Source: a virus
Taxonomy: Duplodnaviria; Caudoviricetes
Direction: 5' to 3' (one strand)
Virus record (IMG/VR): IMGVR_UViG_3300036770_004266
Location: 1-57,779 of that record
DNA length: 57,779 nt
Of this stretch, positions 1-57,779 are shown one piece after another. Every line of letters begins with the position of its first letter. Within the stretch, counting starts at the first letter, position 1. A model generated the notes under the pieces. That model had not been told where the DNA came from, made no database searches, and saw nothing but the letters and a program-made list of their open reading frames with translations. Made by a program: the position numbers and the translations under genes.

Positions 1-23
1 CCAAATGCGATACAAACCACCAG

Positions 24-135
24 ACCATATTGAAGTGTATTACATGCGGCGAACCCATCTGCCGCTTTCATTATTGATCGCTACTGTGTTCCCGGGACAC
101 TTCGCAGAGGCCTCCGTAATACACTTCAATATGGT
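24..135 (-). ncRNA. Candidate structured RNA closed by a 20-bp perfect stem, immediately 3' of tRNA-Tyr
   Basis: ACCATATTGAAGTGTATTAC (24-43) is the exact reverse complement of 116-135; internal hairpins GCGGC/GCCGC and GTGTTC/GGACAC. Confidence 0.5.
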
Positions 136-216
136 GGGTGGCCAGGGACTCGAACCCCGTATGCCAATGGCGCCAGATTTACAGTCTGGTGCAGTAACCT
201 GTTCTGCTCGCCACCC
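132..216 (-). tRNA. tRNA-Tyr(GTA)
   Basis: Cloverleaf; anticodon arm CCAGA-CTGTAAA-TCTGG, long variable arm, GTTCGAGTC T-loop, encoded CCA. Confidence 0.95.
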
Positions 217-219
217 ATG

Positions 220-296
220 TGGCACACCGTAGGGGATTTGAACCCCTGATCTTCTCCGTGAAAGGGAGATGTCCTAGGCCGCTAGACGAACGGTGC
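220..296 (-). tRNA. tRNA-Glu(TTC)
   Basis: Anticodon arm TCTCC-CTTTCAC-GGAGA, GTTCAAATC T-loop, CCA. Confidence 0.95.
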
Positions 297-308
297 ATGA
301 AACTTAAA

Positions 309-321
309 TTATTAAAGAACA
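309..321 (-). promoter_or_regulatory. boxA-like antitermination site
   Basis: TGTTCTTTAATAA versus E. coli rrn boxA TGCTCTTTAACAA, between a sigma70 promoter and tRNA-Glu. Confidence 0.55.
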
Positions 322-341
322 ATTTTAACTGCTATATTATT

Positions 342-370
342 ATAATATAGCCTATCCTACACTTTGTCAA
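342..370 (-). promoter_or_regulatory. sigma70-type promoter for tRNA-Glu/Tyr
   Basis: TTGACA-N17-TATTAT(AAT). Confidence 0.75.
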
Positions 371-383
371 GCAAAAACTATAC

Positions 384-409
384 TATGTTGGTGAGTGCTT
401 ACCAACATA
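384..409 (-). terminator. Hairpin, possible terminator or processing stem
   Basis: 9-bp stem TATGTTGGT/ACCAACATA; T-tract is offset, so the terminator call is weak. Confidence 0.35.
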
Positions 410-412
410 CTG

Positions 413-490
413 AGAGCCCCTAGCACCGGATTTGTCGGATTTTGGAGGTCTTACCCTGGAGGATTCTGGGGATCCTGTCCTAGGGGCTCT
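413..490 (-). ncRNA. Candidate small structured RNA downstream of tRNA-Cys
   Basis: 11-bp perfect closing stem AGAGCCCCTAG/CTAGGGGCTCT around a GC-rich interior. Confidence 0.4.
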
Positions 491-495
491 ACGAA

Positions 496-573
496 TGGAA
501 GTGCGGGTGGGATTCGAACCCACGGTATCGCAGTTTTGCAGGCTGCTGCATTTGACCACTCTGCCACCGCACT
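496..573 (-). tRNA. tRNA-Cys(GCA)
   Basis: Loop CTGCAAA, GTTCGAATC T-loop, U73 discriminator, CCA; C-A mismatch at 31:39. Confidence 0.92.
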
Positions 574-619
574 ATTGAACGTTATCTCTGATCCACTTCC
601 AGTATTCTGAAGCTTCCAT
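572..619 (-). CDS. Possible 15-aa peptide MEASEYWKWIRDNVQ
   Basis: AGGAG at 626-630 upstream of ATG; stop overlaps the tRNA-Cys 5' end; not in the ORF track. Confidence 0.3.
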   Translation of the reverse strand: MEASEYWKWIRDNVQ

Positions 620-629
620 TTTTCTCTCC

Positions 630-637
630 TATAAATA
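630..637 (+). promoter_or_regulatory. T4-type late promoter
   Basis: TATAAATA 5 nt before the J-domain gene ATG. Confidence 0.7.
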
Positions 638-642
638 TTAGT

Positions 643-1260
643 ATGGATCTATACCAAGAATTAGAATTACCGCAAGACTGTTCCTTTGAAGAAATCAAAC
701 AACAGTATCGAATCCTTGCCCGTGTTCACCATCCCGACATGGGAGGTGATCCTGAAAAGTTTAAAAAAATAAAATTAGCCTATGAGGTTCTAAGTGATCC
801 GGTACGAAGGACCGAATACGACAAGACAGGTAACACCCAAAAATCAATAGACATTCGCCACAGGGCAATGTCCGATATTTCTCAAATGTTTTTTAGAATG
901 ATGCCCCACTTCAATCCTAGGGGACAGGGCAATATTCTTTTTGATATCAAAAAAGAAATACAAGATTCCAAACAAGCAATAAAAACCGACATAGAAATAT
1001 GTCGTACATTCATTACCAATTTAGAACTTGCCAAAACAAAGATACGCAAAAAGACCGATAACATCGAAGGTGATAATATCTTTCTAGGTTTTATTGATAA
1101 GCAATTAGAAAGTAGAAATGCCGAACTATCTAACTTTAAAAATAGAATAGAAGTACTCGATGATATGATAAAAATACTTGAGGAATATCACTATGGATTC
1201 CTTGAAATAAAAAATGCCCCCACCGATGGGGGAGGATTTAAACATGATGGCGGAGGCTGA
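643..1260 (+). CDS. DnaJ-domain (J-domain) protein
   Basis: DLYQELEL...HHPDMGGDPEKFKKIKLAYEVLSDPVRRTEYD J-domain with HPD; coiled-coil C-terminus. Confidence 0.9.
   Translation: MDLYQELELPQDCSFEEIKQQYRILARVHHPDMGGDPEKFKKIKLAYEVLSDPVRRTEYDKTGNTQKSIDIRHRAMSDISQMFFRMMPHFNPRGQGNILFDIKKEIQDSKQAIKTDIEICRTFITNLELAKTKIRKKTDNIEGDNIFLGFIDKQLESRNAELSNFKNRIEVLDDMIKILEEYHYGFLEIKNAPTDGGGFKHDGGG
1209..1232 (-). terminator. Intrinsic terminator ending the 13-tRNA operon
   Basis: CCCCCA-TCGG-TGGGGG-CA-TTTTTT just downstream of tRNA-Ser(GCT), inside the antisense J-domain CDS. Confidence 0.7.
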
Positions 1261-1336
1261 GGGATTCGAACCCTCGCGACCTGTTAAGGACGACGGTTTA
1301 GCAAACCGCTGCATTTGACCACTCTGCCAAACCTCC
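1248..1336 (-). tRNA. tRNA-Ser(GCT)
   Basis: Loop TTGCTAA, long variable arm, G73, CCA. Confidence 0.95.
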
Positions 1337-1337
1337 A

Positions 1338-1445
1338 TTAGTCGCACCAGGTTTTGTATGGATTAGTAAACATTACACAATCCAAAACTTCCCCGGTGCC
1401 GATTAAAACTGTTGCAAATAAAAATAACCCTACTAAAGATTTCAT
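1338..1445 (-). CDS. 35-aa hydrophobic peptide MKSLVGLFLFATVLIGTGEVLDCVMFTNPYKTWCD
   Basis: Fills the spacer between the two tRNA-Ser genes; AAGGA RBS; signal-like N-terminus; two Cys; not in the ORF track. Confidence 0.55.
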   Translation of the reverse strand: MKSLVGLFLFATVLIGTGEVLDCVMFTNPYKTWCD

Positions 1446-1456
1446 ACTTTCCTTTC

Positions 1457-1546
1457 TGGAAGAAGCGGTGGGATTCGAACCCACGGACCCTTTCGGACCG
1501 ACAGTTTTCAAGACTGTTCCAATAAACCGGACTCTGGCACGCTTCC
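1457..1546 (-). tRNA. tRNA-Ser(TGA)
   Basis: ACAGT-CTTGAAA-ACTGT, long variable arm, CCA. Confidence 0.95.
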
Positions 1547-1551
1547 ATAAC

Positions 1552-1628
1552 TGGCACCACCTAGAAGATTCGAACTCCTAACCCCTTGGTCCGTAGCCAA
1601 GTGCTCTGATCCGTTGAGCTAAGGTGGT
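1552..1628 (-). tRNA. tRNA-Arg(ACG)
   Basis: CTTGG-CTACGGA-CCAAG, CCA. Confidence 0.95.
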
Positions 1629-1629
1629 A

Positions 1630-1706
1630 TGGTGCCCCAGGCGAGATTCGAACTCGCAAGATTTAGTTTCTAAGACTAACATGTATACCAATTCCATCAC
1701 CGGGGC
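1630..1706 (-). tRNA. tRNA-Leu(TAG), short variable loop
   Basis: TTAGT-CTTAGAA-ACTAA, Leu-type D arm, A73, CCA; only 77 nt. Confidence 0.9.
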
Positions 1707-1710
1707 ATAT

Positions 1711-1784
1711 TGGTCCTTCCTGATGGTTACGATCCACCGTCTCGCGGTTATCAGCCGCGTGCTCTACCATTGAGCTAAGGAAGG
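1711..1784 (-). tRNA. tRNA-Ile(GAT)
   Basis: CGCGG-CTGATAA-CCGCG; atypical T-loop ATCGTAA; CCA. Confidence 0.9.
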
Positions 1785-1791
1785 AATGTTC

Positions 1792-1867
1792 TGGTCCCGA
1801 CTCCTGGTTACGCTCCAGGCTCTCATGCTCTTCAGGCACGCGCTATCACTAGGTCAGCTGAGTCGGG
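1792..1867 (-). tRNA. tRNA-Phe(GAA)
   Basis: CGTGC-CTGAAGA-GCATG; atypical T-loop AGCGTAA; CCA. Confidence 0.85.
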
Positions 1868-1868
1868 C

Positions 1869-1943
1869 TGGAGCTCTCAACAAGAATCGAACTTGTATCT
1901 CTCGCATACCAAGCGAGTGTAATAACCGTTATACTATGGGAGC
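1869..1943 (-). tRNA. tRNA-Thr(GGT)
   Basis: CTCGC-TTGGTAT-GCGAG, CCA. Confidence 0.9.
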
Positions 1944-1948
1944 GAATC

Positions 1949-2025
1949 TGGTGGCGATGGTTGGATTCGAGCCAACGATCTTCTCCGTATGAAGGAGCTG
2001 CATTAAACCGCTATGCTACATCGCC
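1949..2025 (-). tRNA. tRNA with CAT anticodon (elongator Met or Ile2)
   Basis: Loop TTCATAC; paired G1-C72 argues against initiator; CCA. Confidence 0.85.
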
Positions 2026-2100
2026 TGGTGCATCGTGATGGATTCGAACCACCGACCTCTTTCTTGTAAGGAAAGCCTTCTACCGCTGAATTAACGATGC
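2026..2100 (-). tRNA. tRNA-Val(TAC)
   Basis: CTTTC-CTTACAA-GAAAG, CCA. Confidence 0.95.
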
Positions 2101-2105
2101 ATGTC

Positions 2106-2181
2106 TGGGGTGTAGGACGAGACTCGAACTCGCAACGACTGGAATCACAATCCAGGGCTCTGCCATTGAGCTACCAACACC
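2106..2181 (-). tRNA. tRNA-His(GTG)
   Basis: CTGGA-TTGTGAT-TCCAG, encoded G-1 and C73, CCA. Confidence 0.95.
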
Positions 2182-2187
2182 ATTGTT

Positions 2188-2262
2188 TGGCCTCGCCGCC
2201 CAGAATCGAACTGAGATCTAAACCTTAGGAGTGTCTTGTTCTATCCATTGAACTACGGCGAG
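2188..2262 (-). tRNA. tRNA-Arg(CCT)
   Basis: Loop CTCCTAA, imperfect anticodon stem, CCA. Confidence 0.88.
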
Positions 2263-2269
2263 AAGAATT

Positions 2270-2410
2270 AGTGACGGTTACCGATAGATCCCATCGCAGC
2301 CGACAAGCGTTGAGCCCCTACGGTAGCTAGACCGTAGACTTGATGAGCGGCCACTCATCTAGAATGCTAGTTAACGACCGGCCAGTCGTCCCTGTTGCAT
2401 TAGACTGCTT
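2270..2410 (-). ncRNA. Candidate multi-hairpin ncRNA with palindromic loops
   Basis: Hairpins at 2374-2389, 2342-2359, 2318-2337, 2282-2296; closing helix GCAGTC/GGCTGC; no credible ORF. Confidence 0.6.
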
Positions 2411-2415
2411 TGACT

Positions 2416-2491
2416 TGGTAGGGGCGACAGGGATCGAACCTGCGACCAACCGGTTAAAAGCCGGATGCTCTACCTACTGAGCTACACCCCC
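2416..2491 (-). tRNA. tRNA-Lys(TTT)
   Basis: CCGG-CTTTTAA-CCGG, CCA. Confidence 0.95.
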
Positions 2492-2521
2492 AAGCAAAAA
2501 TACACCGAATGCACTTTTGTT

Positions 2522-2595
2522 TGGAGGGGGTGTCAAGATTCGAACTTGAACTGAATGAGTCAAAGTCACTAGTGCTGCCGTTACACTACACCCCT
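2522..2595 (-). tRNA. tRNA-Gln(TTG)
   Basis: AGTGA-CTTTGAC-TCATT, 1:72 mismatch, CCA. Confidence 0.92.
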
Positions 2596-2713
2596 CTGTA
2601 TCCGAATTTTACTCGCACGTTATCGCCGATGCTTTCATCCTCGGTGCCGCCCGTTAGGACCTTTTATATAGCGCCGTCACTCACCCTCGTTGCGTTTAGC
2701 GCTTACTACCAAC

Positions 2714-2742
2714 AAAAAACCCAGGTCTCTCGATCCTGGGTT
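2714..2742 (-). terminator. Attenuator terminator upstream of the tRNA operon
   Basis: AACCCAGG-ATCGAGAGA-CCTGGG-TTTTTT. Confidence 0.85.
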
Positions 2743-2780
2743 AGTTAAAATTACTTGTTGCGAATAGTTTTAACTAACCC
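2738..2780 (-). promoter_or_regulatory. Antiterminator hairpin, mutually exclusive with the terminator
   Basis: 13-bp perfect stem GGGTTAGTTAAAA/TTTTAACTAACCC; left arm contains the leader stop codon, right arm shares AACCC with the terminator left arm. Confidence 0.8.
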
Positions 2781-2874
2781 TTGGCCACTCCTTTGATGTT
2801 CCAATAAAATCATAGGCATGGCGCGATACCATTGGCTGGCCTAGATTTAAATTGGGTATACAACTATAGAACAT
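2770..2874 (-). CDS. Leader peptide (34 aa) containing all 20 amino acids
   Basis: AGGAG at 2880-2884, ATG at 2874; MFYSCIPNLNLGQPMVSRHAYDFIGTSKEWPRVS. Confidence 0.8.
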   Translation of the reverse strand: MFYSCIPNLNLGQPMVSRHAYDFIGTSKEWPRVS

Positions 2875-2894
2875 AACTTCTCCTGTTAAAAAAT

Positions 2895-2934
2895 TATTTA
2901 TAATAATAGTACAGTCTAGATACAACTTTGTCAA
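2895..2934 (-). promoter_or_regulatory. Tandem sigma70 and T4 late promoters of the leader/tRNA operon
   Basis: TTGACA(2929-2934)-N17-TACTAT(2906-2911); TATAAATA at 2895-2902. Confidence 0.8.
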
Positions 2935-3221
2935 GCATTTTGTAAAACTTTTTCTTCCTTGAACACATCGGACCATGTCCGTAACTTAGTGTTCTTTTGA
3001 TCCTTTGCCTGTAGCACACGATCAATGTCTATCATACCTTCTTCGATCATCAAATCAATCATACACAAAAGATCGCCCGTTTCTTCCTCCAAGCGTTCCT
3101 TATTTGTCTGACCGTTATACTTATCCGTCACACCAAATCGAAATACTTTACTGATTGCTTGGATCACTTCTGCACATTCTTCCTGCGCAATCAACATCAC
3201 TTCTTTCTGTTTACTATTCAT
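2931..3221 (-). CDS. MazG-like NTP pyrophosphohydrolase
   Basis: QEECAEVIQAISK...LEEETGDLL acidic metal-binding motifs. Confidence 0.75.
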   Translation of the reverse strand: MNSKQKEVMLIAQEECAEVIQAISKVFRFGVTDKYNGQTNKERLEEETGDLLCMIDLMIEEGMIDIDRVLQAKDQKNTKLRTWSDVFKEEKVLQNA

Positions 3222-3235
3222 ATATCCTCATCATT

Positions 3236-3255
3236 AAAAAAGGGGCCGAAGCCCC
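3236..3255 (-). terminator. Intrinsic terminator
   Basis: GGGGC-TTCG-GCCCC-TTTTTT. Confidence 0.85.
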
Positions 3256-3259
3256 GTAA

Positions 3260-3646
3260 TTATACGAGTGCTGCGCCCAACTCTTTAATCAGCAAATCGT
3301 CATCCTTTTCTTCTTCCTTGATCCTTTTCTCTACAGATTTAATCTTAGCAGAAGTCTTCTGTACTGGTGCTACCGCAACCTTTGGAGCCTTAACCTTCGA
3401 CGTCGCATTGGTCACTTTCTTGTTCATGGTCTCAGTAATGAGATCGGTGTAATTAGCAAACACTCCACCCACATCTAGGAGATGCGCGCAAGCCTCAGCC
3501 TTAGACATTGGGCGAGGAAGCTCGATAAGCTCTAGGGGAGAATGCCCACCCTTAGCTAGCAACTTCGTGCGGGAAACAATGTCGTTTGCGAAGCGAACCT
3601 TGGTAACACCATTTTGTGTCGAAACACCGGCAACTGTAAAAGTCAT
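3260..3646 (-). CDS. Hypothetical early protein
   Basis: 128-aa ORF with GAGGAG RBS, own promoter and terminator. Confidence 0.8.
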   Translation of the reverse strand: MTFTVAGVSTQNGVTKVRFANDIVSRTKLLAKGGHSPLELIELPRPMSKAEACAHLLDVGGVFANYTDLITETMNKKVTNATSKVKAPKVAVAPVQKTSAKIKSVEKRIKEEEKDDDLLIKELGAALV

Positions 3647-3689
3647 TCAAATACTCCTCATAAAATATAAATTAACCTACCACTCTATT

Positions 3690-3718
3690 ATAATAACACC
3701 GTCAACATACTATGTCAA
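3690..3718 (-). promoter_or_regulatory. sigma70-type early promoter
   Basis: TTGACA-N17-TATTAT(AAT). Confidence 0.75.
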
Positions 3719-4073
3719 GCACTTTTTTGGAGTGCCTACAACTTTGGCGAAACTGATACCCCAAACAATCACAAGTGACCTTACCTTTTGAGTAGATTAC
3801 ACTATATGTTTTCTTGGACTTCTTTGAGGTAACTTCGAAGATCCGAGTGTCAGTCTTGATTGACGAACCCTTATATCCCACTATCTTAGATTTGAGAATC
3901 ATAGATATAGGCCACTCGGGCTTGCCTGTCGCCACGCAGACATAATCTGCACCTAACCACTTTGGATTTTCTACGATACGACCCTTGAAGGTATTGATAT
4001 CATAGTCTATCCAAAGTATATTGGATTTCCATTTGGTAGTAATTTCTACCTCGGATCCAATCTCAAAATTCAT
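3702..4073 (-). CDS. SWIM zinc-finger protein
   Basis: C-terminal CDCLGYQFRQSCRH (CxC...CxH). Confidence 0.7.
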   Translation of the reverse strand: MNFEIGSEVEITTKWKSNILWIDYDINTFKGRIVENPKWLGADYVCVATGKPEWPISMILKSKIVGYKGSSIKTDTRIFEVTSKKSKKTYSVIYSKGKVTCDCLGYQFRQSCRHSKKVLDIVC

Positions 4074-4252
4074 CGCTTAGGAAACCTCGCAGTAGGATCG
4101 CTGAATACTCGACCACCCTTATTTTTAACTGAGGCAGTCATAGTCTTCGGGTTCTTCACAACTTTGCCCTGTTCGATCTGTCCGCCGCGAGCTAGGAACT
4201 CCTTCATCTGCTCTTCGGATTCTTTTCTAAGCTGCTCTTTGGTCTTGTTCAT
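4070..4252 (-). CDS. Small protein resembling the SutA RNAP-binding domain
   Basis: KEQLRKESEEQMKEFLARGGQIEQ; start at MNKTK follows an AAGGA RBS. Confidence 0.55.
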   Translation of the reverse strand: MNKTKEQLRKESEEQMKEFLARGGQIEQGKVVKNPKTMTASVKNKGGRVFSDPTARFPKR

Positions 4253-4277
4253 TTGGTTCCTTTCTATCATTTTTTTA

Positions 4278-4306
4278 ATTATAAAGCCATTTGGTCAGTT
4301 TGTCAA
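4278..4306 (-). promoter_or_regulatory. Consensus sigma70 early promoter
   Basis: TTGACA-N17-TATAAT. Confidence 0.9.
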
Positions 4307-4332
4307 GCACCTAGTAAGTCATTGAAAACGTT

Positions 4333-4355
4333 AAAAATCCCCGCATGCGGGGATT
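4333..4355 (-). terminator. Intrinsic terminator
   Basis: Palindrome AATCCCCGCATGCGGGGATT followed by a T-run. Confidence 0.75.
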
Positions 4356-4360
4356 GGTTT

Positions 4361-4507
4361 CTAGGAATCTTTTTCCTCTACCTCTATGATTCCTTCCGAT
4401 TCAAAAAATTCAACCGTATCTGTTATTCCTTTATAGTGACCCCATCTGTAACATGAATAACAAGCACCTAACATTAGGCCTATTTGTATTACGCCGTATA
4501 GATCCAT
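4361..4507 (-). CDS. 48-aa small membrane protein
   Basis: AAGGAG RBS; MDLYGVIQIGLMLGACYSCYRWGHYKG...EEKDS; not in the ORF track. Confidence 0.65.
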   Translation of the reverse strand: MDLYGVIQIGLMLGACYSCYRWGHYKGITDTVEFFESEGIIEVEEKDS

Positions 4508-4526
4508 ATTGACTCCTTTTTAATAG

Positions 4527-5063
4527 TTATTCTTTCATAACAAGGTCCTCATCATTCGTATCATTTTCTTCAGATTTTTGAACAAACCAAGATTCCCGTT
4601 TTTGATTTAAGTGATCGAACAAATTATTCTCGATCAAAAATTTTGCAACTAAACTATTCTCTAAACCGTATGCTTCAATTTCCCAAGGCTGGTCCCAGTA
4701 AGAAACGTCATCGTCGTATACTTGCCCCATCCAAACCTTAACGTATTTTCTTCTGTATAATTTATCTTTTACTTCACCCTTAGCATATTGTTTTAGATGA
4801 ACCATCTCATGTGCTAAGGCCAAGAACATATGTATCTTTTTCTTGGTTCGATCTAATTCTATGATAAAGTCTCTTGGAGGATATGGCCATTGTTCTTCAA
4901 AATCGCAGTATCCTCCTGCTCCCAAATTATCTTTTACTTCTATCCGTACATTAATGGTTTTCTTTAATTTTTTGGATAGCAAATTGTCCGCGATATGATT
5001 CGCCGCAAGTTTAAACAATTTAGTTAGTTGTCGGTCCTTAGCGCCGCGAACAGATATATTCAT
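4527..5063 (-). CDS. HEXXH zinc-metallopeptidase-like protein
   Basis: LAHEMVHLKQY and QPWEIEAY. Confidence 0.75.
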   Translation of the reverse strand: MNISVRGAKDRQLTKLFKLAANHIADNLLSKKLKKTINVRIEVKDNLGAGGYCDFEEQWPYPPRDFIIELDRTKKKIHMFLALAHEMVHLKQYAKGEVKDKLYRRKYVKVWMGQVYDDDVSYWDQPWEIEAYGLENSLVAKFLIENNLFDHLNQKRESWFVQKSEENDTNDEDLVMKE

Positions 5064-5254
5064 ACTAGTATTTATTATTTAAAATGATGTCAGAATGCAC
5101 GCTTAATTCCGGCAATACATTACTTGCAAGATCTCCTACTCTCAATGGGATTATACTATCTATATTAAATATCTCCGTGTTCGTCTCATCCTTTTGCTTT
5201 TGATTAGATAACCTAGTTTCGGAAAGCCTTGCTTTGGATAATGGTTTAATCATA

Positions 5255-6655
5255 TCATACCCTTATCTGAGAAAAATCTCTACCTTTTGAAAATATACTT
5301 TTAACATTATAATCATCTAGCTTATCCGAATCAATCTTTAATCCGGAATCAGATAAGCCTTTCTGAGCGTTCTGTTCTAGATCATATAGCTTCATCTTTG
5401 CTCTGTCAACCCCTATGACAAACCTCTTATTTACTGTGGGATCGTTGTATCGATTTTTGAGCTGCTTGACCATAAGTTGATTCAATTGCTCCAGCTCTTC
5501 TGTAGAAATTAGGGCAAACATAAAGTCCACTGTCGCGGGCAACCCAAAGGATTCTGAAGTATCTGTTAATTCAACATCCGTGTTTCCGTAACCTCCCCTT
5601 GTGGTCTGAGTAGCACTAAGGATAGGAATATTTTCCTCAACCGCCAGGCCCCTTAATTCTTCTGCAATAGATTTAATTAAAGTATAGGAATTAATATTAG
5701 CACCAGCCTTGAATCTAGAACTAGCGCAGATATTTAAATAGTCTACAATAATCATATCGGGTTTAAATTGCCGCTTCAATTGTAATTCATTTAGCAATGC
5801 TTTAAAGTGACCGACGTGTGCCCCAGTAGTAGGATATTCTTTGATGATTAATTTGCCCTGCAACTTATCCTTTAATTTAGATATGCGACCATCATACAGA
5901 GTCTTGGGAATCTCTTTCAATTGATCCATTGTCATGTTCATCATATTAGCATCGATTCTTTCAGCAATCCTTTCCTCTGCCATCTCTAAAGTGATATATA
6001 GGACGTTCTTGCCTTGATCCAATGCCGATGCTGCCACATGACACATGAATAAGGATTTACCCACACCTGTGCCTGCTAGTACAACATTCAAAGTCTTATT
6101 CGGCATTCCGCCGTTCGTTATCTTATTAAAATAATCTAAATCAAAAGGAATGCGAGATTCTTTACGATGGTAAAATTCAAATCTCTGGTCAGCATCATCT
6201 ATATAATCATGCCCGACCTTATGATCGAAACATACGCCAAGGGCTTCTTGTAACATAGAAGGAATACCGTCAGGAGACCTAGCCTTGTCTCTCCCATCTA
6301 AGATAGATATAGACGAGAATATAGCATTATAAATGGCCTTTTCCTTGCAGAATTTTTCTGTCTCAGCATAAAGCCATTCCTTATTATGATCCGTTGGATC
6401 TAATTCATATACTAATTCTGTAGTTTCCTTATACTGATCTTCACTTAGAGACTTATCATTTTGTAAGGATATTACTAAGCTATCCTTGTTTGCCAATCCA
6501 TTATAATTTTCTACAAAGTCTGATATCTTTTTAAAAATTATCTTTTCAGAATTATCCAAAAAGTAATCAGGCTTTAAAAAAGGAAAAACTTTTCTTAAAT
6601 ACTCCTCATCATTTATCAGATTTTGTAGAATTACTTTCTCTATTTTCGTGTTCAT
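5255..6655 (-). CDS. gp41: Replicative DNA helicase (T4 gp41-like)
   Basis: AGTGVGKS Walker A, YITLEMAEE, IVDYLNI, KQLKNRY. Confidence 0.97.
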   Translation of the reverse strand: MNTKIEKVILQNLINDEEYLRKVFPFLKPDYFLDNSEKIIFKKISDFVENYNGLANKDSLVISLQNDKSLSEDQYKETTELVYELDPTDHNKEWLYAETEKFCKEKAIYNAIFSSISILDGRDKARSPDGIPSMLQEALGVCFDHKVGHDYIDDADQRFEFYHRKESRIPFDLDYFNKITNGGMPNKTLNVVLAGTGVGKSLFMCHVAASALDQGKNVLYITLEMAEERIAERIDANMMNMTMDQLKEIPKTLYDGRISKLKDKLQGKLIIKEYPTTGAHVGHFKALLNELQLKRQFKPDMIIVDYLNICASSRFKAGANINSYTLIKSIAEELRGLAVEENIPILSATQTTRGGYGNTDVELTDTSESFGLPATVDFMFALISTEELEQLNQLMVKQLKNRYNDPTVNKRFVIGVDRAKMKLYDLEQNAQKGLSDSGLKIDSDKLDDYNVKSIFSKGRDFSQIRV

Positions 6656-6917
6656 TAATTGCCTTCCTTAGAATATCCTCTAGAATCCAACCCATGTCTT
6701 TTTGAAAGTCTGGATCCTCCGACATATACTTTTCCATCATATTCTCGGGATGATGCACTACGGTATAATCCAATTGAAGATTCGAATCATCTTCTTCCTT
6801 GAGATTAATATCATTGAAGGATATAACCGTATTGGCAAACTTGCCTTCTAAGATTCGAACGCCCCAAACAGTTTGTTCTTCTTTTTCAAATCCCCAAGGC
6901 TCATACTTCACTTGCAT
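6609..6917 (-). CDS. Hypothetical protein at the T4 gp40 position
   Basis: 102-aa acidic ORF between uvsX and gp41, overlapping both. Confidence 0.7.
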   Translation of the reverse strand: MQVKYEPWGFEKEEQTVWGVRILEGKFANTVISFNDINLKEEDDSNLQLDYTVVHHPENMMEKYMSEDPDFQKDMGWILEDILRKAINEHENRESNSTKSDK

Positions 6918-7959
6918 TATCGTACTCCTCTTCTAGTATAACATCATCTATTTTAGATATCATATCTACACCTGCCACCTTGTACTTTTTCTCAATATAA
7001 CTTCTAAAAGACGCATCTTCAATAATGGGCATCCAAAATTCTTTGGTATAAGTATCCTTTATTCGGAATTTCTTTTCTTCATCTTTTCTACTGTACCATC
7101 CATTCGAAGGCTTAACCACAAAACCGCCTTCCAAACCCATATCAAGTAAACCGGACCATCTACTAATTCCGCCCTCGTATGTAACTTCTACAGGAATCTT
7201 GGATTTTTCTTTTACAAACCTAGACTTCTCAACATTAATAATAAAGTTGTAACCGACTACTTCGGTACCATCTTTTTCCTGCTGTCGGCCAATAATATAG
7301 ATGTTATCCGCAGAGTAATAAATGCCTGTGCCGCCAGATACAATCTGTTTAGGAAATAAACCAATCTCAGAATAAGTATGATTCACAACAACCATTGGAA
7401 TATCTTTAATGGTCAAGTGCGGGGTAATCATTCTAAACAGAGACTTCATTTGCTTTGCCCTGGTCATATCCGCTACAGACTTGCCTTCCAACGCATCATC
7501 AACTTCTTTCTTAGACGCAAGGTTACCTACAGAATCAACTACGATCATTACCCTGTCTCCGCGCTCAATATTATTAAGCTGAGACATAACATCAAATTTT
7601 AGTTGTTCAATATCTGTAATCGGGGTGTGCAGTACCTTACTCGTATCAATACCGAAGTTATCAAAGTAAGATTGCGGACTACCAAACTCCGAATCATAGA
7701 ATAGTATAACAGCATCCTTATACTTGTCCTGATATGCTTTTGCCAGTAACAAAGAAAATGCTGTCTTAAAGTGCTTAGATGGCCCGGCAAATACTGTAAG
7801 GCCCGGAGTCAATCCCCCCTCCATACTTCCCGACAATGCAATATTGAGTGCGGGAACTGAAGTTTGAATCATATCCTTTTTGGAAAAGAATTTAGATTCA
7901 TTTAGTATTTCGCTTTCTTTAATTGTAGAATTCTTTTTAAGTTTTTCAAGTAAACTCAT
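6901..7959 (-). CDS. uvsX: RecA-like recombinase UvsX
   Basis: AGPSKHFKT, FYDSEFG, ADMTRAK, SGGTG. Confidence 0.97.
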   Translation of the reverse strand: MSLLEKLKKNSTIKESEILNESKFFSKKDMIQTSVPALNIALSGSMEGGLTPGLTVFAGPSKHFKTAFSLLLAKAYQDKYKDAVILFYDSEFGSPQSYFDNFGIDTSKVLHTPITDIEQLKFDVMSQLNNIERGDRVMIVVDSVGNLASKKEVDDALEGKSVADMTRAKQMKSLFRMITPHLTIKDIPMVVVNHTYSEIGLFPKQIVSGGTGIYYSADNIYIIGRQQEKDGTEVVGYNFIINVEKSRFVKEKSKIPVEVTYEGGISRWSGLLDMGLEGGFVVKPSNGWYSRKDEEKKFRIKDTYTKEFWMPIIEDASFRSYIEKKYKVAGVDMISKIDDVILEEEYDNASEV

Positions 7960-7986
7960 TATAACCTCCGTATTGTATATTCGTAT

Positions 7987-8015
7987 ATTTTAAAGTATAA
8001 AACACTGTATGTCAA
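7987..8015 (-). promoter_or_regulatory. sigma70-type promoter for uvsX
   Basis: TTGACA-N17-TAAAAT. Confidence 0.7.
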
Positions 8016-8449
8016 TTACACCAGCTTTCTTTCTGTTCGCCATAATATTCTCTTGCCAATCCTTGGGCAATTAAACTTTTTCTAACGCTCTTACCATCAA
8101 CTAAGATATCTCCCAAAACCCTTCCCCCAAACTTATCCCATCCATATAATATAACTTGGAATTGTGTTCCGTTGGCAATCATCTTCTTAGTAAAATCTGA
8201 TGCCTGCTCTCCCATTTGTTTTTCCTTATCACATTGTCCTCTAAATCCCTTTTCCGGAGTATCTACCCCAAAAATTCTTACCGACAATTGGGGTTTAAGA
8301 GGAGCAGGCAAATATGGTGCCGCAATAACAATAGTATCTCCATCAGACACTTTTAAAATTTTTGCCTCATACTTTACCCCCTCGGGCTGTTTTGCCGCAA
8401 GTACAGGAAAAGAAAAGGCAATTGCTAATATTAGTAATAATTTTTTCAT
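8012..8449 (-). CDS. Thermonuclease (SNase family) with signal peptide
   Basis: DGDT, RIFGVDTPE, DKFGGRVLG; start MKKLLLILAIAFSFPVLA overlaps the gp43 stop (ATGA). Confidence 0.88.
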   Translation of the reverse strand: MKKLLLILAIAFSFPVLAAKQPEGVKYEAKILKVSDGDTIVIAAPYLPAPLKPQLSVRIFGVDTPEKGFRGQCDKEKQMGEQASDFTKKMIANGTQFQVILYGWDKFGGRVLGDILVDGKSVRKSLIAQGLAREYYGEQKESWCN

Positions 8450-10935
8450 TCGAATAATCCTTCTAAAGATGCCGTTGGTTTTGCCGACCAACCAATACCT
8501 TCAAGAATAGTATTGATTGGTTCTAAAAATGACTTGCTAAACATCATATCATAATCTGCAAACTTTTTGATGTTTAACTCGCTAGGAATACTGGAAACGA
8601 ATGCAATACAATTTTCGCCTATAGTATTTGGTTCTCTCAAGTAAATGAATTTTATTTTGTCACCTTCTTTGATAGTTTCATATTTCTTATTCAATTTATT
8701 TGTGACTAAATGATGATTATATAACAGGGCACCTCGAACGTGCATTGGAGTAGCACTTTTATATATACTTGCCTTGTCAGAATATTTATCTAATCCGTTG
8801 ACGCCCCTAGGAAAAGAAATTTGTTCCGGTTCTAATTTTCTATACTTTTCCTCAAAGTTTCGTACATATTCCTGTAGTTCATTCTCAGTCTTTGTCAGTA
8901 TAATTTTAACTGCATCTCTCAGGGCATCACGTACGGGTTCAGGCGTAGATGACCTAACAATTTCTAATCCCATAACCTTTAGTTTAGGTTCGGCATATTG
9001 CACACCCTCATTATTATATACGTTAAGGGCATATCTTTTCTTTGCTACCCAAATTCCCCTATCCGCAATAACTTCTCGTTTAAAGGATATCCTGTTATCA
9101 AAGGCATTAGTGTAATCGGCAATTTTGTTACTTGCCTTATCTAAAAATGATTCAATCTTCTCGTCACAAACCTTATCTAATATTTTAACTAGCTTATCGG
9201 TTTTCACCCCAGTATAAAACTTATTCACCAGCGGATCCAATGTGATATAACAGGCATCAGTATCAGAATAAAAAGAATATAGATAATCCTTAGTACCACA
9301 AATCTTATTTAAAGTATCATTCAAAGTCTTGCCCATGGATTGAATAATATACTGACCTGTCAGGGTAATGCCTTCTGCAATACGATCGTCATAAAATCTA
9401 AAGTACTCATTCGCCATGGCACCGAATAAAGAATTCATTTGAATCTTTCTTGCCATCTGAAAATTATTATACTTGGATATGTCTTTTTTATAATTAGGAT
9501 CCTTAGTCTCCTCATACTTCTGCTGAGCTTCAAGCATCGACTTCTTATACTTCTTTCTATCATTAAATAACTTCTCAACAATCTCAGGAAAGATGCCCTG
9601 CTTCTCTCGGGTAAAGCAATAACCATTTGCCGTCATACAATGGTTAGTTTCTTTCAGGTCATCCAGATTCAATGACCCCTCAATCAATTTACTCATACCA
9701 ATATCTTTTGCATTACCATTGACCATAGTCTCAGGAGACAAATTATATTGCATAATGATACTAGGATATAGGCTTGTCGCATCAAATGATACTACCCAAT
9801 TATACTGACCTGGTTTTGGTTCTTGAACATATGCACCGGCAATTTGCCTGCTCTGCCTACCTTCTCTCTGATGGACAACGATATCTTTATTCCATAGGTG
9901 ATTATAAAGAATACAATCCCAAGTCCTAACTGCGGAAAAGATATCAATATAATTACACTTGGCATCATATGCCATTGTCAGGATGAGTTCAATTAACTTC
10001 ATCTTATCCTCAAGCTCATCTACAATCTCAACGTCTCGAATATTATAGTCCACAAACTTCTGCCAATCGCTATTCCAAAATTCTGTGAAGGAACCATACT
10101 CATCGTATGACAATTTTTGCTTGCCCAATTCTACCTTTGCAATATGATCTAGCTTGTAGGATTCTTGAGCATTATATGTAAACTTCTTATACAGATCTAA
10201 ATAGTCCAGAATAGCAACGCCCATCAATTCAAAGGATACATTCTCTTTCTTTAATTTGATAATATTCTTTCTTGCAACATTGCCCCACGGAGAAAGTTTC
10301 TTGACCGCATCTTCGCCGAGTATTTTTTCTATACGATTACATAGATAAGGTATATCGAAAAACTCAACATTCCAACCTGTTATGATGTGGGGATAGTCTT
10401 CCGAAAAATCTTCTAAGAATGTTTTAAGTAAGTGTGCCTCGTCCCTACATTGGACATAGTTAACATCATCTCTGCTATTTTGATATTCCTTTAAACCATA
10501 CGTCTTGAGCTGTTTAGTTTGATTATCCTGTATGGTTATTAGCAGTACTTTTTCTGTTGGGTTACTAACATCGGGAAATCCGTCGTCTGCAGATGTCTCG
10601 ATGTCTAGGGTCCAAATCTTAATCTGCGATATATCAAATTCTATTTCATTCGGAAAGGTGTCTGTAATATATTGATAAGCATAATTTGTATTACCGAAGA
10701 TGGGAAAATTGTCCACATCTCGGTATCTTTGAACAAAATCCTTGGCCTCATTGATGTCCTCAAACTGTACGGTATCGAGGCATTCTCCGTAAATAGATTT
10801 GTACTTCGTTTCTTGTTGAGATTTAACAAAAAGAATGGGCTTGAACCTAACCCTATCTAACACGTTTTTGCCATTATTAATACCCCGAACCAGGATATTA
10901 TTGCCATATTGATTAACACTAGTGTAAAATTTCAT
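8446..10935 (-). CDS. gp43: Family B DNA polymerase (T4 gp43-like)
   Basis: DIET exonuclease motif, SFDATSLYPSII, KIQMNSLFG, YSDTD. Confidence 0.98.
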   Translation of the reverse strand: MKFYTSVNQYGNNILVRGINNGKNVLDRVRFKPILFVKSQQETKYKSIYGECLDTVQFEDINEAKDFVQRYRDVDNFPIFGNTNYAYQYITDTFPNEIEFDISQIKIWTLDIETSADDGFPDVSNPTEKVLLITIQDNQTKQLKTYGLKEYQNSRDDVNYVQCRDEAHLLKTFLEDFSEDYPHIITGWNVEFFDIPYLCNRIEKILGEDAVKKLSPWGNVARKNIIKLKKENVSFELMGVAILDYLDLYKKFTYNAQESYKLDHIAKVELGKQKLSYDEYGSFTEFWNSDWQKFVDYNIRDVEIVDELEDKMKLIELILTMAYDAKCNYIDIFSAVRTWDCILYNHLWNKDIVVHQREGRQSRQIAGAYVQEPKPGQYNWVVSFDATSLYPSIIMQYNLSPETMVNGNAKDIGMSKLIEGSLNLDDLKETNHCMTANGYCFTREKQGIFPEIVEKLFNDRKKYKKSMLEAQQKYEETKDPNYKKDISKYNNFQMARKIQMNSLFGAMANEYFRFYDDRIAEGITLTGQYIIQSMGKTLNDTLNKICGTKDYLYSFYSDTDACYITLDPLVNKFYTGVKTDKLVKILDKVCDEKIESFLDKASNKIADYTNAFDNRISFKREVIADRGIWVAKKRYALNVYNNEGVQYAEPKLKVMGLEIVRSSTPEPVRDALRDAVKIILTKTENELQEYVRNFEEKYRKLEPEQISFPRGVNGLDKYSDKASIYKSATPMHVRGALLYNHHLVTNKLNKKYETIKEGDKIKFIYLREPNTIGENCIAFVSSIPSELNIKKFADYDMMFSKSFLEPINTILEGIGWSAKPTASLEGLFE

Positions 10936-10959
10936 TAATCTTTCTCATCTTAGAAATCA

Positions 10960-10967
10960 TATAAATA
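10960..10967 (+). promoter_or_regulatory. T4-type late promoter
   Basis: TATAAATA upstream of the plus-strand operon. Confidence 0.7.
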
Positions 10968-11025
10968 ATAAGTATATTATATGTATCGCGATAAATCAAT
11001 AACAAAATAGGGAAATTTAACCAAA

Positions 11026-11982
11026 ATGAAGAAGAACCTAATGGGTGCATTCTTCGTTATGTCTTTATTAGGGGGTACCGCGCAAGCGTATGATTCGGAA
11101 ACAAAGGTGGATACCAATAACACCAGTACTTCTACAAGTACTGTAAATTCTACCAACACAAACAACAATACCAACAACAATATTAACGATACCACGGTCA
11201 ACTCTACCTCGACCAGTACGAATAATAATATTAACACTAGTACCAGTACAAATACAAACAATAATAATAACGTAAACACTACTACTAGTACAAACACCAA
11301 TAACAATAACAACGTCAATACGACGACCAGTAACAACACCAACACCAACGTCAATACCTCGACCAGTACCAACTACAACGTAAATTCTGGCGAGCAGACA
11401 TTCAACAACAACAACGTAAATGACACGACGATCAATTCCTCGAACGTCAATACCAACACGAACGTCAATACTAGCACAAGCAACAACACGAATGCGAACA
11501 CCAATAACAATACAAGTACCAGTACTAGTGACAATACCAACAAGAATGTAAACGAGAATACTACCCGAGTAGAACAACCTCCCCCAACCGCGATCGCACC
11601 GTCTATGATGAGTGGCGGTAATAATGATCTCTGTACCACAGGAACATCGGGTGCAGTTCAGACTCAGATATTGGGTGTGAGTTCTGGAGGCACAATAAGA
11701 GATCAGAATTGCGAGAGATTGAAGAACGCCAAGACTTTATTTGACATGGGAATGAAGGTAGCAGCAGTATCAGTACTATGTCAAGATCGTAGAGTGTTTG
11801 ATGCGATGTGGAATGCCGGTACTCCTTGCCCGTTCGAAGGCAAGATTGGAGAGCAGGCAAAGGTAGCATGGTTAGATAATCCAGAGAAAATACCTCAACC
11901 CGAGAAACCACAAACAGATGACTTCTATAAGAAAACTGGCTTCGGCGCTTTGCTTGGCTATTTGCTTTTCATCGGTCTCTAA
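11026..11982 (+). CDS. Secreted Asn/Thr-rich protein with Cys-containing C-terminal domain
   Basis: Signal peptide, about 150 aa of N/T/S repeats, 4-Cys domain, hydrophobic C-terminal tail. Confidence 0.85.
   Translation: MKKNLMGAFFVMSLLGGTAQAYDSETKVDTNNTSTSTSTVNSTNTNNNTNNNINDTTVNSTSTSTNNNINTSTSTNTNNNNNVNTTTSTNTNNNNNVNTTTSNNTNTNVNTSTSTNYNVNSGEQTFNNNNVNDTTINSSNVNTNTNVNTSTSNNTNANTNNNTSTSTSDNTNKNVNENTTRVEQPPPTAIAPSMMSGGNNDLCTTGTSGAVQTQILGVSSGGTIRDQNCERLKNAKTLFDMGMKVAAVSVLCQDRRVFDAMWNAGTPCPFEGKIGEQAKVAWLDNPEKIPQPEKPQTDDFYKKTGFGALLGYLLFIGL
11110..11570 (+). repeat. Low-complexity AAC/AAT/ACC coding repeats
   Basis: Imperfect repeats of NVNT(S/T)TS(T/N)NTN. Confidence 0.8.
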
Positions 11983-13471
11983 CGCCCAGCAGGTAGACAG
12001 CACCGGTAACCTGATCAACAACAACAGTTGGTCGGGAGCTACCTACGGCGTCGATCCCAATGATTGTTGCACATCTGTATCTGGCTCAGGCGCCCTGTAT
12101 GATACTGCGTCTGACACCATCAAGTTTTCATATGGTATAGACACATTAGTACAAACCATTGGATTGCAACAGGCACTCGGTGGTACGGGTGTTCAGGTGC
12201 ATGGTTATAATTATTCGTTTGACTATAGATTGATGCCAAATAGCGGTCTACACACCGATAATTTAACTGCGTCCATTTGGTTGACCACATCTTCAGGATT
12301 TAATACAGAAGCTACGCATCTGTTTCTCAGTGGTCAAGTAGCATCAGGTGTCAATGATCAATGGAATAGCATTTCGGGAACAAGAAATTTTGAGTCGCCT
12401 TATACAGATCCACAAAGTGTCACTATGAGACTTGAAGGAAGAGATGGTGGTTTCTGGGCAGGCTACTATGGCCCTGAAGTAAAGAACATATCGTTCTCAG
12501 TAAACTATGCATTTGATCCGTGTTCATCAGATCCCTTGTATTCATCTTCATGTCCGGGTTATCTTGAAGCATACATGGCAAATCTTTTTGCTCTGTTGGG
12601 TTGGAGTTCTACATCTGAACCAGAAGTCGCTGTCATAGATTATTCATTGCCCGTAACAACAATCTCAGCAATGACAGAGGATTCTACAACTGCAGAACCA
12701 GTTGTAGATGCTGGAGGTGTTGAAGTATCAACTACGGGCGAGCTTGCAGTACCAGATGGTATTCCGGAGGTGGTCAAAGAAGACAAGAAAGAAAAGAAAT
12801 CAATCGACCCGAACCTGTTATCAAATATACTACGAGAAGCTACAGATGATTCCAAAGCATTGTCCATAGTCAATCAGAGCATACAGGATTCCATGAGCGA
12901 AGATGCCAACCCAGACTTCTCGATGACCAACGAGACCTTGCAGGCAATACAGCAACAGACAGAGAGATCCCAGCAACAGGCCATGCAAGCACAAGAATCG
13001 TTATTGCAAGAACAGTCAGAAACATCTGTAGCAAGCGTACAATCCTTGATAACAGACCAGTCACAACTACAAGACATAGAAGTGCAGACTATGCAGTTCG
13101 ATAACCCGCAGAGTACTCAGGCGACAGAGGAAAGGCGAGAAGATGCTTCCAGCGAAGCGGATGCGTTGGCAGCGATACAGAACAGTCTTCCATCGGTGAC
13201 CGAAGATGCAAAACAAAGCAAGGAGGCATCGGTAAACCAAAAAGCAGAACCCAATGAGGCAGCTGGCGGAACTGACATCTCGGACATAGCAGTTTCCCCG
13301 GCAGGTTTCAACGATTATTTAACCAAGAGTCTTGCGGATTCTAAATTTTATCAGGACAAAGAAATCTATGCAGGTCAGATTGTAGTAGACAACAGGAGAG
13401 CTCAGAGGCTTCTCAGTGGTGCAAGCGACAGACTTCATCAAGAAATGATGGATCGGCAATATCGACAATAA
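11918..13471 (+). CDS. Secreted protein with beta-rich N-domain and acidic Gln/Ser-rich C-half
   Basis: Signal peptide; DGGFWAGYYGP and CSSDPLYSSSCPGY motifs. Confidence 0.85.
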   Translation: MTSIRKLASALCLAICFSSVSNAQQVDSTGNLINNNSWSGATYGVDPNDCCTSVSGSGALYDTASDTIKFSYGIDTLVQTIGLQQALGGTGVQVHGYNYSFDYRLMPNSGLHTDNLTASIWLTTSSGFNTEATHLFLSGQVASGVNDQWNSISGTRNFESPYTDPQSVTMRLEGRDGGFWAGYYGPEVKNISFSVNYAFDPCSSDPLYSSSCPGYLEAYMANLFALLGWSSTSEPEVAVIDYSLPVTTISAMTEDSTTAEPVVDAGGVEVSTTGELAVPDGIPEVVKEDKKEKKSIDPNLLSNILREATDDSKALSIVNQSIQDSMSEDANPDFSMTNETLQAIQQQTERSQQQAMQAQESLLQEQSETSVASVQSLITDQSQLQDIEVQTMQFDNPQSTQATEERREDASSEADALAAIQNSLPSVTEDAKQSKEASVNQKAEPNEAAGGTDISDIAVSPAGFNDYLTKSLADSKFYQDKEIYAGQIVVDNRRAQRLLSGASDRLHQEMMDRQYRQ

Positions 13472-13483
13472 AGGAGAAATGCA

Positions 13484-13606
13484 ATGATGGATATTCTTTT
13501 TTGGGTAGCAGTAGGAGCATTCGTGGGTTGGAATTTTCCCCAACCATTTTGGGCAAAAATACTTCAGAATAAAATACAATCAATGATTGCGAAGAAAGGC
13601 GAATAA
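13484..13606 (+). CDS. 40-aa membrane peptide
   Basis: AAGGAG RBS; MMDILFWVAVGAFVGWNFPQPFWAK...; TAATG coupling to the next gene; not in the ORF track. Confidence 0.7.
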   Translation: MMDILFWVAVGAFVGWNFPQPFWAKILQNKIQSMIAKKGE

Positions 13607-14106
13607 TGGCAGAGAAAAATATCGACGAAGCAGTCGATAAATTAGAAGCAGCAGTAGATCCAAATACCGTTATTAGCATAGGCGGTATTAATTTTACACC
13701 AGCAAAACTAATGATCGCCGGCGGTATTGTTTCCTCTATCCTAGGTGGTCTTTATGGTGCATTTGAAGTATATAAAGACTATATGGATATGAAGGCAGCT
13801 ATCTCCGAATATGTTACACCAGATCTTTCCGGCATAAACGAAAGATTGTCAGTTATTGAAAAAGAAATGCAGGGCACAAAATCTTCCGTGATGGAAGCAA
13901 CCGATTATACTAATGAAATAAAAAATGATCTTAAACGAGATATTCGGCGAATTGAGGGCATAGTTGAAAATGCAGAAAGAACATCAAAAGAATCTGCAAG
14001 AGAAACGATGCAAGATGTTAAGGACGTAAGAAGCGACATTAAACAACTTGAGAAGAACGTAGATGAAAAAATTAAAAAAGCCTTGGATAATCCATTGGCG
14101 CAATAA
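13606..14106 (+). CDS. Single-TM coiled-coil protein
   Basis: LMIAGGIVSSILGGLYGAF TM segment then heptad-rich helix. Confidence 0.8.
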   Translation: MAEKNIDEAVDKLEAAVDPNTVISIGGINFTPAKLMIAGGIVSSILGGLYGAFEVYKDYMDMKAAISEYVTPDLSGINERLSVIEKEMQGTKSSVMEATDYTNEIKNDLKRDIRRIEGIVENAERTSKESARETMQDVKDVRSDIKQLEKNVDEKIKKALDNPLAQ

Positions 14107-14117
14107 TAGGAGGCAAT

Positions 14118-14351
14118 ATGAAGTATATTATATTGGCGTGTATTCCTATATTATTAGCGGGATGTGAATTTGAAGTATATAGATACGCTTGCCAAAACCC
14201 AGATAACTGGGATACGGCAGAATGTCAAAAACCTCAGTGTGAGGTGAGTAGGACTTGCCCAGAGCATATCTTTAAATCTGAAACATTAGTAAAAGCGGCA
14301 ACCTCAACTGCAGTTACTGCCGCAAAACCTTTGAAAGGAGAATGTAAATGA
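14118..14351 (+). CDS. Cys-rich lipoprotein
   Basis: Lipobox LLAGC; CQNP...CQKPQC...C. Confidence 0.8.
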   Translation: MKYIILACIPILLAGCEFEVYRYACQNPDNWDTAECQKPQCEVSRTCPEHIFKSETLVKAATSTAVTAAKPLKGECK

Positions 14352-14737
14352 AAGAGGAAAAAGAAGTGAAAACTAAAGAAAGATTAACTGAAAATGAGTT
14401 AATGGTTCGTCTAAAAGTATTCATTGGCGGATGTCTAGCAATAACATTAATAGGTATCGTATTTACGGTTCTCTATAGTGTCATGTTTGTGACACAACCT
14501 TTAAATGCGATTAGCCCAGTTGATCAAAAGTTCTTTGAACTTATTATTCCAATAGCAACATTTTTAACAGGTACTCTATCTGGAATTATGTTAGCAGGAA
14601 CTGGAGAAAATGCAGCGCTTGCCGGGGCAAGATCCAATATGCCCAAGCCTATGCCAACTCCGGTACCACCTAAACCAGTATCATCTCCTCCGCCTCTCGC
14701 TAAGAAGGATGATATACTAGAAGAGGAAATTGGATAA
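14348..14737 (+). CDS. Two-TM membrane protein with Pro-rich tail
   Basis: Two hydrophobic segments; ATGA overlap with the lipoprotein gene. Confidence 0.8.
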   Translation: MKEEKEVKTKERLTENELMVRLKVFIGGCLAITLIGIVFTVLYSVMFVTQPLNAISPVDQKFFELIIPIATFLTGTLSGIMLAGTGENAALAGARSNMPKPMPTPVPPKPVSSPPPLAKKDDILEEEIG

Positions 14738-15276
14738 TGGATCCAGTCACAATTCTCGCTGCAGCAACCGCCGCATATAATGGTGTTAAAAAGGCAGTTG
14801 AATTGGGTAGAGAAGTAAGTGACATATATGGCCAGCTCGGACAATGGGCTGGCCATATAGGCGATCTTAAAACATGTATTGAAGGAATAGAAAAGAATAA
14901 CGATAAACCAAAACTTTTTAAAGCGTTAACATTTGAAAAGTCTGAGACTGCCGAAGCATTTGATGTTTTTGCCGCAAAGCAAAAAATGAAAGAGATGGAA
15001 GATGAAATTTTTCATATGTTTATGTATGGTGATCTCTGTCATCTAGGTATAGATGGATATCGAGAATTTAAGCAAATGAGAAAAGATATACATGATAAAA
15101 GACAAAAAATGTTTTTAGAGCAGATTAAAATGCGAAAAGATTTTATACATAATATAAAGATGGGAGTTGCTATAACTGTTACCTTTATTTTATCTGCTCT
15201 TATCATATGGGGTACTATAGAAATTATAGTTAATGGAAAACAAGAAAATGCAAAAATCACTACAGAAAAACTCTAA
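14737..15276 (+). CDS. Hypothetical protein with C-terminal TM
   Basis: MDPVTILAAATAA amphipathic start; C-terminal hydrophobic helix. Confidence 0.8.
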   Translation: MDPVTILAAATAAYNGVKKAVELGREVSDIYGQLGQWAGHIGDLKTCIEGIEKNNDKPKLFKALTFEKSETAEAFDVFAAKQKMKEMEDEIFHMFMYGDLCHLGIDGYREFKQMRKDIHDKRQKMFLEQIKMRKDFIHNIKMGVAITVTFILSALIIWGTIEIIVNGKQENAKITTEKL

Positions 15277-15565
15277 TTATAATAAGTATGATTTAGATAG
15301 TGATGGGGAAGTTTCGGATGATGAACTAAAGGATATGGAAAAAATTGAAGAAATAGAAAGGCAGAATCGCAAACAATCCGCGCAGAGAAGGATGGCATGG
15401 GTTGCTATCTGGAGTATGATAGTATTTACGATAATACTATTTTCACCCATAGTATCTGATACTAGGGTAAACGCACTTGCAGATCTTCTTGGATTATTTT
15501 ATATAGCGCAGGCAGGAATAGTCGGCGCATTCATGGGCGTATCAGCTTGGATGTCTAGAAAATGA
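15233..15565 (+). CDS. EF-hand-like two-TM protein (holin-like topology)
   Basis: DLDSDGEVSDDE loop; two TM helices. Confidence 0.7.
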   Translation: MENKKMQKSLQKNSNYNKYDLDSDGEVSDDELKDMEKIEEIERQNRKQSAQRRMAWVAIWSMIVFTIILFSPIVSDTRVNALADLLGLFYIAQAGIVGAFMGVSAWMSRK

Positions 15566-15641
15566 TAATAGACAATATGGTATATTGGATGATACAGGCC
15601 TGGTTTCTACCATACTATATCATCCATAACTTATCTAAAAA

Positions 15642-15986
15642 TTAAGTTATATTGATCTGAGGGGTTTTCGGAGAAATATCCGAAACAGCTTTGCTAAGAT
15701 GACCAGGGACAATTTCTAATCCGCTTCCAAAAATTCTGCTGTATTGATTGTATAGCTCTTCGGCAACTTCCGCTTCCCATACAATTGCAGACTTTTTCAA
15801 TTGCACAGAATGTTCTTTAGTATAACCCGCATAGGGAACTAAAGCCATTTGATGTTGATCCGGTGTTGATCTAGATGCGAGAAGCATAATAGCACAGGGT
15901 TGTTTGATAATTAAATTATCTCCATCCTCAATTGCTTCTCCTACTACTTCCTCACTAGTGATAAGTTTATAAATTTTAATCATCAT
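15642..15986 (-). CDS. Conserved T4-like hypothetical protein (Sm-like fold suspected)
   Basis: KLITSEEVVG...SRIFGSGL pattern; typical position downstream of hsp20. Confidence 0.7.
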   Translation of the reverse strand: MMIKIYKLITSEEVVGEAIEDGDNLIIKQPCAIMLLASRSTPDQHQMALVPYAGYTKEHSVQLKKSAIVWEAEVAEELYNQYSRIFGSGLEIVPGHLSKAVSDISPKTPQINIT

Positions 15987-16007
15987 ATTTCCTTTATAAT
16001 ATAATGG

Positions 16008-16028
16008 AAGGGGGCATTGCGCCCCCTT
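16008..16028. terminator. GC-rich hairpin, possible terminator
   Basis: AAGGGGGC-ATTGC-GCCCCCTT. Confidence 0.5.
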
Positions 16029-16031
16029 ATT

Positions 16032-16229
16032 TTAATGCCAATGAATACCATTCTCATTACTAGTCTTACGTTTTTCTTCTTCAGAAACTCTTTCTATATC
16101 ATGTAGATTTCTACATTTCCCGTATAGATAAAATTCTGCTTGACGAAGTCTAGCATAAGCGATAGATTCACCGAGCCCTACAAAAAACTCTCCGACTGAT
16201 TTTAAAAAATTAATTAGTTTCTGTTTCAT
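16032..16229 (-). CDS. Hypothetical protein
   Basis: 65-aa ORF overlapping the hsp20 end, followed by a hairpin. Confidence 0.6.
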   Translation of the reverse strand: MKQKLINFLKSVGEFFVGLGESIAYARLRQAEFYLYGKCRNLHDIERVSEEEKRKTSNENGIHWH

Positions 16230-16731
16230 CTTCTTCCTCTAAAAGTAATTGCTTATTAGATTTAGAGGATCTGGTTTCAGAATCTCTTTCTTTAACTTCA
16301 ATCTTTTTTGGCTTCTTGTGTTCGGGAATAATTTTTTCTAAAGCAATCTTAAGCATCCCGTTTACCAAAGATGCATCTTTAATCTCAATCTTATCATCGA
16401 GGGCAAAGGTGCGGGTAAAGTTGCGCGTTGCAATTCCTTTATACAACCAGTCGAAGGTATTATTATCTTCATTTGCATTGCCAGTAACAATTAATTTATC
16501 ATCAACGAATTCAATCTCAATCTCAGATTTAGAAAACCCAGCAACAGCAATTTCAATAACGTACTTGTTATCTTCTACTTTCTTAATATTATAGGGAGGA
16601 TAGTTTGGAATATTTTGAGTTAAATCGTCGTGGACTTTAGCCAGACGATTATATGTGTCATCAAATCCTACGAAAAATTTGTCGAAGTCTTTAAAAACGG
16701 AAGGACCAAAAGTAATTTTACCTAGAGTCAT
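16210..16731 (-). CDS. hsp20: Small heat shock protein Hsp20 (IbpA-like)
   Basis: NYPPYNI, IEIAVAGF, KGIATRNFTRTF, NGMLKI. Confidence 0.95.
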   Translation of the reverse strand: MTLGKITFGPSVFKDFDKFFVGFDDTYNRLAKVHDDLTQNIPNYPPYNIKKVEDNKYVIEIAVAGFSKSEIEIEFVDDKLIVTGNANEDNNTFDWLYKGIATRNFTRTFALDDKIEIKDASLVNGMLKIALEKIIPEHKKPKKIEVKERDSETRSSKSNKQLLLEEEDETETN

Positions 16732-16741
16732 AATAGTCTCC

Positions 16742-16951
16742 TCACTTAGTAAATACTTTAGCGCATGTTGATTGCATTGTAGAACCAGTTACTTCCCAAA
16801 AAGTTTTAGCAATTTGTTTAGTAAACTCAGTCTGAGCATCTACAAAGTGTTGAAGAGGTTTGCGGACAGATTCATCCTGAACATATTGGTTCAACCAAGC
16901 TGTCTTACCAGATTGAATGGCATCAATAGCCATGTTTGCGTACATTAGCAT
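16742..16951 (-). CDS. Hypothetical amphipathic helical protein
   Basis: 69 aa with AAGGAG RBS. Confidence 0.7.
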   Translation of the reverse strand: MLMYANMAIDAIQSGKTAWLNQYVQDESVRKPLQHFVDAQTEFTKQIAKTFWEVTGSTMQSTCAKVFTK

Positions 16952-17012
16952 AGTTTGCTCCTTAATTAAGCGAGTTGATTAAAAATGCTACCCTTGCGGC
17001 GTAGCTAATAAT

Positions 17013-17041
17013 AGCATAATATACCTACTATGCTATGTCAA
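17013..17041 (-). promoter_or_regulatory. sigma70-type promoter of the hsp20 operon, overlapped by an inverted repeat
   Basis: TTGACA-N17-TATGCT; ATAGCATA-N10-TATGCTAT at 17011-17036. Confidence 0.6.
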
Positions 17042-17043
17042 TA

Positions 17044-17478
17044 TTATTTATTAAAAGTTGTGCCTTTTTTCTTGCCAATATTATACTTTGTTTCCAACTT
17101 CCAATCATCTTTTTCCCTATGCGAGATGACTTTAATTTGAGACAATGGTGCATGATCTAAGAATTTTTCTGGCTCTACTAAATTAATAAGCCCCCAATCT
17201 ACAAGCAACTTAGCAATAGTATTCCTTCTTTCTAAATCATTGTCGGTCAAGTCTGCAGACTTTCCATCGAGAGCAAAGAGTTCTTTAAAATGAACTATAA
17301 AGTATCTTCCCTGCTTATGAAGTATATGGCAGCTTTGATATAAAATTCTATCCTTACGAGAAGCCACACCAATACGTGTTAACGTTTCTCGGACCTTGAG
17401 GAAATCATCTGGCTCAGCAAGCACGACTTCCAAGGGATAGTACCCTGGGAAATCTATATTAATAATCTGCTCGTTCAT
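17044..17478 (-). CDS. regA: Translational repressor RegA
   Basis: DDFLKVRETLTRIG, LYQSCHILHKQGRYFIVHFKELF. Confidence 0.97.
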   Translation of the reverse strand: MNEQIINIDFPGYYPLEVVLAEPDDFLKVRETLTRIGVASRKDRILYQSCHILHKQGRYFIVHFKELFALDGKSADLTDNDLERRNTIAKLLVDWGLINLVEPEKFLDHAPLSQIKVISHREKDDWKLETKYNIGKKKGTTFNK

Positions 17479-17909
17479 TTCTTACCACCCTTTGTTAATC
17501 TCGTTTTTAATTGTTCTAATTGGGATTGACTTAGGAGTGGGAGTACTTGTTTAGCTTTTTCTGTGCTGTAACCATAGTATTCCTTAATAGTCTCCAAATC
17601 ATCTATCTTTTCAGCCTTGATCCATTTATTGAATCTTTTTTTAGGCCTAACAATATTTATAAGGAATTGAAATTGGAGAATTTTATCTAAATGGGGTCTG
17701 GAGTTCATTTCATTTGCAGGAATGACGGTATCATGACCATAGGAAAGTCCTTTATTAACAATATAAGGGTTATACTGTTTTTCGGACCAATCATCGACTA
17801 TAAGATTTTCCTTAGTATGGTGTATGGCATTAATAAAATCAAAGGGCGATATTGCCGGGGACTTATATTCTTCTACCTCTCTTTGGGCCGGTTTCTCATC
17901 AAATAGCAT
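17475..17909 (-). CDS. gp62: Clamp loader small subunit (T4 gp62-like)
   Basis: YNPYIVNKGLS, KEYYGYSTEKA; start placed at MLFDEK behind a GGAGG-like RBS. Confidence 0.9.
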   Translation of the reverse strand: MLFDEKPAQREVEEYKSPAISPFDFINAIHHTKENLIVDDWSEKQYNPYIVNKGLSYGHDTVIPANEMNSRPHLDKILQFQFLINIVRPKKRFNKWIKAEKIDDLETIKEYYGYSTEKAKQVLPLLSQSQLEQLKTRLTKGGKK

Positions 17910-18051
17910 CGGTATTGCCTTCCTCCACGACATAATAATCGTAGGTCAAGCATTCGTTTGCAATATATAGATCCGCTTCCATCACATTAGAAAAGAATTC
18001 TGTTCTAATTAACACATTACCTTTAAAAAATTTAACTAATATTGTATTCAT
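17899..18051 (-). CDS. 50-aa hypothetical protein
   Basis: MNTILVKFFKG...EEGNTDAI, ATGA-coupled to the upstream gene; not in the ORF track. Confidence 0.5.
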   Translation of the reverse strand: MNTILVKFFKGNVLIRTEFFSNVMEADLYIANECLTYDYYVVEEGNTDAI

Positions 18052-18335
18052 AATATCATCCTAAAAAGACCTACAGAATCAATAGTTACTAATAGCATAT
18101 AGTTGGCAAGCATACCAAATGAACGGCGAGTCCAAGCAGCCCAAGCGTACATAGAACAGCCGAGTATCCATAAAGGATAAAGTACCAGAAGCGGTGGGTT
18201 AGGTACGGTAATAGCCATAATGATACTGCAGCCAATGGAAATACCCCAAGCAAGAAGCTCAATAATAAACCTAATTCTATCGGATGCATAATCTGCCTTT
18301 ATCCACTCCCAGGTCGGGCGTAAAAGATCGTTCAT
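18048..18335 (-). CDS. Three-TM membrane protein
   Basis: Three hydrophobic helices; ATGA overlap with gp44. Confidence 0.75.
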   Translation of the reverse strand: MNDLLRPTWEWIKADYASDRIRFIIELLAWGISIGCSIIMAITVPNPPLLVLYPLWILGCSMYAWAAWTRRSFGMLANYMLLVTIDSVGLFRMIL

Positions 18336-19267
18336 TTAATCTCAATCGTTGCCATAATTTCAGTAAGGCAAGCGACAAGATTAATTTCCTGATCCGCACA
18401 AAAAGCCGACTTATATTGATAGTCTGCAAGTAACAACACAAACTGAGGTACTTGTTTGACCTGATCTGTTAAGGTATCATAAATTTTTCTAAAGAGAGTG
18501 GCTGGGTCATTATCAATATTATTGACAACCCAGGATCGCATTCTTTTCCAGTCTTTTTCTTTTAGCGAAGAAATCAAATCCGACATATTGACTTCGCCTA
18601 GATTAACTAAGATACCTTCATCAATCTTTCCGGAGGATGAATAGCGCTGAAGCTCATTTAGAATTCGTCTATAATCGGGAAAGTGTTTTTCCACAACCTT
18701 CGCAACAGCCTTCGGATCGAACTCTACCTTTTCATATCCAAGGATTTCAGATAAGCGTTTGAAGAATGCTGCCGCAATCTTGGGCTTCTCACCTTTATCA
18801 ATCTTAAACTCAATAACCGAGCATCGGGAATGTAGGGGAGGAATGATTCTATTTTTAAAGTTACAAGTAAAAATGAATCTACAATTCTGAGAGAACTCCT
18901 CAATAAATCCTCGAAGTGCAGGTTGAAAACTCTGCGGATTAGTATAGTCTGCCTCGTCTAAAATAACAACCTTTGTCTTACCTGTAAATGAAACGGTAGA
19001 CGCAAATTGACTTATCTTAGTACGAAGTACATCAATACCATTTTCAAGAGAAGCATTAATAAAGAGATAATCTAATTCCATCTCCTCACACAATGCCTTT
19101 GCTACAGTTGTTTTGCCTACCCCCGCGGATCCACAAAGGAGCATATTTTGAATATCTCCTTTGTCGATCATTTCCTGAAATACTTTTCTTTGATTTGCAG
19201 GAAGAATACATTCACTTATTTTCTTTGGGCGCCATTTCTCTACCCAAAGATATTCATTCTCATTCAT
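18332..19267 (-). CDS. gp44: Clamp loader large subunit (T4 gp44-like)
   Basis: WVEKWRP, GSAGVGKT, DEAD, SRC. Confidence 0.97.
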   Translation of the reverse strand: MNENEYLWVEKWRPKKISECILPANQRKVFQEMIDKGDIQNMLLCGSAGVGKTTVAKALCEEMELDYLFINASLENGIDVLRTKISQFASTVSFTGKTKVVILDEADYTNPQSFQPALRGFIEEFSQNCRFIFTCNFKNRIIPPLHSRCSVIEFKIDKGEKPKIAAAFFKRLSEILGYEKVEFDPKAVAKVVEKHFPDYRRILNELQRYSSSGKIDEGILVNLGEVNMSDLISSLKEKDWKRMRSWVVNNIDNDPATLFRKIYDTLTDQVKQVPQFVLLLADYQYKSAFCADQEINLVACLTEIMATIEIK

Positions 19268-19284
19268 AATATAAAACTCCCAGG

Positions 19285-19941
19285 TTAAACTACAGAGTCA
19301 GGTTCCATCGCAATAAAGTACTCGATATTTTTTGTCTCATTCTTAAAGTGGAATACCTTTTTCTTTGAGATAGTTACCGTATAGGCATCTGGGATAATCT
19401 TAAAATTTTCAACTGCCATATGGCAATCAAAATCATTTTCACTTTCGCCAATATTGGCCTTGTAGGTATTAGACGTATCATTCTTTTTATCTCCGACTGT
19501 CAGAGAAACTTTCTTCTCTTTAGAAGATACTGAGATAGTAGGTGCACCGGTAATTGCCGCAGCTTTAGTAATCATGTTCACTTCCTCTGCGGTTAGCTTA
19601 AACTGATAATGATTATCTACGTCAATAGATTTATCGGGTGCTGCTACAATAACATTCGGGCTGGAATAAAAATACTCAAACTTGCCGCCATTCCGTTCGA
19701 TGGTTAAACTCTTTTCTCCAAATTCTACATTCTGATTCTCCATCAGAGTTAGAAGTGCGAGCAAAGAATTTAAATCATAAATTGCGACCTCTTGAGGAAA
19801 ATCCTCGGCAACATCTGCCTTCGCAAAGATGTTTTTTGCTGTACTAATTGTAGAAAGGGACTTGCCTTTTCTAATTAGAATATTACTATTCACCATAGCA
19901 AAATTTTTCAATACTTGGATTGTTTCATTACTAATCTGCAT
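19285..19941 (-). CDS. gp45: Sliding clamp (T4 gp45-like)
   Basis: ETIQVLKNFAMVN, IYDLNSLL; synteny with gp44. Confidence 0.93.
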   Translation of the reverse strand: MQISNETIQVLKNFAMVNSNILIRKGKSLSTISTAKNIFAKADVAEDFPQEVAIYDLNSLLALLTLMENQNVEFGEKSLTIERNGGKFEYFYSSPNVIVAAPDKSIDVDNHYQFKLTAEEVNMITKAAAITGAPTISVSSKEKKVSLTVGDKKNDTSNTYKANIGESENDFDCHMAVENFKIIPDAYTVTISKKKVFHFKNETKNIEYFIAMEPDSVV

Positions 19942-20255
19942 TATTTAGACTCCTTAGTTTCAAGATCATGCACATACAACATTATTAAAGCATAGTGTAA
20001 CACCTTCATTATATCTTTTCTATTCCTTCCATCTTTTCTCCCATATCGTTGGGCATACTTAACAATATTTCCCCTGGTGAAACCGATGCCATCTCCATTG
20101 TCAATAATCATTTCAGTAGTTTGAAACTTGTTCTGGGAATAGTGTTCGCTATAAGTACCTTCAATATATTCGGTCAATTCTTTTAAAAGATCCGGTTCAT
20201 TATACTTATAGTCTATCGTTTTGGAATTTCTCAATTTCTTTTCTCCAATAATCAA
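19941..20255 (-). CDS. DUF3310-like protein
   Basis: HYSQ...GFTRGNIVKYAQRYGRKDG...DIMKVLHY. Confidence 0.75.
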   Translation of the reverse strand: MIIGEKKLRNSKTIDYKYNEPDLLKELTEYIEGTYSEHYSQNKFQTTEMIIDNGDGIGFTRGNIVKYAQRYGRKDGRNRKDIMKVLHYALIMLYVHDLETKESK

Positions 20256-21018
20256 AAGTTACTTGCTCACGGTTTAAAGTTTTTTCCATTAATCCGTATT
20301 CAATATGATCCCAGCTATCTAGGATAATACAATTTAACTTATTATATAATGGATCTAATATAGAAGTCAATACAATTGGAATACTATTCATCGCAATAGA
20401 TTCATAAACTCTATGTGTATCTATACCAAATCCCCTAGGGCAAATACTGTACTTGGAAGTATTTAAATGATCCAAGTACTGACCATAGTCTTCTTTTTGC
20501 TCCACAAATAATATATCTAAATCTTTGGGTATATCTTTTCTGGATTCATGCGTATCGCCAATATAAGTCAACACAATATCATTTAATTTTTCTTTTAGTT
20601 CGGGGAATGGAAAACTACCATTAGGTCTCTCCGAACCTTCTTCCTGAAATCCTATAGGTACCTGCATTATACTATCATTCATCTGAGGTATATTAGTTCC
20701 GACCCAAGATACTACATTTTTGTTCTTTAGTATATTTTCTATGTCGGATAGGGCTGGAGATTTTGCTGCCCTGCCCGTCAACAGATGAAAGGGTACAGGT
20801 ATCTTAGATAAGAATTCTGCATAATAATTTAATAGATCCACTTTGACAAAAATCCTAGAACCTGGCTCAAAATTTTCGGTATCCATTTCTCCAGGAACCT
20901 TTGTATGAGGTACAGTAATACCCATGCTCTCATAATAAGAATTTTCGTAGTCTAATACATAATCCGCCAACCGAGTTAAACTATCATATCTTAATCGTTC
21001 CATTATTGTTTTCTCCAC
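20206..21018 (-). CDS. Exostosin/GT47-like glycosyltransferase
   Basis: SKYSICPRGFGIDTHRVYESIAMNSIPIV. Confidence 0.75.
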   Translation of the reverse strand: MEKTIMERLRYDSLTRLADYVLDYENSYYESMGITVPHTKVPGEMDTENFEPGSRIFVKVDLLNYYAEFLSKIPVPFHLLTGRAAKSPALSDIENILKNKNVVSWVGTNIPQMNDSIMQVPIGFQEEGSERPNGSFPFPELKEKLNDIVLTYIGDTHESRKDIPKDLDILFVEQKEDYGQYLDHLNTSKYSICPRGFGIDTHRVYESIAMNSIPIVLTSILDPLYNKLNCIILDSWDHIEYGLMEKTLNREQVTFDYWRKEIEKFQNDRL

Positions 21019-21743
21019 GGAAATTTAGTTTCATATTTTTGTTCCATCATCTTATTTCCCTGAAGGAAAAATTCTGCCCTAACAGAATCTGGTCGATTGC
21101 CTACTCGATAATTCAATGTATATTCGCCAGTAGTCTGATGGGTAAACTTGTGCTGCAAAAGTATCTGCATTAGCAAGCGATCTACCTCCGGTTGCTCTTC
21201 GGGATGCCTTGCCCTGCGATACCATATCGAGGATGTCTGCAATGCTATACTTAAAGGCAAGCAATAACATCCAACATCGACAAAAAATTCCCTATCGCTC
21301 AGACAGGTCGGCCAAAGGCCCAGGCTTTCGCAATCATCATTACAAACATACTCGCCCCCAGAGTTTACAATTTTTCTGAGAGAAAATGCCCAATCATAAT
21401 GTTTAACTACGCCCATTAATGATTCTAAATGGTTAGAATCTATCCAATTATCCTCATCCAAAAAACAAACATAGTCAGTATCAATTAGATATGGGGCAGA
21501 TCCATAAATTCTATGCCCATTATATCCACCTGCCCCCGTATTACTATATAACCATAACACTTCAATATTTTCATCTTCCTGGTATGGTTCTAAAATGTCT
21601 CTAACTTTTTCCCAGTATTGATTTCCATCCACTACAATAAAATGCTTGTAATTATCATAGCTTTGATTTTGTACTGAAGTTATACACTTTTCTAAATATT
21701 TTGTCCCCGTAGTCGGGGTAATAACCGTAACTTTTTTATCCAT
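21003..21743 (-). CDS. GT2 glycosyltransferase
   Basis: VTVITPT, IVVDG, FLDEDN. Confidence 0.88.
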   Translation of the reverse strand: MDKKVTVITPTTGTKYLEKCITSVQNQSYDNYKHFIVVDGNQYWEKVRDILEPYQEDENIEVLWLYSNTGAGGYNGHRIYGSAPYLIDTDYVCFLDEDNWIDSNHLESLMGVVKHYDWAFSLRKIVNSGGEYVCNDDCESLGLWPTCLSDREFFVDVGCYCLPLSIALQTSSIWYRRARHPEEQPEVDRLLMQILLQHKFTHQTTGEYTLNYRVGNRPDSVRAEFFLQGNKMMEQKYETKFPWRKQ

Positions 21744-22422
21744 AATTTACTACCTCGATTCCCCTAGGCACTCTAACAGGTATTCCGCCATCTTCTATTT
21801 TTCTAGCATTGTGATAAAATATTCTACCTTTTAACATTCCTTGTAGAAACATCTGAAAAGCCAAATTGTTTATGCCGCTATTAATTACATGTACTTCTTT
21901 TGCTTCTGCCATTGCCTTAACATAATCTAATACGTCTGACGTATCATCTTTCTCAGCATAATGCCTAGGTAAATTGCTGTCTATAGTAAGTTCTATCTTT
22001 TTTGCTGAGCAAGTATCATGTATAAAAATATATTCTTCGCCTAGTTTATTTACAATACTCTCATATAATTTTGTTTCTAATCTTTTAGGAAACTTAAATT
22101 TCGAGTATTCATACTCAGGACTCAATGATAACTGTTTATAGAAAGATTCTTCAAATGCAGTATAATCACAATTAGAAAATCCAACCATCAATATGGGCAT
22201 TTTCAATTCTGCAGAATAAACTCCAGTATCCTCAAACTCATTAGTTACCGGCAAAACTTTAATCTGGGGAAAATCCTCATATAAATGCTTAACTGTTTCC
22301 AAGTAATGCCTTTTACATATTAAGTTAATTTCATCATATTGCTCTGTTAATGCATGTACCAATCCATTACACATAAAATGGTCGCCCATTCCAGTATGAT
22401 GATGTAGTATTATTCTTGACAT
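21736..22422 (-). CDS. Putative glycosyltransferase-like protein
   Basis: HHTGMGDHF and VHVINSG motifs; island context. Confidence 0.55.
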   Translation of the reverse strand: MSRIILHHHTGMGDHFMCNGLVHALTEQYDEINLICKRHYLETVKHLYEDFPQIKVLPVTNEFEDTGVYSAELKMPILMVGFSNCDYTAFEESFYKQLSLSPEYEYSKFKFPKRLETKLYESIVNKLGEEYIFIHDTCSAKKIELTIDSNLPRHYAEKDDTSDVLDYVKAMAEAKEVHVINSGINNLAFQMFLQGMLKGRIFYHNARKIEDGGIPVRVPRGIEVVNYG

Positions 22423-23051
22423 AGTTTTCCTTCATATATGGGTATCTCATTCTCGTCATATGTCTGACCAATAAAATCCTTGCCAATATTCAAATAGCTA
22501 TTTCTCATCCAGACCGTTTCCTTAATACCATACACAAAAGAATTTAACTGATACTTGGGCCAAATTATATCTCGAAGATAATATTGATCAACCAAATACT
22601 TGTGGGTATTATTATACTGAGCCATATTCCTATGATCGGGTATATCTAGCCCATCCTTAATTCCCCACATACCTGCAAGAATGGGAAATTCGTAATGATG
22701 TAAATGATCTCGAATAATGCACAATTTAGTATCAGTATTTAACCAATCGGATACAATTATTCTTTCCCTCTCCGAGAGCCTAGAATCGGTATCCCTGGAT
22801 AAAACGATTGTATCCTTTTCCATTGCTCTAAATCTCCAGAAGGCACCAAAGGTACCATCATCAACCTTAATGGTCTTAGAGTTCGTAAACTGATTCAATG
22901 CTGATATAATTATCCCGGGTACAGAAGAATCATAATAAAAATGACATTCCCATCCTACAAAATGTATCTGAGCTAATTGTGCATTTCGTATAGCACCTAC
23001 TGTATATTTAGGATTGTCTCCCCAAATACTAAATGATATAATTTTTGTCAT
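22410..23051 (-). CDS. Putative GT-A-like glycosyltransferase
   Basis: ISFSIWG, SRDTDSR (DxD), IIRDH, ILAGMWG. Confidence 0.6.
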   Translation of the reverse strand: MTKIISFSIWGDNPKYTVGAIRNAQLAQIHFVGWECHFYYDSSVPGIIISALNQFTNSKTIKVDDGTFGAFWRFRAMEKDTIVLSRDTDSRLSERERIIVSDWLNTDTKLCIIRDHLHHYEFPILAGMWGIKDGLDIPDHRNMAQYNNTHKYLVDQYYLRDIIWPKYQLNSFVYGIKETVWMRNSYLNIGKDFIGQTYDENEIPIYEGKLCQE

Positions 23052-23758
23052 TGTTTGAGAAAGTATTTGACTAGATTAAATCTATTACCCTTTACATATC
23101 CAAATGCTTCTTGTATATCGGAATCTAAACTATTATATAGATCCCACATCTCTTTCTCCGCAAGTTCCTTATTATAATTTGTTCCTGGGGGGTGATCTAT
23201 AGTGTGAGAGTAATCTCGTATAACAGGACGCTTATTCATATAGGATAATGCGGGGAATACTATATCCCAACACCATCCCATTGTATAAGGTCTAAAATCC
23301 AAATTGCGTTGTTTATATAGATCAATTATATCCTTATGAATAAACCAACAAGTACAATCTGTATTGGCAACAGCTTTGAGATTTTTATTTGGAATTCTAA
23401 TGGTGTCAATATCGGTCTTAGAAGAATCATACCAAGTATAATCTACATTTGGGGCATAAATCCCGCAGTTGGTTTCGTTAAATGCAGACTCTGCATCTTT
23501 ATATAATTGTTCCCAGTTTTCATATGAGGCATCCCCCTGAATATGGAACAGGACATCTCCAGTAAATAATTCTATGGCTTTAACGAATTGGGCAGTAAAG
23601 TAACTTTCCTCTCCAATATTATGCCATTCATTTTCTCTAAAAAGATCGTCACTATTAATGACGATAGGAGTTACACCTATCTTGTGTAACTGAGCAATCT
23701 TTTGTTTTGTCTTTTCGTATTGCCCTCGCCAATTGAAAATAAAGGTTTGTATATTCAT
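23048..23758 (-). CDS. Hypothetical GT-like protein
   Basis: 236-aa ORF in the glycan island; GWCWD motif. Confidence 0.55.
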   Translation of the reverse strand: MNIQTFIFNWRGQYEKTKQKIAQLHKIGVTPIVINSDDLFRENEWHNIGEESYFTAQFVKAIELFTGDVLFHIQGDASYENWEQLYKDAESAFNETNCGIYAPNVDYTWYDSSKTDIDTIRIPNKNLKAVANTDCTCWFIHKDIIDLYKQRNLDFRPYTMGWCWDIVFPALSYMNKRPVIRDYSHTIDHPPGTNYNKELAEKEMWDLYNSLDSDIQEAFGYVKGNRFNLVKYFLKQ

Positions 23759-24630
23759 TGTCTCATCTCAATCTTATTATAAACAACTGCATCGAACCAA
23801 TTAAGAAAATTATTAAGTAACATATAATCCTTCGGCAATCCATTTAAAAGTGGGGGTTGTTCCAAATACATATTATATAATCTGTCATTAGAATCTATGT
23901 ACATTACGCGCTCTACGAGCTTGTCTAAATTTTTAAAATCATGAGCATTAATAAATGCATCCTGATTAAAGTCCGAAGTAACTAAGGGATTACCCCAGTA
24001 TATAGGAACAGTACCAGCATAAAAGGCATGAAGAATCTTTTCTGTAGTATATCCGGGATGCGAATACGACTCAAAACAAATATTAAATTTTCTAGTTGCT
24101 AGAAAATCTATTTTAGCTTTTTCTCCATCGAGTTTAATATCTATATTATTAAACACTTTGCCCGGACTATCTACTCGTTTAATCTTATCTAACATCTGAA
24201 AGAAATCATTACGATATTTGCAGTTAGGGTTGCCAACTACAAAAGAACAAAAGTCTGTTTTTTCCTTTATTTCTCGATCACCTAAGATGTGGTAATAGTC
24301 ATATCCAGAATTATGAATATTTTCCAAAGACCACATATAGATTACATATAAAGGTAATCTATAATGCCAGGGATTAAAATTATGATCGAAGGAAATAGCA
24401 TAGTGACAATCATAATCTTCTGGACGTTGGTTTTCCCCAGTATAGAATATTTTAACTACATCCTTTTTATCATACTGTTTATTTGATTCTCCAAAATTTC
24501 TATCACCAAAAATTAAATACTCGGGATTTTTATTATCAATCTCGACATCATATCTATTGGATAATAAGCTATGGAAAAACCTAGCTAGGTGTTCATGAGT
24601 ATCAGCAAATCCTAATTTTAATTTCTTCAT
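23755..24630 (-). CDS. GT10 alpha-1,3-fucosyltransferase-like protein
   Basis: YTGEN, KFNICFES, GYTTEKI, VPIYWG. Confidence 0.9.
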   Translation of the reverse strand: MKKLKLGFADTHEHLARFFHSLLSNRYDVEIDNKNPEYLIFGDRNFGESNKQYDKKDVVKIFYTGENQRPEDYDCHYAISFDHNFNPWHYRLPLYVIYMWSLENIHNSGYDYYHILGDREIKEKTDFCSFVVGNPNCKYRNDFFQMLDKIKRVDSPGKVFNNIDIKLDGEKAKIDFLATRKFNICFESYSHPGYTTEKILHAFYAGTVPIYWGNPLVTSDFNQDAFINAHDFKNLDKLVERVMYIDSNDRLYNMYLEQPPLLNGLPKDYMLLNNFLNWFDAVVYNKIEMRQ

Positions 24631-25631
24631 AAGCTAGCTGCCAATTCATCTAAAGCATTGGTTACAATTTTCTTGTCTCGATCATTTAAAACATTATGAT
24701 CTAATTTAGTCTTACCGTCGTCCGACCAACCGATCATAACTATTTTATAGTCGGCTTCAAATTTTAGATCCCAAGACATTGTCTCAGTCGTACCCGGAAT
24801 GCCAGCATGAAAAGCATTGCCCCAGCTACTATTAAAGGATAAAAACTTTTTCTGTTTATCCATATAATTTTCCTTTGTCTCACAGAAAACATATGGTCCA
24901 GAATTCTTACCTACAATGGCATCACATAAAGTACTTAGGTATGAGATCTCTTGCATATCACAAATATTATTTTGCTTATCTTCCCAAGGAGCACGAGTTT
25001 CTGATACTACAGTATCCTGAATAATATCATCAGTAAACAAAATATTAGGAACTTCGGTATAGAACTTCTCAGTACATATAAAATGAATCTGAGGATATTT
25101 AGGTGCCACTTCTTCTATCTGCTCTTTCATATTAGGTTGAAAGGATTGGCCCGACTTGACTGATCCGTTACAAATTAAAATTTTCTTATACTCAGAATTT
25201 GCGGAAATATACTCAGCAATATTGGTGGTCTCAAATTTAGTATAATCTATGGACGGCAAATAAAATTCTTTTTCGCGCATCTGAAGATCGGTTTCAAAGC
25301 ATTTGTTAACCATTTCATAGACTACTTTCCATGAAGCCCGAAGGGAATCCATATTGATACCGCCATGCTTACAGAATAAATCCCAATGGCATCCTATCCA
25401 AGTATTAATGTATAGTGTATCATCATCCTGATAAAAAGGAGTCTTTGGATCTAAATGTCCTGGGTCGCCTACCTTTGGTATATCAAGATCCCTAGTTAAT
25501 TTTGGATGATTAAAATGTAGGTATTCATACTCTACCTCATCGCCAAGCGTATCCTTAATTTGTCTAATAAATTCTTTGTGGGTGTGAAGATCCCCTCGAT
25601 GATAATGATTAAAAAATACTATCTTAGCCAT
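24627..25631 (-). CDS. Hypothetical GT-B-like protein
   Basis: HYHRGDLH and IVGKNSGP motifs. Confidence 0.55.
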   Translation of the reverse strand: MAKIVFFNHYHRGDLHTHKEFIRQIKDTLGDEVEYEYLHFNHPKLTRDLDIPKVGDPGHLDPKTPFYQDDDTLYINTWIGCHWDLFCKHGGINMDSLRASWKVVYEMVNKCFETDLQMREKEFYLPSIDYTKFETTNIAEYISANSEYKKILICNGSVKSGQSFQPNMKEQIEEVAPKYPQIHFICTEKFYTEVPNILFTDDIIQDTVVSETRAPWEDKQNNICDMQEISYLSTLCDAIVGKNSGPYVFCETKENYMDKQKKFLSFNSSWGNAFHAGIPGTTETMSWDLKFEADYKIVMIGWSDDGKTKLDHNVLNDRDKKIVTNALDELAASL

Positions 25632-25968
25632 TGTCTATTCCTTTATATAATTTGACAGAATCCTCTCGCAGAGATTTATTATTAGCAATGGCATCATCTA
25701 CAAGTAAATTAACTGCCTGCACAAACTTGGGTCTTTTTACTTTAAAGCAAATGTCGCACTTTCTTTTTAGCTCTGCGATTTCCTCGTCTGTTTTTGCCGC
25801 TTGGATAGCATCTTCGAGCATCCACATCCTTATATGAATAATGGCCAGCTTCTCTACAACCTCTCCTAAATTATCCGTTGCGATATATTCTGCATCCGGC
25901 AGTTCCCCTTTAGAAAGCACTCGATCTACAGTATCCTTAATTACCTTTTCAAAAGTTTCACCCAGCAT
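25624..25968 (-). CDS. Helical hypothetical protein (DUF4254-like)
   Basis: LGEVVEKLAIIHIRMWMLED. Confidence 0.55.
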   Translation of the reverse strand: MLGETFEKVIKDTVDRVLSKGELPDAEYIATDNLGEVVEKLAIIHIRMWMLEDAIQAAKTDEEIAELKRKCDICFKVKRPKFVQAVNLLVDDAIANNKSLREDSVKLYKGIDNG

Positions 25969-27151
25969 TTATTTTCCTCAGAATATCGTTTAAAAATTTC
26001 ATATCAGAATCATTTACAAAATGACTATTACCGATATATACTCCCTGTGTATGTAATAATTCCGCATTATTTTTGCTACCCGATTCCAACTTATATCCCT
26101 TATTCTTTAGAAAAGGTTGCCGCAATAGATTGCCACTAACTATGGGTCTATATTCTATACCATTCTCAGTAAAAACCTTTTTCATATTCTGCATTATCTC
26201 AGGAGTTTTACATATAAAGGGCAAGCAAAAACTACTATTACCTACAGCATTTTCTACATTATAAAATAAATTAGAATAATCGTCTATAATTTTACTAAAC
26301 AATTCCAAATTTCTTTTTCTTCTTTCTATCATACTATCCAAGCGCTTTAACTGAGAGGATCCTAGGACAGCACAAATCTCATGGTTTCTAAAATTATAAC
26401 CCTCGGTCATAAAAAGAAACTGTTTATCTATCTCCGGCCACATATCAGCATGAATATTTGGAACTAATGATTCCCTAGCCATGCCATGACTTCTTTTCAT
26501 TTTCATAAGGTCATATAATTCCACACTATCTGTAGAAATCATGCCTCCTTCGATTGTAGACATGTGATGACCAAAATAGAAACTAAAGGTTGCACCTAAA
26601 CTGCTGGCGCCTATTTTTCTACCATCTCGTCCTACTGCACCGTGAGATTCGCAAACATCATCTATGAATAATGCATCTCTGAAAATACTACGAATATTTT
26701 CATTGTCTGCAGGATATCCAAGCAGATGAGTAGTGAATATCATTTTAATATCCGGATGCTTCTTAGCAATCTCATATGCATGGGCAGTATCAAAACTAAA
26801 ATTATATAAATTAATGTCGCAGAAGATTGGTTTTAATCCCAACTGCATAATTGGGGCAATATTGGTTACCCATGTGCATGCCGGAACTAATACTTTAGAG
26901 CCATTCTTTATGCGATACTTTTCTTTAACGGCATCGACGAGTAAGAGATTTGCTGTACTGCCAGAGGATACGTATAATGAGTATTTACTACCTAGCCAAT
27001 CATTCCATTCTTGCTCAAACTTTTTTACTTTTTCGCCGTTGGTAAATTTCTTTGTCGTAAGAGCAAAGTATGCCATCTTTAGACGATCCGTAAAAGTGAT
27101 TGTCTCTCCCATTAGGGGCCATCTTACTATGCTTTGTTTTCCAGATACCAT
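25958..27151 (-). CDS. DegT-family PLP enzyme, ColD-like GDP-4-keto-6-deoxymannose 3-dehydratase
   Basis: SSGSTAN, DVCESHG, SFYFGHHMSTIEGG (His at the usual Lys position). Confidence 0.82.
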   Translation of the reverse strand: MVSGKQSIVRWPLMGETITFTDRLKMAYFALTTKKFTNGEKVKKFEQEWNDWLGSKYSLYVSSGSTANLLLVDAVKEKYRIKNGSKVLVPACTWVTNIAPIMQLGLKPIFCDINLYNFSFDTAHAYEIAKKHPDIKMIFTTHLLGYPADNENIRSIFRDALFIDDVCESHGAVGRDGRKIGASSLGATFSFYFGHHMSTIEGGMISTDSVELYDLMKMKRSHGMARESLVPNIHADMWPEIDKQFLFMTEGYNFRNHEICAVLGSSQLKRLDSMIERRKRNLELFSKIIDDYSNLFYNVENAVGNSSFCLPFICKTPEIMQNMKKVFTENGIEYRPIVSGNLLRQPFLKNKGYKLESGSKNNAELLHTQGVYIGNSHFVNDSDMKFLNDILRKINAG

Positions 27152-28056
27152 TCTACAGTCCTCTTCAAACCTTCATCAAAGTTAACCTTAGGATACCAAC
27201 CAAGGGATCTAAGCTTGGAATTATCCATCTTTCTCCTTGGGGTGCCGTTAGGCTTATCCGTGTTCCAATATATCTTTCCATCAAACTTCATTTCTTTACA
27301 AAGTCTTTCAGCAAGATCCTTAATTGTGAATTCCTCATCGCTGCCAACATTTACAAATTCTGGTTCATTATAATTTTCCATCAACCAATAACAAGCATCA
27401 GCAAGATCGTCTACATATAAAAATTCTCGAGTAGGGGTGCCATCGCCCCAACATTCAATTTCATCAGAACCGCTTTTCATAGCATTGTTTATCTTAGTTA
27501 AAATACCCGGAATAACGTGTCCGTGCTCTGGTATAAAATTATCATTGGGGCCATAAAGATTTGCGGGCATACAACTAATGGCATTAAAGCCATACTGCCT
27601 TCTATAATACTCACACATCCTTAAACCTGTAATTTTTGCTAATGCGTAACCTTCATTAGTAGGCTCCAACGGTGCGGTCAAAAGATATTCCTCCCTGATA
27701 GGTTGAGGAGTAACTTTTGGATAGATACAAGCAGATCCAAGAAATAACAATTTTTTACATCCATTCCTATATGCAGAATCTATAACATTGATCTGAATAG
27801 CGAGATTATCATAAATAAATTCTCCAGGATTGGTCCAGTTCCAATTAATGCCTCCGACCTTTGCTGCAGCTAAAAAAACATATTCTGGCTTTTCTTGTTC
27901 AAAAAATTCTCTAACCGCCCATTGGTCTCTTAAATCTAGTTGCGATTTAGATACCAATACCAAGTTATTATATCCTTCTGTCTCCAATTTCCTTACTATG
28001 GCAGAGCCAACCAATCCCCGGTGGCCTGCTACAAATATTTTACTATTCTTTTCCAT
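27127..28056 (-). CDS. fcl: GDP-L-fucose synthase / ColC-like epimerase-reductase
   Basis: GHRGLVGS, AAAKVGGI, GSACIYP, YALAK. Confidence 0.93.
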   Translation of the reverse strand: MEKNSKIFVAGHRGLVGSAIVRKLETEGYNNLVLVSKSQLDLRDQWAVREFFEQEKPEYVFLAAAKVGGINWNWTNPGEFIYDNLAIQINVIDSAYRNGCKKLLFLGSACIYPKVTPQPIREEYLLTAPLEPTNEGYALAKITGLRMCEYYRRQYGFNAISCMPANLYGPNDNFIPEHGHVIPGILTKINNAMKSGSDEIECWGDGTPTREFLYVDDLADACYWLMENYNEPEFVNVGSDEEFTIKDLAERLCKEMKFDGKIYWNTDKPNGTPRRKMDNSKLRSLGWYPKVNFDEGLKRTVEWYLENKA

Positions 28057-28057
28057 C

Positions 28058-28708
28058 TTAATTCCTCAAAGTAAAAACATAATCGTGCTTTGATAATTGC
28101 TCTTCCAATTTATGAGTATCCTTTACATATTCCTCTATCTGAGTTATGTCCAAATGCCATTCTACAAGTAAAACCTTTGGCTCATATTTCGATAGGTTAA
28201 ATCCCTTTAATACTTCTAGCTCATACCCCTCAACATCCAATGAAAAGAAATCAACCCTGACTATATTATTTTCTTCTAATATAGAATCTAAAGTCCTCGC
28301 AGGAATAGTAAATTCTTTAGTGGTATCATTGTCTGTTTTCGGGGACATCCAGGTCTCATCTTTCCTGAGGGGAGAATCTTGAGGTGCTGTCATAAGTCCC
28401 GGATCTCCAGAATATACATTTCTATGTATCATAGTTATACTGCTATCCGAAAATTCTTTGGATACCAATGCATAATTATATACTATGGAATTTTTTCGTA
28501 TATCTTTACATAGATAATAGGCATCGGAATTAGGTTCAACTAAAATACCTTTCCATCCTTTATATTTTTCAAGATGCCAGGTATTACTTTGAGTAAATCC
28601 ATCTGCTCCGCCGACTTCTATATAGAACCCGTTGTCGAAGTTAAGATACTTTTCAGTAACCCGCTGATTGATATTCTCGAAGCAAGGAGGAAACAACATT
28701 AATAGCAC
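28058..28708 (-). CDS. FkbM-family methyltransferase
   Basis: [21 protein letters not shown]. Confidence 0.9.
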
Positions 28709-29712
28709 TCACACATTTCTTGAACCAATGCATTAAAGTCATATTCAGGTTCCCACCCAAGTACAGTTTTAGCTTTTGTAGGATCACCTAATAGTGTCTC
28801 AACCTCAGCAGGCCTAAAATACTTAGGGTCTACTTTAACTACAGTATTGCCCGTCTTTTTATCAACACCTATTTCATCTAAGCCTGCCCCTCTCCAGTCA
28901 ATCTCCATACCAAAATACGGAGCGCAGGCTTCTACGAATTCCCTAACAGAATACTGTTTACCCGTCGCAATAACAAAATCTTCAGGAGTGTCCTGTTGTA
29001 AGATTAGCCACATTGCTTTAACATAATCCTTAGCATGTCCCCAATCTCGAAGGGCATTTAAATTGCCGAGATATAAACAATCCTGGTCACCGTTACTAAT
29101 ATTGTATAGTGCATCAGTAATTTTCTTAGTTACAAAATTAAATCCTCTACGAGGTGACTCGTGATTAAAAAGAATACCCGAGCAACAGAACATATTATAC
29201 GATTCTCGATAGTTCTTTACAATCCAGTACGCATACAATTTCGCTACACCATATGGAGATCTAGGATAGAACGGGGTAGTTTCTTTTTGCGGAATTTCTT
29301 GAACCAATCCATATAGTTCAGATGTAGATGCTTGATAAATTTTTACCTTATCCTCTATACCTAAAAGCCTGACCGCTTCTAATAATTTTAGGGTTCCTAG
29401 AGCGTCCACCTGTGCTGTATATTCTGGGGTTTCAAAAGATACCTTAACATGACTTTGTGCCGCTAAATTATAAATTTCCGTTGGCATATACCTTTTAATG
29501 ATTCCCATAATGGATAGGGAATCAGTAATGTCGCCGTAGTGCAATTTTAATTTGGGGTTATTATAAAGGTGATCTATTCTTTCAGTATTGATCGAGGAAC
29601 TTCTTCTGACAACACCGTGAACGTCATATCCTTTTTCTAAAAGTAATTCTGCAAGATAAGAACCGTCCTGCCCGGTTATGCCTGTAATTAAGGCAACCTT
29701 GTTGGATTTCAT
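28699..29712 (-). CDS. gmd: GDP-mannose 4,6-dehydratase
   Basis: GITGQDG, LAAQSHV, STSELYG, YGVAK, LFNHES. Confidence 0.97.
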
Positions 29713-30581
29713 TACATTCTCCTAAATGATGTATCTTCAGTATAAGTTAATAATTTATTCAAGGTTTCAACGGAGGAGTTCCATTCACCTTTCTTTATAT
29801 ATTTATTACTATCTATCGGCATACAGTATACCTCGATATGTTCTTTTAACATCGAGGCATTCAAACTATTTTCAAACCATATATCCGTGCAATAAAATCT
29901 TTTTAAATTTGGCGAACATAGTGCCGCCGAAACAACGTAACTCCCTGAACCCGAACTTGCTAAATTTTTTGCCCGCAATAGAGTAGTATAACTTTCCTTC
30001 TCATCCAGTATATGAATAGGAATATTCATTCGCATAAAGAAGATATTGATTGGGCAATTTCTATCCTCGGAAAGTACGTAGATATTTTCGGGCCCATACA
30101 TTTCGACCAATTGTGCATAGTACATCAAAGGGTTTTGTATAAAATTAGGATGCGGATTATTATACGCATCGCCCGATCTTAAATGTATTACCAGAGTATC
30201 ATCACCTAAAGGTTTTGCCAATATATTATTACTATCTAATTTTAGATAGGGAAATATTAAGTGCTGGCATACTTGCCGCCTATTGTTGTTTAGTTTATCA
30301 ATATCAATATCAGGAAAGTCACACTCCGGACCATTAAAGTAATAAAAATAAGACCACTTATCCATATTACCTGGCTTCCGCTCTTCCCCAAAATGTAATT
30401 CTATATTATCAATGAAAGGGTGAGGTGCCATATCAAAATGAATTCCCCTTTCCCTGCAGTAATATATTGCATTGGATATTTGTTGTATATTGTTACCGAG
30501 CCGCCCAAACCATCTAGGTAAAAAGGCGCCAGGGTTAGTCCCAGGAGTAGTTGCCATAATAGAAAAAGGGTGCCGAAGCAC
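29712..30581 (-). CDS. GT11-like (alpha-1,2-fucosyl/colitosyltransferase-like) protein
   Basis: GRLGNNIQQ and VIHLRSGD motifs; true start may be 30557. Confidence 0.65.
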
Positions 30582-30602
30582 CCTTATATTTAAAAATTAA
30601 AT

Positions 30603-31775
30603 TTAGAAATCTTCATTTTGGCGCTCTTCATCGCCCGCCATTGTATTAGGATCATATTCTGCTTCTTCCTTTTGCCCCATCTTATTGTAGAGATCTAGGA
30701 ACGCATTCTTCGTGTCATCGTCAAAACGATTGATACAGTACTGAATCGAATCTTCTTGCGAACCAAAAATACTATATGCTTGGACGATGTGAAGGAGTCG
30801 ACGAGTACTAATAATTTCATCTACGCCGCCTTCTTCAAAAGTCTTTCGAATAATCTCTGCCCAAGTAATTAACTTATCGCAGAACTCTTCATTCTCAATA
30901 CCTAGGGCACTCATCTTGTTCATGATGATCTTTTTCTCAGTTGCAGCTGAAGGGTATTCTTGCTCAACCGTAATTGGGAATCGCTCTAGGAATGCCTCAT
31001 CCAAAATCTGTGCTGCAATGAATCGACCATCCTCGGTACCCTTACCCTTAGTGTTTGCTGTTGCGATAACAGTAAAACCTTTCTTCGGATAAACAACATC
31101 GCCAGTTTTCTTATTGAAGAATGGCTTGCCCTCCAGAATGCTTTGAAGGCACATCAATTTATTAGAGCCTCGGTCGATCTCATCAATTAGAAGAACTGAT
31201 CCTCGACGCATCGCAGTAATAACGGGGCCTTCTCTATAGGTAATATTACCATCAATTAGAGTAGAGCCACCGATAAGATCATCCTCGTCTGTTTCAATGC
31301 TGATATTTACTCGAATACATTCTTTGCCGAGCTTAGCACACACTTGCTCTACCATCGTGGTCTTACCATTACCAGATAGTCCAGTAATGAATACAGGATA
31401 GAACATCTCAGCTTTTACAATTTTTTCTAATTGCTTATAGAAACCAAAAGGAACATAATTCTTATCTTTCTCAGGGACAAGATTGTCCACCTCAGTAATC
31501 ATTTTCTTTTGCCGAAGCTGCACTACGGGGGCTAGCATTGCGGGAGCCATATCTGGAGTTTCTTCGTTCACACTTTCACCTTGAAATAATTTAGAAATAT
31601 CATAATTTTTACCCACTTTGATGTCTCGATTTGAGAGCAGGAAATGCGGATTCGGGAGTGCATTTGTCTCTACAAATTCTAGGATCTTTTCCTTAGAAAC
31701 TACCGAACCAAATTTTGCTGAAATATCCGAAATAAGTTTAAATCGCTGCACATCATCATAATAAGACTTACCCAT
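30603..31775 (-). CDS. CobS-like MoxR AAA+ ATPase
   Basis: GLSGNGKT, LLIDEID, ATANTKG, STRRL. Confidence 0.9.
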   Translation of the reverse strand: MGKSYYDDVQRFKLISDISAKFGSVVSKEKILEFVETNALPNPHFLLSNRDIKVGKNYDISKLFQGESVNEETPDMAPAMLAPVVQLRQKKMITEVDNLVPEKDKNYVPFGFYKQLEKIVKAEMFYPVFITGLSGNGKTTMVEQVCAKLGKECIRVNISIETDEDDLIGGSTLIDGNITYREGPVITAMRRGSVLLIDEIDRGSNKLMCLQSILEGKPFFNKKTGDVVYPKKGFTVIATANTKGKGTEDGRFIAAQILDEAFLERFPITVEQEYPSAATEKKIIMNKMSALGIENEEFCDKLITWAEIIRKTFEEGGVDEIISTRRLLHIVQAYSIFGSQEDSIQYCINRFDDDTKNAFLDLYNKMGQKEEAEYDPNTMAGDEERQNEDF

Positions 31776-31806
31776 TTAGATTACCTTTCATCATAGTATA
31801 TATAAT

Positions 31807-31835
31807 ATTATAAATTCTAAAACCCGCTCTGTCAA
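31807..31835 (-). promoter_or_regulatory. Consensus sigma70 early promoter
   Basis: TTGACA-N17-TATAAT. Confidence 0.9.
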
Positions 31836-34069
31836 GCAATCTGTTCAATAAATTTGCTAAGGAACACTCTGTTGGTCAGCTTGTTCTTCTGAAATTTCAT
31901 GAAAGCCTTTTTCAGATCATTCTTGGAAGCATTTTGCTCAACTTTAATTTCCTCTTCTTCAAGTTCCAAATCTTTACCGTTTGGCAAGATGAAAAACTTC
32001 TTATATCCAGGGACATCTGCGGTAGCAAATTTGTTCCTTCGAATTGATTTTACCATATCATCTACTTCTTCATATGCTAAATACTTACCGTATTCCATCA
32101 TATAACTATTCACATACTTCGAAGTTGGTTTGTCCATTAGATAAAAACCTACTACATTTGTATTACAAATTTTACCCAGGAGATCTAGCAACGCACAAGT
32201 AATAGGTTGCTGACTCAATTTTTTGCCCTGAATACCAGTCTTCTTATGCGATAGAACAACGTTGCAACTGGTGACATTATAATCACCGATACTCTCAGTT
32301 AAGTGTCGGGCATAATCATAATATTCAGATTTTTTAATTTCCCCAGTATACTTCGCATAAAGATCATGTCCTTGACCATCGGTAAGGATGATGGCATTGA
32401 CAATATCTAGTTTATACATATCCTTAAACTTAGGTAAAAATTCTGCGGCAACAATCAATGCCTCATTCAGAGGAGTGCCTCCTAAGGCATGCAAGCCATC
32501 ATACTTTACTCGATAATCAGTATCATCGTCCCTGCTATATTCTGAGTATTTACCTGCCCCTAAAACTTCACCAAGGAATAAAAAGTTTTTAGATGCTTCA
32601 ATAAATTCTCGATTAGACATCTGATCTGACAGATATTCGACAAGAGAAACATTTGACTCGCAAGATAACTCTCCCTTATTTTTTGAGAATTTGTCTAGCT
32701 TGCCTCGATCCTGTTCGAGCTCATTCGGGGTAGAACGATCTGTAAATGAGAATACTCGGAATGGGATACTCAATTTCCTGCAGAATATTGCCAACAATAA
32801 TGTCTGCTCAATAGTTCCCCTAATACTATTCGACATTGAACCTGAGAAATCTGTAATCATAACCATACCATGACTCTTGCCGCCAGGTACGGTAGTAATT
32901 CGTTTAAAAATATCGTCGTTAAATTGATACGAGAATACTTTCTTTACATCCACTTCTCCAGATTTAGCAACCTTTGCCCGGGCAAATTGCTTCGCATTTC
33001 GACGCAGTTCAAATTCCTTAATCAGATATGAGATATACTTTTTATTGGAATCCATAAAATTCTTATATGTTTGATCTCGGAATACCATAGCCAAACTAGC
33101 ACTAATATGCTGTGTGCCATCGTCTAGGTATCGGCGTGACCTTGCTTCAAAATTAAAACTATCTTTTACTTTCCTGTAAGGATATATGCACGCATCTAAA
33201 TTTGCGATTGGTACATCTGCATATAAGTATGGTCGAGCTTTCTCATCCAACAGATCATCTTCTTTCTGTCGGAAAAAGGTATCAGTAATTGATCTAGGCG
33301 ATTCGTCATCTGGTTCACCGCCCCTATCTTTATCTCCGCTCTTATTTAGTATATCCTGCAGTTCTTCAATCTCATCTTGAGAAAATCCCGACGAATTAAA
33401 ATCGTCAGAATCCTCTCCCAGAGGGTCCTCCTCCTGTTCATTGCTAGTATTCTGATAATCTAATTCCAAATCCTGCATCAGCTCTTCTAGCTTCTCCCGC
33501 ATAGATTTATTTTCTTGTTTTCCATAAGAGTAGAGCTCCTCTGCCACTTGCCAAACATTATCCCAAGTATCAGTCTTTGCCACAGCATCTACAAACTTTT
33601 GCTCGGTTACATTGAATCTCACGTTGGCAAATGCACCGATCTTAAAATGTAGATTGATTCTATCAATTAGGGGAAGGTCTTCTGATTCTATAATATGGGA
33701 AGGACCAAAGAATTCTTTACGAGCTAGTTCTAAGTATGCTTTTGAGAATGGACCCCTGAGTCCAGGATATTCTTCTTTAATTTTACGCTCGATGCGAGCG
33801 TCTTCTACGACATTGAGATATGTCTTAAACCCCGGACGCTTATTTTCTACGACGGCGTCGTGCCAACCCTGTTTAGGGGTATTTTTAGCATGACCTACTT
33901 CGTGACCTAAAAGTAGGTCATACAGTTCTGGAGACATATCTCCCCAGATAGGACACACCAATGTACGAGTTCCAAGATCAAAGTAGGCAGTCTTTACTTT
34001 TTTATGCTCTACTCTGATATTTTCTTTTGCTAATAATTTAGCAAGAATAGATTTTGATTGAACTAACAT
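31832..34069 (-). CDS. CobT-like metallopeptidase-VWA protein
   Basis: HEVGH, NVVEDARIE, MIDAS DFSGS, GGTP, LTDG. Confidence 0.88.
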   Translation of the reverse strand: MLVQSKSILAKLLAKENIRVEHKKVKTAYFDLGTRTLVCPIWGDMSPELYDLLLGHEVGHAKNTPKQGWHDAVVENKRPGFKTYLNVVEDARIERKIKEEYPGLRGPFSKAYLELARKEFFGPSHIIESEDLPLIDRINLHFKIGAFANVRFNVTEQKFVDAVAKTDTWDNVWQVAEELYSYGKQENKSMREKLEELMQDLELDYQNTSNEQEEDPLGEDSDDFNSSGFSQDEIEELQDILNKSGDKDRGGEPDDESPRSITDTFFRQKEDDLLDEKARPYLYADVPIANLDACIYPYRKVKDSFNFEARSRRYLDDGTQHISASLAMVFRDQTYKNFMDSNKKYISYLIKEFELRRNAKQFARAKVAKSGEVDVKKVFSYQFNDDIFKRITTVPGGKSHGMVMITDFSGSMSNSIRGTIEQTLLLAIFCRKLSIPFRVFSFTDRSTPNELEQDRGKLDKFSKNKGELSCESNVSLVEYLSDQMSNREFIEASKNFLFLGEVLGAGKYSEYSRDDDTDYRVKYDGLHALGGTPLNEALIVAAEFLPKFKDMYKLDIVNAIILTDGQGHDLYAKYTGEIKKSEYYDYARHLTESIGDYNVTSCNVVLSHKKTGIQGKKLSQQPITCALLDLLGKICNTNVVGFYLMDKPTSKYVNSYMMEYGKYLAYEEVDDMVKSIRRNKFATADVPGYKKFFILPNGKDLELEEEEIKVEQNASKNDLKKAFMKFQKNKLTNRVFLSKFIEQIA

Positions 34070-34092
34070 CTTATCTCCTTAGGCTTTTTTAT

Positions 34093-34121
34093 ATTATAAA
34101 GCCAAAAGGACTCGATGTCAA
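34093..34121 (-). promoter_or_regulatory. Consensus sigma70 early promoter
   Basis: TTGACA-N17-TATAAT. Confidence 0.9.
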
Positions 34122-34152
34122 GCACCTAGTTTACCTTTTGTAAATCAATGGA

Positions 34153-34428
34153 TTACTGTGCCCTAGTTATCTCTAAAATCTTCTCTATCTGCTTCTCAAT
34201 AAGCGGCACGCGATTTGGCCAATGTATATATTCCTTTTCGGGATTTTTCATAAGATTAACCAAGAGCGGCATAACCAACTTTTCAACTGCCTGTAACTTT
34301 TGCTGAGCAGTCGTCTGTGCAGAGGAAGTTACCTGATTGACTATAGGTTCCGTAACTTCGGATTCATCTACTGCCGTGAATCCGAAGTCATTACTTAGAT
34401 CAAGATATTCTAAGGGAATCTTACTCAT
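34153..34428 (-). CDS. Conserved hypothetical phage protein
   Basis: DFGFTAVDE, PLLVNLMKNPEKEYIHWPNR; start MSKIP coupled to the upstream stop (TAATG). Confidence 0.75.
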   Translation of the reverse strand: MSKIPLEYLDLSNDFGFTAVDESEVTEPIVNQVTSSAQTTAQQKLQAVEKLVMPLLVNLMKNPEKEYIHWPNRVPLIEKQIEKILEITRAQ

Positions 34429-35024
34429 TATTTTAACCTTGGTCCATGCACCCAACCAACTAATGCTTTTCTTGTTCCCTTAGTTATTGGGGTAACCTCA
34501 TGCAGGGTATATGACGGGAAGAAAGTAATTGTTCCCTTTTCCTGAGGAATAGGCCACGGCTCTGCGGCATTATGTATTAGAGTTTTGCCTCCCTCATATT
34601 CTGAAGGATCTGTTAATTGAAGGACAAAACTTAATTTTCTAGGCAGTTGGCCTGCCCCTTGATAGAAATGATCTATATGCTTATCATAAAAACCTCCCTC
34701 AGTATATACTGAGTATTGAAGAGATTCTATATGTTTAAGATCAAATCCAAACCATTTTTCATTAGCCTGAAGTGTAGCATCTGTGAGCATACGATATAAC
34801 CAAGCGGTATCCTCATTGGCAGGCACCCAACCTATAGTTGTAATTCTAGTATTCGCATTAACTTGCCCGGCGGTTTCAAGATCTCCTCCTATATATGCAT
34901 CTCCAGATTCTAAAGAATCTCCCAGTTGTATAATACCGTCAATCATATCATCATCGAAAACACCATTATAATAACAATATGCATTAACTGTATGCGTATA
35001 TAATTCCCAAGTTGCGGCACTCAT
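34428..35024 (-). CDS. 2OG-Fe(II) oxygenase
   Basis: HID, RKLS, YEGG, FPSYTLHEVTP, RKALVGW. Confidence 0.92.
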   Translation of the reverse strand: MSAATWELYTHTVNAYCYYNGVFDDDMIDGIIQLGDSLESGDAYIGGDLETAGQVNANTRITTIGWVPANEDTAWLYRMLTDATLQANEKWFGFDLKHIESLQYSVYTEGGFYDKHIDHFYQGAGQLPRKLSFVLQLTDPSEYEGGKTLIHNAAEPWPIPQEKGTITFFPSYTLHEVTPITKGTRKALVGWVHGPRLK

Positions 35025-35518
35025 TTCATTCTCCTTATTCTTTTAACTAATCTTGTAAGAGCTCTATCCCATTTCATTTTGGTAACTCTATCCTTAAATG
35101 TCTTTCCAATCATATGATCGTATTCATGTAGGAATATCCTTGCGGTAATTCCCCAATAAACCTCATCCTTCCATCCTCCAGTCTCAGTTTGAAATTTAAC
35201 ATGTACACTACCGGGACGTTTAACCTTCATATATATACCCGGAAAACTTAAACATCCTTCATCCATTAAAACTTCCTTGCCTGTATAATTTACTATGTGA
35301 GGATTAAAAACATTTATCCTTGCCTCGTCCCAACCGATAACAAATGCCTTAGTATTTATTCCTACTTGATTTGCAGATAAACCAACCCCTCCAAATTCTC
35401 GCATTGTTTCATATAGATTTTGTGCTAGATCAACAGGGTCAATATCGCCATCGAAATTAAAATCTGAAACCGGAGTTTGTAATATAGGATCCTCATGGGA
35501 AACTAATGTCAAAATCAT
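35021..35518 (-). CDS. def: Peptide deformylase
   Basis: GVGLSANQ, EGCLS, HEYDH. Confidence 0.95.
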   Translation of the reverse strand: MILTLVSHEDPILQTPVSDFNFDGDIDPVDLAQNLYETMREFGGVGLSANQVGINTKAFVIGWDEARINVFNPHIVNYTGKEVLMDEGCLSFPGIYMKVKRPGSVHVKFQTETGGWKDEVYWGITARIFLHEYDHMIGKTFKDRVTKMKWDRALTRLVKRIRRMK

Positions 35519-37230
35519 TTTGCTATCCTAGAAAAATTTTGTACTTTCTCAAATTTTATTACACTTCTAAACTTATCAAATAATAGGTCACCCTTATGGC
35601 TAATTACAAATACATTAGTTTCTTCTCCGAGGGTATTAAGTAAGTTCATAACATAATCTGTACCATTTGCATCTAAGGAAGAATCAAATACTTCATCTAA
35701 TAAAAGTAAATTTGTACTTGCACTATTTTTCATCTTAGCAATTGTTCGCCAAGTAAACAATAAAGCCAAATCAATTCTTTGCTTCTCACCTTCGCTAAAT
35801 GATGCATAACTAAATTCATCTCTATGCCTAGATTTAATAACCTCATTAAATGTTTCGTCTAATTCAAAGTGGCAAAAGAAATCCATTGCTGCCAGATATT
35901 TATTTACTAATTTATTAATGACGGGCAAGTATTGTCGGATAATTTTAGTTTTAATACCTGTATCTTTTAGAAGTATTCCTGCAATATCTAGGTAATGTTT
36001 ATCCTCAGTGTATTCGCTTTTCTTCTCAGCAAGAGCCATCGCATCCTTTGCCAGTGCTTTTAACTTATTTTTTTCTTCAGTAATATTTCCTACATTTTGA
36101 TTCGCTTCTTCTATATCTTTTTGTAGCTTTTGAATATAGTTTTGGCAAGCAATTATGCTTTGCTTTGTCTTGATGGATTCATCTTGGAGTAGTCCGATCT
36201 CTTTCTTAATTAAAGAAATTTCATCTAACCTAGTTTGAATAGCATCAATCTGACCCGTCAAGTCTGAAATAGCACCATTCAGCTCTTCAATTTTACTATT
36301 ATATTTGTTGAGATGATCGGTCTTAATATCCTCGGTAATAGCTTGGCTACACGTAGGACAGTTATCGTGATCACTATAAAATTCTATTTCTTTGTTGATA
36401 TCTGAAATCTTAACATTGAGTCGATGTAAAAGTTGATTTAATTTATCATGCTTATTTTCCGATTCATCCTCATCGTCAATCTTAGAATTTAATTCCTCAA
36501 TCTCGGCTTGTAGGGAATCGGATTTAACTTGATACTCGGATACCTCAATATTAGTATTTGCTATAATATTAGCAACATCGTTTACCTTCTTAGTTTTATC
36601 TGCTTCAAGAGTTTTGACATAATCTTGCTGTATCTTGATCTTCTGTTTTTCCACTTCTAGTTTAGTTTCAAGGTCAGTAATTAAATTTTTATTCTCCGTT
36701 ATCTTATCCTTTAGAAGCGTATTCATTACCGAGAATATTTGTATGTCTAAAATATCCTCAATAATTTCCCTTCGTATACCTAACGATAATTGCATGAAGG
36801 GGGTAAATGATGCAGAACCCAGGATGACGATTTGAGTAAAGGATTTATAGTTTAACTTTAGAATACTTTCTTCTAAGTATTTTTGATAGTCTCTGACCGC
36901 AGCATCCTGATTAACCAGCGTGCCATTTACTAGTATTTCAAATTTATTAGGTTTAACTGTGCGGATTACTTTATAGTCTTTTTTGCCAATAGAAAATTCA
37001 ACCTCAACCTCCAATCCTTTGCCGTTGATAGTATTCATTAACTGAGGTTTGTTGATGTTTCTAAATGGCTTGTTGAATAAAACAAAACACAAGGCATCCA
37101 AAATAGTGCTCTTACCAGCACCATTCTCTCCTACGATTAAAGTTGTAGAAGAATGATTAAGTTTTATTTCTGTAAATTGTGAACCTGTAGATAAAAAGTT
37201 TTTCCATCTTATAGTTTTAAATTTAATCAT
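35515..37230 (-). CDS. gp46: SbcC/Rad50-like recombination ATPase (T4 gp46)
   Basis: GENGAGKS, CPTC hook, FSEGE, LLDEVFD. Confidence 0.97.
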   Translation of the reverse strand: MIKFKTIRWKNFLSTGSQFTEIKLNHSSTTLIVGENGAGKSTILDALCFVLFNKPFRNINKPQLMNTINGKGLEVEVEFSIGKKDYKVIRTVKPNKFEILVNGTLVNQDAAVRDYQKYLEESILKLNYKSFTQIVILGSASFTPFMQLSLGIRREIIEDILDIQIFSVMNTLLKDKITENKNLITDLETKLEVEKQKIKIQQDYVKTLEADKTKKVNDVANIIANTNIEVSEYQVKSDSLQAEIEELNSKIDDEDESENKHDKLNQLLHRLNVKISDINKEIEFYSDHDNCPTCSQAITEDIKTDHLNKYNSKIEELNGAISDLTGQIDAIQTRLDEISLIKKEIGLLQDESIKTKQSIIACQNYIQKLQKDIEEANQNVGNITEEKNKLKALAKDAMALAEKKSEYTEDKHYLDIAGILLKDTGIKTKIIRQYLPVINKLVNKYLAAMDFFCHFELDETFNEVIKSRHRDEFSYASFSEGEKQRIDLALLFTWRTIAKMKNSASTNLLLLDEVFDSSLDANGTDYVMNLLNTLGEETNVFVISHKGDLLFDKFRSVIKFEKVQNFSRIAK

Positions 37231-38282
37231 ACTTCCTCATAATGTTGCGCTTCAACATATAATTCCTTAAGAATATTCTTCAATTTGTCCTTGTTAACAT
37301 CTGTCTCCACACTATCAACATAATTGGATAACAGGGTCATAGTATCCTCAAGATCAATTGTCTCATCTAATGCTTCAGATTCAAACTCCGAAAAATCTTC
37401 TATTATTTTAACTTCTATAGGATTAACTTTATATAGATTATCTACAAATTGATCAAACTTGTAAAAGTCTTTTTTGTTAAGAACAACAACTTTAACTAAT
37501 TTAGATTTATATTTTTCATAATCTAGAGTCGACGGATCTTCTTTTTCATCGTCATAGTAATACTTCTCAAAGATAGTAAATGGATTTTCTATAAATTCTG
37601 CAACTAATGTTTCAGTATCTAAGATATGAAATCCCCGAGGATCATCATAGTCATTCCAAAACATCTGATATGGATTTCCTAGATAGTGGATATTGCCTTT
37701 ACTGCTTCTATGGTGATAATGACCAGATGCTACAAATTTAAAACTATTAAATACTTTCGGATCCATTCCCTCATGATTCTCTTGCCCCTTAAACATAGCG
37801 AAGCCCGAAAGTTCCAAATGCCCAAGGCATATATCTGCAGTACTTTTTTCTATAACATCTAGAGTCTCCTGATAATTCTCTGCACAAATCCAAGGTATCA
37901 TACAAAAACTGGAATCAGCAAAGTCCACGGTTGCCGGAGAATCTATAACCTGTATATTGGTGTAGTCATTTAAAAGTAGATCGGGAGAATTTACCATGTT
38001 AGTATTTTTAAAATACGTATCATGATTACCCGCAATCATCAAGCATTCAATATCTAGTATCTTTAATCTGTCGAAAAAATATTCCCTACAGGATTTTAAA
38101 GTCTGATAATTAATATACTTTCTTCTATCAAAAGTATCGCCTAGGTGAATGATGTGGGTAATATCCCTAGATTTTAACTGAGGGAAAAATATCTCGTCGT
38201 AGAACTTTTTGAAGTATTGATCAAATTGTAATGAATCTGACCTTGCTCCAAAGTGAGTATCTGTTATTAATGCTACTTTCAT
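37227..38282 (-). CDS. gp47: SbcD/Mre11-like nuclease (T4 gp47)
   Basis: DTHFG, LGDTFDRR, GNHD, SGHYH. Confidence 0.97.
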   Translation of the reverse strand: MKVALITDTHFGARSDSLQFDQYFKKFYDEIFFPQLKSRDITHIIHLGDTFDRRKYINYQTLKSCREYFFDRLKILDIECLMIAGNHDTYFKNTNMVNSPDLLLNDYTNIQVIDSPATVDFADSSFCMIPWICAENYQETLDVIEKSTADICLGHLELSGFAMFKGQENHEGMDPKVFNSFKFVASGHYHHRSSKGNIHYLGNPYQMFWNDYDDPRGFHILDTETLVAEFIENPFTIFEKYYYDDEKEDPSTLDYEKYKSKLVKVVVLNKKDFYKFDQFVDNLYKVNPIEVKIIEDFSEFESEALDETIDLEDTMTLLSNYVDSVETDVNKDKLKNILKELYVEAQHYEEV

Positions 38283-38455
38283 TACCAATGCCTTATCACG
38301 TTTGCTACTAAGAATATATTAGCAATAACATAAACTAATACAATGACAGTTCTAATTATCGCAATCTTATCGGCTTCGCTATCATTAGGGGAAGCCTTTT
38401 CCCCTAATGCCTTAGCCCAAAGTCGCCATGTCTTTTTTATAAAGCTCAATCTCAT
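38282..38455 (-). CDS. 57-aa small membrane protein
   Basis: ...WRLWAKALGEKAS...ADKIAIIRTVIVLVYVIANIFLVANVIRHW; TAATG coupling to gp47; not in the ORF track. Confidence 0.7.
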   Translation of the reverse strand: MRLSFIKKTWRLWAKALGEKASPNDSEADKIAIIRTVIVLVYVIANIFLVANVIRHW

Positions 38456-38618
38456 CTTTTATGTTTAATTTTTTCTTTTTTAGATCACTTATGAGAATAT
38501 CATTATCATAATTTTTATATCTATCTTTGATTTCTTGATCTATTCTATCATGCTCTTCCTGTAAGTGATCAATATGCCTTTCAAGCTTCGTAGATTGCTG
38601 AGTTTCCTTCATGCTCAA
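38412..38618 (-). CDS. DUF465/YdcH-like coiled-coil protein
   Basis: LQEEHDRIDQEI...LKKKKLNIKDEI. Confidence 0.7.
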   Translation of the reverse strand: MSMKETQQSTKLERHIDHLQEEHDRIDQEIKDRYKNYDNDILISDLKKKKLNIKDEIELYKKDMATLG

Positions 38619-39045
38619 ATACCTCCATAGATTTTACTCGTACAGTTGGATTAAGTGCCCTGCCTTCAGTTATATCATCTTCTAAAATTTCCCTCATTTT
38701 GTTATATGCCATTTCCGCAAACCTCTCGCATCCTACACCATCTACAATGCGAATGTCTGCCACATGCGCGGGAAGATTCTTAAATAGTTCATACTCCGGA
38801 TCGTCTCTTGCGATAATTAACGTGTGATCAAAGGTTGCCTCCAACCATTTTTTAAAACTCTTTAGTCCCCCAAAATCCATAACCCAGTTTCGTTCATCCA
38901 AAGTGTCGCATTCAAATATTACCCGTACTCCTATAGAATAGCCATGTAATAAAGAACAATGGGAGTGAGTACTTCTCCATTGCCTAAAACAACAACTTAA
39001 ACCTCGATCATTTCCATATGTTTTTGTTGAATAAAATTTTGCCAT
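38581..39045 (-). CDS. queD: 6-carboxytetrahydropterin synthase QueD
   Basis: CSLLHGY, WVMDFG, FDH, EHEGNSA. Confidence 0.9.
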   Translation of the reverse strand: MAKFYSTKTYGNDRGLSCCFRQWRSTHSHCSLLHGYSIGVRVIFECDTLDERNWVMDFGGLKSFKKWLEATFDHTLIIARDDPEYELFKNLPAHVADIRIVDGVGCERFAEMAYNKMREILEDDITEGRALNPTVRVKSMEVFEHEGNSAIYEA

Positions 39046-39086
39046 CTCTAGTCTCCATGAGCAAGTTTGATGACATGCAGAGTATT

Positions 39087-40130
39087 TTAAGAGGGATGAA
39101 TGTCATTGCTAGTCCTCTGTCTATTATATATCTCTGAAGAATACCAGAGATTTAAGGATTCAATAATTTTTGTCAGTTGTCTTTTCGGTCTATAATCTAG
39201 ATCAAATAATTTTTTTGGATTGGCTACTAATACTGCAGGATCTCCTTCCCTAGGAGCTTCCACTATCATAACCAATTCTTTCTTAAAGAATTCCTCGACT
39301 TCTACAAATATTTCTAAGTTTGAAAAACCTTCACCTGATCCTATATTATATACACCGCGCATGTCTTTTTCAATAGCCATTATATGCACATCTGCAATAT
39401 CCTGGACATGGACATAATCTCGAATACAAGTTTTATCCTTAGTATCGTATGTCATGCCATACAGAGTGAAAGGGTTATCCCCTTTAGCAGATTCAAACAA
39501 TTGAGCAAAGATATGTGATGCATTAGGTTCTTGTCCATGCTGCGCCTCTTCATCCGCCCCACAAGCATTAAAATATCTAAATGCTACATAATCTAATCCA
39601 TATGCTTTGGCATATGATGCAAGCATATTTTCAACCATCACCTTACTCTCACCATACGGGGAGATAGGCTTCAAAGAATGGGTTTCATCTAAGGAACCTG
39701 CAGGTATACCATATACCGATGCACTGCTACTAAAAATAAATTTAGTTTTTGGAGATACAGATTTTAATACTTTTAAGTAATGGTATGTCTTTTGAAAATT
39801 ATTACCATAATACTCATCAGGATCTTTTATACTCGGTCCAACTAAACTAGTACCAGCACAATGTATAATGGCATCAGGTTTTTCCTTGTCTAATACGTTG
39901 AATGATGGTTCGGAACAAAAATCTATTTGCCAAAATTGATCATAGAATTTATTTAGATGAGGTCTATATCTGCGGTCGATGCCAATTACATAGTAACCTT
40001 TCTTTTTAAGTTCTATACAAATTTGCCCACCGATATATCCGGCGGCTCCCGTTACGAGTACTTTAGTATTTTGCATGCGTAACGTGCTCTCTATATGTTG
40101 CTGGGCTCCTATACCATTTCTCATATCCAT
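39087..40130 (-). CDS. galE: UDP-glucose 4-epimerase
   Basis: GAAGYIG, SSSASVYG, YGESK, RYFNACG, RDYVHV; true start probably at MQNTK. Confidence 0.9.
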   Translation of the reverse strand: MDMRNGIGAQQHIESTLRMQNTKVLVTGAAGYIGGQICIELKKKGYYVIGIDRRYRPHLNKFYDQFWQIDFCSEPSFNVLDKEKPDAIIHCAGTSLVGPSIKDPDEYYGNNFQKTYHYLKVLKSVSPKTKFIFSSSASVYGIPAGSLDETHSLKPISPYGESKVMVENMLASYAKAYGLDYVAFRYFNACGADEEAQHGQEPNASHIFAQLFESAKGDNPFTLYGMTYDTKDKTCIRDYVHVQDIADVHIMAIEKDMRGVYNIGSGEGFSNLEIFVEVEEFFKKELVMIVEAPREGDPAVLVANPKKLFDLDYRPKRQLTKIIESLNLWYSSEIYNRQRTSNDIHPS

Positions 40131-41229
40131 CGTATTGTGTCATAATATCTATACAACGATGTATAGTATTGGACGTCCAATCTGATAACTTACCTAGATT
40201 ATAATGAGGTTTGTCTAATAGATTTTCTAACTTATCCATAGCATCATTCATAGACCAAGGAATATAAAGGCAGTTAGGATCATTAGCAAATGTCTCGGGA
40301 AACGATCTATAGGCAGGATATAAACAGTTTGTTCCCAGCGCATCCGCCTCGGATGCGGTATTGGATGTCCAATCCTGCAAAGCACAATTGAACAATACTC
40401 TACTATTCCCTAACAAATGATAATACTGATTTTTACTAAGGTTTTCATGTATGGTAATAACATTACCCTGTTCCAATAAACGGACTCTTTCTAAAGCAGA
40501 AGGATCATTAGAACGTAAAGGTCCACCTGATAGTATAGCAAATTCTACATCAGGAAAAGTTCTTTTAAACTTTTGAGCCAAATCCATAAACCAATGAGGT
40601 TGCTTTTCCCTATCAAATCTAGCAGCAAATACTACTCGTCGAGGTCTATCTTCAAAGTCTGGTAGTTTAGCCACTCTAGATCTTACTTCGTTCTTATCAA
40701 AAGCAAGTCCGGAGATGTTATAAATTGGGGCGCGCCATCCTGCGATCCTCATATGAGCAACCATTTCTTCATTAGAAGCCAATACCGTTACCCACGGAAG
40801 AAGCATTTCTTCATACTTTCTCATCCAATCATCCATGTTCCAGACGTGCAGGAAATCGTCTGGATCAATAGTCTGTGCTAAGCATCGAACATATACATTA
40901 GGCAACTGGTCCGACTGATCCATGATGTAAGGCAAGGATTCGATACCAGGCGTGAACATATCCTCGAAGAAGATAACATCCTCAGATGTAACCTCACCGT
41001 TCTTCATTTTCTGAACTAAGTTTGCCATCTGAGTTAAGGAATAATATGAGCGCCCATGCGCATCGAGCACCTGCCCAGTAACAATTGCCTTAGAATTATC
41101 TAAGGTCTGACCTCGAACAATTTCATAATTCAATCCACAATCTTTAAATGCTTTCTCAGACCATTGTTCAAGTTGAAGTGTATATCTACCTTCATAGGGC
41201 TCTAAACCCATATACCATAGTTTTCTCAT
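40063..41229 (-). CDS. GT4-like glycosyltransferase
   Basis: FAARFDREKQP, EADALG, YRSFPE GT-B C-terminal motifs. Confidence 0.7.
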   Translation of the reverse strand: MRKLWYMGLEPYEGRYTLQLEQWSEKAFKDCGLNYEIVRGQTLDNSKAIVTGQVLDAHGRSYYSLTQMANLVQKMKNGEVTSEDVIFFEDMFTPGIESLPYIMDQSDQLPNVYVRCLAQTIDPDDFLHVWNMDDWMRKYEEMLLPWVTVLASNEEMVAHMRIAGWRAPIYNISGLAFDKNEVRSRVAKLPDFEDRPRRVVFAARFDREKQPHWFMDLAQKFKRTFPDVEFAILSGGPLRSNDPSALERVRLLEQGNVITIHENLSKNQYYHLLGNSRVLFNCALQDWTSNTASEADALGTNCLYPAYRSFPETFANDPNCLYIPWSMNDAMDKLENLLDKPHYNLGKLSDWTSNTIHRCIDIMTQYDGYEKWYRSPATYREHVTHAKY

Positions 41230-41231
41230 AA

Positions 41232-41615
41232 TTAAAGCACCCTAAAATTTAAATTCCTAGAATATTCTAGTATAGCACCATTTTCATTATCTTCATATAC
41301 TTTGACAGTAATATCTCGCTTCGGATATTTTTCTTGTATATATTTAATTAAATCCTCAGCCAACATCTCGCAGGATTTATAATCGCATTGCATAGTGCCC
41401 TGCTCAAAAAGGTTTTCTAGTTCTCGTTTAAATAGAATAAATTCTACATCTCTGTCATTATGCTCAACCTCAAGCCGGACATAGAAATGAAAAATATGTC
41501 TATGCGGATATCCTAAGAAAGAAACATCTGATAATTTAGGATCATCTAAAGCAGCAGGGTATTTATGAATGCCCTCTTTCTGAAAGCTTACTTCAATCCA
41601 TCGTGTAATAATCAT
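41232..41615 (-). CDS. QueD-like T-fold protein, DpdL-like (putative CDG decarboxylase)
   Basis: LGYPHRHIF (LxxxHRHxF), DRDVEFI, SCEMLA, VYEDNENG. Confidence 0.7.
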   Translation of the reverse strand: MIITRWIEVSFQKEGIHKYPAALDDPKLSDVSFLGYPHRHIFHFYVRLEVEHNDRDVEFILFKRELENLFEQGTMQCDYKSCEMLAEDLIKYIQEKYPKRDITVKVYEDNENGAILEYSRNLNFRVL

Positions 41616-42898
41616 GCGAATAACTCCTCAAGTGATACCGGCGGAGCATGGGCAACAGATTCGGATTCCATATACTTGCTGCCAACATGCCGTTCCCAAT
41701 ATAAAAAGTCATCAATAGTTTTAACATCAAATAGAGTAGCATACTCATTTTCACACTTTTTATCCCTGCAAAATCTTAGGAACTCTTCCTTATTAGTTTT
41801 AAGTGTCTCTACATCCTTAGTAAAATTATGGACATTAGTTAAAATGAATCCCAATCTAGCTTCCATAATATCCTTAAATTTCCCACCCTTCTCTACATAC
41901 TCACCCACAGAAATATTCATCAATTCATGAAACTGTGTAGGATTGAAATCCAAATTGCATACAGTATTAATTTCCTCAGTCACGGTATTATAGATATTTG
42001 AGAATGGCCTTCCCATCTTTACTGAAGAACCTCCATATCCCGTTCCGGTCTTCTTATAGTATGAGAAGTAGAACAAGCCATTATCAAGGGACATAGAGTG
42101 AGTAGTAGAGTCATAAGATATGTCAATATTTTCATATAATCCTGTTTGCGAAAAAAGTAAATAGGGCAACATTCTCTTTAATGCGCCAACTCCAAGAACG
42201 TGTAGATGAAAAGGTTTTTCCATTGGAAGCAGAGAAACATAGAATGCCCGTTTAACATCTTCAAGCTGCCCCATACCTAATGCTGCAGATCCCATGGCAA
42301 CACCACCAATCCTATCCTTTAGATTTCCTACTTCTTCAAGAACATAATTTGCCCATTGAGCATAAGTCTCATGACACGCACCATGGACAATCATAAAAGG
42401 TCGGCACTTACTATTTAGTTTATCATAAGTCTCAATCTGTTCCTTGAGATTTTTACCCGTCTGCCTAGCATAATTCTCAAAATTATGAACATCAAAGTAT
42501 CTACGGCGAGTATCGATCTTTGCACTAGTACCATCTGTGCTAGTTGTCTTTACGGGAATTTCATCGAAGGACATTCCAATGTCTGCCCATTCTGCTTGAT
42601 TATTAAATACCTTGTTTCTTGTTTCCGGGGTATTAGGAAGCCCCCGGGTAATAATCTGTAGACCACCTGAGTCCGCATGGATATTCTTGATTGCTGATCT
42701 ATACTTTTGTAGTTTCTTACCAAAGTTCTTTTCAGTAAATCCATTATATAATAACGAGAACTCATGACCATTTTTATTATGGACAGTGCGAGAAATCATA
42801 CTATTAATCATTTCCAAAGTCTCGGGATCGTTACATTGTTCTGCACCTAATCTGAGATATGCGGGACCCGAAATTACATATTCTAAACTCTTACTCAT
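41612..42898 (-). CDS. dpdA: TGT-like 7-deazaguanine transglycosylase (DpdA-like)
   Basis: ADSGGLQ, SFDEIP, HLHVLGVG, SYDST motifs; folE/queD/queE context. Confidence 0.78.
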   Translation of the reverse strand: MSKSLEYVISGPAYLRLGAEQCNDPETLEMINSMISRTVHNKNGHEFSLLYNGFTEKNFGKKLQKYRSAIKNIHADSGGLQIITRGLPNTPETRNKVFNNQAEWADIGMSFDEIPVKTTSTDGTSAKIDTRRRYFDVHNFENYARQTGKNLKEQIETYDKLNSKCRPFMIVHGACHETYAQWANYVLEEVGNLKDRIGGVAMGSAALGMGQLEDVKRAFYVSLLPMEKPFHLHVLGVGALKRMLPYLLFSQTGLYENIDISYDSTTHSMSLDNGLFYFSYYKKTGTGYGGSSVKMGRPFSNIYNTVTEEINTVCNLDFNPTQFHELMNISVGEYVEKGGKFKDIMEARLGFILTNVHNFTKDVETLKTNKEEFLRFCRDKKCENEYATLFDVKTIDDFLYWERHVGSKYMESESVAHAPPVSLEELFA

Positions 42899-44253
42899 GC
42901 GAATAAACTTTCTAAAGAGGATTCTTCCTGTTCTTCTGGGATATAGTTTTTATCCTTAGACAAATAACTATCAGTATCTGTATATATTGTATTAAATTTA
43001 TGCTTGTTTGTCAATACAGAACGGATATCATCAATTGCTATATCTTTCCGTCCTAGCGAAATTAAAAATTCCTTATACCGTACGGTATACTTTTCATTAA
43101 TCTTCGCCCTATCCGAATTAGATTCTGCAGGCTTAAAACTATCAAAACATTGTAACCAATTTTGAATACCATTATCATTCATACTTTTAACGTAATCCAA
43201 TGCTCCGGTATCATACCATTTAGAAATATCTGAATTATATAGTTTAGTAATTACATCATTAACTTTATCTTTAGTTGTAGATATAAAATACTTTTGATCA
43301 AAATTATCTGTCCATGAAACGCCTTTAATAGTAATCGTTGGCATGTGTCCCATAGTCTCATAAAATGCCAATCCAAAACTTTCCCTTAGTGCAGGATTAT
43401 ACGCTACACGGGCAGAGGTTATAAAATTAACTTTTTCCTGACCAATAATTCCTATCTTTATTTGGAAATCGGCTCCTATCTCCTGCATCGCCTTTTCAAA
43501 TTTCTTAGCACCGTTAGTATTAGTGATTATCTTTGCAGGTAACTTGGTCTCTGCAATCATCTTCACAAATGCTTCAGGATTCTTCCTTGGCTCCCAACGA
43601 CCGATCCATAGAACACCTGACTTTTCTTTCTCGTGTTTATTTAGCAGATCTGCCTCGGGCATAGGTAATGGTAAACACCTTGCTGTACTAAAACGCTTAG
43701 CTAATTCATTCTTATTTCTATCCGTCTGCGTTCCAATAACAATATTCGGCAAAGTTAAAAGGGCATTAAAATATTCATTAAAGGACTCGGTAAACTCATT
43801 TTTCCAAGATCGATCATCCAAGAATACCATACTTTCATTATGAGTATAATAGATAATTTGGCAGTAACGATGAATGTTTAAACAGTATACTGCGGGGAAG
43901 GATTCTAATGTATTACAGATAATGATATCATATACATTATCATTCAATGCCTTTAGCATAGAGTTTCTGAAGTTAATCATCTTCTCTATGTTATACGAAT
44001 CCTCAAATATAAAAGTCTTGGTATGGTCGGTATAAGGAGTTACGTAACTCGGGTATACGAATCTAGCGCCCTTGCTCTCAAGGTATTCCTTAAACTCAGT
44101 ATTGGATGTGGGTTTGTCGGATATGATATCAATCTTATATCCAAGTGGAGTAAAATTTTCTACGAAGCTCTTAGCAAATTGTCCCAACCCACCATGAGGT
44201 ATAGTATGTTGATCGCTTAAACAAAAAGCAATTCTCTTTTTATATGTCTGCAT
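42895..44253 (-). CDS. GT4 glycosyltransferase
   Basis: PHGGLG, IGRWEPRKNP, ESFGLAFYE. Confidence 0.85.
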   Translation of the reverse strand: MQTYKKRIAFCLSDQHTIPHGGLGQFAKSFVENFTPLGYKIDIISDKPTSNTEFKEYLESKGARFVYPSYVTPYTDHTKTFIFEDSYNIEKMINFRNSMLKALNDNVYDIIICNTLESFPAVYCLNIHRYCQIIYYTHNESMVFLDDRSWKNEFTESFNEYFNALLTLPNIVIGTQTDRNKNELAKRFSTARCLPLPMPEADLLNKHEKEKSGVLWIGRWEPRKNPEAFVKMIAETKLPAKIITNTNGAKKFEKAMQEIGADFQIKIGIIGQEKVNFITSARVAYNPALRESFGLAFYETMGHMPTITIKGVSWTDNFDQKYFISTTKDKVNDVITKLYNSDISKWYDTGALDYVKSMNDNGIQNWLQCFDSFKPAESNSDRAKINEKYTVRYKEFLISLGRKDIAIDDIRSVLTNKHKFNTIYTDTDSYLSKDKNYIPEEQEESSLESLFA

Positions 44254-44763
44254 TTATTCACCTAAAATTTTGATCAAGTGTTTTGTCTGAAACATAGCAT
44301 CATCTAACGCATTATGATGAGTACCTTCCCTTTCATCTGCAGGAATCCAATGAAACAAATTCTTTACTGTCCTATAACAACGATCGTCCCAGGCCTTCCA
44401 AGGAGGTTTCATACCCAAAGTAAAATATGCATTGGATAAAATAGTATTATCGAATACAGCACCGTTACCCCAAACAGGAACACTTAATTGCCCATACCAA
44501 TCTGAAAATTTTTCTAGTGCTTCGGTTAGAGGAATATTATTCCTACGTAATTCTTTTAACGCTTCTGGATTTTGTCTAGACCACCATTCCACAGTATCCT
44601 TAGATATTCTCAATCCTGCATCCTTACAACTATCAATACTAATGGTGCAGTAAAATGTATCCAATATATTACTTGCTGCCCATTTTACTGCACCAATAGA
44701 ACAAATCGCCGCATCTGCTCTGGTAGACATTGTCTCCAGATCAACCATAACATTCATGCTCAT
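44254..44763 (-). CDS. DEDDh 3'-5' exonuclease (DexA-like)
   Basis: VDLETM, WGNGAVFD, HHNALDDA. Confidence 0.88.
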   Translation of the reverse strand: MSMNVMVDLETMSTRADAAICSIGAVKWAASNILDTFYCTISIDSCKDAGLRISKDTVEWWSRQNPEALKELRRNNIPLTEALEKFSDWYGQLSVPVWGNGAVFDNTILSNAYFTLGMKPPWKAWDDRCYRTVKNLFHWIPADEREGTHHNALDDAMFQTKHLIKILGE

Positions 44764-45452
44764 TTATTTCCCATTCGAGCTATACTTAAAAATTCATTAC
44801 GAGCCGCAGGATCGGTTTTAAATCCTCCACCTAATCTCACGGTTACTGTAGAACTACCCACATCCTCGACACCTCGAGATTTAACACAATAATGCTGAGC
44901 ATCAATTAGAACAGCAACATCTTCGGTCTCTAATATGAATTGAAGTGCATGAAAGATTTGCTCAGTAAGCCTTTCTTGAATCTGAGGACGCTTACTAAAA
45001 TATTCAACGATACGATTAATTTTACTCAATCCGAGAACTTTCCTTTTAGGAACATACGCAACCGTTGCCCTACCGTCAATTATTACAAAGTGGTGCTCGC
45101 AGTTACTTTGGACATTAACATTCCTTTCGACAACCATTTCATTATATTCCATCTTATTTTCAACGGTTGTACATTTAGGAAATGCCTCATAATCCAATCC
45201 CCAGAAAATCTCGTTGACATACATCTTGGCAACACGCTTAGGAGTTTCTGTTAAACTATCATCTCGAAGATCTAATCCGAGGGCTACCATAATTTGAGAA
45301 AAATAATTTTCAATTACATCGATCTTAGTTTTACGATCCATCGGATATCCCAGAGCCATTTCGTTCATAGGAGTTTCTACACCCATTTCCTCAAGATGCT
45401 TGTGTATTGCGAGACCCAACTCAGGATCAGTTTTAGTTTTATTATATGACAT
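44760..45452 (-). CDS. folE: GTP cyclohydrolase I
   Basis: ETPKRVAK, CEHH, GLSKINR, QIQERLT, CVKSRG; start MSYNK behind AAGGA. Confidence 0.96.
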   Translation of the reverse strand: MSYNKTKTDPELGLAIHKHLEEMGVETPMNEMALGYPMDRKTKIDVIENYFSQIMVALGLDLRDDSLTETPKRVAKMYVNEIFWGLDYEAFPKCTTVENKMEYNEMVVERNVNVQSNCEHHFVIIDGRATVAYVPKRKVLGLSKINRIVEYFSKRPQIQERLTEQIFHALQFILETEDVAVLIDAQHYCVKSRGVEDVGSSTVTVRLGGGFKTDPAARNEFLSIARMGNK

Positions 45453-45513
45453 TTTAGAATCCTTCCTTACTCGGATATTGAGATTGAAATTTGCTACCTT
45501 TGTGTAGCACAAT

Positions 45514-45521
45514 TATTTATA
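45514..45521 (-). promoter_or_regulatory. T4-type late promoter upstream of folE
   Basis: TATAAATA. Confidence 0.55.
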
Positions 45522-45957
45522 TAGTTTCCCACCAGAAATCAAACCATTCGGGAGTATCGTTTCGATTAATTGTCTGGGCACAAAAATTAGGAACAATACT
45601 ATATTGATTAATAAAATTATAAATTAATACTGCAGTATCCATCTTCCAGTAATGTTTTTGAATATAGTGTAATGTGTCACCCCTGTCCAAAATATCATCA
45701 ACTAAAAGAATATTACGTTCTCTATTATTTAATAATGTTGGACTTTCCTCTTCTCGTATTCCCTTATGTGACCATTGTATTGATGCCATTGGGATATCTA
45801 ATATATTTGATAAATGCACTGCGGGAACCAATCCTCCCCTTTGAATGCCCACTATTAAATCATATCTAGTGCCGGACTTCAATATTGCATGGCGAAGGAT
45901 ATCTATATCCTTTCGATATTCTTCAATAGTATACTTTATTCCCATTAGGTTCCCCAC
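45517..45957 (-). CDS. Type I phosphoribosyltransferase (xanthine/guanine PRT-like)
   Basis: IQRGGLVPA, LLVDDILDRGDT, FWWE. Confidence 0.88.
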   Translation of the reverse strand: MGNLMGIKYTIEEYRKDIDILRHAILKSGTRYDLIVGIQRGGLVPAVHLSNILDIPMASIQWSHKGIREEESPTLLNNRERNILLVDDILDRGDTLHYIQKHYWKMDTAVLIYNFINQYSIVPNFCAQTINRNDTPEWFDFWWETI

Positions 45958-46799
45958 GCATTTTTAAAGAGCGGAATCTGAAGACGGTCTGAATATCTCC
46001 AACCTTTCTCCATTGCTAGATTTGCAACAGTAGTTTTATGTTTATTATACATAATTTCTTCACCGCCACATGGCATCAAATATACAGTACCGCCGAATCC
46101 AGCTTTACGATATTCATTAACTGCTTCTTCTGCTTCTTTGACATCATCTTCATTAGCCACCACAAACTTGAGATAGGTATACCCATTTTTTTCATACTGC
46201 TTAATTACATCAGGTTTTATAGCATCTTCCCATTTTTCACCAGACACGGACAATTTAGGAGATACTGAGAATGTCAATTTATCGTAATCCCTACCATATC
46301 GAGTCCAGGTCTCAAACAAATATTCTTCAAACTCCTCAGACAGAGGTTGTGTACCATTTGTCTCGAATGTAATTTCGGTACAAGGAACCATCTTAGGGTT
46401 ATTTAAAAGATCGGGATATGATCTTTGCCAACCCAATAACGGCTCGCCTCCAGTAATAACTAAGTGAATATCGCCCCAACGGTTTTCCGGAAGTAAATCA
46501 GCAATCGCGTCAGCCACACTATTGGTGTCAAGAACAGGACTAAGATGCTTAAAGCGAGGATCCCAACTAGCATATGAATCACATCCAGTAGTGACGAGAG
46601 GAAGGTCTTCATATTTTTTATACTTATCTATAGTTTGAAATACTATATCCCGTTCCGCGGATTGTTCTCCCGTCGGCATACCAAAACCGGAACAAGTAAA
46701 ATTACATCCAAAAGTTCTTAGAAATATCGAAGGCACGCCCATATAGCGCCCTTCGCCCTGAATAGAATAAAATAATTCTGCAATTTTTAGTTTAGCCAT
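45945..46799 (-). CDS. queE: 7-carboxy-7-deazaguanine synthase QueE (radical SAM)
   Basis: SIQGEG, LRTFGCNFTC...CDS, TGGEP, ETNGT, SVSPK. Confidence 0.93.
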   Translation of the reverse strand: MAKLKIAELFYSIQGEGRYMGVPSIFLRTFGCNFTCSGFGMPTGEQSAERDIVFQTIDKYKKYEDLPLVTTGCDSYASWDPRFKHLSPVLDTNSVADAIADLLPENRWGDIHLVITGGEPLLGWQRSYPDLLNNPKMVPCTEITFETNGTQPLSEEFEEYLFETWTRYGRDYDKLTFSVSPKLSVSGEKWEDAIKPDVIKQYEKNGYTYLKFVVANEDDVKEAEEAVNEYRKAGFGGTVYLMPCGGEEIMYNKHKTTVANLAMEKGWRYSDRLQIPLFKNAWGT

Positions 46800-46814
46800 A
46801 ATAATATTATATAG

Positions 46815-47438
46815 TTAATTCGCATAGAAGTCTATAACGTTTTCTTCCTTTTTTTCCTTTTTCTTTTTCTGACTAGGAATTTCCCGCTTATCCGGATCTA
46901 TAACGTCCAATTGTTTTTTCAAATATTCAACCAATTGTCTACCAGCCTCAGAATCATCTCCTTCTTGAATTAGAGCATCCAAATCCAAATTCTCAATCAT
47001 TTTATATTTAGTCGCCTGTTGTTTCTTTTCTTTTTGTATCCTGCGAATAAATGCAAAATAAATGATCTGCGTATAATATGCAAAAGGATTAGAAGATTTC
47101 TCTGGATCAAATTTTGCTGCTGCAGTTAAACAATTTTCAATACCATCCGAAATCATATCGTCTCTAAAAGTATAATTTATGAAGTTGGATTTATATGATA
47201 AATGGGTGGCAATTTTAATAAAGCATTCGCCTATATAATTAGGCACCTGCGGTATTTCTTTATCCGCCAGATCTGCTTTATTTACGTCATTCTTATAATC
47301 TATAAGCGCAGCTAAAAACTTTTTATTATCTACGTAATGCGATGATGTAGGAATATTTCTAGTGGAGTATTCTTGTACTTCTTTTACTTCCTCTGTTAAT
47401 TCCTCGATCTCTTTCTTCTTCTTCGGCATCTTCTTCAC
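46815..47438 (-). CDS. gp55: Late sigma factor (T4 gp55-like)
   Basis: HYVDNKKF, NFINYT, DMISDGIENC, NPFAYYTQI, AFIRRI. Confidence 0.95.
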   Translation of the reverse strand: MKKMPKKKKEIEELTEEVKEVQEYSTRNIPTSSHYVDNKKFLAALIDYKNDVNKADLADKEIPQVPNYIGECFIKIATHLSYKSNFINYTFRDDMISDGIENCLTAAAKFDPEKSSNPFAYYTQIIYFAFIRRIQKEKKQQATKYKMIENLDLDALIQEGDDSEAGRQLVEYLKKQLDVIDPDKREIPSQKKKKEKKEENVIDFYAN

Positions 47439-47829
47439 CCCTCTGTATTGCGTTTAACATTTCTTCTAAAATATCTTCAGTTTCATCCTCTTCTAAATCT
47501 TCTTCAGATAGCGAGGAATCATCTTTACCTCTGTTCATTGTATATTCTATATAGTTAGAAATCAATTCCTTTTTTGGTGTAGATGCAACTAGAATCTGAG
47601 AGGTAGGAATTTCTAGTATATCATTTTCTGCAAAGGATAACCAAGGGATTAATATGTAACTTTCAACTATAGAATTCTCTCTAGGAATTCTCAAAAGGTT
47701 TATCATTATAGGTTCTATAATATTAATAAGTGGTCTATCGTATAAATTAATGCAACTATCATCAGTTCTGCAGATGATAGTATCACCATTAACTAACTTG
47801 AGCATTTTATAATAAAGTGCGTCGTCCAT
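47359..47829 (-). CDS. Conserved T4-like hypothetical protein
   Basis: LKLVNGDTII motif; position between uvsW and gp55. Confidence 0.75.
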   Translation of the reverse strand: MDDALYYKMLKLVNGDTIICRTDDSCINLYDRPLINIIEPIMINLLRIPRENSIVESYILIPWLSFAENDILEIPTSQILVASTPKKELISNYIEYTMNRGKDDSSLSEEDLEEDETEDILEEMLNAIQRGEEDAEEEERDRGINRGSKRSTRILH

Positions 47830-47840
47830 TAGTAATCCTT

Positions 47841-49337
47841 TCAGGTTAAAGGTACTTCTACTAACTTATAATTGAAATGCTCATCATTATAGATTTTAAT
47901 TCTCTCAATCATATGTAATAATGTATAATTCTTTTTACTCTTCCAAGTTAAATCGTCAGCAATATCATATAATTTACATCCAGTTTTATCTTCACTTGTA
48001 CGAAGTCCTCGACCAATGGATTGTAGATTCCTCACTCGGGATTTAGAAGGGGATGCGAATATAATATTATGTAGTCTCTTAATATTAATACCTGTAGAAA
48101 AAGTACCATAAGATGCCACAATAATCGCATCATTTTGAGTCTCGGTTATCCTTCGTATTTCTTCACGCTGCTCAGTATCCGTACCGCCGAATACAAAGAA
48201 CACTTTTCTTTCTTTTTCCCTATTTGCCAATTTGGTATAGATCATATCATGTAATATTTTACCATGCTTTTCTACATACTGAAAAAGAACAAGGGTATTT
48301 CCCTCTTGGCTTATCGCAAGATTGCGTATGAATTTATTCCTCGGTTCATATTGAACTATGAAATCCATTTCTTCCTGATATGATAATCCTTTAACCGACT
48401 TTCTTATCTCATCTGGATATTTTAATATTAAATTAAATATCTCTAAATCTGCAAGTGTCTTATCCGATATTAATTGTTTGGTAGTTGTGACTTTATATAC
48501 TGGACCAAACAAACCTTCTAATACTAACTTATGTGTTTTAGTTCCATCTAAAGTTCCAGTAGTACCGATCCTGTATGGAGACTTGACGCATTTATTTAGT
48601 ATTCCTGTTAAGGATTTGGCCTTAAATAAGTGGGCCTCGTCCCCATATATACAATCAAAAATAGTAAAAAATTGTTTAGGTAATTTATATAAAGATTGCC
48701 ATGTAGAAATAACTATGGGAAACTCATTGGACTTTTCATGTCCGCCATATATTCGATGGCAATGGTTAGATGTTTTCCAACCATTTAATGAAGAATAATC
48801 TTGAAAATCTGAGTACATCTGTTCTACCAAAGATGTAGTGGGGACAAGTATTAATTGCTTTCTGCCGCAATCCGAGTGCCACCTCAAGATACAATATATG
48901 ATTAGAGACTTACCTGATCCTGTCGGAGATAATAGAAGTTTTCTTCCCTCAGAAATTGCTCGGTATACTGCATCTATCTGATATTCGCGTATTGTTAAAG
49001 GTTCTCCCTTAGATGCAAGATTCAACCCTTCACAATATTCTTTAATCATTTCATATGTTACCGAGTCTGCAGTTGTAACATACTCAGAATCATCTATAGT
49101 ATAATCTCGCTCCTTGGCAAAATGCTCAACATAACTCTTCAACCCAACGTATAATTCTTGGGTAAACATAGAAAACAATCTAACCTTGCCATCCCACATC
49201 CTGGATTTATATAAAGGATGAAATTTTGCTCCGGGAACTTCAAAGGAAAAATGGTCGTTTAACTCTTGTGCAATTGAAGGTTCTGCCTTAACCTTGAGAT
49301 ATGCATGATCTTTATTTACTATTTTTATATCCGACAT
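47841..49337 (-). CDS. uvsW: SF2 helicase UvsW
   Basis: WDGKVRLF, PTGSGKS, DEAH, QSIGRGLR. Confidence 0.96.
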   Translation of the reverse strand: MSDIKIVNKDHAYLKVKAEPSIAQELNDHFSFEVPGAKFHPLYKSRMWDGKVRLFSMFTQELYVGLKSYVEHFAKERDYTIDDSEYVTTADSVTYEMIKEYCEGLNLASKGEPLTIREYQIDAVYRAISEGRKLLLSPTGSGKSLIIYCILRWHSDCGRKQLILVPTTSLVEQMYSDFQDYSSLNGWKTSNHCHRIYGGHEKSNEFPIVISTWQSLYKLPKQFFTIFDCIYGDEAHLFKAKSLTGILNKCVKSPYRIGTTGTLDGTKTHKLVLEGLFGPVYKVTTTKQLISDKTLADLEIFNLILKYPDEIRKSVKGLSYQEEMDFIVQYEPRNKFIRNLAISQEGNTLVLFQYVEKHGKILHDMIYTKLANREKERKVFFVFGGTDTEQREEIRRITETQNDAIIVASYGTFSTGINIKRLHNIIFASPSKSRVRNLQSIGRGLRTSEDKTGCKLYDIADDLTWKSKKNYTLLHMIERIKIYNDEHFNYKLVEVPLT

Positions 49338-49777
49338 TACAACATACCATTAGTAAACTTATTCCATTCTATGGAATTTTTAATATCCCAGGTTCTTCCG
49401 TTGATAGAACGAATAATTTGTTCTAGTTGATATAATACTGTTTTGTAGTATTCTACTTTATCAGTTAATTTAACCAAATCAGGATCAACTTGAAGGAACT
49501 CATCCATCTCATTTTTTAATGGTTTGTTTCCTTGCCATTGATCCCACCCCTCATCACTTAATTCTTCTTCAGACATTTCGCCCCGATAATACTTATACTT
49601 CTTTCTCCTCATATTAAGATAATCAGATTCAGATTTCCTCAAATTTAATCTTGTTGAAGAAAGAAGGTTTAAGTATTTAGAATGCAACATAGGAGTGCGA
49701 ACAGATTCCTGTCCAAGATTCATTTCATTTATCTTACAGTCATCTGCCCACATCTCTTGAAGCTCAGAAAGTTTCAT
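49337..49777 (-). CDS. uvsY: Recombination mediator UvsY
   Basis: LHSKYL, YYRG, RTWDIKNSIEW; synteny. Confidence 0.92.
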   Translation of the reverse strand: MKLSELQEMWADDCKINEMNLGQESVRTPMLHSKYLNLLSSTRLNLRKSESDYLNMRRKKYKYYRGEMSEEELSDEGWDQWQGNKPLKNEMDEFLQVDPDLVKLTDKVEYYKTVLYQLEQIIRSINGRTWDIKNSIEWNKFTNGML

Positions 49778-49780
49778 AAT

Positions 49781-50674
49781 TTAGATTTGAATAATTTGCT
49801 GAGGATTTCCTTGGAAATTAAATGAACCATAGTGGTTAAGGGAAATGCTGGGATCAAGCCAAATCTCTCCACCAAGTTCTTGCCACCTTCGCGAGAAGCA
49901 ATAGTCCTCGGACAAGTATCTCTTATCCTTAGGATCAATCATCGTATCAAAGAAAGCATAAAAATGCGGATTTAATTCTGGAGGAGTATTTAGATCATTA
50001 TTATACTTCAATTCTGGATAGGCCTCTATCATCTTATCAATTGCAGAACGCTTAATCATCATAAATCCTGTAGCACCATCATGCAATCGAACAAGGCCAT
50101 TTTCGATTGCAATTTGTTTTGTTTCTCGATTTAGAAATTTGAAGTTAATAGCATAATCAGATCCAAATGCCGCAATCTGCTTATCATTAAATGTTTCTGC
50201 AGGATCCTTAACCATGCTGGAACGAATACGCTGCCAATTAACACCCTTCTTCGGATAAGCGCCAACCACGACCTCTTTATCATAGGCCATCAGTTTAATT
50301 ACATCCTCAACCTGAAATTCAATATCTGCATCAATAAACATTAGCTTAGTGAAGTTACTATGCAGGAAGTAAGCAACAAGCACATTCCTTGCTCGAGTAA
50401 CCAGTGACTCGTTCGCGATAGTTCCAAATGCTACAGGAATGCCATGCTGATTACAGAATGTTAGGAGGCGCACTACTGATCTAAAGTATGCCTCAGTAAG
50501 CATGCCCCCATAACAAGGAGTAGCAATAAACAGCTTTTCCTTTCGAAGGTCATCCAGCTTGACTTCCATCTTCTGCTGGGTCAAGCCGTTAGGTGTTTTT
50601 TGTGGGGTGTCTCCTGCCTTTGGTAGTTTTGGAACAGGAGGCAGGTTCATAGGTGTTACTTTTTTCTTAGTCAT
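49781..50674 (-). CDS. GT-A-fold glycosyltransferase-like protein
   Basis: ATPCYGG, ESLVTRARN, FIDADI (DxD), LSEDY. Confidence 0.75.
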   Translation of the reverse strand: MTKKKVTPMNLPPVPKLPKAGDTPQKTPNGLTQQKMEVKLDDLRKEKLFIATPCYGGMLTEAYFRSVVRLLTFCNQHGIPVAFGTIANESLVTRARNVLVAYFLHSNFTKLMFIDADIEFQVEDVIKLMAYDKEVVVGAYPKKGVNWQRIRSSMVKDPAETFNDKQIAAFGSDYAINFKFLNRETKQIAIENGLVRLHDGATGFMMIKRSAIDKMIEAYPELKYNNDLNTPPELNPHFYAFFDTMIDPKDKRYLSEDYCFSRRWQELGGEIWLDPSISLNHYGSFNFQGNPQQIIQI

Positions 50675-50693
50675 AATAACTCCAAGTTAAAAA

Positions 50694-51281
50694 TTATAAT
50701 ACTTCTACTTCAAATATTGTATATCTAAATGAAGCGATCGCGGTAAAATATTCTACGGTAGATGATGCCACATCAAAATCAAGTGCTTCTAATGATATTG
50801 GAAATAAGTCTTTAAAAATTATATTACCTAATGCATTGTTTGTCGAGTCTAAAATAGTCAAAGTTCCATCCGAGTAAGCCAAAACTTCACTTGTACCATC
50901 GGATTTAGTTACAAAAGGAAATCTACTAGGTTTGGTTGAAGCAAAATTTCGGAATTGCCCATAGTTCTTCGGGAAGCCGAGAGCAATCAACCATCTGTAT
51001 AATTCTAAATAATTCGACATATCCTCCGAAATCAAAAATCTAATAGTAAAATCTCCAAAATTTATTTTATCACCTATAGTGGGTATGTCAACAAAAGGTG
51101 TGGCCTGCACCGCATAACCAAATTGAAGAGAAGGTAGATTTGCAGATTGACAGGTAAAAGATGTATTCGGAAGATCTTTTATGCCAAATCTAAAAGCATT
51201 CGGACGCAAGTAATCATATGTACTTGGCAACGAACTTTGGTAATTTGTTTTTAATAAATCAATGTTTGCAGTAAATGCCAT
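50694..51281 (-). CDS. gp3: Tail tube terminator (T4 gp3-like)
   Basis: CQSANLP, FLISEDMSNYLELYRW, FPISL. Confidence 0.82.
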   Translation of the reverse strand: MAFTANIDLLKTNYQSSLPSTYDYLRPNAFRFGIKDLPNTSFTCQSANLPSLQFGYAVQATPFVDIPTIGDKINFGDFTIRFLISEDMSNYLELYRWLIALGFPKNYGQFRNFASTKPSRFPFVTKSDGTSEVLAYSDGTLTILDSTNNALGNIIFKDLFPISLEALDFDVASSTVEYFTAIASFRYTIFEVEVL

Positions 51282-51301
51282 ATATTTCCTTTTACTCTAT
51301 T

Positions 51302-51309
51302 TATTTATA
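51302..51309 (-). promoter_or_regulatory. T4-type late promoter
   Basis: TATAAATA upstream of gp3. Confidence 0.75.
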
Positions 51310-51314
51310 AGAAT

Positions 51315-51342
51315 AAAAAAAGGGGGAATTTCTTCCCCCTTT
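51315..51342 (-). terminator. Intrinsic terminator after gp23
   Basis: GGGGGAA-GAAA-TTCCCCC-TTTTTTT. Confidence 0.88.
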
Positions 51343-51366
51343 AAATACCGATCTACGCCGGTTTTA

Positions 51367-52668
51367 TTACATAAGGTTAACAACCTTAGTCTTACGATAG
51401 TACTGGTTTCTGTTTGCTGTAAAGGTATCAGCATCAGCAGGACCAGCGGAACTGCCGGAGGTTGTAACATATGGGTTAGCAATAAGACCATACCGAGTCT
51501 TGAAGCCAATCTTTGGCTGGAAGCTGTTAGGATCGATCGCACGAACCATTTGTAACGGGATATATGGGCAGTAGAAAATACCTGCGTCATATGGTGAAGA
51601 TCCCTTATAACCAACCATATAGAACTGGCTAGCAGAACCAAGGTTAGCCGAATATGGGTCGATGTAAACACGGAAACGTCCGTTTAGAACACCTGCGAAA
51701 GTATTGCCAGTGTCGTCAACTGTGAGGTTTGTGCTAAGTGCTGGGTTGTAATCAAGAACACCAGACATAGCTAAAGCACTTGCAACGTCTGCGGAGCAAA
51801 CGATGAAGTTACCTTTTCCTCTACGAGTATCTTGTGCAATGTGGTTAGCATCACGCTCGATATTGAACAGGAGACCCTTGAAGCGCTCAACAGACCAACG
51901 TCCATTTGAGTCAACGTCTAGATCAAATGTTCCAGGAGTTGCTGTTGCTGGAGATCCAGTCTTTGCCACTTTGTAGATTGTACGAACAACTTCACGGTTG
52001 ATCTCAAACATAAACTCTTGCGAAAGGATGTTTGACAGCTCTGCCTCTGCATCAAGACCATGAATTGCTTTTAAGTCTTGAGCAAGTTCAACGGTGTACT
52101 CAGCTTTTAGAGCTCTGCTCTTAGCGGTAACTGTTGTCTTGTCGATAGAGAAAGACATCTCGTTGAAGTCTGCAGAACCAGAGGTTCCAAGAGCTTCAGC
52201 GGTTGCTGTGCTTCTTGCTGTACCAGTATTATAAGTACCATCAACAGGATTTGAACCTGCGCTTGTACCTGTACCAGCAAATGCAGTGTTTGCCTCGTCG
52301 AAGAGTGCTTCAACTCTTGTAGATGTATTAGCTCTCTCGCCGTTATACATGGATCTCATCGCGAAGATAAGGCCAGTAGGACCCGTCATTGGCTGGACAC
52401 CGCAGATGTCATAAGCCATGAGGTTAGGCATAGCACGACGAACCAAACCAATAAGGATTGGGTCATACTTCTGGATACCATCAGTTGCGCTGATATTATT
52501 TACTGGAGCTGCCTCGAAAAGAGCATTACGATCCTCGCGAAGGGACTTCTCTTGATTCTCAAGAAGAACTGCCGTAACAGCTTTTCTGTATGAATCTTTG
52601 ATTTGGGGAAGATCTGGATGCTCCAGAATTGCTTCCCATTTCTTGCTATAATTTTCGGATAAGAACAT
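51367..52668 (-). CDS. gp23: Major capsid protein (T4 gp23-like)
   Basis: GVQPMTGPTGLIFAMR, ELAQDLKAIHGLDAE, FQPKIGFKTRYG. Confidence 0.98.
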   Translation of the reverse strand: MFLSENYSKKWEAILEHPDLPQIKDSYRKAVTAVLLENQEKSLREDRNALFEAAPVNNISATDGIQKYDPILIGLVRRAMPNLMAYDICGVQPMTGPTGLIFAMRSMYNGERANTSTRVEALFDEANTAFAGTGTSAGSNPVDGTYNTGTARSTATAEALGTSGSADFNEMSFSIDKTTVTAKSRALKAEYTVELAQDLKAIHGLDAEAELSNILSQEFMFEINREVVRTIYKVAKTGSPATATPGTFDLDVDSNGRWSVERFKGLLFNIERDANHIAQDTRRGKGNFIVCSADVASALAMSGVLDYNPALSTNLTVDDTGNTFAGVLNGRFRVYIDPYSANLGSASQFYMVGYKGSSPYDAGIFYCPYIPLQMVRAIDPNSFQPKIGFKTRYGLIANPYVTTSGSSAGPADADTFTANRNQYYRKTKVVNLM

Positions 52669-52694
52669 TTAAGTCTCCTTTGTTTAAAATCCGT

Positions 52695-53873
52695 TTATTT
52701 TCTTACTGTTCTAGAAAGAGCTTTTGCATAAGAAGAAACGACAGAGTCTGTAGAGTAATCTTCTTGAACACCTGCCTCCTCAACTAAAGTCTGTGAAGTT
52801 CTAATACCTTCATCGTCCTTAGCAAAATAATTTTCTTTAATAACGGCTACTTTATCTTTGTAAAGTTCTTCGCTATCAAATTCAACACCTTCGAGGAGTT
52901 TATTTAACTTAGATACTTCTGTTTCTGCAAGATCTTTAGACATTTCCTTAATGATAAGTTTCTTTCTAAGATCCGTAACTTCAGTATTAAGTTCTACATT
53001 ATTGGAAATTTGAGAGTTCAAGTTTTCCTCTAAGTCGGTCACTTTGGCTTGTAATTCGCCAATCACATCATATTTCTCTTCAGGCACTTCAATGTAGTGC
53101 TCTTTAAATAGTTCTTTTAACCCAGACATAAAGTCTTCGGCAATTTCTGTACGAAGACCATTTTCAACAGCTAGTTTGTTTTCTTCCATCCAATTCTCGA
53201 CAACATAGCTAAGGTAAGCATCGACCTTTTCTACCATGCCTTCTTTGTAGCTTTCTACTTCTTCAGCAAATTTTTCAGATAGTGCCTCAGTAATTTGATC
53301 AATTTCATCATTTACCCTAGCAATAACGGCTGCTTCGAAAATAGATGTTGCCCTGGATTTAAATTCTTCTGAGAGATCCTCACCGAAGATTGGAGAAAGA
53401 TCAATTTCTTTTGAAGTAGTTTCTTCTATAACTTCTTCATCCGTCTCTTCTTCTGCAACAATTTCCTGATCTTCAACTTCTTCCAGATCTTCTTCAGATA
53501 TAACCTCGTCTTCGTCTGATTCTGTTTCTTCTCTAGTAATATTGCCTTTAGAATTGGGCTGGTTAACTACGGAAGTAGGATCGCCGACGGTTGTGAAATT
53601 AGGAGCCTGGCCAGCAGGTGCTTTCATTTGAATGTCATTTTTCTTGACACCCTTTGAAACTTGCGCGCCTTGGTTAGCTTCCTTTTCATCGCGAGTCTCG
53701 TATGTAGCATCCTTGGAATCGCCCTGCTTGGGATTGCCGGAGTCTCCGGAATTAGCAGCTTTAATTGAGGAATCTTTGCCAGTGCCAGCCGCGCCCATTG
53801 GACCAGCTTCTTCGATAGAAGCCTTGGCATCTACACGCTCTAGCAATTCCTGAATTTTTTTCTCTACTGACAT
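52695..53873 (-). CDS. gp22: Prohead core scaffold (T4 gp22-like)
   Basis: LSEEFKSRATSIFEAAV, YLSYVVENWMEEN; acidic; synteny. Confidence 0.93.
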   Translation of the reverse strand: MSVEKKIQELLERVDAKASIEEAGPMGAAGTGKDSSIKAANSGDSGNPKQGDSKDATYETRDEKEANQGAQVSKGVKKNDIQMKAPAGQAPNFTTVGDPTSVVNQPNSKGNITREETESDEDEVISEEDLEEVEDQEIVAEEETDEEVIEETTSKEIDLSPIFGEDLSEEFKSRATSIFEAAVIARVNDEIDQITEALSEKFAEEVESYKEGMVEKVDAYLSYVVENWMEENKLAVENGLRTEIAEDFMSGLKELFKEHYIEVPEEKYDVIGELQAKVTDLEENLNSQISNNVELNTEVTDLRKKLIIKEMSKDLAETEVSKLNKLLEGVEFDSEELYKDKVAVIKENYFAKDDEGIRTSQTLVEEAGVQEDYSTDSVVSSYAKALSRTVRK

Positions 53874-53906
53874 TAGTGTCTCCTAAAATATGTATTTCTA
53901 CTCAAT

Positions 53907-53914
53907 TATTTATA
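53907..53914 (-). promoter_or_regulatory. T4-type late promoter
   Basis: TATAAATA upstream of gp22. Confidence 0.8.
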
Positions 53915-53918
53915 AGAA

Positions 53919-54575
53919 TTAATATTTTGACAACTTATCTAAAAATGTTTCAAACATCTTTAGTTTTGTTTTTTCTAATTCTTCCTTTGTTGCTTTCTTA
54001 AGCATCTGCTGTTGCTGCTCAACTTCTACAGCTTTCCAAATACCATTTTCACATACCCAATCCGCCGATTCATATATTCCTTGAACATATGCATCGGGTG
54101 CTGAAGGATCAGCAACGATATCTACAGTAGCCAGGTGAAAATCGTCTTGAACTTCTTGCAGTCCATCTTTACCAGGTTTTAGAGATCCAAGGCCCCTGGT
54201 TGAAACACCTACCCCACAATCGTTCTCTATAAGATTCTTTGCAATAAGTCCCATAGGTGTTTCTAAAATTTTTGCACGGCCAATAACCCTGCCGCCCTCT
54301 TCCATCTTAAGATCTGTAATTAAATGAGATACCTTGTCAAGATTAATTGAAGGATTTGGCGGATGACCCAGTTCACCGAGTGATCTTTTAGCTGAAATAA
54401 TTTCCTGGTAGCGATTAACTTCTTTTTCCATTACAGACTTAGGATAAATCCTACCGTTTTTATTTCCAGTATCATACTGCGCGAATACGCCTTCGATAAA
54501 AATACTCTTTTTACCGTCCTTAGTTTCTTCTACAATATAACCTAGTTCCTCAGCTACTTCTGTAATAAGTTTCAT
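53919..54575 (-). CDS. gp21: Prohead protease (T4 gp21-like)
   Basis: MKLITE, NGRIYP, LGELGHP, GVSTRGLGS, DPSAPDA. Confidence 0.97.
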   Translation of the reverse strand: MKLITEVAEELGYIVEETKDGKKSIFIEGVFAQYDTGNKNGRIYPKSVMEKEVNRYQEIISAKRSLGELGHPPNPSINLDKVSHLITDLKMEEGGRVIGRAKILETPMGLIAKNLIENDCGVGVSTRGLGSLKPGKDGLQEVQDDFHLATVDIVADPSAPDAYVQGIYESADWVCENGIWKAVEVEQQQQMLKKATKEELEKTKLKMFETFLDKLSKY

Positions 54576-54587
54576 GTCTGTTTCCTA

Positions 54588-54998
54588 TTAGCCTTGATAA
54601 GTTGTTTTTTGTGCAATATCGAAGCCGAGTGCTGTTTGAACGTTCGGCGAGAATCCTGCAACCTTAGATAGACTTACAATAACGGTACCTGTTGCCGCAC
54701 CCTTATCAACAATAACATTCGCACCATTTGCTGTTGCAATTGAACAACCCATTTCTGGAGCTAGTCTCATAGTATCCTGGCCCGCAGTCAACACTAATAC
54801 AGTAGTAGTCCCCCGATCAATAGTTGTAGTTCCCGACACGCTAAAATTTACCATGTTAATATTTACTTGAGCGTTGCCCGTATCCAATATCTCATAAGGC
54901 ATTGCCATATCCGCAAGGTTTAAAGTCCCTGCGCCGGTGCCAACGAATGATGCTATAACTTGGCTCGGTGTCTTTTTAAGAACGGTTACTGTCGCCAT
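54588..54998 (-). CDS. Hypothetical virion protein
   Basis: 136-aa beta-rich ORF in the head operon. Confidence 0.75.
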   Translation of the reverse strand: MATVTVLKKTPSQVIASFVGTGAGTLNLADMAMPYEILDTGNAQVNINMVNFSVSGTTTIDRGTTTVLVLTAGQDTMRLAPEMGCSIATANGANVIVDKGAATGTVIVSLSKVAGFSPNVQTALGFDIAQKTTYQG

Positions 54999-57165
54999 TT
55001 AATTCTTCCTTGAGTGCTTTGAATGTTTTGTATTCTTTTTCTTCCCTAGGCACACAGTTTGGAACTTCTCGTCCATTCTTTTTCTTTGTACCTATCATCT
55101 TATATCCTGTCCAACAAGGATCCTTGGCGCCTCCCTGTAATTTGCCGGCCTCATCCAGATCTGCAGATTCTATATTTAAAGTTTTAGGATAACCCTTTTC
55201 ACCGGGCCTTGCGGGACGCTCACCGCGTTTTCTTTTAGCATGTATATTATCCCAAAGTCCTTTTTTCTTACCTTCTTCTAGGTCTGTTTCCTCTTTATAA
55301 ATTAATTTATCTGCCCTATTCCATGCCCTGCGCTGAGCATCAGCAGTCCATCTCTTACCAATACGAGTAATTGATTTATCTGCCTTTTCCTGATCTTTTG
55401 GATTTTTTGTAGATGCGGCTCTCTCTGCGCGCTTAGCATATGCATTAAGTGCGGTGTTTTGAGAAATCTCATCAAGCTCTTCGGTTTCTTCAACCATTCC
55501 TTCCTTGCGCTTGTGGCCTTCCATCCAAGAATGAAGACCTTCCATATCAGAATGAACCTTTGAAAGTTTGTTCTGATACCACTCCTCAATCTCTCCATCC
55601 ATTTCCAAATATTCGATTATTTCTTCAGCGGCATACTTTATGAAATGTGCTTGAGTAGCTGCCATCTCCGTTTTTTCCTCAGTATCGCTCATTTTTTCTT
55701 CATTATAACCATACACATCCTTGGCTCCTCGTTTTACGGCAGACTTATAGGCTTTATCTGCTTGTAAACTAGGATCAGCTCGCCAGTCTCCTCTACCCAT
55801 TCTTCTCTTTTGAGTTTCAGTAGGAGTCATTTTTCTAAAATCTTGGTCTCTTCTTTGAGCAACACTCTTAGCCAGGCCTGCGCTAACCTCATCAATCTGA
55901 TCTGTTTCTTCATTGATTTTAGTCATATCTTTCGGGGCCATTTTTTTAGTAGTGCCGTCCTCACGCTTAACGGTATAATACTTTTCAGTATCCTCGCCTT
56001 CTTCCTTATCAAGTTTTACAACCTCGCCTTTCATGCCGCTAGCTTTACATTTAACTTTGTCTCCAACCTTGAAGTGAGATTCTTCAAGTTCAACACTTTC
56101 ATTTTTACCCGTTATTTTTTTCCTTAATTTATTAGCAAATTTTCTAACATGATATTCTATAGCTCTTCCTGCCACTCCCCCTCCTACCCGGCCCGGACCT
56201 TCCATGCCTATTTTCGATCCGGCATACTGCCCTATTAAGCTACCAACAGTACTACCAATACTCTCATCTACTTCTTTATTCGCAATCTTTTCTTTTGTTT
56301 TACGCACTGCAGTTTGAATGCCTGCCTGACGCTTTCTAAATTTACCTGTACCAGTAACCGCAGATTTTAATCCGGATACCGCAGCTTTAGTTGTATAAGA
56401 CATAAACTTGCCTGCGGAATCAAGGACTTCATCTACTTGTTCTGCTTCTTCCTTCTGCATATCCTTGGATTTTTTATTAATTTTTTCCTGTGCCTTTGCC
56501 GCACCTTCTCTGCGTTTAGGATCGGATGAAAATTTTGCCCTTGTTGCATACTTAGTTAGAGTAGTTTGATCTAATTCATCGAGCTCTTCAACTTCTTCTT
56601 TAGTCATAGACTTCATAGCAGGATTTTTTATTTTTGCTTGGCGAAGTTTATCAGACATACCACTTTTTGGTTCATCTTTGTCGTTGATTGGAGTAAAACC
56701 AAGAGGCCTGCCATCATTGAAATCTCCATAGTTATTTTTCTGAGAAGGAGCACCGCGCTTTCCAAGCCCCAATCCAGGCCTGAATCCAGGATATTTTGCC
56801 TCATCAAGGTCAACATCTTCTTTACGAATAGAAAGTTTATCTGCAGGACTAGGGCCAAATCCTTTTTCTTTTTTTGTTTCTTTTTCGGATTGATTCATTG
56901 CTTTCCTGGCTAGATTTTGCGCCACGTTTTTTGTCTTTGCTGATGTCTGCGGTTTTTTCCAACCCGTATCTGAATAGGTTTCTTCATTTTTTGGACCACG
57001 CTCTGCGCCCAGCTTTGCGGCTATTGCCATTTGCCTGCGCTTCTCTTTACTCTTACCTGCAAATTGGGGGGCGTCTGATTTCTTAAAATCAGATATCCAA
57101 TCAGACATAGAGTCCGATGCCTTTAATTTTTCTTGAAGAGCAAAAAAATATCTATTCAGACTCAT
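54976..57165 (-). CDS. Large prohead-core/internal-head protein with repeated acidic linkers
   Basis: 729 aa at the gp68/IP locus; basic modules separated by EE-x(2-3)-(L/I/V)-(D/E)-E linkers. Confidence 0.8.
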   Translation of the reverse strand: MSLNRYFFALQEKLKASDSMSDWISDFKKSDAPQFAGKSKEKRRQMAIAAKLGAERGPKNEETYSDTGWKKPQTSAKTKNVAQNLARKAMNQSEKETKKEKGFGPSPADKLSIRKEDVDLDEAKYPGFRPGLGLGKRGAPSQKNNYGDFNDGRPLGFTPINDKDEPKSGMSDKLRQAKIKNPAMKSMTKEEVEELDELDQTTLTKYATRAKFSSDPKRREGAAKAQEKINKKSKDMQKEEAEQVDEVLDSAGKFMSYTTKAAVSGLKSAVTGTGKFRKRQAGIQTAVRKTKEKIANKEVDESIGSTVGSLIGQYAGSKIGMEGPGRVGGGVAGRAIEYHVRKFANKLRKKITGKNESVELEESHFKVGDKVKCKASGMKGEVVKLDKEEGEDTEKYYTVKREDGTTKKMAPKDMTKINEETDQIDEVSAGLAKSVAQRRDQDFRKMTPTETQKRRMGRGDWRADPSLQADKAYKSAVKRGAKDVYGYNEEKMSDTEEKTEMAATQAHFIKYAAEEIIEYLEMDGEIEEWYQNKLSKVHSDMEGLHSWMEGHKRKEGMVEETEELDEISQNTALNAYAKRAERAASTKNPKDQEKADKSITRIGKRWTADAQRRAWNRADKLIYKEETDLEEGKKKGLWDNIHAKRKRGERPARPGEKGYPKTLNIESADLDEAGKLQGGAKDPCWTGYKMIGTKKKNGREVPNCVPREEKEYKTFKALKEELNGDSNRS

Positions 57166-57322
57166 CCTGTTTTGCTCCTAGAGATTGGGCAATTTCTATC
57201 TTTTTATCTTCTAACGCAGACGCTACTTTTGCAGCGACAATTTGCTGAAATGCCTCGGCTGCATCATGATTATTGTCATCTAATAAGCTGTCTATCATAT
57301 CTCTAACTTCTGTAGTTTCCAC
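57152..57322 (-). CDS. Small prohead core protein (T4 gp67-like)
   Basis: GGAG RBS, GTG start, 56 aa ...AAEAFQQIVAAKVASALEDKKIEIA...; directly after the portal; not in the ORF track. Confidence 0.75.
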   Translation of the reverse strand: METTEVRDMIDSLLDDNNHDAAEAFQQIVAAKVASALEDKKIEIAQSLGAKQDESE

Positions 57323-57333
57323 TTTATTACTCC

Positions 57334-57779
57334 TTATTGTCCATTAATATTATTTATAGCCTGAGGACCTCCAGCTTGCGAGGGATCCATCTGAGGTGGT
57401 GGCGGTTCTTCCTGCATATCCGCTTCCATATTTTCTATCTCGGCATCATTCATGCGAAGGACATTCTTTTGAATATATTTCTTACTAAAGTAATATCCCA
57501 GATAAGGCTGCATTTGATTTAGAAGATCTAATCTATTGCGATAGTTCTCAGCATTCTTAACTTCTTCAAAATACTGATCCTGCGCAAATCTATATTGAAT
57601 ATCTTCTTTGATCCATTCCCAATCTTTTTCAGTAATGATGCCTTTTAATTCCAACTGCACCTTTAAAAGATCATTGAATAATTCGATAAACTTTTTACGG
57701 AGGCGTGCAACGAATTTAGCAAACTTCAATTCATCCCTAGTAATTTCTGTGGCCCTACCAAAGGATATTCCCGTCTGAG
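57334..57779 (-). CDS. gp20: Portal protein (T4 gp20-like), C-terminal part, truncated by the window edge
   Basis: GRATEITRDELKFAKFVARLRKKF, QLELKGII, YFSKKYIQKNVL. Confidence 0.95.
   Translation of the reverse strand, partial: QTGISFGRATEITRDELKFAKFVARLRKKFIELFNDLLKVQLELKGIITEKDWEWIKEDIQYRFAQDQYFEEVKNAENYRNRLDLLNQMQPYLGYYFSKKYIQKNVLRMNDAEIENMEADMQEEPPPPQMDPSQAGGPQAINNINGQ

What the first reader, a model, noticed from the sequence alone, without database searches (positions are those of the whole stretch)
2714..2934. Pan-amino-acid leader-peptide attenuator controlling a phage tRNA operon (candidate tRNA-depletion sensor)
SEEN: sigma70 promoter (2906-2934) and late promoter (2895-2902), then AGGAG, then a 34-codon ORF (2874-2770) MFYSCIPNLNLGQPMVSRHAYDFIGTSKEWPRVS with all 20 amino acids in its first 30 residues. 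The last codons and stop (GGGUUAGUUAAAA) pair perfectly over 13 bp with UUUUAACUAACCC. That second arm overlaps the left arm of an intrinsic terminator (AACCCAGG...CCUGGG-U6). Downstream lie 13 tRNA genes ending at a terminator at 1209-1232. KNOWN: trp/his/thr/leu attenuators use leader stalling to choose between such hairpins but sense one or a few amino acids through codon runs; several anti-phage defences (PrrC, RloC, PARIS AriB, retron Ec78 PtuAB) destroy tRNAs. INFERENCE: a ribosome reaching the stop masks the antiterminator arm, so transcription terminates; stalling on any depleted or uncharged tRNA frees it and turns on the phage tRNAs. I know of no described attenuator of this general kind but could not search. 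Caveat: stalls at about codons 28-34 may still mask the arm.
Basis: partly seen in the sequence, partly recalled or inferred. Interest (0 to 1): 0.97.

Follow-up and report, generated by a model that had tools for sequence, protein, structure and literature searches.

The report
All-amino-acid leader controls phage tRNAs
In front of this phage's block of tRNA genes lies a tiny translated stretch that uses all 20 amino acids and is wired to an RNA on/off switch, so the phage can probably sense any shortage in the cell's decoding supply and then switch on its own tRNAs.

Summary
At 2714-2934(-) lie a sigma70-type promoter, AGGAG, a 34-codon ORF with all 20 amino acids by codon 30, and a 13-bp hairpin containing the stop codon. 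The 3' arm of that hairpin overlaps an intrinsic terminator. Then come 12 tRNA genes, not 13. On its own the composition is weak evidence: 2 of 251 short ORFs in the window are 20/20. Comparison settles it. I collected 88 distinct homologous leaders (32-72 aa) from uncultured T4-like (Kyanoviridae-related) phage contigs. Of these, 69 hold all 20 amino acids, 17 hold 19 and 2 hold 18, against about 1-2 expected with 20/20. The single Cys, Gln, His and Tyr sit at different positions in different leaders, so presence is selected, not position. Every leader examined has an antiterminator with the stop codon inside or just 3' of its 5' arm, overlapping the terminator. Arms co-vary between subfamilies, and a tRNA array follows wherever sequence allows. 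Leaders precede 7 of 7 large arrays and 31 of 34 tRNA-Gln-first arrays. None was found in 596 Gb of prokaryote genomes or five cultured relatives. Most likely, uninterrupted translation causes termination and a stall at any codon gives read-through. No experiment exists, and six literature searches found no description.

The parts
2931..3221 (-). MazG-like nucleoside triphosphate pyrophosphohydrolase gene directly upstream. It was used as the anchor to find related loci.
   Evidence: ORF; phrog_4856, E 6.6e-22; 353 relatives in IMG/VR
2906..2934 (-). Sigma70-type promoter TTGACA-17-TACTAT. Its -35 box overlaps the MazG stop codon.
   Evidence: 10 of 12 matches. No other promoter-like site lies between it and the first tRNA.
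2895..2902 (-).
   Evidence: Present but not enriched in the window: 8 found, 10 expected. Function not supported.
2880..2884 (-). Shine-Dalgarno AGGAG, 5 nt before the ATG
2770..2874 (-). Leader ORF: 34 codons plus UAA, with all 20 amino acids by codon 30
   Evidence: There are 88 distinct homologous leaders, 69 of them 20/20. L404 shares a block of about 20 nt and the peptide FIGTSK with it.
2768..2780 (-). Antiterminator 5' arm GGGUUAGUUAAAA, containing the stop codon at 2772-2770
2738..2750 (-). Antiterminator 3' arm UUUUAACUAACCC. Its last bases are also the start of the terminator's 5' arm.
   Evidence: The own arm ranks 1st of 15 in the swap test.
2714..2742 (-). Intrinsic terminator: 8-bp outer stem plus 2-bp inner stem with a GAGA loop, then U6. 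Its alternative structure is the antiterminator.
   Evidence: dG -14.7 kcal/mol; terminator covariation in relatives
2596..2713 (-). Spacer of about 118 nt between the U-tract and the first tRNA. No promoter-like site and no Rfam match.
1248..2595 (-). tRNA array of 12 genes: Gln, Lys, Arg(cct), His, Val, Met, Thr, Ile, Leu, Arg(acg), Ser, Ser. This is the regulated unit.
1217..1232 (-). Terminator-like site closing the first block of the array
132..573 (-). Three more tRNA genes (Cys, Glu, Tyr) before the contig end. The array may continue beyond the window.
   Evidence: the window is a fragment, CheckV completeness 32%

Best explanation
This is a ribosome-dependent transcription attenuator placed in front of the phage's tRNA gene array. 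Its leader peptide is built to contain every amino acid, so it reports how well decoding works in general.

Proposed sequence of events:
1. Host RNA polymerase starts at the promoter.
2. A ribosome translates the 34-codon leader while the polymerase transcribes the next ~60 nt.
3. If the ribosome runs without pause to the stop codon, it sits on the 5' arm of the antiterminator. The terminator then folds and transcription ends at 2714.
4. If the ribosome waits at any codon because one aminoacyl-tRNA is scarce, or if the leader is not translated at all, the antiterminator forms first. It sequesters the terminator's 5' arm, and the polymerase reads through into the tRNA genes.

Shown here: the anatomy, its conservation, the pressure to keep all 20 amino acids, and the link to tRNA arrays.

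Inferred: translation, the direction of the switch, and the trigger.
For: (1) All-20 composition is a family property.
- Of 88 distinct homologous leaders (32-72 aa, median 40), 69 have 20/20, 17 have 19 and 2 have 18.
- Expected with 20/20 is 1.0 under proteome composition and 1.7 under the leaders' own pooled composition (maximum 7 in 2000 simulations) (earlier set).
- After clustering the first 64 leaders, most members are 20/20 in 8 of 9 clusters at 60% identity.

(2) Presence is selected, not position.
- Cys occupies 15 alignment columns.
- In 48 leaders of one subfamily, Cys lies before the hairpin motif only in 28, after it only in 17, in both in 0 and in neither in 3.
- Leaders without Gln in the motif have Gln elsewhere in 21 of 22, against 13 of 26 for the others.
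- C, D, H, W and Y occur exactly once in 86-97% of leaders.

(3) The architecture is conserved.
- All 16 first leaders and all 22 later distinct ones have an antiterminator of -16 to -28 kcal/mol.
- Its 5' arm begins in the last codons, and the stop lies inside the arm or a few nt beyond it. Its 3' arm uses 3-10 nt of the terminator's 5' arm.
- Only 4.4% of 228 other terminator-like sites show this at dG <= -20, against 14 of 16 leaders.

(4) The arms co-vary.
- Own arm pairs average -20.2 kcal/mol and swapped pairs -13.1. The own 3' arm ranks 1st or 2nd of 15 in 12 of 15 leaders.
- For the terminator and a mid-ORF hairpin, 93.9% of cells are paired against 86.2% in shuffles. There are 67 double changes against 22.7 expected, 0 of 500 shuffles reach these values, and slid controls stay at or below 58%.

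(5) The amino-acid set is complete before the 5' arm begins in 14 of 16 leaders.

(6) The link to tRNA arrays is tight.
- A leader precedes 7 of 7 arrays of 25 or more tRNAs and 0 of 5 arrays of 6-11 tRNAs.
- 49 of 52 pattern-found leaders are followed by tRNA-Gln within 109-488 nt. The other 3 have at most 307 nt of contig left.
- In a search anchored on tRNA-Gln and blind to the arms, 31 of 34 arrays that start with tRNA-Gln have a leader.

(7) Translation signals are kept by different means: SD plus ATG, ATGA overlap with the MazG stop, a -10 box 6-10 nt before the ATG, or SD plus GTG/TTG. An open frame with an ATG precedes 68 of 69 pattern matches.

(8) No promoter-like site lies between the window's terminator and its first tRNA. 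In L054 the gap is only 16 nt.
Against: - No direct evidence of translation, of 3' ends at 2714, or of any response.
- In 13 of 16 leaders at least one amino acid occurs only within 4 codons of the 5' arm or inside it. A ribosome stalled there may still mask the arm.
- Synonymous codon choice is not tuned to the phage's tRNA set beyond what the peptide sequence gives: P = 0.05-1.0 in 16 leaders.
- Leaders and arrays do not match one to one. L172 lacks Cys though its array has tRNA-Cys. L255 lacks Gln though tRNA-Gln comes first.
- In many relatives (L083-L086, L102, L103, L404, L411 and others) a sigma70-type promoter and a boxA-like motif lie between the terminator and the first tRNA. There the attenuator can only modulate part of the transcription.
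- One leader (L165) has a weak antiterminator, and its own arm ranks 11th of 15.
- With the most downstream ATG as start, only 35 of 64 are 20/20, though 58 of 64 have at least 19.
- The sequences are related, so counts are not independent events.
- Cultured relatives with tRNA clusters (S-PM2, S-CRM01, S-CREM1, DSL-LC03, Melnitz) lack the element.
Confidence: 0.7

Rival explanations
1. Same attenuator, but its natural trigger is supply of the phage's own tRNAs, making it a homeostatic feedback loop. Early in infection the phage's AT-rich codons are read slowly by the host tRNA pool, so ribosomes lag and the array is transcribed. Once phage tRNAs accumulate, the leader is read quickly and transcription stops.
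For: - The arrays that carry the leader are near-complete sets, covering 18-20 amino acids.
- Leaders touch 23-25 of 24-26 phage tRNA species in large arrays.
- About 90% of codons in neighbouring phage genes are readable by the phage's own tRNAs.
Against: - There is no synonymous tuning of leader codons to phage anticodons.
- Leaders contain amino acids for which the fetched array has no tRNA, in 7 of 7 large arrays, although the arrays may be incompletely fetched.
Confidence: 0.35
2. Same attenuator, evolved specifically as a counter-defence alarm. Host anticodon nucleases or other tRNA-depleting immunity stall the leader ribosome, and that turns on replacement tRNAs.
For: - The logic fits any single-tRNA loss.
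- Phage tRNAs are reported to counter tRNA-targeting defences. I saw this only in the abstract of PMC12409363 in the listing.
Against: - Nothing in the sequences points to defence rather than starvation, host shut-off or codon-usage mismatch.
- No defence or anti-defence genes were examined next to the element.
- The host is unknown.
Confidence: 0.2
3. A translation-dependent insulator without a sensing role. The ORF only brings a ribosome to the stop so that the terminator can form and separate upstream mRNA transcription from the tRNA array. The composition would then have no function.
For: - In five relatives the leader ATG overlaps the stop of the upstream MazG gene.
- A separate promoter follows the terminator in several relatives.
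Against: - It does not explain 69 of 88 leaders holding all 20 amino acids, nor the relocating single Cys and Gln.
- Many leaders have their own promoter directly upstream.
Confidence: 0.08
4. The ORF encodes a functional micro-protein, and the hairpins are an ordinary terminator with a chance upstream stem.
For: Gene callers predicted some members as hypothetical proteins.
Against: - Conserved peptide motifs coincide with RNA helices. GFGK corresponds to the antiterminator 5' arm and LP..GW to the mid-ORF hairpin. The rest varies freely apart from composition.
- No match in the one protein-family library searched (PHROGs).
- The antiterminator is far stronger than at control terminators.
Confidence: 0.03
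5. Reverse logic, as in pyrBI-type attenuators: a ribosome close behind the polymerase melts the terminator, so translation gives read-through.
For: It is a known alternative design for leader-peptide attenuators. This is recalled, not tested here.
Against: The stop codon lies 23-33 nt upstream of the terminator's 5' arm in all 16 leaders. That is too far for a terminating ribosome to reach the terminator stem. The ribosome would instead cover the antiterminator's 5' arm.
Confidence: 0.04

Closest known systems
Leader-peptide transcription attenuators of amino-acid operons (trp, his, leu, thr, ilv, pheA; Rfam leader families)
   Same: - A short translated ORF is followed by an antiterminator and an intrinsic terminator that exclude each other.
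- The position of the ribosome decides which one forms.
- The spacing from stop codon to terminator is similar.
   Different: - There is no run of codons for one amino acid. Instead every amino acid appears, mostly once or twice.
- No conserved 1:2-type partner exists for the 5' arm, so an untranslated leader should read through.
- The target is a tRNA gene array in a phage, not a biosynthetic operon.
- No Rfam leader family matches.
Translation-stress-sensing leader peptides of resistance genes (for example the BmrCD attenuator)
   Same: Ribosome slowing on a leader ORF switches on downstream genes by transcription attenuation. The signal is the state of translation rather than one metabolite. 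I saw this for BmrCD only in the abstract of PMC4191407 in the listing.
   Different: Those respond to ribosome-targeting drugs, and their peptides are not compositionally complete. Here the peptide composition itself appears to be the sensor design.
T-box riboswitches
   Same: They regulate by antitermination according to tRNA charging. This is established knowledge; I saw the abstract of PMC2879506 in the listing.
   Different: - A T-box binds one specific uncharged tRNA directly and needs no ribosome.
- Here there is no T-box match, one element would cover all tRNAs, and it works through translation.
RelA-dependent stringent response
   Same: It is a general sensor of any uncharged tRNA at the ribosomal A site (established knowledge, recalled).
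   Different: RelA is a trans-acting protein that makes an alarmone. This element is a cis-acting RNA and ORF device with one local output.

Membership tests
Ribosome-dependent (leader-peptide) transcription attenuators | Short ORF with translation start signals upstream of the regulated genes | tested here: met
   - ORF with AGGAG plus ATG in the window.
- An open frame with an ATG precedes 68 of 69 pattern matches.
- Four kinds of start context are conserved.
- Translation itself is not testable here.
Ribosome-dependent (leader-peptide) transcription attenuators | Intrinsic terminator between the leader and the regulated genes | tested here: met
   - Stem plus U6 at 2742-2714.
- Terminator helix 96.5% paired, with compensatory changes at 3 pairs, in 52 relatives.
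Ribosome-dependent (leader-peptide) transcription attenuators | Antiterminator that excludes the terminator and can be masked by the leader ribosome | tested here: met
   - 13-bp helix containing the stop codon and overlapping the terminator arm.
- Present in 16 of 16 first leaders and 22 of 22 later ones.
- Controls.
Ribosome-dependent (leader-peptide) transcription attenuators | Run or enrichment of regulatory codons for the sensed amino acid | tested here: not met
   No codon runs. All 20 amino acids are present, and C, D, H, W and Y occur exactly once in 86-97% of leaders.
Ribosome-dependent (leader-peptide) transcription attenuators | Upstream segment (region 1) that pairs with the antiterminator's 5' arm when the leader is not translated | tested here: not met
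   In 52 relatives the 5' arm has no consistent upstream partner. A conserved mid-ORF hairpin exists but does not involve the arm.
Ribosome-dependent (leader-peptide) transcription attenuators | Read-through responds to ribosome stalling | not testable with these tools
   This needs reporter, in vitro or Term-seq/Ribo-seq data. The public RNA runs gave contigs only, with no cover over the leader.
Rfam amino-acid leader families and T-box | Match to the covariance model | tested here: not met
   cmscan of window 1-3400 at E <= 1 gave tRNAs and weak chance hits only, and nothing in 2700-2940.

The most novel reading that the evidence does not exclude
A universal cis-acting gauge of aminoacyl-tRNA supply. 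One ORF of 32-45 codons samples all 20 amino acids, and a hold-up at any single codon flips an RNA switch that turns on the phage's near-complete tRNA set.

The phage could then restore decoding whenever the host pool fails, whether through starvation, phage-induced shut-off or tRNA-cleaving immunity.

Each single-copy codon would be individually necessary for the response to its cognate tRNA.
Probability: 0.55. Interest if true: 0.95.

Novelty: new variant of a known kind. Interest (0 to 1): 0.9.

Why it matters
Leader-peptide attenuation has been known for decades as a way to sense one amino acid through a run of its codons. Here the same hardware appears rebuilt to sense all of them at once, and it controls tRNA genes rather than a biosynthetic operon.

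If confirmed, it would be:
- the first described regulation of a phage tRNA array by the state of translation;
- a natural compact reporter of global decoding capacity;
- a direct handle on the open question of when and why phages with large tRNA sets express them.

The compositional rule (every amino acid present, position free) is also a new kind of sequence constraint. Gene finders and RNA-family libraries do not look for it.

Tried and rejected
- **Similarity to cultured phages.** DNA and peptide searches of 50,697 phage records with the window leader and with two relatives' leaders found only tRNA matches or nothing.
- **Five cultured relatives.** tRNA clusters of S-PM2, S-CRM01, S-CREM1, DSL-LC03 and Melnitz were read for a short ORF plus terminator. 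No leader of this type was found.
- **Synonymous-codon tuning to phage anticodons.** Not significant.
- **A trp-like region 1.** Not found.
- **T4-type late promoter.** The motif is not enriched.
- **Public sequencing runs.** Two metatranscriptome runs and two DNA runs were laid on 1200-5200. All are assembled contigs. RNA contigs lie on tRNA genes, on 2879-2975 and on 3629-3931, and none covers 2540-2807. This says nothing about expression or 3' ends.
- **MAFFT alignment of 15 diverse attenuators.** It misaligned the arms, so cross-subfamily covariation was judged by the arm-swap test instead.
- **RNAalifold on the 52-member subfamily.** It returned the antiterminator, but its arms had been fixed by the search pattern, so those pairs carry no information.
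- **Prokaryote genomes.** A pattern scan of 596 Gb returned 100 stretches. In the 80 loci held, 95 matches were read, 8 were followed by a T-run, and none was a leader with a tRNA array. Two were the end of a ribosomal protein L31 gene.
- **Rejected reading: chance ORF.**
- **Rejected reading: micro-protein.** Its conserved motifs coincide with RNA helices.
- **Supplementary files.** Not consulted (closed). No paper I found bears on the element, so they probably do not matter here.
- **Literature.** Six full-text searches gave no description of an all-amino-acid leader or of attenuation of phage tRNA genes. I saw only listings and abstract starts and read no paper in full.
Full report
**What is in the window**

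On the minus strand, downstream of a MazG-like gene (3221-2931; phrog_4856), the features lie in this order:
- a sigma70-type promoter, TTGACA-17-TACTAT (2934-2906);
- AGGAG (2884-2880);
- a 34-codon ORF (2874-2770), MFYSCIPNLNLGQPMVSRHAYDFIGTSKEWPRVS.

All 20 amino acids are present by residue 30. The last codons and the UAA stop lie inside GGGUUAGUUAAAA (2780-2768). This pairs over 13 consecutive bp with UUUUAACUAACCC (2750-2738) in the minimum-energy fold (z = -3.1, 0 of 200 shuffles fold as well).

The 3' arm shares AACCC with the 5' arm of an intrinsic terminator (2742-2714). The terminator has an 8-bp outer stem, a 2-bp inner stem with a GAGA loop, then U6 (-14.7 kcal/mol).

About 118 nt further on, twelve tRNA genes follow (2595-1248), then a terminator-like site (1232-1217) and three more tRNAs before the contig end. 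No promoter-like site lies between the attenuator and the first tRNA. Rfam has no match to the region.

Two details of the finding do not hold. There are 12, not 13, tRNA genes up to the distal terminator. The TATAAATA motif is not enriched in the window (8 found, 10 expected).

**Is the single case beyond chance?**

Not by itself. A random peptide with the window's proteome composition reaches 20/20 with P = 1.8e-4 at 30 residues and 9.6e-4 at 34. But the window holds 251 ATG-ORFs of 28-45 aa, and two of them reach 20/20. The question had to be settled by comparison.

**Relatives found through the upstream gene**

The window is an IMG/VR virus record, a fragment with CheckV completeness 32%. 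Its helicase is 61-63% identical to those of Kyanoviridae, namely T4-like cyanophages and Methylophilales phage Melnitz.

With the MazG protein I fetched 80 related viral loci. Eleven had tRNA genes downstream. Nine of these, carrying seven distinct sequences, showed the same arrangement: an ORF of 31-42 aa with 18-20 different amino acids, a hairpin over its stop codon, and a terminator.

A scan of all held loci looked at ORFs of 28-45 aa with a terminator 10-70 nt after the stop. The histogram of amino-acid diversity was bimodal: a broad hump at 13-17, then 5 at 18, none at 19 and 23 at 20.

**Relatives found through the tRNA arrays**

I searched 25 whole contigs of these phages for tRNAs and read the array flanks.
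- All seven arrays of 25-31 tRNAs with intact upstream sequence carry such a leader just before the first tRNA.
- None of five arrays of 6-11 tRNAs does.
- Two arrays were cut by contig ends.

**Relatives found through an arm pattern**

A DNA pattern specified only the two antiterminator arms of one subfamily. It found 114 stretches in IMG/VR, of which 80 loci were returned.
- 69 matches were followed by a T-run, and 68 of these were preceded by an open frame with an ATG.
- The 52 distinct peptides (36-56 aa) have 20/20 amino acids in 41 cases and 19 in 11.
- 49 are followed by tRNA-Gln(UUG) within 109-488 nt. The other three have at most 307 nt of contig left.
- The same pattern in 596 Gb of prokaryote genomes gave no leader with a tRNA array.

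**Relatives found blind to the leader**

The last search was blind to the leader. A pattern for the tRNA-Gln gene itself returned 60 new loci.
- In 34 of them tRNA-Gln is the first tRNA and at least 300 nt lie upstream.
- 27 of these have an ATG leader plus terminator with 19 or 20 amino-acid types (18 rows with 20, 9 rows with 19).
- 4 more have GTG or TTG leaders of 34-36 aa, all 20/20.
- 1 has a doubtful 67-aa ORF, and 2 have nothing.

This search brought in new arm sequences and very compact leaders, for example 32 aa with 20/20 in L406. It also found L404, the closest relative of the window's own leader. L404 shares with it a block of about 20 nt and the peptide FIGTSK, but has different, mutually complementary arms.

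**The compositional rule**

There are 88 distinct leaders in all. 69 have all 20 amino acids, 17 have 19 and 2 have 18. Independent draws give 1.0 expected with 20/20 under proteome composition. They give 1.7 under the leaders' own pooled composition, with a maximum of 7 in 2000 simulations. The constraint is therefore 'each one present', not merely an even composition.

The leaders are related, so the counts are not independent. After clustering the first 64, most members are 20/20 in 26 of 32 clusters at 80% identity. The same holds in 8 of 9 clusters at 60% and in 4 of 5 at 45%.

More telling, the rare residues move.
- Cys occupies 15 alignment columns.
- In 48 leaders of one subfamily Cys is N-terminal only in 28, after the hairpin only in 17, in both in 0 and in neither in 3.
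- Leaders without Gln in the conserved motif have one elsewhere in 21 of 22, against 13 of 26 for the rest.
- C, D, H, W and Y occur exactly once in 86-97% of leaders.

The conserved peptide motifs coincide with RNA helices: GFGK is the 5' arm and LP..GW is a mid-ORF hairpin. What is conserved at the peptide level is composition.

With the most downstream ATG as start the numbers fall to 35 of 64 with 20/20 and 58 of 64 with at least 19. That is still far above expectation.

**The RNA switch**

All 16 first leaders and all 22 later distinct ones have an antiterminator of -16 to -28 kcal/mol. Its 5' arm starts in the last codons, and the stop lies inside the arm or a few nt beyond it. Its 3' arm takes 3-10 nt of the terminator's 5' arm.

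Controls and covariation:
- Among 228 other terminator-like sites in the same sequences, 4.4% show such an upstream pairing at dG <= -20, against 14 of 16 leaders.
- Arms differ between subfamilies and match their own partners. Own pairs average -20.2 kcal/mol and swapped pairs -13.1.
- The own 3' arm ranks first or second of 15 in 12 of 15 leaders. The exceptions are L085 (near-identical relatives), L054 (my window cut its arm) and L165 (a truly weak helix).
- In 52 aligned relatives the terminator and a 5-bp mid-ORF hairpin are 93.9% paired, against 86.2% in shuffles. They show 67 double changes against 22.7 expected. None of 500 shuffles reaches these values, and slid controls stay at or below 58%.
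- The 5' arm has no conserved upstream partner, so an untranslated leader should fold the antiterminator.
- The stop codon lies 23-33 nt before the terminator's 5' arm. A terminating ribosome can cover the antiterminator arm but cannot reach the terminator.
- In 14 of 16 leaders the amino-acid set is complete before the 5' arm begins.

**Mechanism**

The best reading follows. Uninterrupted translation to the stop masks the antiterminator and gives termination. A wait at any codon, or no translation, gives read-through into the tRNA genes. This is inference from anatomy and conservation.

Points against a clean picture:
- Some amino acids occur only within four codons of the arm (13 of 16 leaders).
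- Synonymous codons are not tuned to the phage's anticodons.
- Amino acids missing from a leader do not correspond to tRNAs missing from its array.
- In many relatives a promoter and a boxA-like motif follow the terminator, so there the switch governs only part of the input.

What triggers the switch in nature cannot be told from sequence. Candidates are amino-acid shortage, slow reading of phage codons before the phage tRNAs accumulate, host shut-off, or tRNA-cleaving defence.

**Comparison with known systems and novelty**

The hardware is that of the classical amino-acid operon attenuators, but three defining features differ:
- there is no codon run, and the peptide is instead compositionally complete;
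- there is no region-1 partner for the 5' arm;
- the target is a phage tRNA array.

The element matches no family in Rfam or PHROGs. Profile searches of 5.8 and 1.84 billion proteins found only 19 and 22 tiny unnamed proteins of the same family. Six literature searches found no description (listings and abstract starts only).

I file it as a new variant of a known kind. It works like a leader-peptide attenuator but fails the membership feature 'regulatory codon run'.

**Limits**

No experiment exists, and no cultured phage carries the element. The public RNA data were contigs only and uninformative.

Noticed in passing
L044, L048, L050, L057, L004, L025; L404; L411, L421, L462: Between the attenuator's terminator and the first tRNA, many relatives carry one or two sigma70-type promoters. 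These are followed by a conserved motif of the type GTTCTTTAACAATTTG or TTCTTTAAAAATT. From memory it resembles the boxA antitermination signal of bacterial rRNA operons. The window itself lacks it.
   Followed up: no
L164, L168, L169, L170, L175: The tRNA arrays of several related phages include a tRNA with anticodon CUA, which ARAGORN labels Pyl. This is a possible amber suppressor. None of these five leaders ends in UAG.
   Followed up: no
L054:4594-5015: A permuted (two-piece) tmRNA gene with tag peptide ANDESYRIAA lies just upstream of that phage's leader and tRNA array.
   Followed up: partly
window 643-1260 (+): A 205-aa protein with a J-domain-like N-terminus (it matches only PHROG families of unknown function) is encoded on the opposite strand, inside the tRNA region. 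Its end overlaps the terminator at 1217-1232.
   Followed up: no
window 45945-46076 (-): This is the only other short ORF of the window with all 20 amino acids (43 aa). It was not examined further and may be chance.
   Followed up: no
alignment A6, columns 92-99: An 8-nt block, CACGCCCA, is almost invariant in 52 leaders, including at synonymous positions. It lies about 11-18 nt after the mid-ORF hairpin. It may be an RNA polymerase pause signal that synchronises the ribosome and the polymerase. This is speculation.
   Followed up: no
L103, L164, L165, L170, L172, L175; L404: In these relatives a -10 box lies only 6-10 nt before the leader's ATG and no Shine-Dalgarno is visible. The leader may therefore be translated from a leaderless or near-leaderless transcript.
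   Followed up: no
window 2596-2713 (-): The spacer of about 118 nt between the U-tract and tRNA-Gln has no promoter-like site and no Rfam match. Its role is unknown.
   Followed up: partly
L164, L170, L172: Arrays contain tRNAs with A at the first anticodon position other than Arg-ACG, namely Ser-AGA, Thr-AGU and Leu-AAG. As far as I recall this is unusual for bacteria.
   Followed up: no

What the first reader, a model, noticed from the sequence alone, without database searches (positions are those of the whole stretch)
2770..2874. Leader codons sample separate isoacceptor families and match the downstream tRNAs
SEEN: 29 distinct codons in 34. Repeated residues mostly switch decoding family: Leu TTA/CTA, Ser AGT/TCG/TCA, Arg CGC/AGG, Ile ATA/ATT, Gly GGC/GGA, Pro CCC/CCA, Val GTA/GTT, and initiator plus internal ATG. 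The array carries matching Arg(ACG) and Arg(CCT), Ser(GCT) and Ser(TGA), Leu(TAG), Ile(GAT), Val(TAC) and a CAT tRNA. One mismatch: the leader Thr codon ACA is not read by Thr(GGT). tRNAs for Asn, Asp, Gly, Pro, Ala and Trp are absent from this window and may lie left of it. INFERENCE: selection acts on tRNA-species coverage rather than peptide function.
Basis: partly seen in the sequence, partly recalled or inferred. Interest (0 to 1): 0.85.

Follow-up and report, generated by a model that had tools for sequence, protein, structure and literature searches.

The report
All-amino-acid leader before phage tRNAs
A tiny phage gene that uses every one of the 20 amino acids sits in front of a switchable transcription stop signal and a block of tRNA genes, which looks like a device that turns on the phage's own tRNAs when protein synthesis in the host slows down.

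Summary
The minus-strand ORF 2874..2770 has 34 sense codons, 29 of them distinct, and lies upstream of 15 tRNA genes.

The real oddity is that the 34 residues include all 20 amino acids (P about 0.0016). Given the peptide, codon diversity is ordinary (P 0.33). The match to the downstream tRNAs is not significant (P 0.15).

The ORF has its own sigma-70-type promoter and a Shine-Dalgarno site. It is followed by an intrinsic terminator. A 13-bp antiterminator covers the stop codon with its 5' arm and shares bases with the terminator in its 3' arm. The two folds are isoenergetic.

The same layout precedes tRNA arrays in uncultured freshwater myovirus contigs. I found 66 distinct leaders of 34-57 codons: 43 have all 20 amino acids, 21 have 19, and 2 have 18. 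Peptide sequences diverge freely, while coverage is kept.

Best reading (0.6): a ribosome-mediated attenuator that senses overall decoding capacity and gates a tRNA operon. I found no description of it in print. No expression or functional data exist.

The parts
2931..3221 (-). Upstream gene (96 aa), used here as a synteny anchor. I call it MazG-like from recall only; no family search was run on it.
   Evidence: ORF listed. Its relatives were fetched. In relatives L024, L042, L046, L048 and L055 its stop overlaps the start of the small ORF.
2906..2934 (-). Sigma-70-type promoter: TTGACA, 17-nt spacer, TACTAT. It gives a predicted start near 2899. A TATAAATA motif lies at 2902-2895.
   Evidence: scores it 10 of 12. 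The same GCTTGACA-type sites occur at 4306, 3718 and 370. The motif positions were read.
2880..2884 (-). Shine-Dalgarno AGGAG, 5 nt before the ATG.
   Evidence: Read.
2770..2874 (-). Leader ORF: 34 codons plus TAA, containing all 20 amino acids and 29 distinct codons.
2768..2780 (-). Antiterminator 5' arm (13 nt). It covers the last three sense codons and the stop codon.
   Evidence: duplex -18.0 kcal/mol, z -5.6 against shuffles.
2751..2767 (-). Antiterminator loop. It holds the only four variant positions listed for this element in near-identical relatives (2756, 2759, 2760, 2761).
   Evidence: tables 3 and 8.
2738..2750 (-). Antiterminator 3' arm. Its last 3-4 nt are also the first bases of the terminator 5' arm.
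2714..2740 (-). Intrinsic terminator: stem CCCAGG/CCTGGG (2740-2735 with 2725-2720), 9-nt loop, and a run of six U (2719-2714).
   Evidence: The simple scanner missed it because its loop limit is 8.
2596..2713 (-). Spacer between the terminator and the first tRNA. No consensus promoter was found. It is variable among close relatives.
   Evidence: no site listed there; table 3 (22 of its listed variant rows lie at 2605-2709).
132..2595 (-). Array of 15 tRNA genes, Gln(ttg) first. It runs to within 131 nt of the contig end.

Best explanation
The 34-codon ORF is the leader of a ribosome-mediated transcription attenuator that gates the phage's tRNA operon.

Proposed sequence of events (all of it inferred from anatomy):
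1. Transcription starts at the early-type promoter near 2899, and a ribosome loads at the SD/ATG.
2. If the ribosome reaches the TAA in time, it covers the antiterminator's 5' arm (2780-2768).
3. The shared bases are then free to complete the terminator (2740-2720), and RNA polymerase stops at the U-run before tRNA-Gln.
4. If decoding is slow or stalls at any codon, the antiterminator forms first. It removes half of the 6-bp terminator stem, and transcription runs on into the tRNA genes.

Because the leader holds every amino acid, mostly once or twice, a shortage of any charged tRNA would raise phage tRNA output. So would a general slowing of elongation, for instance after host tRNA loss during infection or cleavage by host defences.

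Shown here: the anatomy, its recurrence before tRNA arrays, the statistical excess of amino-acid coverage, and the lack of peptide-level constraint.

Inferred only: translation of the ORF, the direction of the switch, and the signal that is sensed.
For: Anatomy in the window:
- Promoter, SD and ORF.
- Antiterminator duplex of -18.0 kcal/mol, z -5.6, with 0 of 300 shuffles as good.
- The terminator and antiterminator conformers are at -20.2 and -20.5 kcal/mol.
- The whole leader folds with z -2.8.

Recurrence:
- The same antiterminator/terminator overlap (4-5 nt) occurs in 13 of 13 analysed members. The stop codon lies inside the 5' arm or up to 13 nt after it. z ranges from -4.4 to -6.3 and the arm sequences differ between groups.
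- The two conformers are within 3.4 kcal/mol in 13 of 13.
- Control: of 26 terminator-like sites, only the 5 family elements have z of -4.3 or lower. The other 21 range from -3.7 to +0.9.
- Within 48 aligned family-A elements the antiterminator helix is 90.6% paired, against 28-64% when slid. The two free terminator pairs covary, with 38 double-changed cells and 99.7% paired.

Position:
- 46 of 50 unique elements with at least 700 nt downstream have a same-strand tRNA within 700 nt (median 55 nt, Gln(ttg) first in 42).
- The 4 misses are L243, L245, L249 and L251. Three are terminator look-alikes without the ORF, and L249 is cut upstream so its ORF status is unknown.
- Complete arrays hold 12-27 tRNAs for 11-20 amino acids.

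Coverage:
- Window P 0.0016. Other groups P 0.003-0.02 under both phage and uniform codon usage.
- Of the 52 distinct family-A peptides, 32 have 20 kinds and 20 have 19.
- Column shuffles give a mean of 6.6 sequences with 20 kinds, against 32 observed (0 of 5000 shuffles reach it).
- In 801 kb, 20 of the 32 all-20 ORFs of 25-50 codons belong to this family.

No peptide constraint. No Pfam, PHROG or Rfam match.

Near-identical relatives in runs from three studies:
- The long contig pieces over the ORF carry 0-1 differences there.
- The four best-supported differences sit in the antiterminator loop.
- 141 variant rows were not shown.
Against: - There is no expression, ribosome or termination data. 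The runs laid were DNA contigs only.
- Several relatives have strong sigma-70-like promoters between the terminator and the first tRNA: L002, L023, L042, L046, L048 and L055, and L253, L254, L260, L263 and L267. There the array does not depend on read-through alone.
- I found no convincing anti-antiterminator (1:2) pairing. Untranslated transcripts should therefore read through. With isoenergetic conformers the dynamic range is unknown.
- A profile of the family-A peptides does not detect the window's peptide or those of groups B and C (E above 0.7 in a 245-sequence set). The window's link to the family is therefore by architecture, not demonstrable homology.
- 23 of 66 leaders lack one or two amino acids; Val is missing in 15.
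- Family members are phylogenetically related, so per-sequence P values and the shuffle tests are not independent. The re-supply count is inflated by alignment shifts.
- In group B the ORF overlaps the stop of the upstream gene, so it could be an ordinary coupled small gene.
Confidence: 0.6

Rival explanations
1. The antiterminator/terminator pair is a real switch, but it is set by something other than a translating ribosome, such as a phage or host protein, a tRNA, or a small molecule. The open frame would then be secondary.
For: - The switch itself is well supported.
- The ORF region is strongly structured in groups A and B, with a conserved hairpin whose arm sequences differ between groups.
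- The conserved peptide motifs of family A coincide with RNA arms.
Against: - It does not explain why the frame stays open for 34-57 codons in all 66 leaders, with a start signal or a coupled start.
- It does not explain why the stop codon always sits at the antiterminator 5' arm.
- It does not explain why amino-acid coverage is kept at 18-20 kinds while the sequences change.
- There is no Rfam match, T-box included.
Confidence: 0.17
2. The ORF encodes a small functional protein, and the hairpins are simply the end of its transcription unit. The position next to tRNA genes and the 20-amino-acid content would be incidental.
For: - A promoter, SD and terminator flank the ORF.
- Family A keeps motifs such as LPL.SGW and GFGK.
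- Some members were called as hypothetical proteins by public pipelines.
Against: - Differences between relatives are mostly non-synonymous and spread evenly over codon positions.
- There is no family match.
- Peptide groups are not alignable with each other, yet all keep the architecture and the coverage.
- An ordinary terminator needs no overlapping antiterminator. None of 21 other terminator-like sites has one.
Confidence: 0.08
3. The attenuator works as proposed, but its main product is the terminated short RNA or the peptide, as with attenuator-derived small RNAs. Alternatively it insulates the tRNA operon from upstream transcription and does not tune tRNA supply.
For: - Relatives have their own promoters after the terminator.
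- Attenuator-derived sRNA and leader-peptide functions are on record for rnTrpL/peTrpL. For PMC6614838 and PMC7968998 I saw only the search listing and abstracts.
Against: - In the window and in many family-A members no consensus promoter lies between the terminator and the first tRNA. The median gap is 55 nt.
- 46 of the 46 ORF-bearing elements that could be checked sit directly before tRNA arrays.
Confidence: 0.1
4. A chance ORF in this window: the 20-amino-acid content and the hairpins are coincidence.
For: There are 86 other small ORFs of 30-40 codons in the window.
Against: P is 0.0016 for coverage. Together with z -5.6 for the antiterminator, the recurrence of both features in 66 leaders before tRNA arrays, and near-invariance in relatives from three studies, chance is very unlikely.
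Confidence: 0.02

Closest known systems
Leader-peptide transcription attenuators of amino-acid operons and of pheST (trpL, hisL, pheL, thrL, leuL, ilvL, pheM). The mechanism is established textbook knowledge, recalled here. For pheL (PMC3082878), and for the his-leader speed assay (PMC4046918), I saw only the search listing and abstracts.
   Same: A short ORF in the 5' leader. An intrinsic terminator before the regulated genes. An antiterminator that overlaps the terminator. A leader stop codon placed so that a terminating ribosome blocks the antiterminator. The proposed outcome (a stall gives read-through) is the same.
   Different: - Known leaders are enriched in codons of the one to three amino acids they report. 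This one spreads over all 20, with no runs.
- The regulated genes are tRNAs, not biosynthetic enzymes or a synthetase.
- It is phage-borne.
- No clear 1:2 anti-antiterminator was found.
- Many relatives appear leaderless.
T-box riboswitches (Rfam RF00230; the mechanism is recalled).
   Same: A terminator/antiterminator decision tied to tRNA status, upstream of genes of the translation apparatus.
   Different: A T-box reads one uncharged tRNA directly through a specifier codon and needs no translation. No T-box or other Rfam family matched 1-3300 at E up to 1 apart from tRNAs and weak chance hits. The element here is built around an ORF.
Phage tRNA arrays as a counter to host tRNA loss: PMC10264068, PMC11555353, PMC11464382 and PMC11726456. 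I saw the search listing and abstracts. For PMC10264068 I also ran a term search of the main text.
   Same: Large phage tRNA sets, proposed or shown to replace host tRNAs that are depleted or cleaved during infection. This supplies a rationale for need-based control.
   Different: Those papers concern what the tRNAs do. In the two that I searched (PMC10264068 and PMC13015707), none of the terms tried occurs: attenuat, leader and terminator in both; promoter and upstream in the first; 'small ORF' and 'upstream of the tRNA' in the second. No regulatory leader is described there.

Membership tests
Leader-peptide (ribosome-mediated) transcription attenuator | Short ORF with translation start signals in the transcript leader | tested here: met
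   ATG at 2874 with AGGAG 5 nt upstream and a promoter at 2934-2906. The frame is open in all 66 distinct relatives' leaders. Translation itself is not shown.
Leader-peptide (ribosome-mediated) transcription attenuator | Intrinsic terminator between the leader ORF and the regulated genes | tested here: met
   A 6-bp GC-rich stem plus a run of six U at 2740-2714, 119 nt before tRNA-Gln. Present in 13 of 13 analysed members.
Leader-peptide (ribosome-mediated) transcription attenuator | Antiterminator mutually exclusive with the terminator | tested here: met
   13 of 13 members, z -4.4 to -6.3, overlap 4-5 nt. Conformers are within 3.4 kcal/mol. Absent from 21 other terminator-like sites.
Leader-peptide (ribosome-mediated) transcription attenuator | Leader stop codon placed so that a terminating ribosome masks the antiterminator's 5' arm | tested here: met
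   The stop lies inside the arm in the window, L023, L002, L024, L095 and L042. It lies 3 nt after the arm in six group-B members and 13 nt after it in L052.
Leader-peptide (ribosome-mediated) transcription attenuator | Enrichment or runs of codons for the amino acid(s) whose supply is reported | tested here: not met
   No residue occurs more than 4 times in 34, and nine occur once. The signal is maximal coverage instead.
Leader-peptide (ribosome-mediated) transcription attenuator | Upstream segment (region 1) that pairs with the antiterminator's 5' arm, or a pause hairpin | tested here: inconclusive
   Hairpins occur inside the ORF. Only a 4-5 bp candidate 1:2 pairing was seen, and only in one subgroup. 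None was seen in the window.
Leader-peptide (ribosome-mediated) transcription attenuator | Read-through responds to the supply of charged tRNA | not testable with these tools
   This needs reporter assays or coupled in vitro assays.
T-box riboswitch and other curated RNA families | Match to the family covariance model | tested here: not met
   only tRNAs reach their gathering scores on 1-3300. Nothing lies on 2596-2900.
Known small phage protein families | Profile match in PHROGs or Pfam, or relatives in protein libraries beyond this locus type | tested here: not met
   (best E 0.09 and 0.1). Searches returned only the same leaders plus three long proteins (134-1,930 aa, E 1e-7 to 8e-4), matched in several short stretches, which I did not examine and set aside as chance or low-complexity hits.

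The most novel reading that the evidence does not exclude
Phages carry a universal decoding sensor. It is a minimal ORF that samples all 20 amino acids, often on a leaderless transcript so that the first ribosome trails RNA polymerase from the first base. Timely completion of this ORF shuts off a near-complete phage tRNA operon. Delay at any codon would switch the tRNA set on. Such delay could come from host tRNA decay after shut-off, from anticodon nucleases or other tRNA-cleaving defences, or from starvation. This would make tRNA arrays an inducible counter-defence, not a constitutive supplement.
Probability: 0.4. Interest if true: 0.92.

Novelty: new variant of a known kind. Interest (0 to 1): 0.85.

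Why it matters
Why phages carry tRNA genes has been argued for decades. Recent work points to replacement of host tRNAs lost or cleaved during infection (abstracts of PMC10264068, PMC11555353 and PMC11464382). How tRNA arrays are controlled is essentially unstudied.

A leader that reads out all 20 amino acids would be the first attenuator built to sense general translation capacity instead of one amino acid. It would show that tRNA arrays can be expressed on demand.

The element is small: promoter, about 35 codons, two hairpins. It uses standard bacterial signals, so it can be tested in a laboratory strain. It could also serve as a compact reporter of elongation speed or of the depletion of any single tRNA.

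Tried and rejected
- Close relatives among cultured phages: none. blastn of the window region found only tRNA-Gln matches. tblastn of the peptide found nothing below E 5. blastn of the L023 and L046 elements found no match.
- Closest relatives by the upstream gene (up to 70% identity, L083 and L085) lack the ORF and the tRNAs at that position. The window therefore has no close homologous locus in the two collections.
- The peptide alignment was too weakly conserved for the search for related loci, and the 34-aa query was too short.
- Protein libraries gave only 8 and 6 hits. Apart from three unexamined long-protein matches, they were members of the same family.
- An exact ORF-core pattern found only the three contigs already known.
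- The idea that codon choice tracks the phage's own tRNAs was rejected as unsupported.
- The idea that the window's synonymous codons are unusually diverse was rejected. It does hold in one subgroup of relatives (P 0.0003-0.04, not independent).
- Both-box use for Arg and Ile is not universal across groups.
- L183 has a 65-aa ORF with all 20 amino acids before a tRNA group but without the hairpin layout. I did not count it.
- Sequencing runs: only DNA contigs were laid, so nothing can be said about RNA ends or levels. A joint at 2781/2886 in contigs of X2 and X5 may be a relative with a replaced ORF, or another organism.
- Supplementary files of papers were not consulted.
- Complex prediction and structure prediction were not used, because the claim does not rest on a protein.
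Full report
**What the window is.** The window is a complete viral contig record of 57,779 bases, estimated 32% complete. Its DnaB-type helicase is about 60% identical to those of T4-like cyanophages and of Methylophilales phage Melnitz. Nearly all long ORFs lie on the minus strand (49 of 54). ARAGORN and Rfam agree on 15 minus-strand tRNA genes between 2595 and 132, starting with Gln(ttg).

**Checking the observation.** The minus-strand ORF 2874..2770 translates to 34 residues plus TAA. The tRNA list and the Thr ACA/GGT mismatch are also right. The sequence to the left of position 1 does not exist in the record.

Against 14,025 34-codon windows from 54 long ORFs of this phage, 29 or more distinct codons occur in 0.65%. 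That occurs in 0.16% of those windows and in none of 86 other small ORFs of 30-40 codons. Once the peptide is fixed, 29 distinct codons is ordinary (27.8 expected, P 0.33). The signal therefore lies in amino-acid kinds, not in synonymous choice.

**Anatomy in the window.** All features below are on the minus strand.
- The upstream 96-aa gene ends at 2931.
- A promoter (TTGACA, 17-nt spacer, TACTAT) spans 2934-2906. It is one of four sites in the first 5 kb that share a GCTTGACA core.
- AGGAG lies 5 nt before the ATG.
- After the TAA come two overlapping hairpins. A 13-bp antiterminator pairs 2780-2768, which includes the last three sense codons and the stop, with 2750-2738.
- Its last bases are also the start of the terminator stem CCCAGG/CCTGGG (2740-2735 with 2725-2720), which is followed by six U.
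- The antiterminator duplex is -18.0 kcal/mol. None of 300 shuffles of the upstream segment does as well (z -5.6).
- With either helix enforced, the segment folds to -20.2 kcal/mol (terminator) or -20.5 kcal/mol (antiterminator).
- The leader as a whole folds better than all 200 shuffles (z -2.8).
- No consensus promoter lies between the terminator and tRNA-Gln. From this side, therefore, the array must be reached through the terminator.

**Relatives found through the upstream gene.** Using the upstream gene as an anchor, I fetched 80 viral and 80 metagenome loci. Most have ordinary genes after it. In L024, L042, L046, L048/L049 and L055, however, the gene is followed at an ATGA overlap by a 34-42-codon ORF, then a terminator, then a tRNA array. 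In L002 and L023/L026 a similar unit with its own promoter precedes a tRNA array elsewhere. L052 has another. All of these ORFs have 18-20 amino-acid kinds.

An unbiased count over 801 kb and 5,958 ATG-ORFs of 25-50 codons found 32 with all 20 kinds. Twenty of the 32 are this unit. Of the other 12, all but one are 43-50 codons long.

**Relatives found through the terminators.** Two pattern scans were built on the relatives' terminators, with the inner stem pairs left free. They gave 72 unique elements.
- 60 family-A elements carry an ORF.
- These give 52 distinct peptides of 36-45 residues: 32 with 20 kinds, 20 with 19, and none lower.
- Val is the missing kind in 15 of them.
- Adding the other groups and the two extra peptides from the protein search gives 66 distinct leaders: 43 with 20 kinds, 21 with 19, and 2 with 18.
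- Per-sequence probabilities are 0.0016-0.02 for the 20-kind leaders, under either phage or uniform codon usage.
- The family-A leaders were retrieved by their terminator, not by their content.

**Position relative to tRNAs.** Of 50 unique elements with at least 700 nt downstream, 46 have a same-strand tRNA within 700 nt (median 55 nt; Gln(ttg) first in 42, as in the window). The four without are L243, L245, L249 and L251. Three are terminator look-alikes that lack the ORF, and L249 is cut at its upstream end, so its ORF status is unknown.

Of 24 unique tRNA-group starts seen earlier, 14 were preceded by the unit. The rest were mostly internal groups of longer arrays. Arrays that end inside a locus have 12-27 tRNAs for 11-20 amino acids, and three cover all 20.

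**The switch is conserved, not only the ORF.**
- In 13 of 13 analysed members an antiterminator (-15 to -25 kcal/mol, z -4.4 to -6.3) overlaps the terminator by 4-5 nt. The stop codon lies in its 5' arm or 3-13 nt after it.
- The arm sequences differ completely between groups.
- The two conformers are within 3.4 kcal/mol in all 13.
- Whole-leader minimum-energy folds flip between the two conformers from member to member.
- Of 26 terminator-like sites in the window and 60 loci, only the five family elements show such a helix.
- In an alignment of 48 family-A elements the antiterminator is 90.6% paired, against 28-64% when the partner is slid.
- In the same alignment the two unconstrained terminator pairs covary, with 38 double-changed cells.

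**Is the peptide under selection?** The evidence says no.
- Differences between relatives fall evenly on codon positions: L024 against L095, 0/4/0; L046 against L055, 6/6/8; L023 against L002, 17/12/17.
- The groups cannot be aligned with each other.
- A profile of family A does not find the window's peptide or those of groups B and C.
- No Pfam, PHROG or protein-library relatives exist beyond the leaders themselves. The only other hits are three long proteins, which I did not examine.

**Coverage is nevertheless kept.**
- In family A, Tyr occurs exactly once in all 52 sequences but in five alignment columns. His occurs once in 51 sequences, in three columns. Cys occurs once in 49, in five columns.
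- Shuffling residues within columns lowers the number of 20-kind sequences from 32 to 6.6 (0 of 5000 shuffles reach 32).
- Along a minimum spanning tree, single-copy residues changed 97 times and the kind was present elsewhere in the neighbour 86 times, against 28 expected.
- Both of the last two tests are inflated by relatedness, and the second by alignment shifts as well. I take them as support, not as probabilities.
- One concrete case: L048 lacks the two codons that hold L046's only Asp, and has Asp where L046 has Gly.

**Codons and tRNAs.** Under standard wobble rules the window's leader has 18 codons readable by the 15 phage tRNAs, against 15.7 expected (P 0.15). For ten relatives with complete arrays, 80-93% of leader codons are readable, but that is close to expectation (P 0.02-0.7; sum 335 against 318.7, not independent).

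Leu and Ser use both codon boxes in all 56 distinct family-A ORFs. Arg does so in 44, and Ile uses ATA plus ATH in 52. For Leu and Ser this is expected at their copy numbers. For Arg and Ile it is not universal across groups.

**Close relatives of the window itself.** Twenty public runs hold parts of 2300-3300. I laid contigs of four runs from three studies.
- Pieces covering the ORF carry 0-1 differences there. X3 record 12 spans 2718-2913 with 4 other letters, and the four listed differences at 2756-2761 fall within its span. X2 record 5 spans 2762-2966 with 1. X4 records 19 and 21 carry 0 and 1. Shorter pieces from X5 (records 28 and 29), which reach only the first 8-12 bases of the ORF, carry 3-6.
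- The four best-supported differences in the element (2756, 2759, 2760, 2761) all lie in the antiterminator loop.
- The spacer 2596-2713 shows many differences.
- 141 further variant rows were not shown, so this is an indication, not a full count.

**Start signals.** In many family-A members the -10 hexamer ends 6 nt before the ATG. L258 has a 12-of-12 promoter ending at 9969 with the ATG at 9976. L256 has its hexamer ending at 6744 with the ATG at 6751. By eye, 12 of the 14 elements printed are of this kind. These leaders would be leaderless mRNAs. The window and a few others have an SD-led leader.

**Mechanism.** The layout is that of a classical leader-peptide attenuator. A ribosome that reaches the stop codon masks the antiterminator's 5' arm, the terminator forms, and transcription ends. 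A ribosome delayed anywhere upstream leaves the antiterminator intact, and polymerase continues into the tRNAs.

Two things differ from known cases. There is no enrichment for particular codons; instead every amino acid is sampled. And I see no strong region-1 partner, which in a trp-type design restricts sensing to stalls at a few codons. Without it, a delay at any codon should count, which fits an all-amino-acid leader.

The steps from anatomy to function are inferred. Promoters after the terminator in several relatives show that read-through is not the only route to tRNA expression there.

**Prior knowledge.** Five full-text searches that combined phage or viral tRNA terms with leader, attenuator, terminator or small-ORF terms found no description. 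A sixth search retrieved current papers on phage tRNA function. In the two that I searched, PMC10264068 and PMC13015707, none of the terms tried (attenuat, leader, terminator and others) occurs in the main text. The library lacks most subscription journals, and supplements were closed. 'Not in print' therefore means not found in these searches.

**Verdict.** The element is best filed as a new variant of ribosome-mediated attenuation.

Noticed in passing
window 643-1260 (+): A 205-aa ORF lies inside the tRNA array on the opposite strand and overlaps tRNA-Ser (1248-1336) by 13 nt. It has a J-domain-like N-terminus, including an HPD motif. The label is recalled from the translation; no family search was run.
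   Followed up: no
window 2263-2415, 1785-1868, 1337-1456, 297-495 (-): Gaps of 84-199 nt inside the tRNA array with no tRNA call and no Rfam family. They could hold unrecognised small RNAs or degenerate tRNAs.
   Followed up: no
window 4306, 3718, 2934, 370 (-): Four promoter-like sites share an extended GCTTGACA core and a 17-nt spacer (sequence). This looks like the phage's early promoter consensus.
   Followed up: partly
L258:9941-9978, L256:6716-6753 and other family-A loci: The -10 hexamer ends 6 nt before the leader ATG, so these leaders would be translated from leaderless transcripts.
   Followed up: partly
L023:5860-5885, L046:4570-4595, L258 after 10155; window about 2600-2625: A short A/T-rich box (TCTTTAAAAATT-like) recurs 10-25 nt before the first tRNA of the arrays. 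It could be a processing or start signal.
   Followed up: no
L183:4951-5148: A promoter, SD and 65-aa ORF with all 20 amino acids precede a tRNA-Ala group, without the overlapping-hairpin layout. It may be a different solution or may be chance.
   Followed up: no
L243, L245, L251: The group-B terminator sequence recurs with no small ORF upstream and no tRNA within 3 kb downstream.
   Followed up: partly
window 2781-2886: Contigs of runs X2 and X5 join 2781 to 2886, skipping 104 nt that hold most of the leader ORF; what lies between is not known (table 5). This may be a relative with a replaced leader.
   Followed up: no
window 1949-2025 (-): Read by eye, the tRNA with anticodon CAT has a paired first acceptor position (G1-C72). 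It therefore does not look like a bacterial initiator. Whether it is an elongator Met or an Ile2-type tRNA was not resolved.
   Followed up: no
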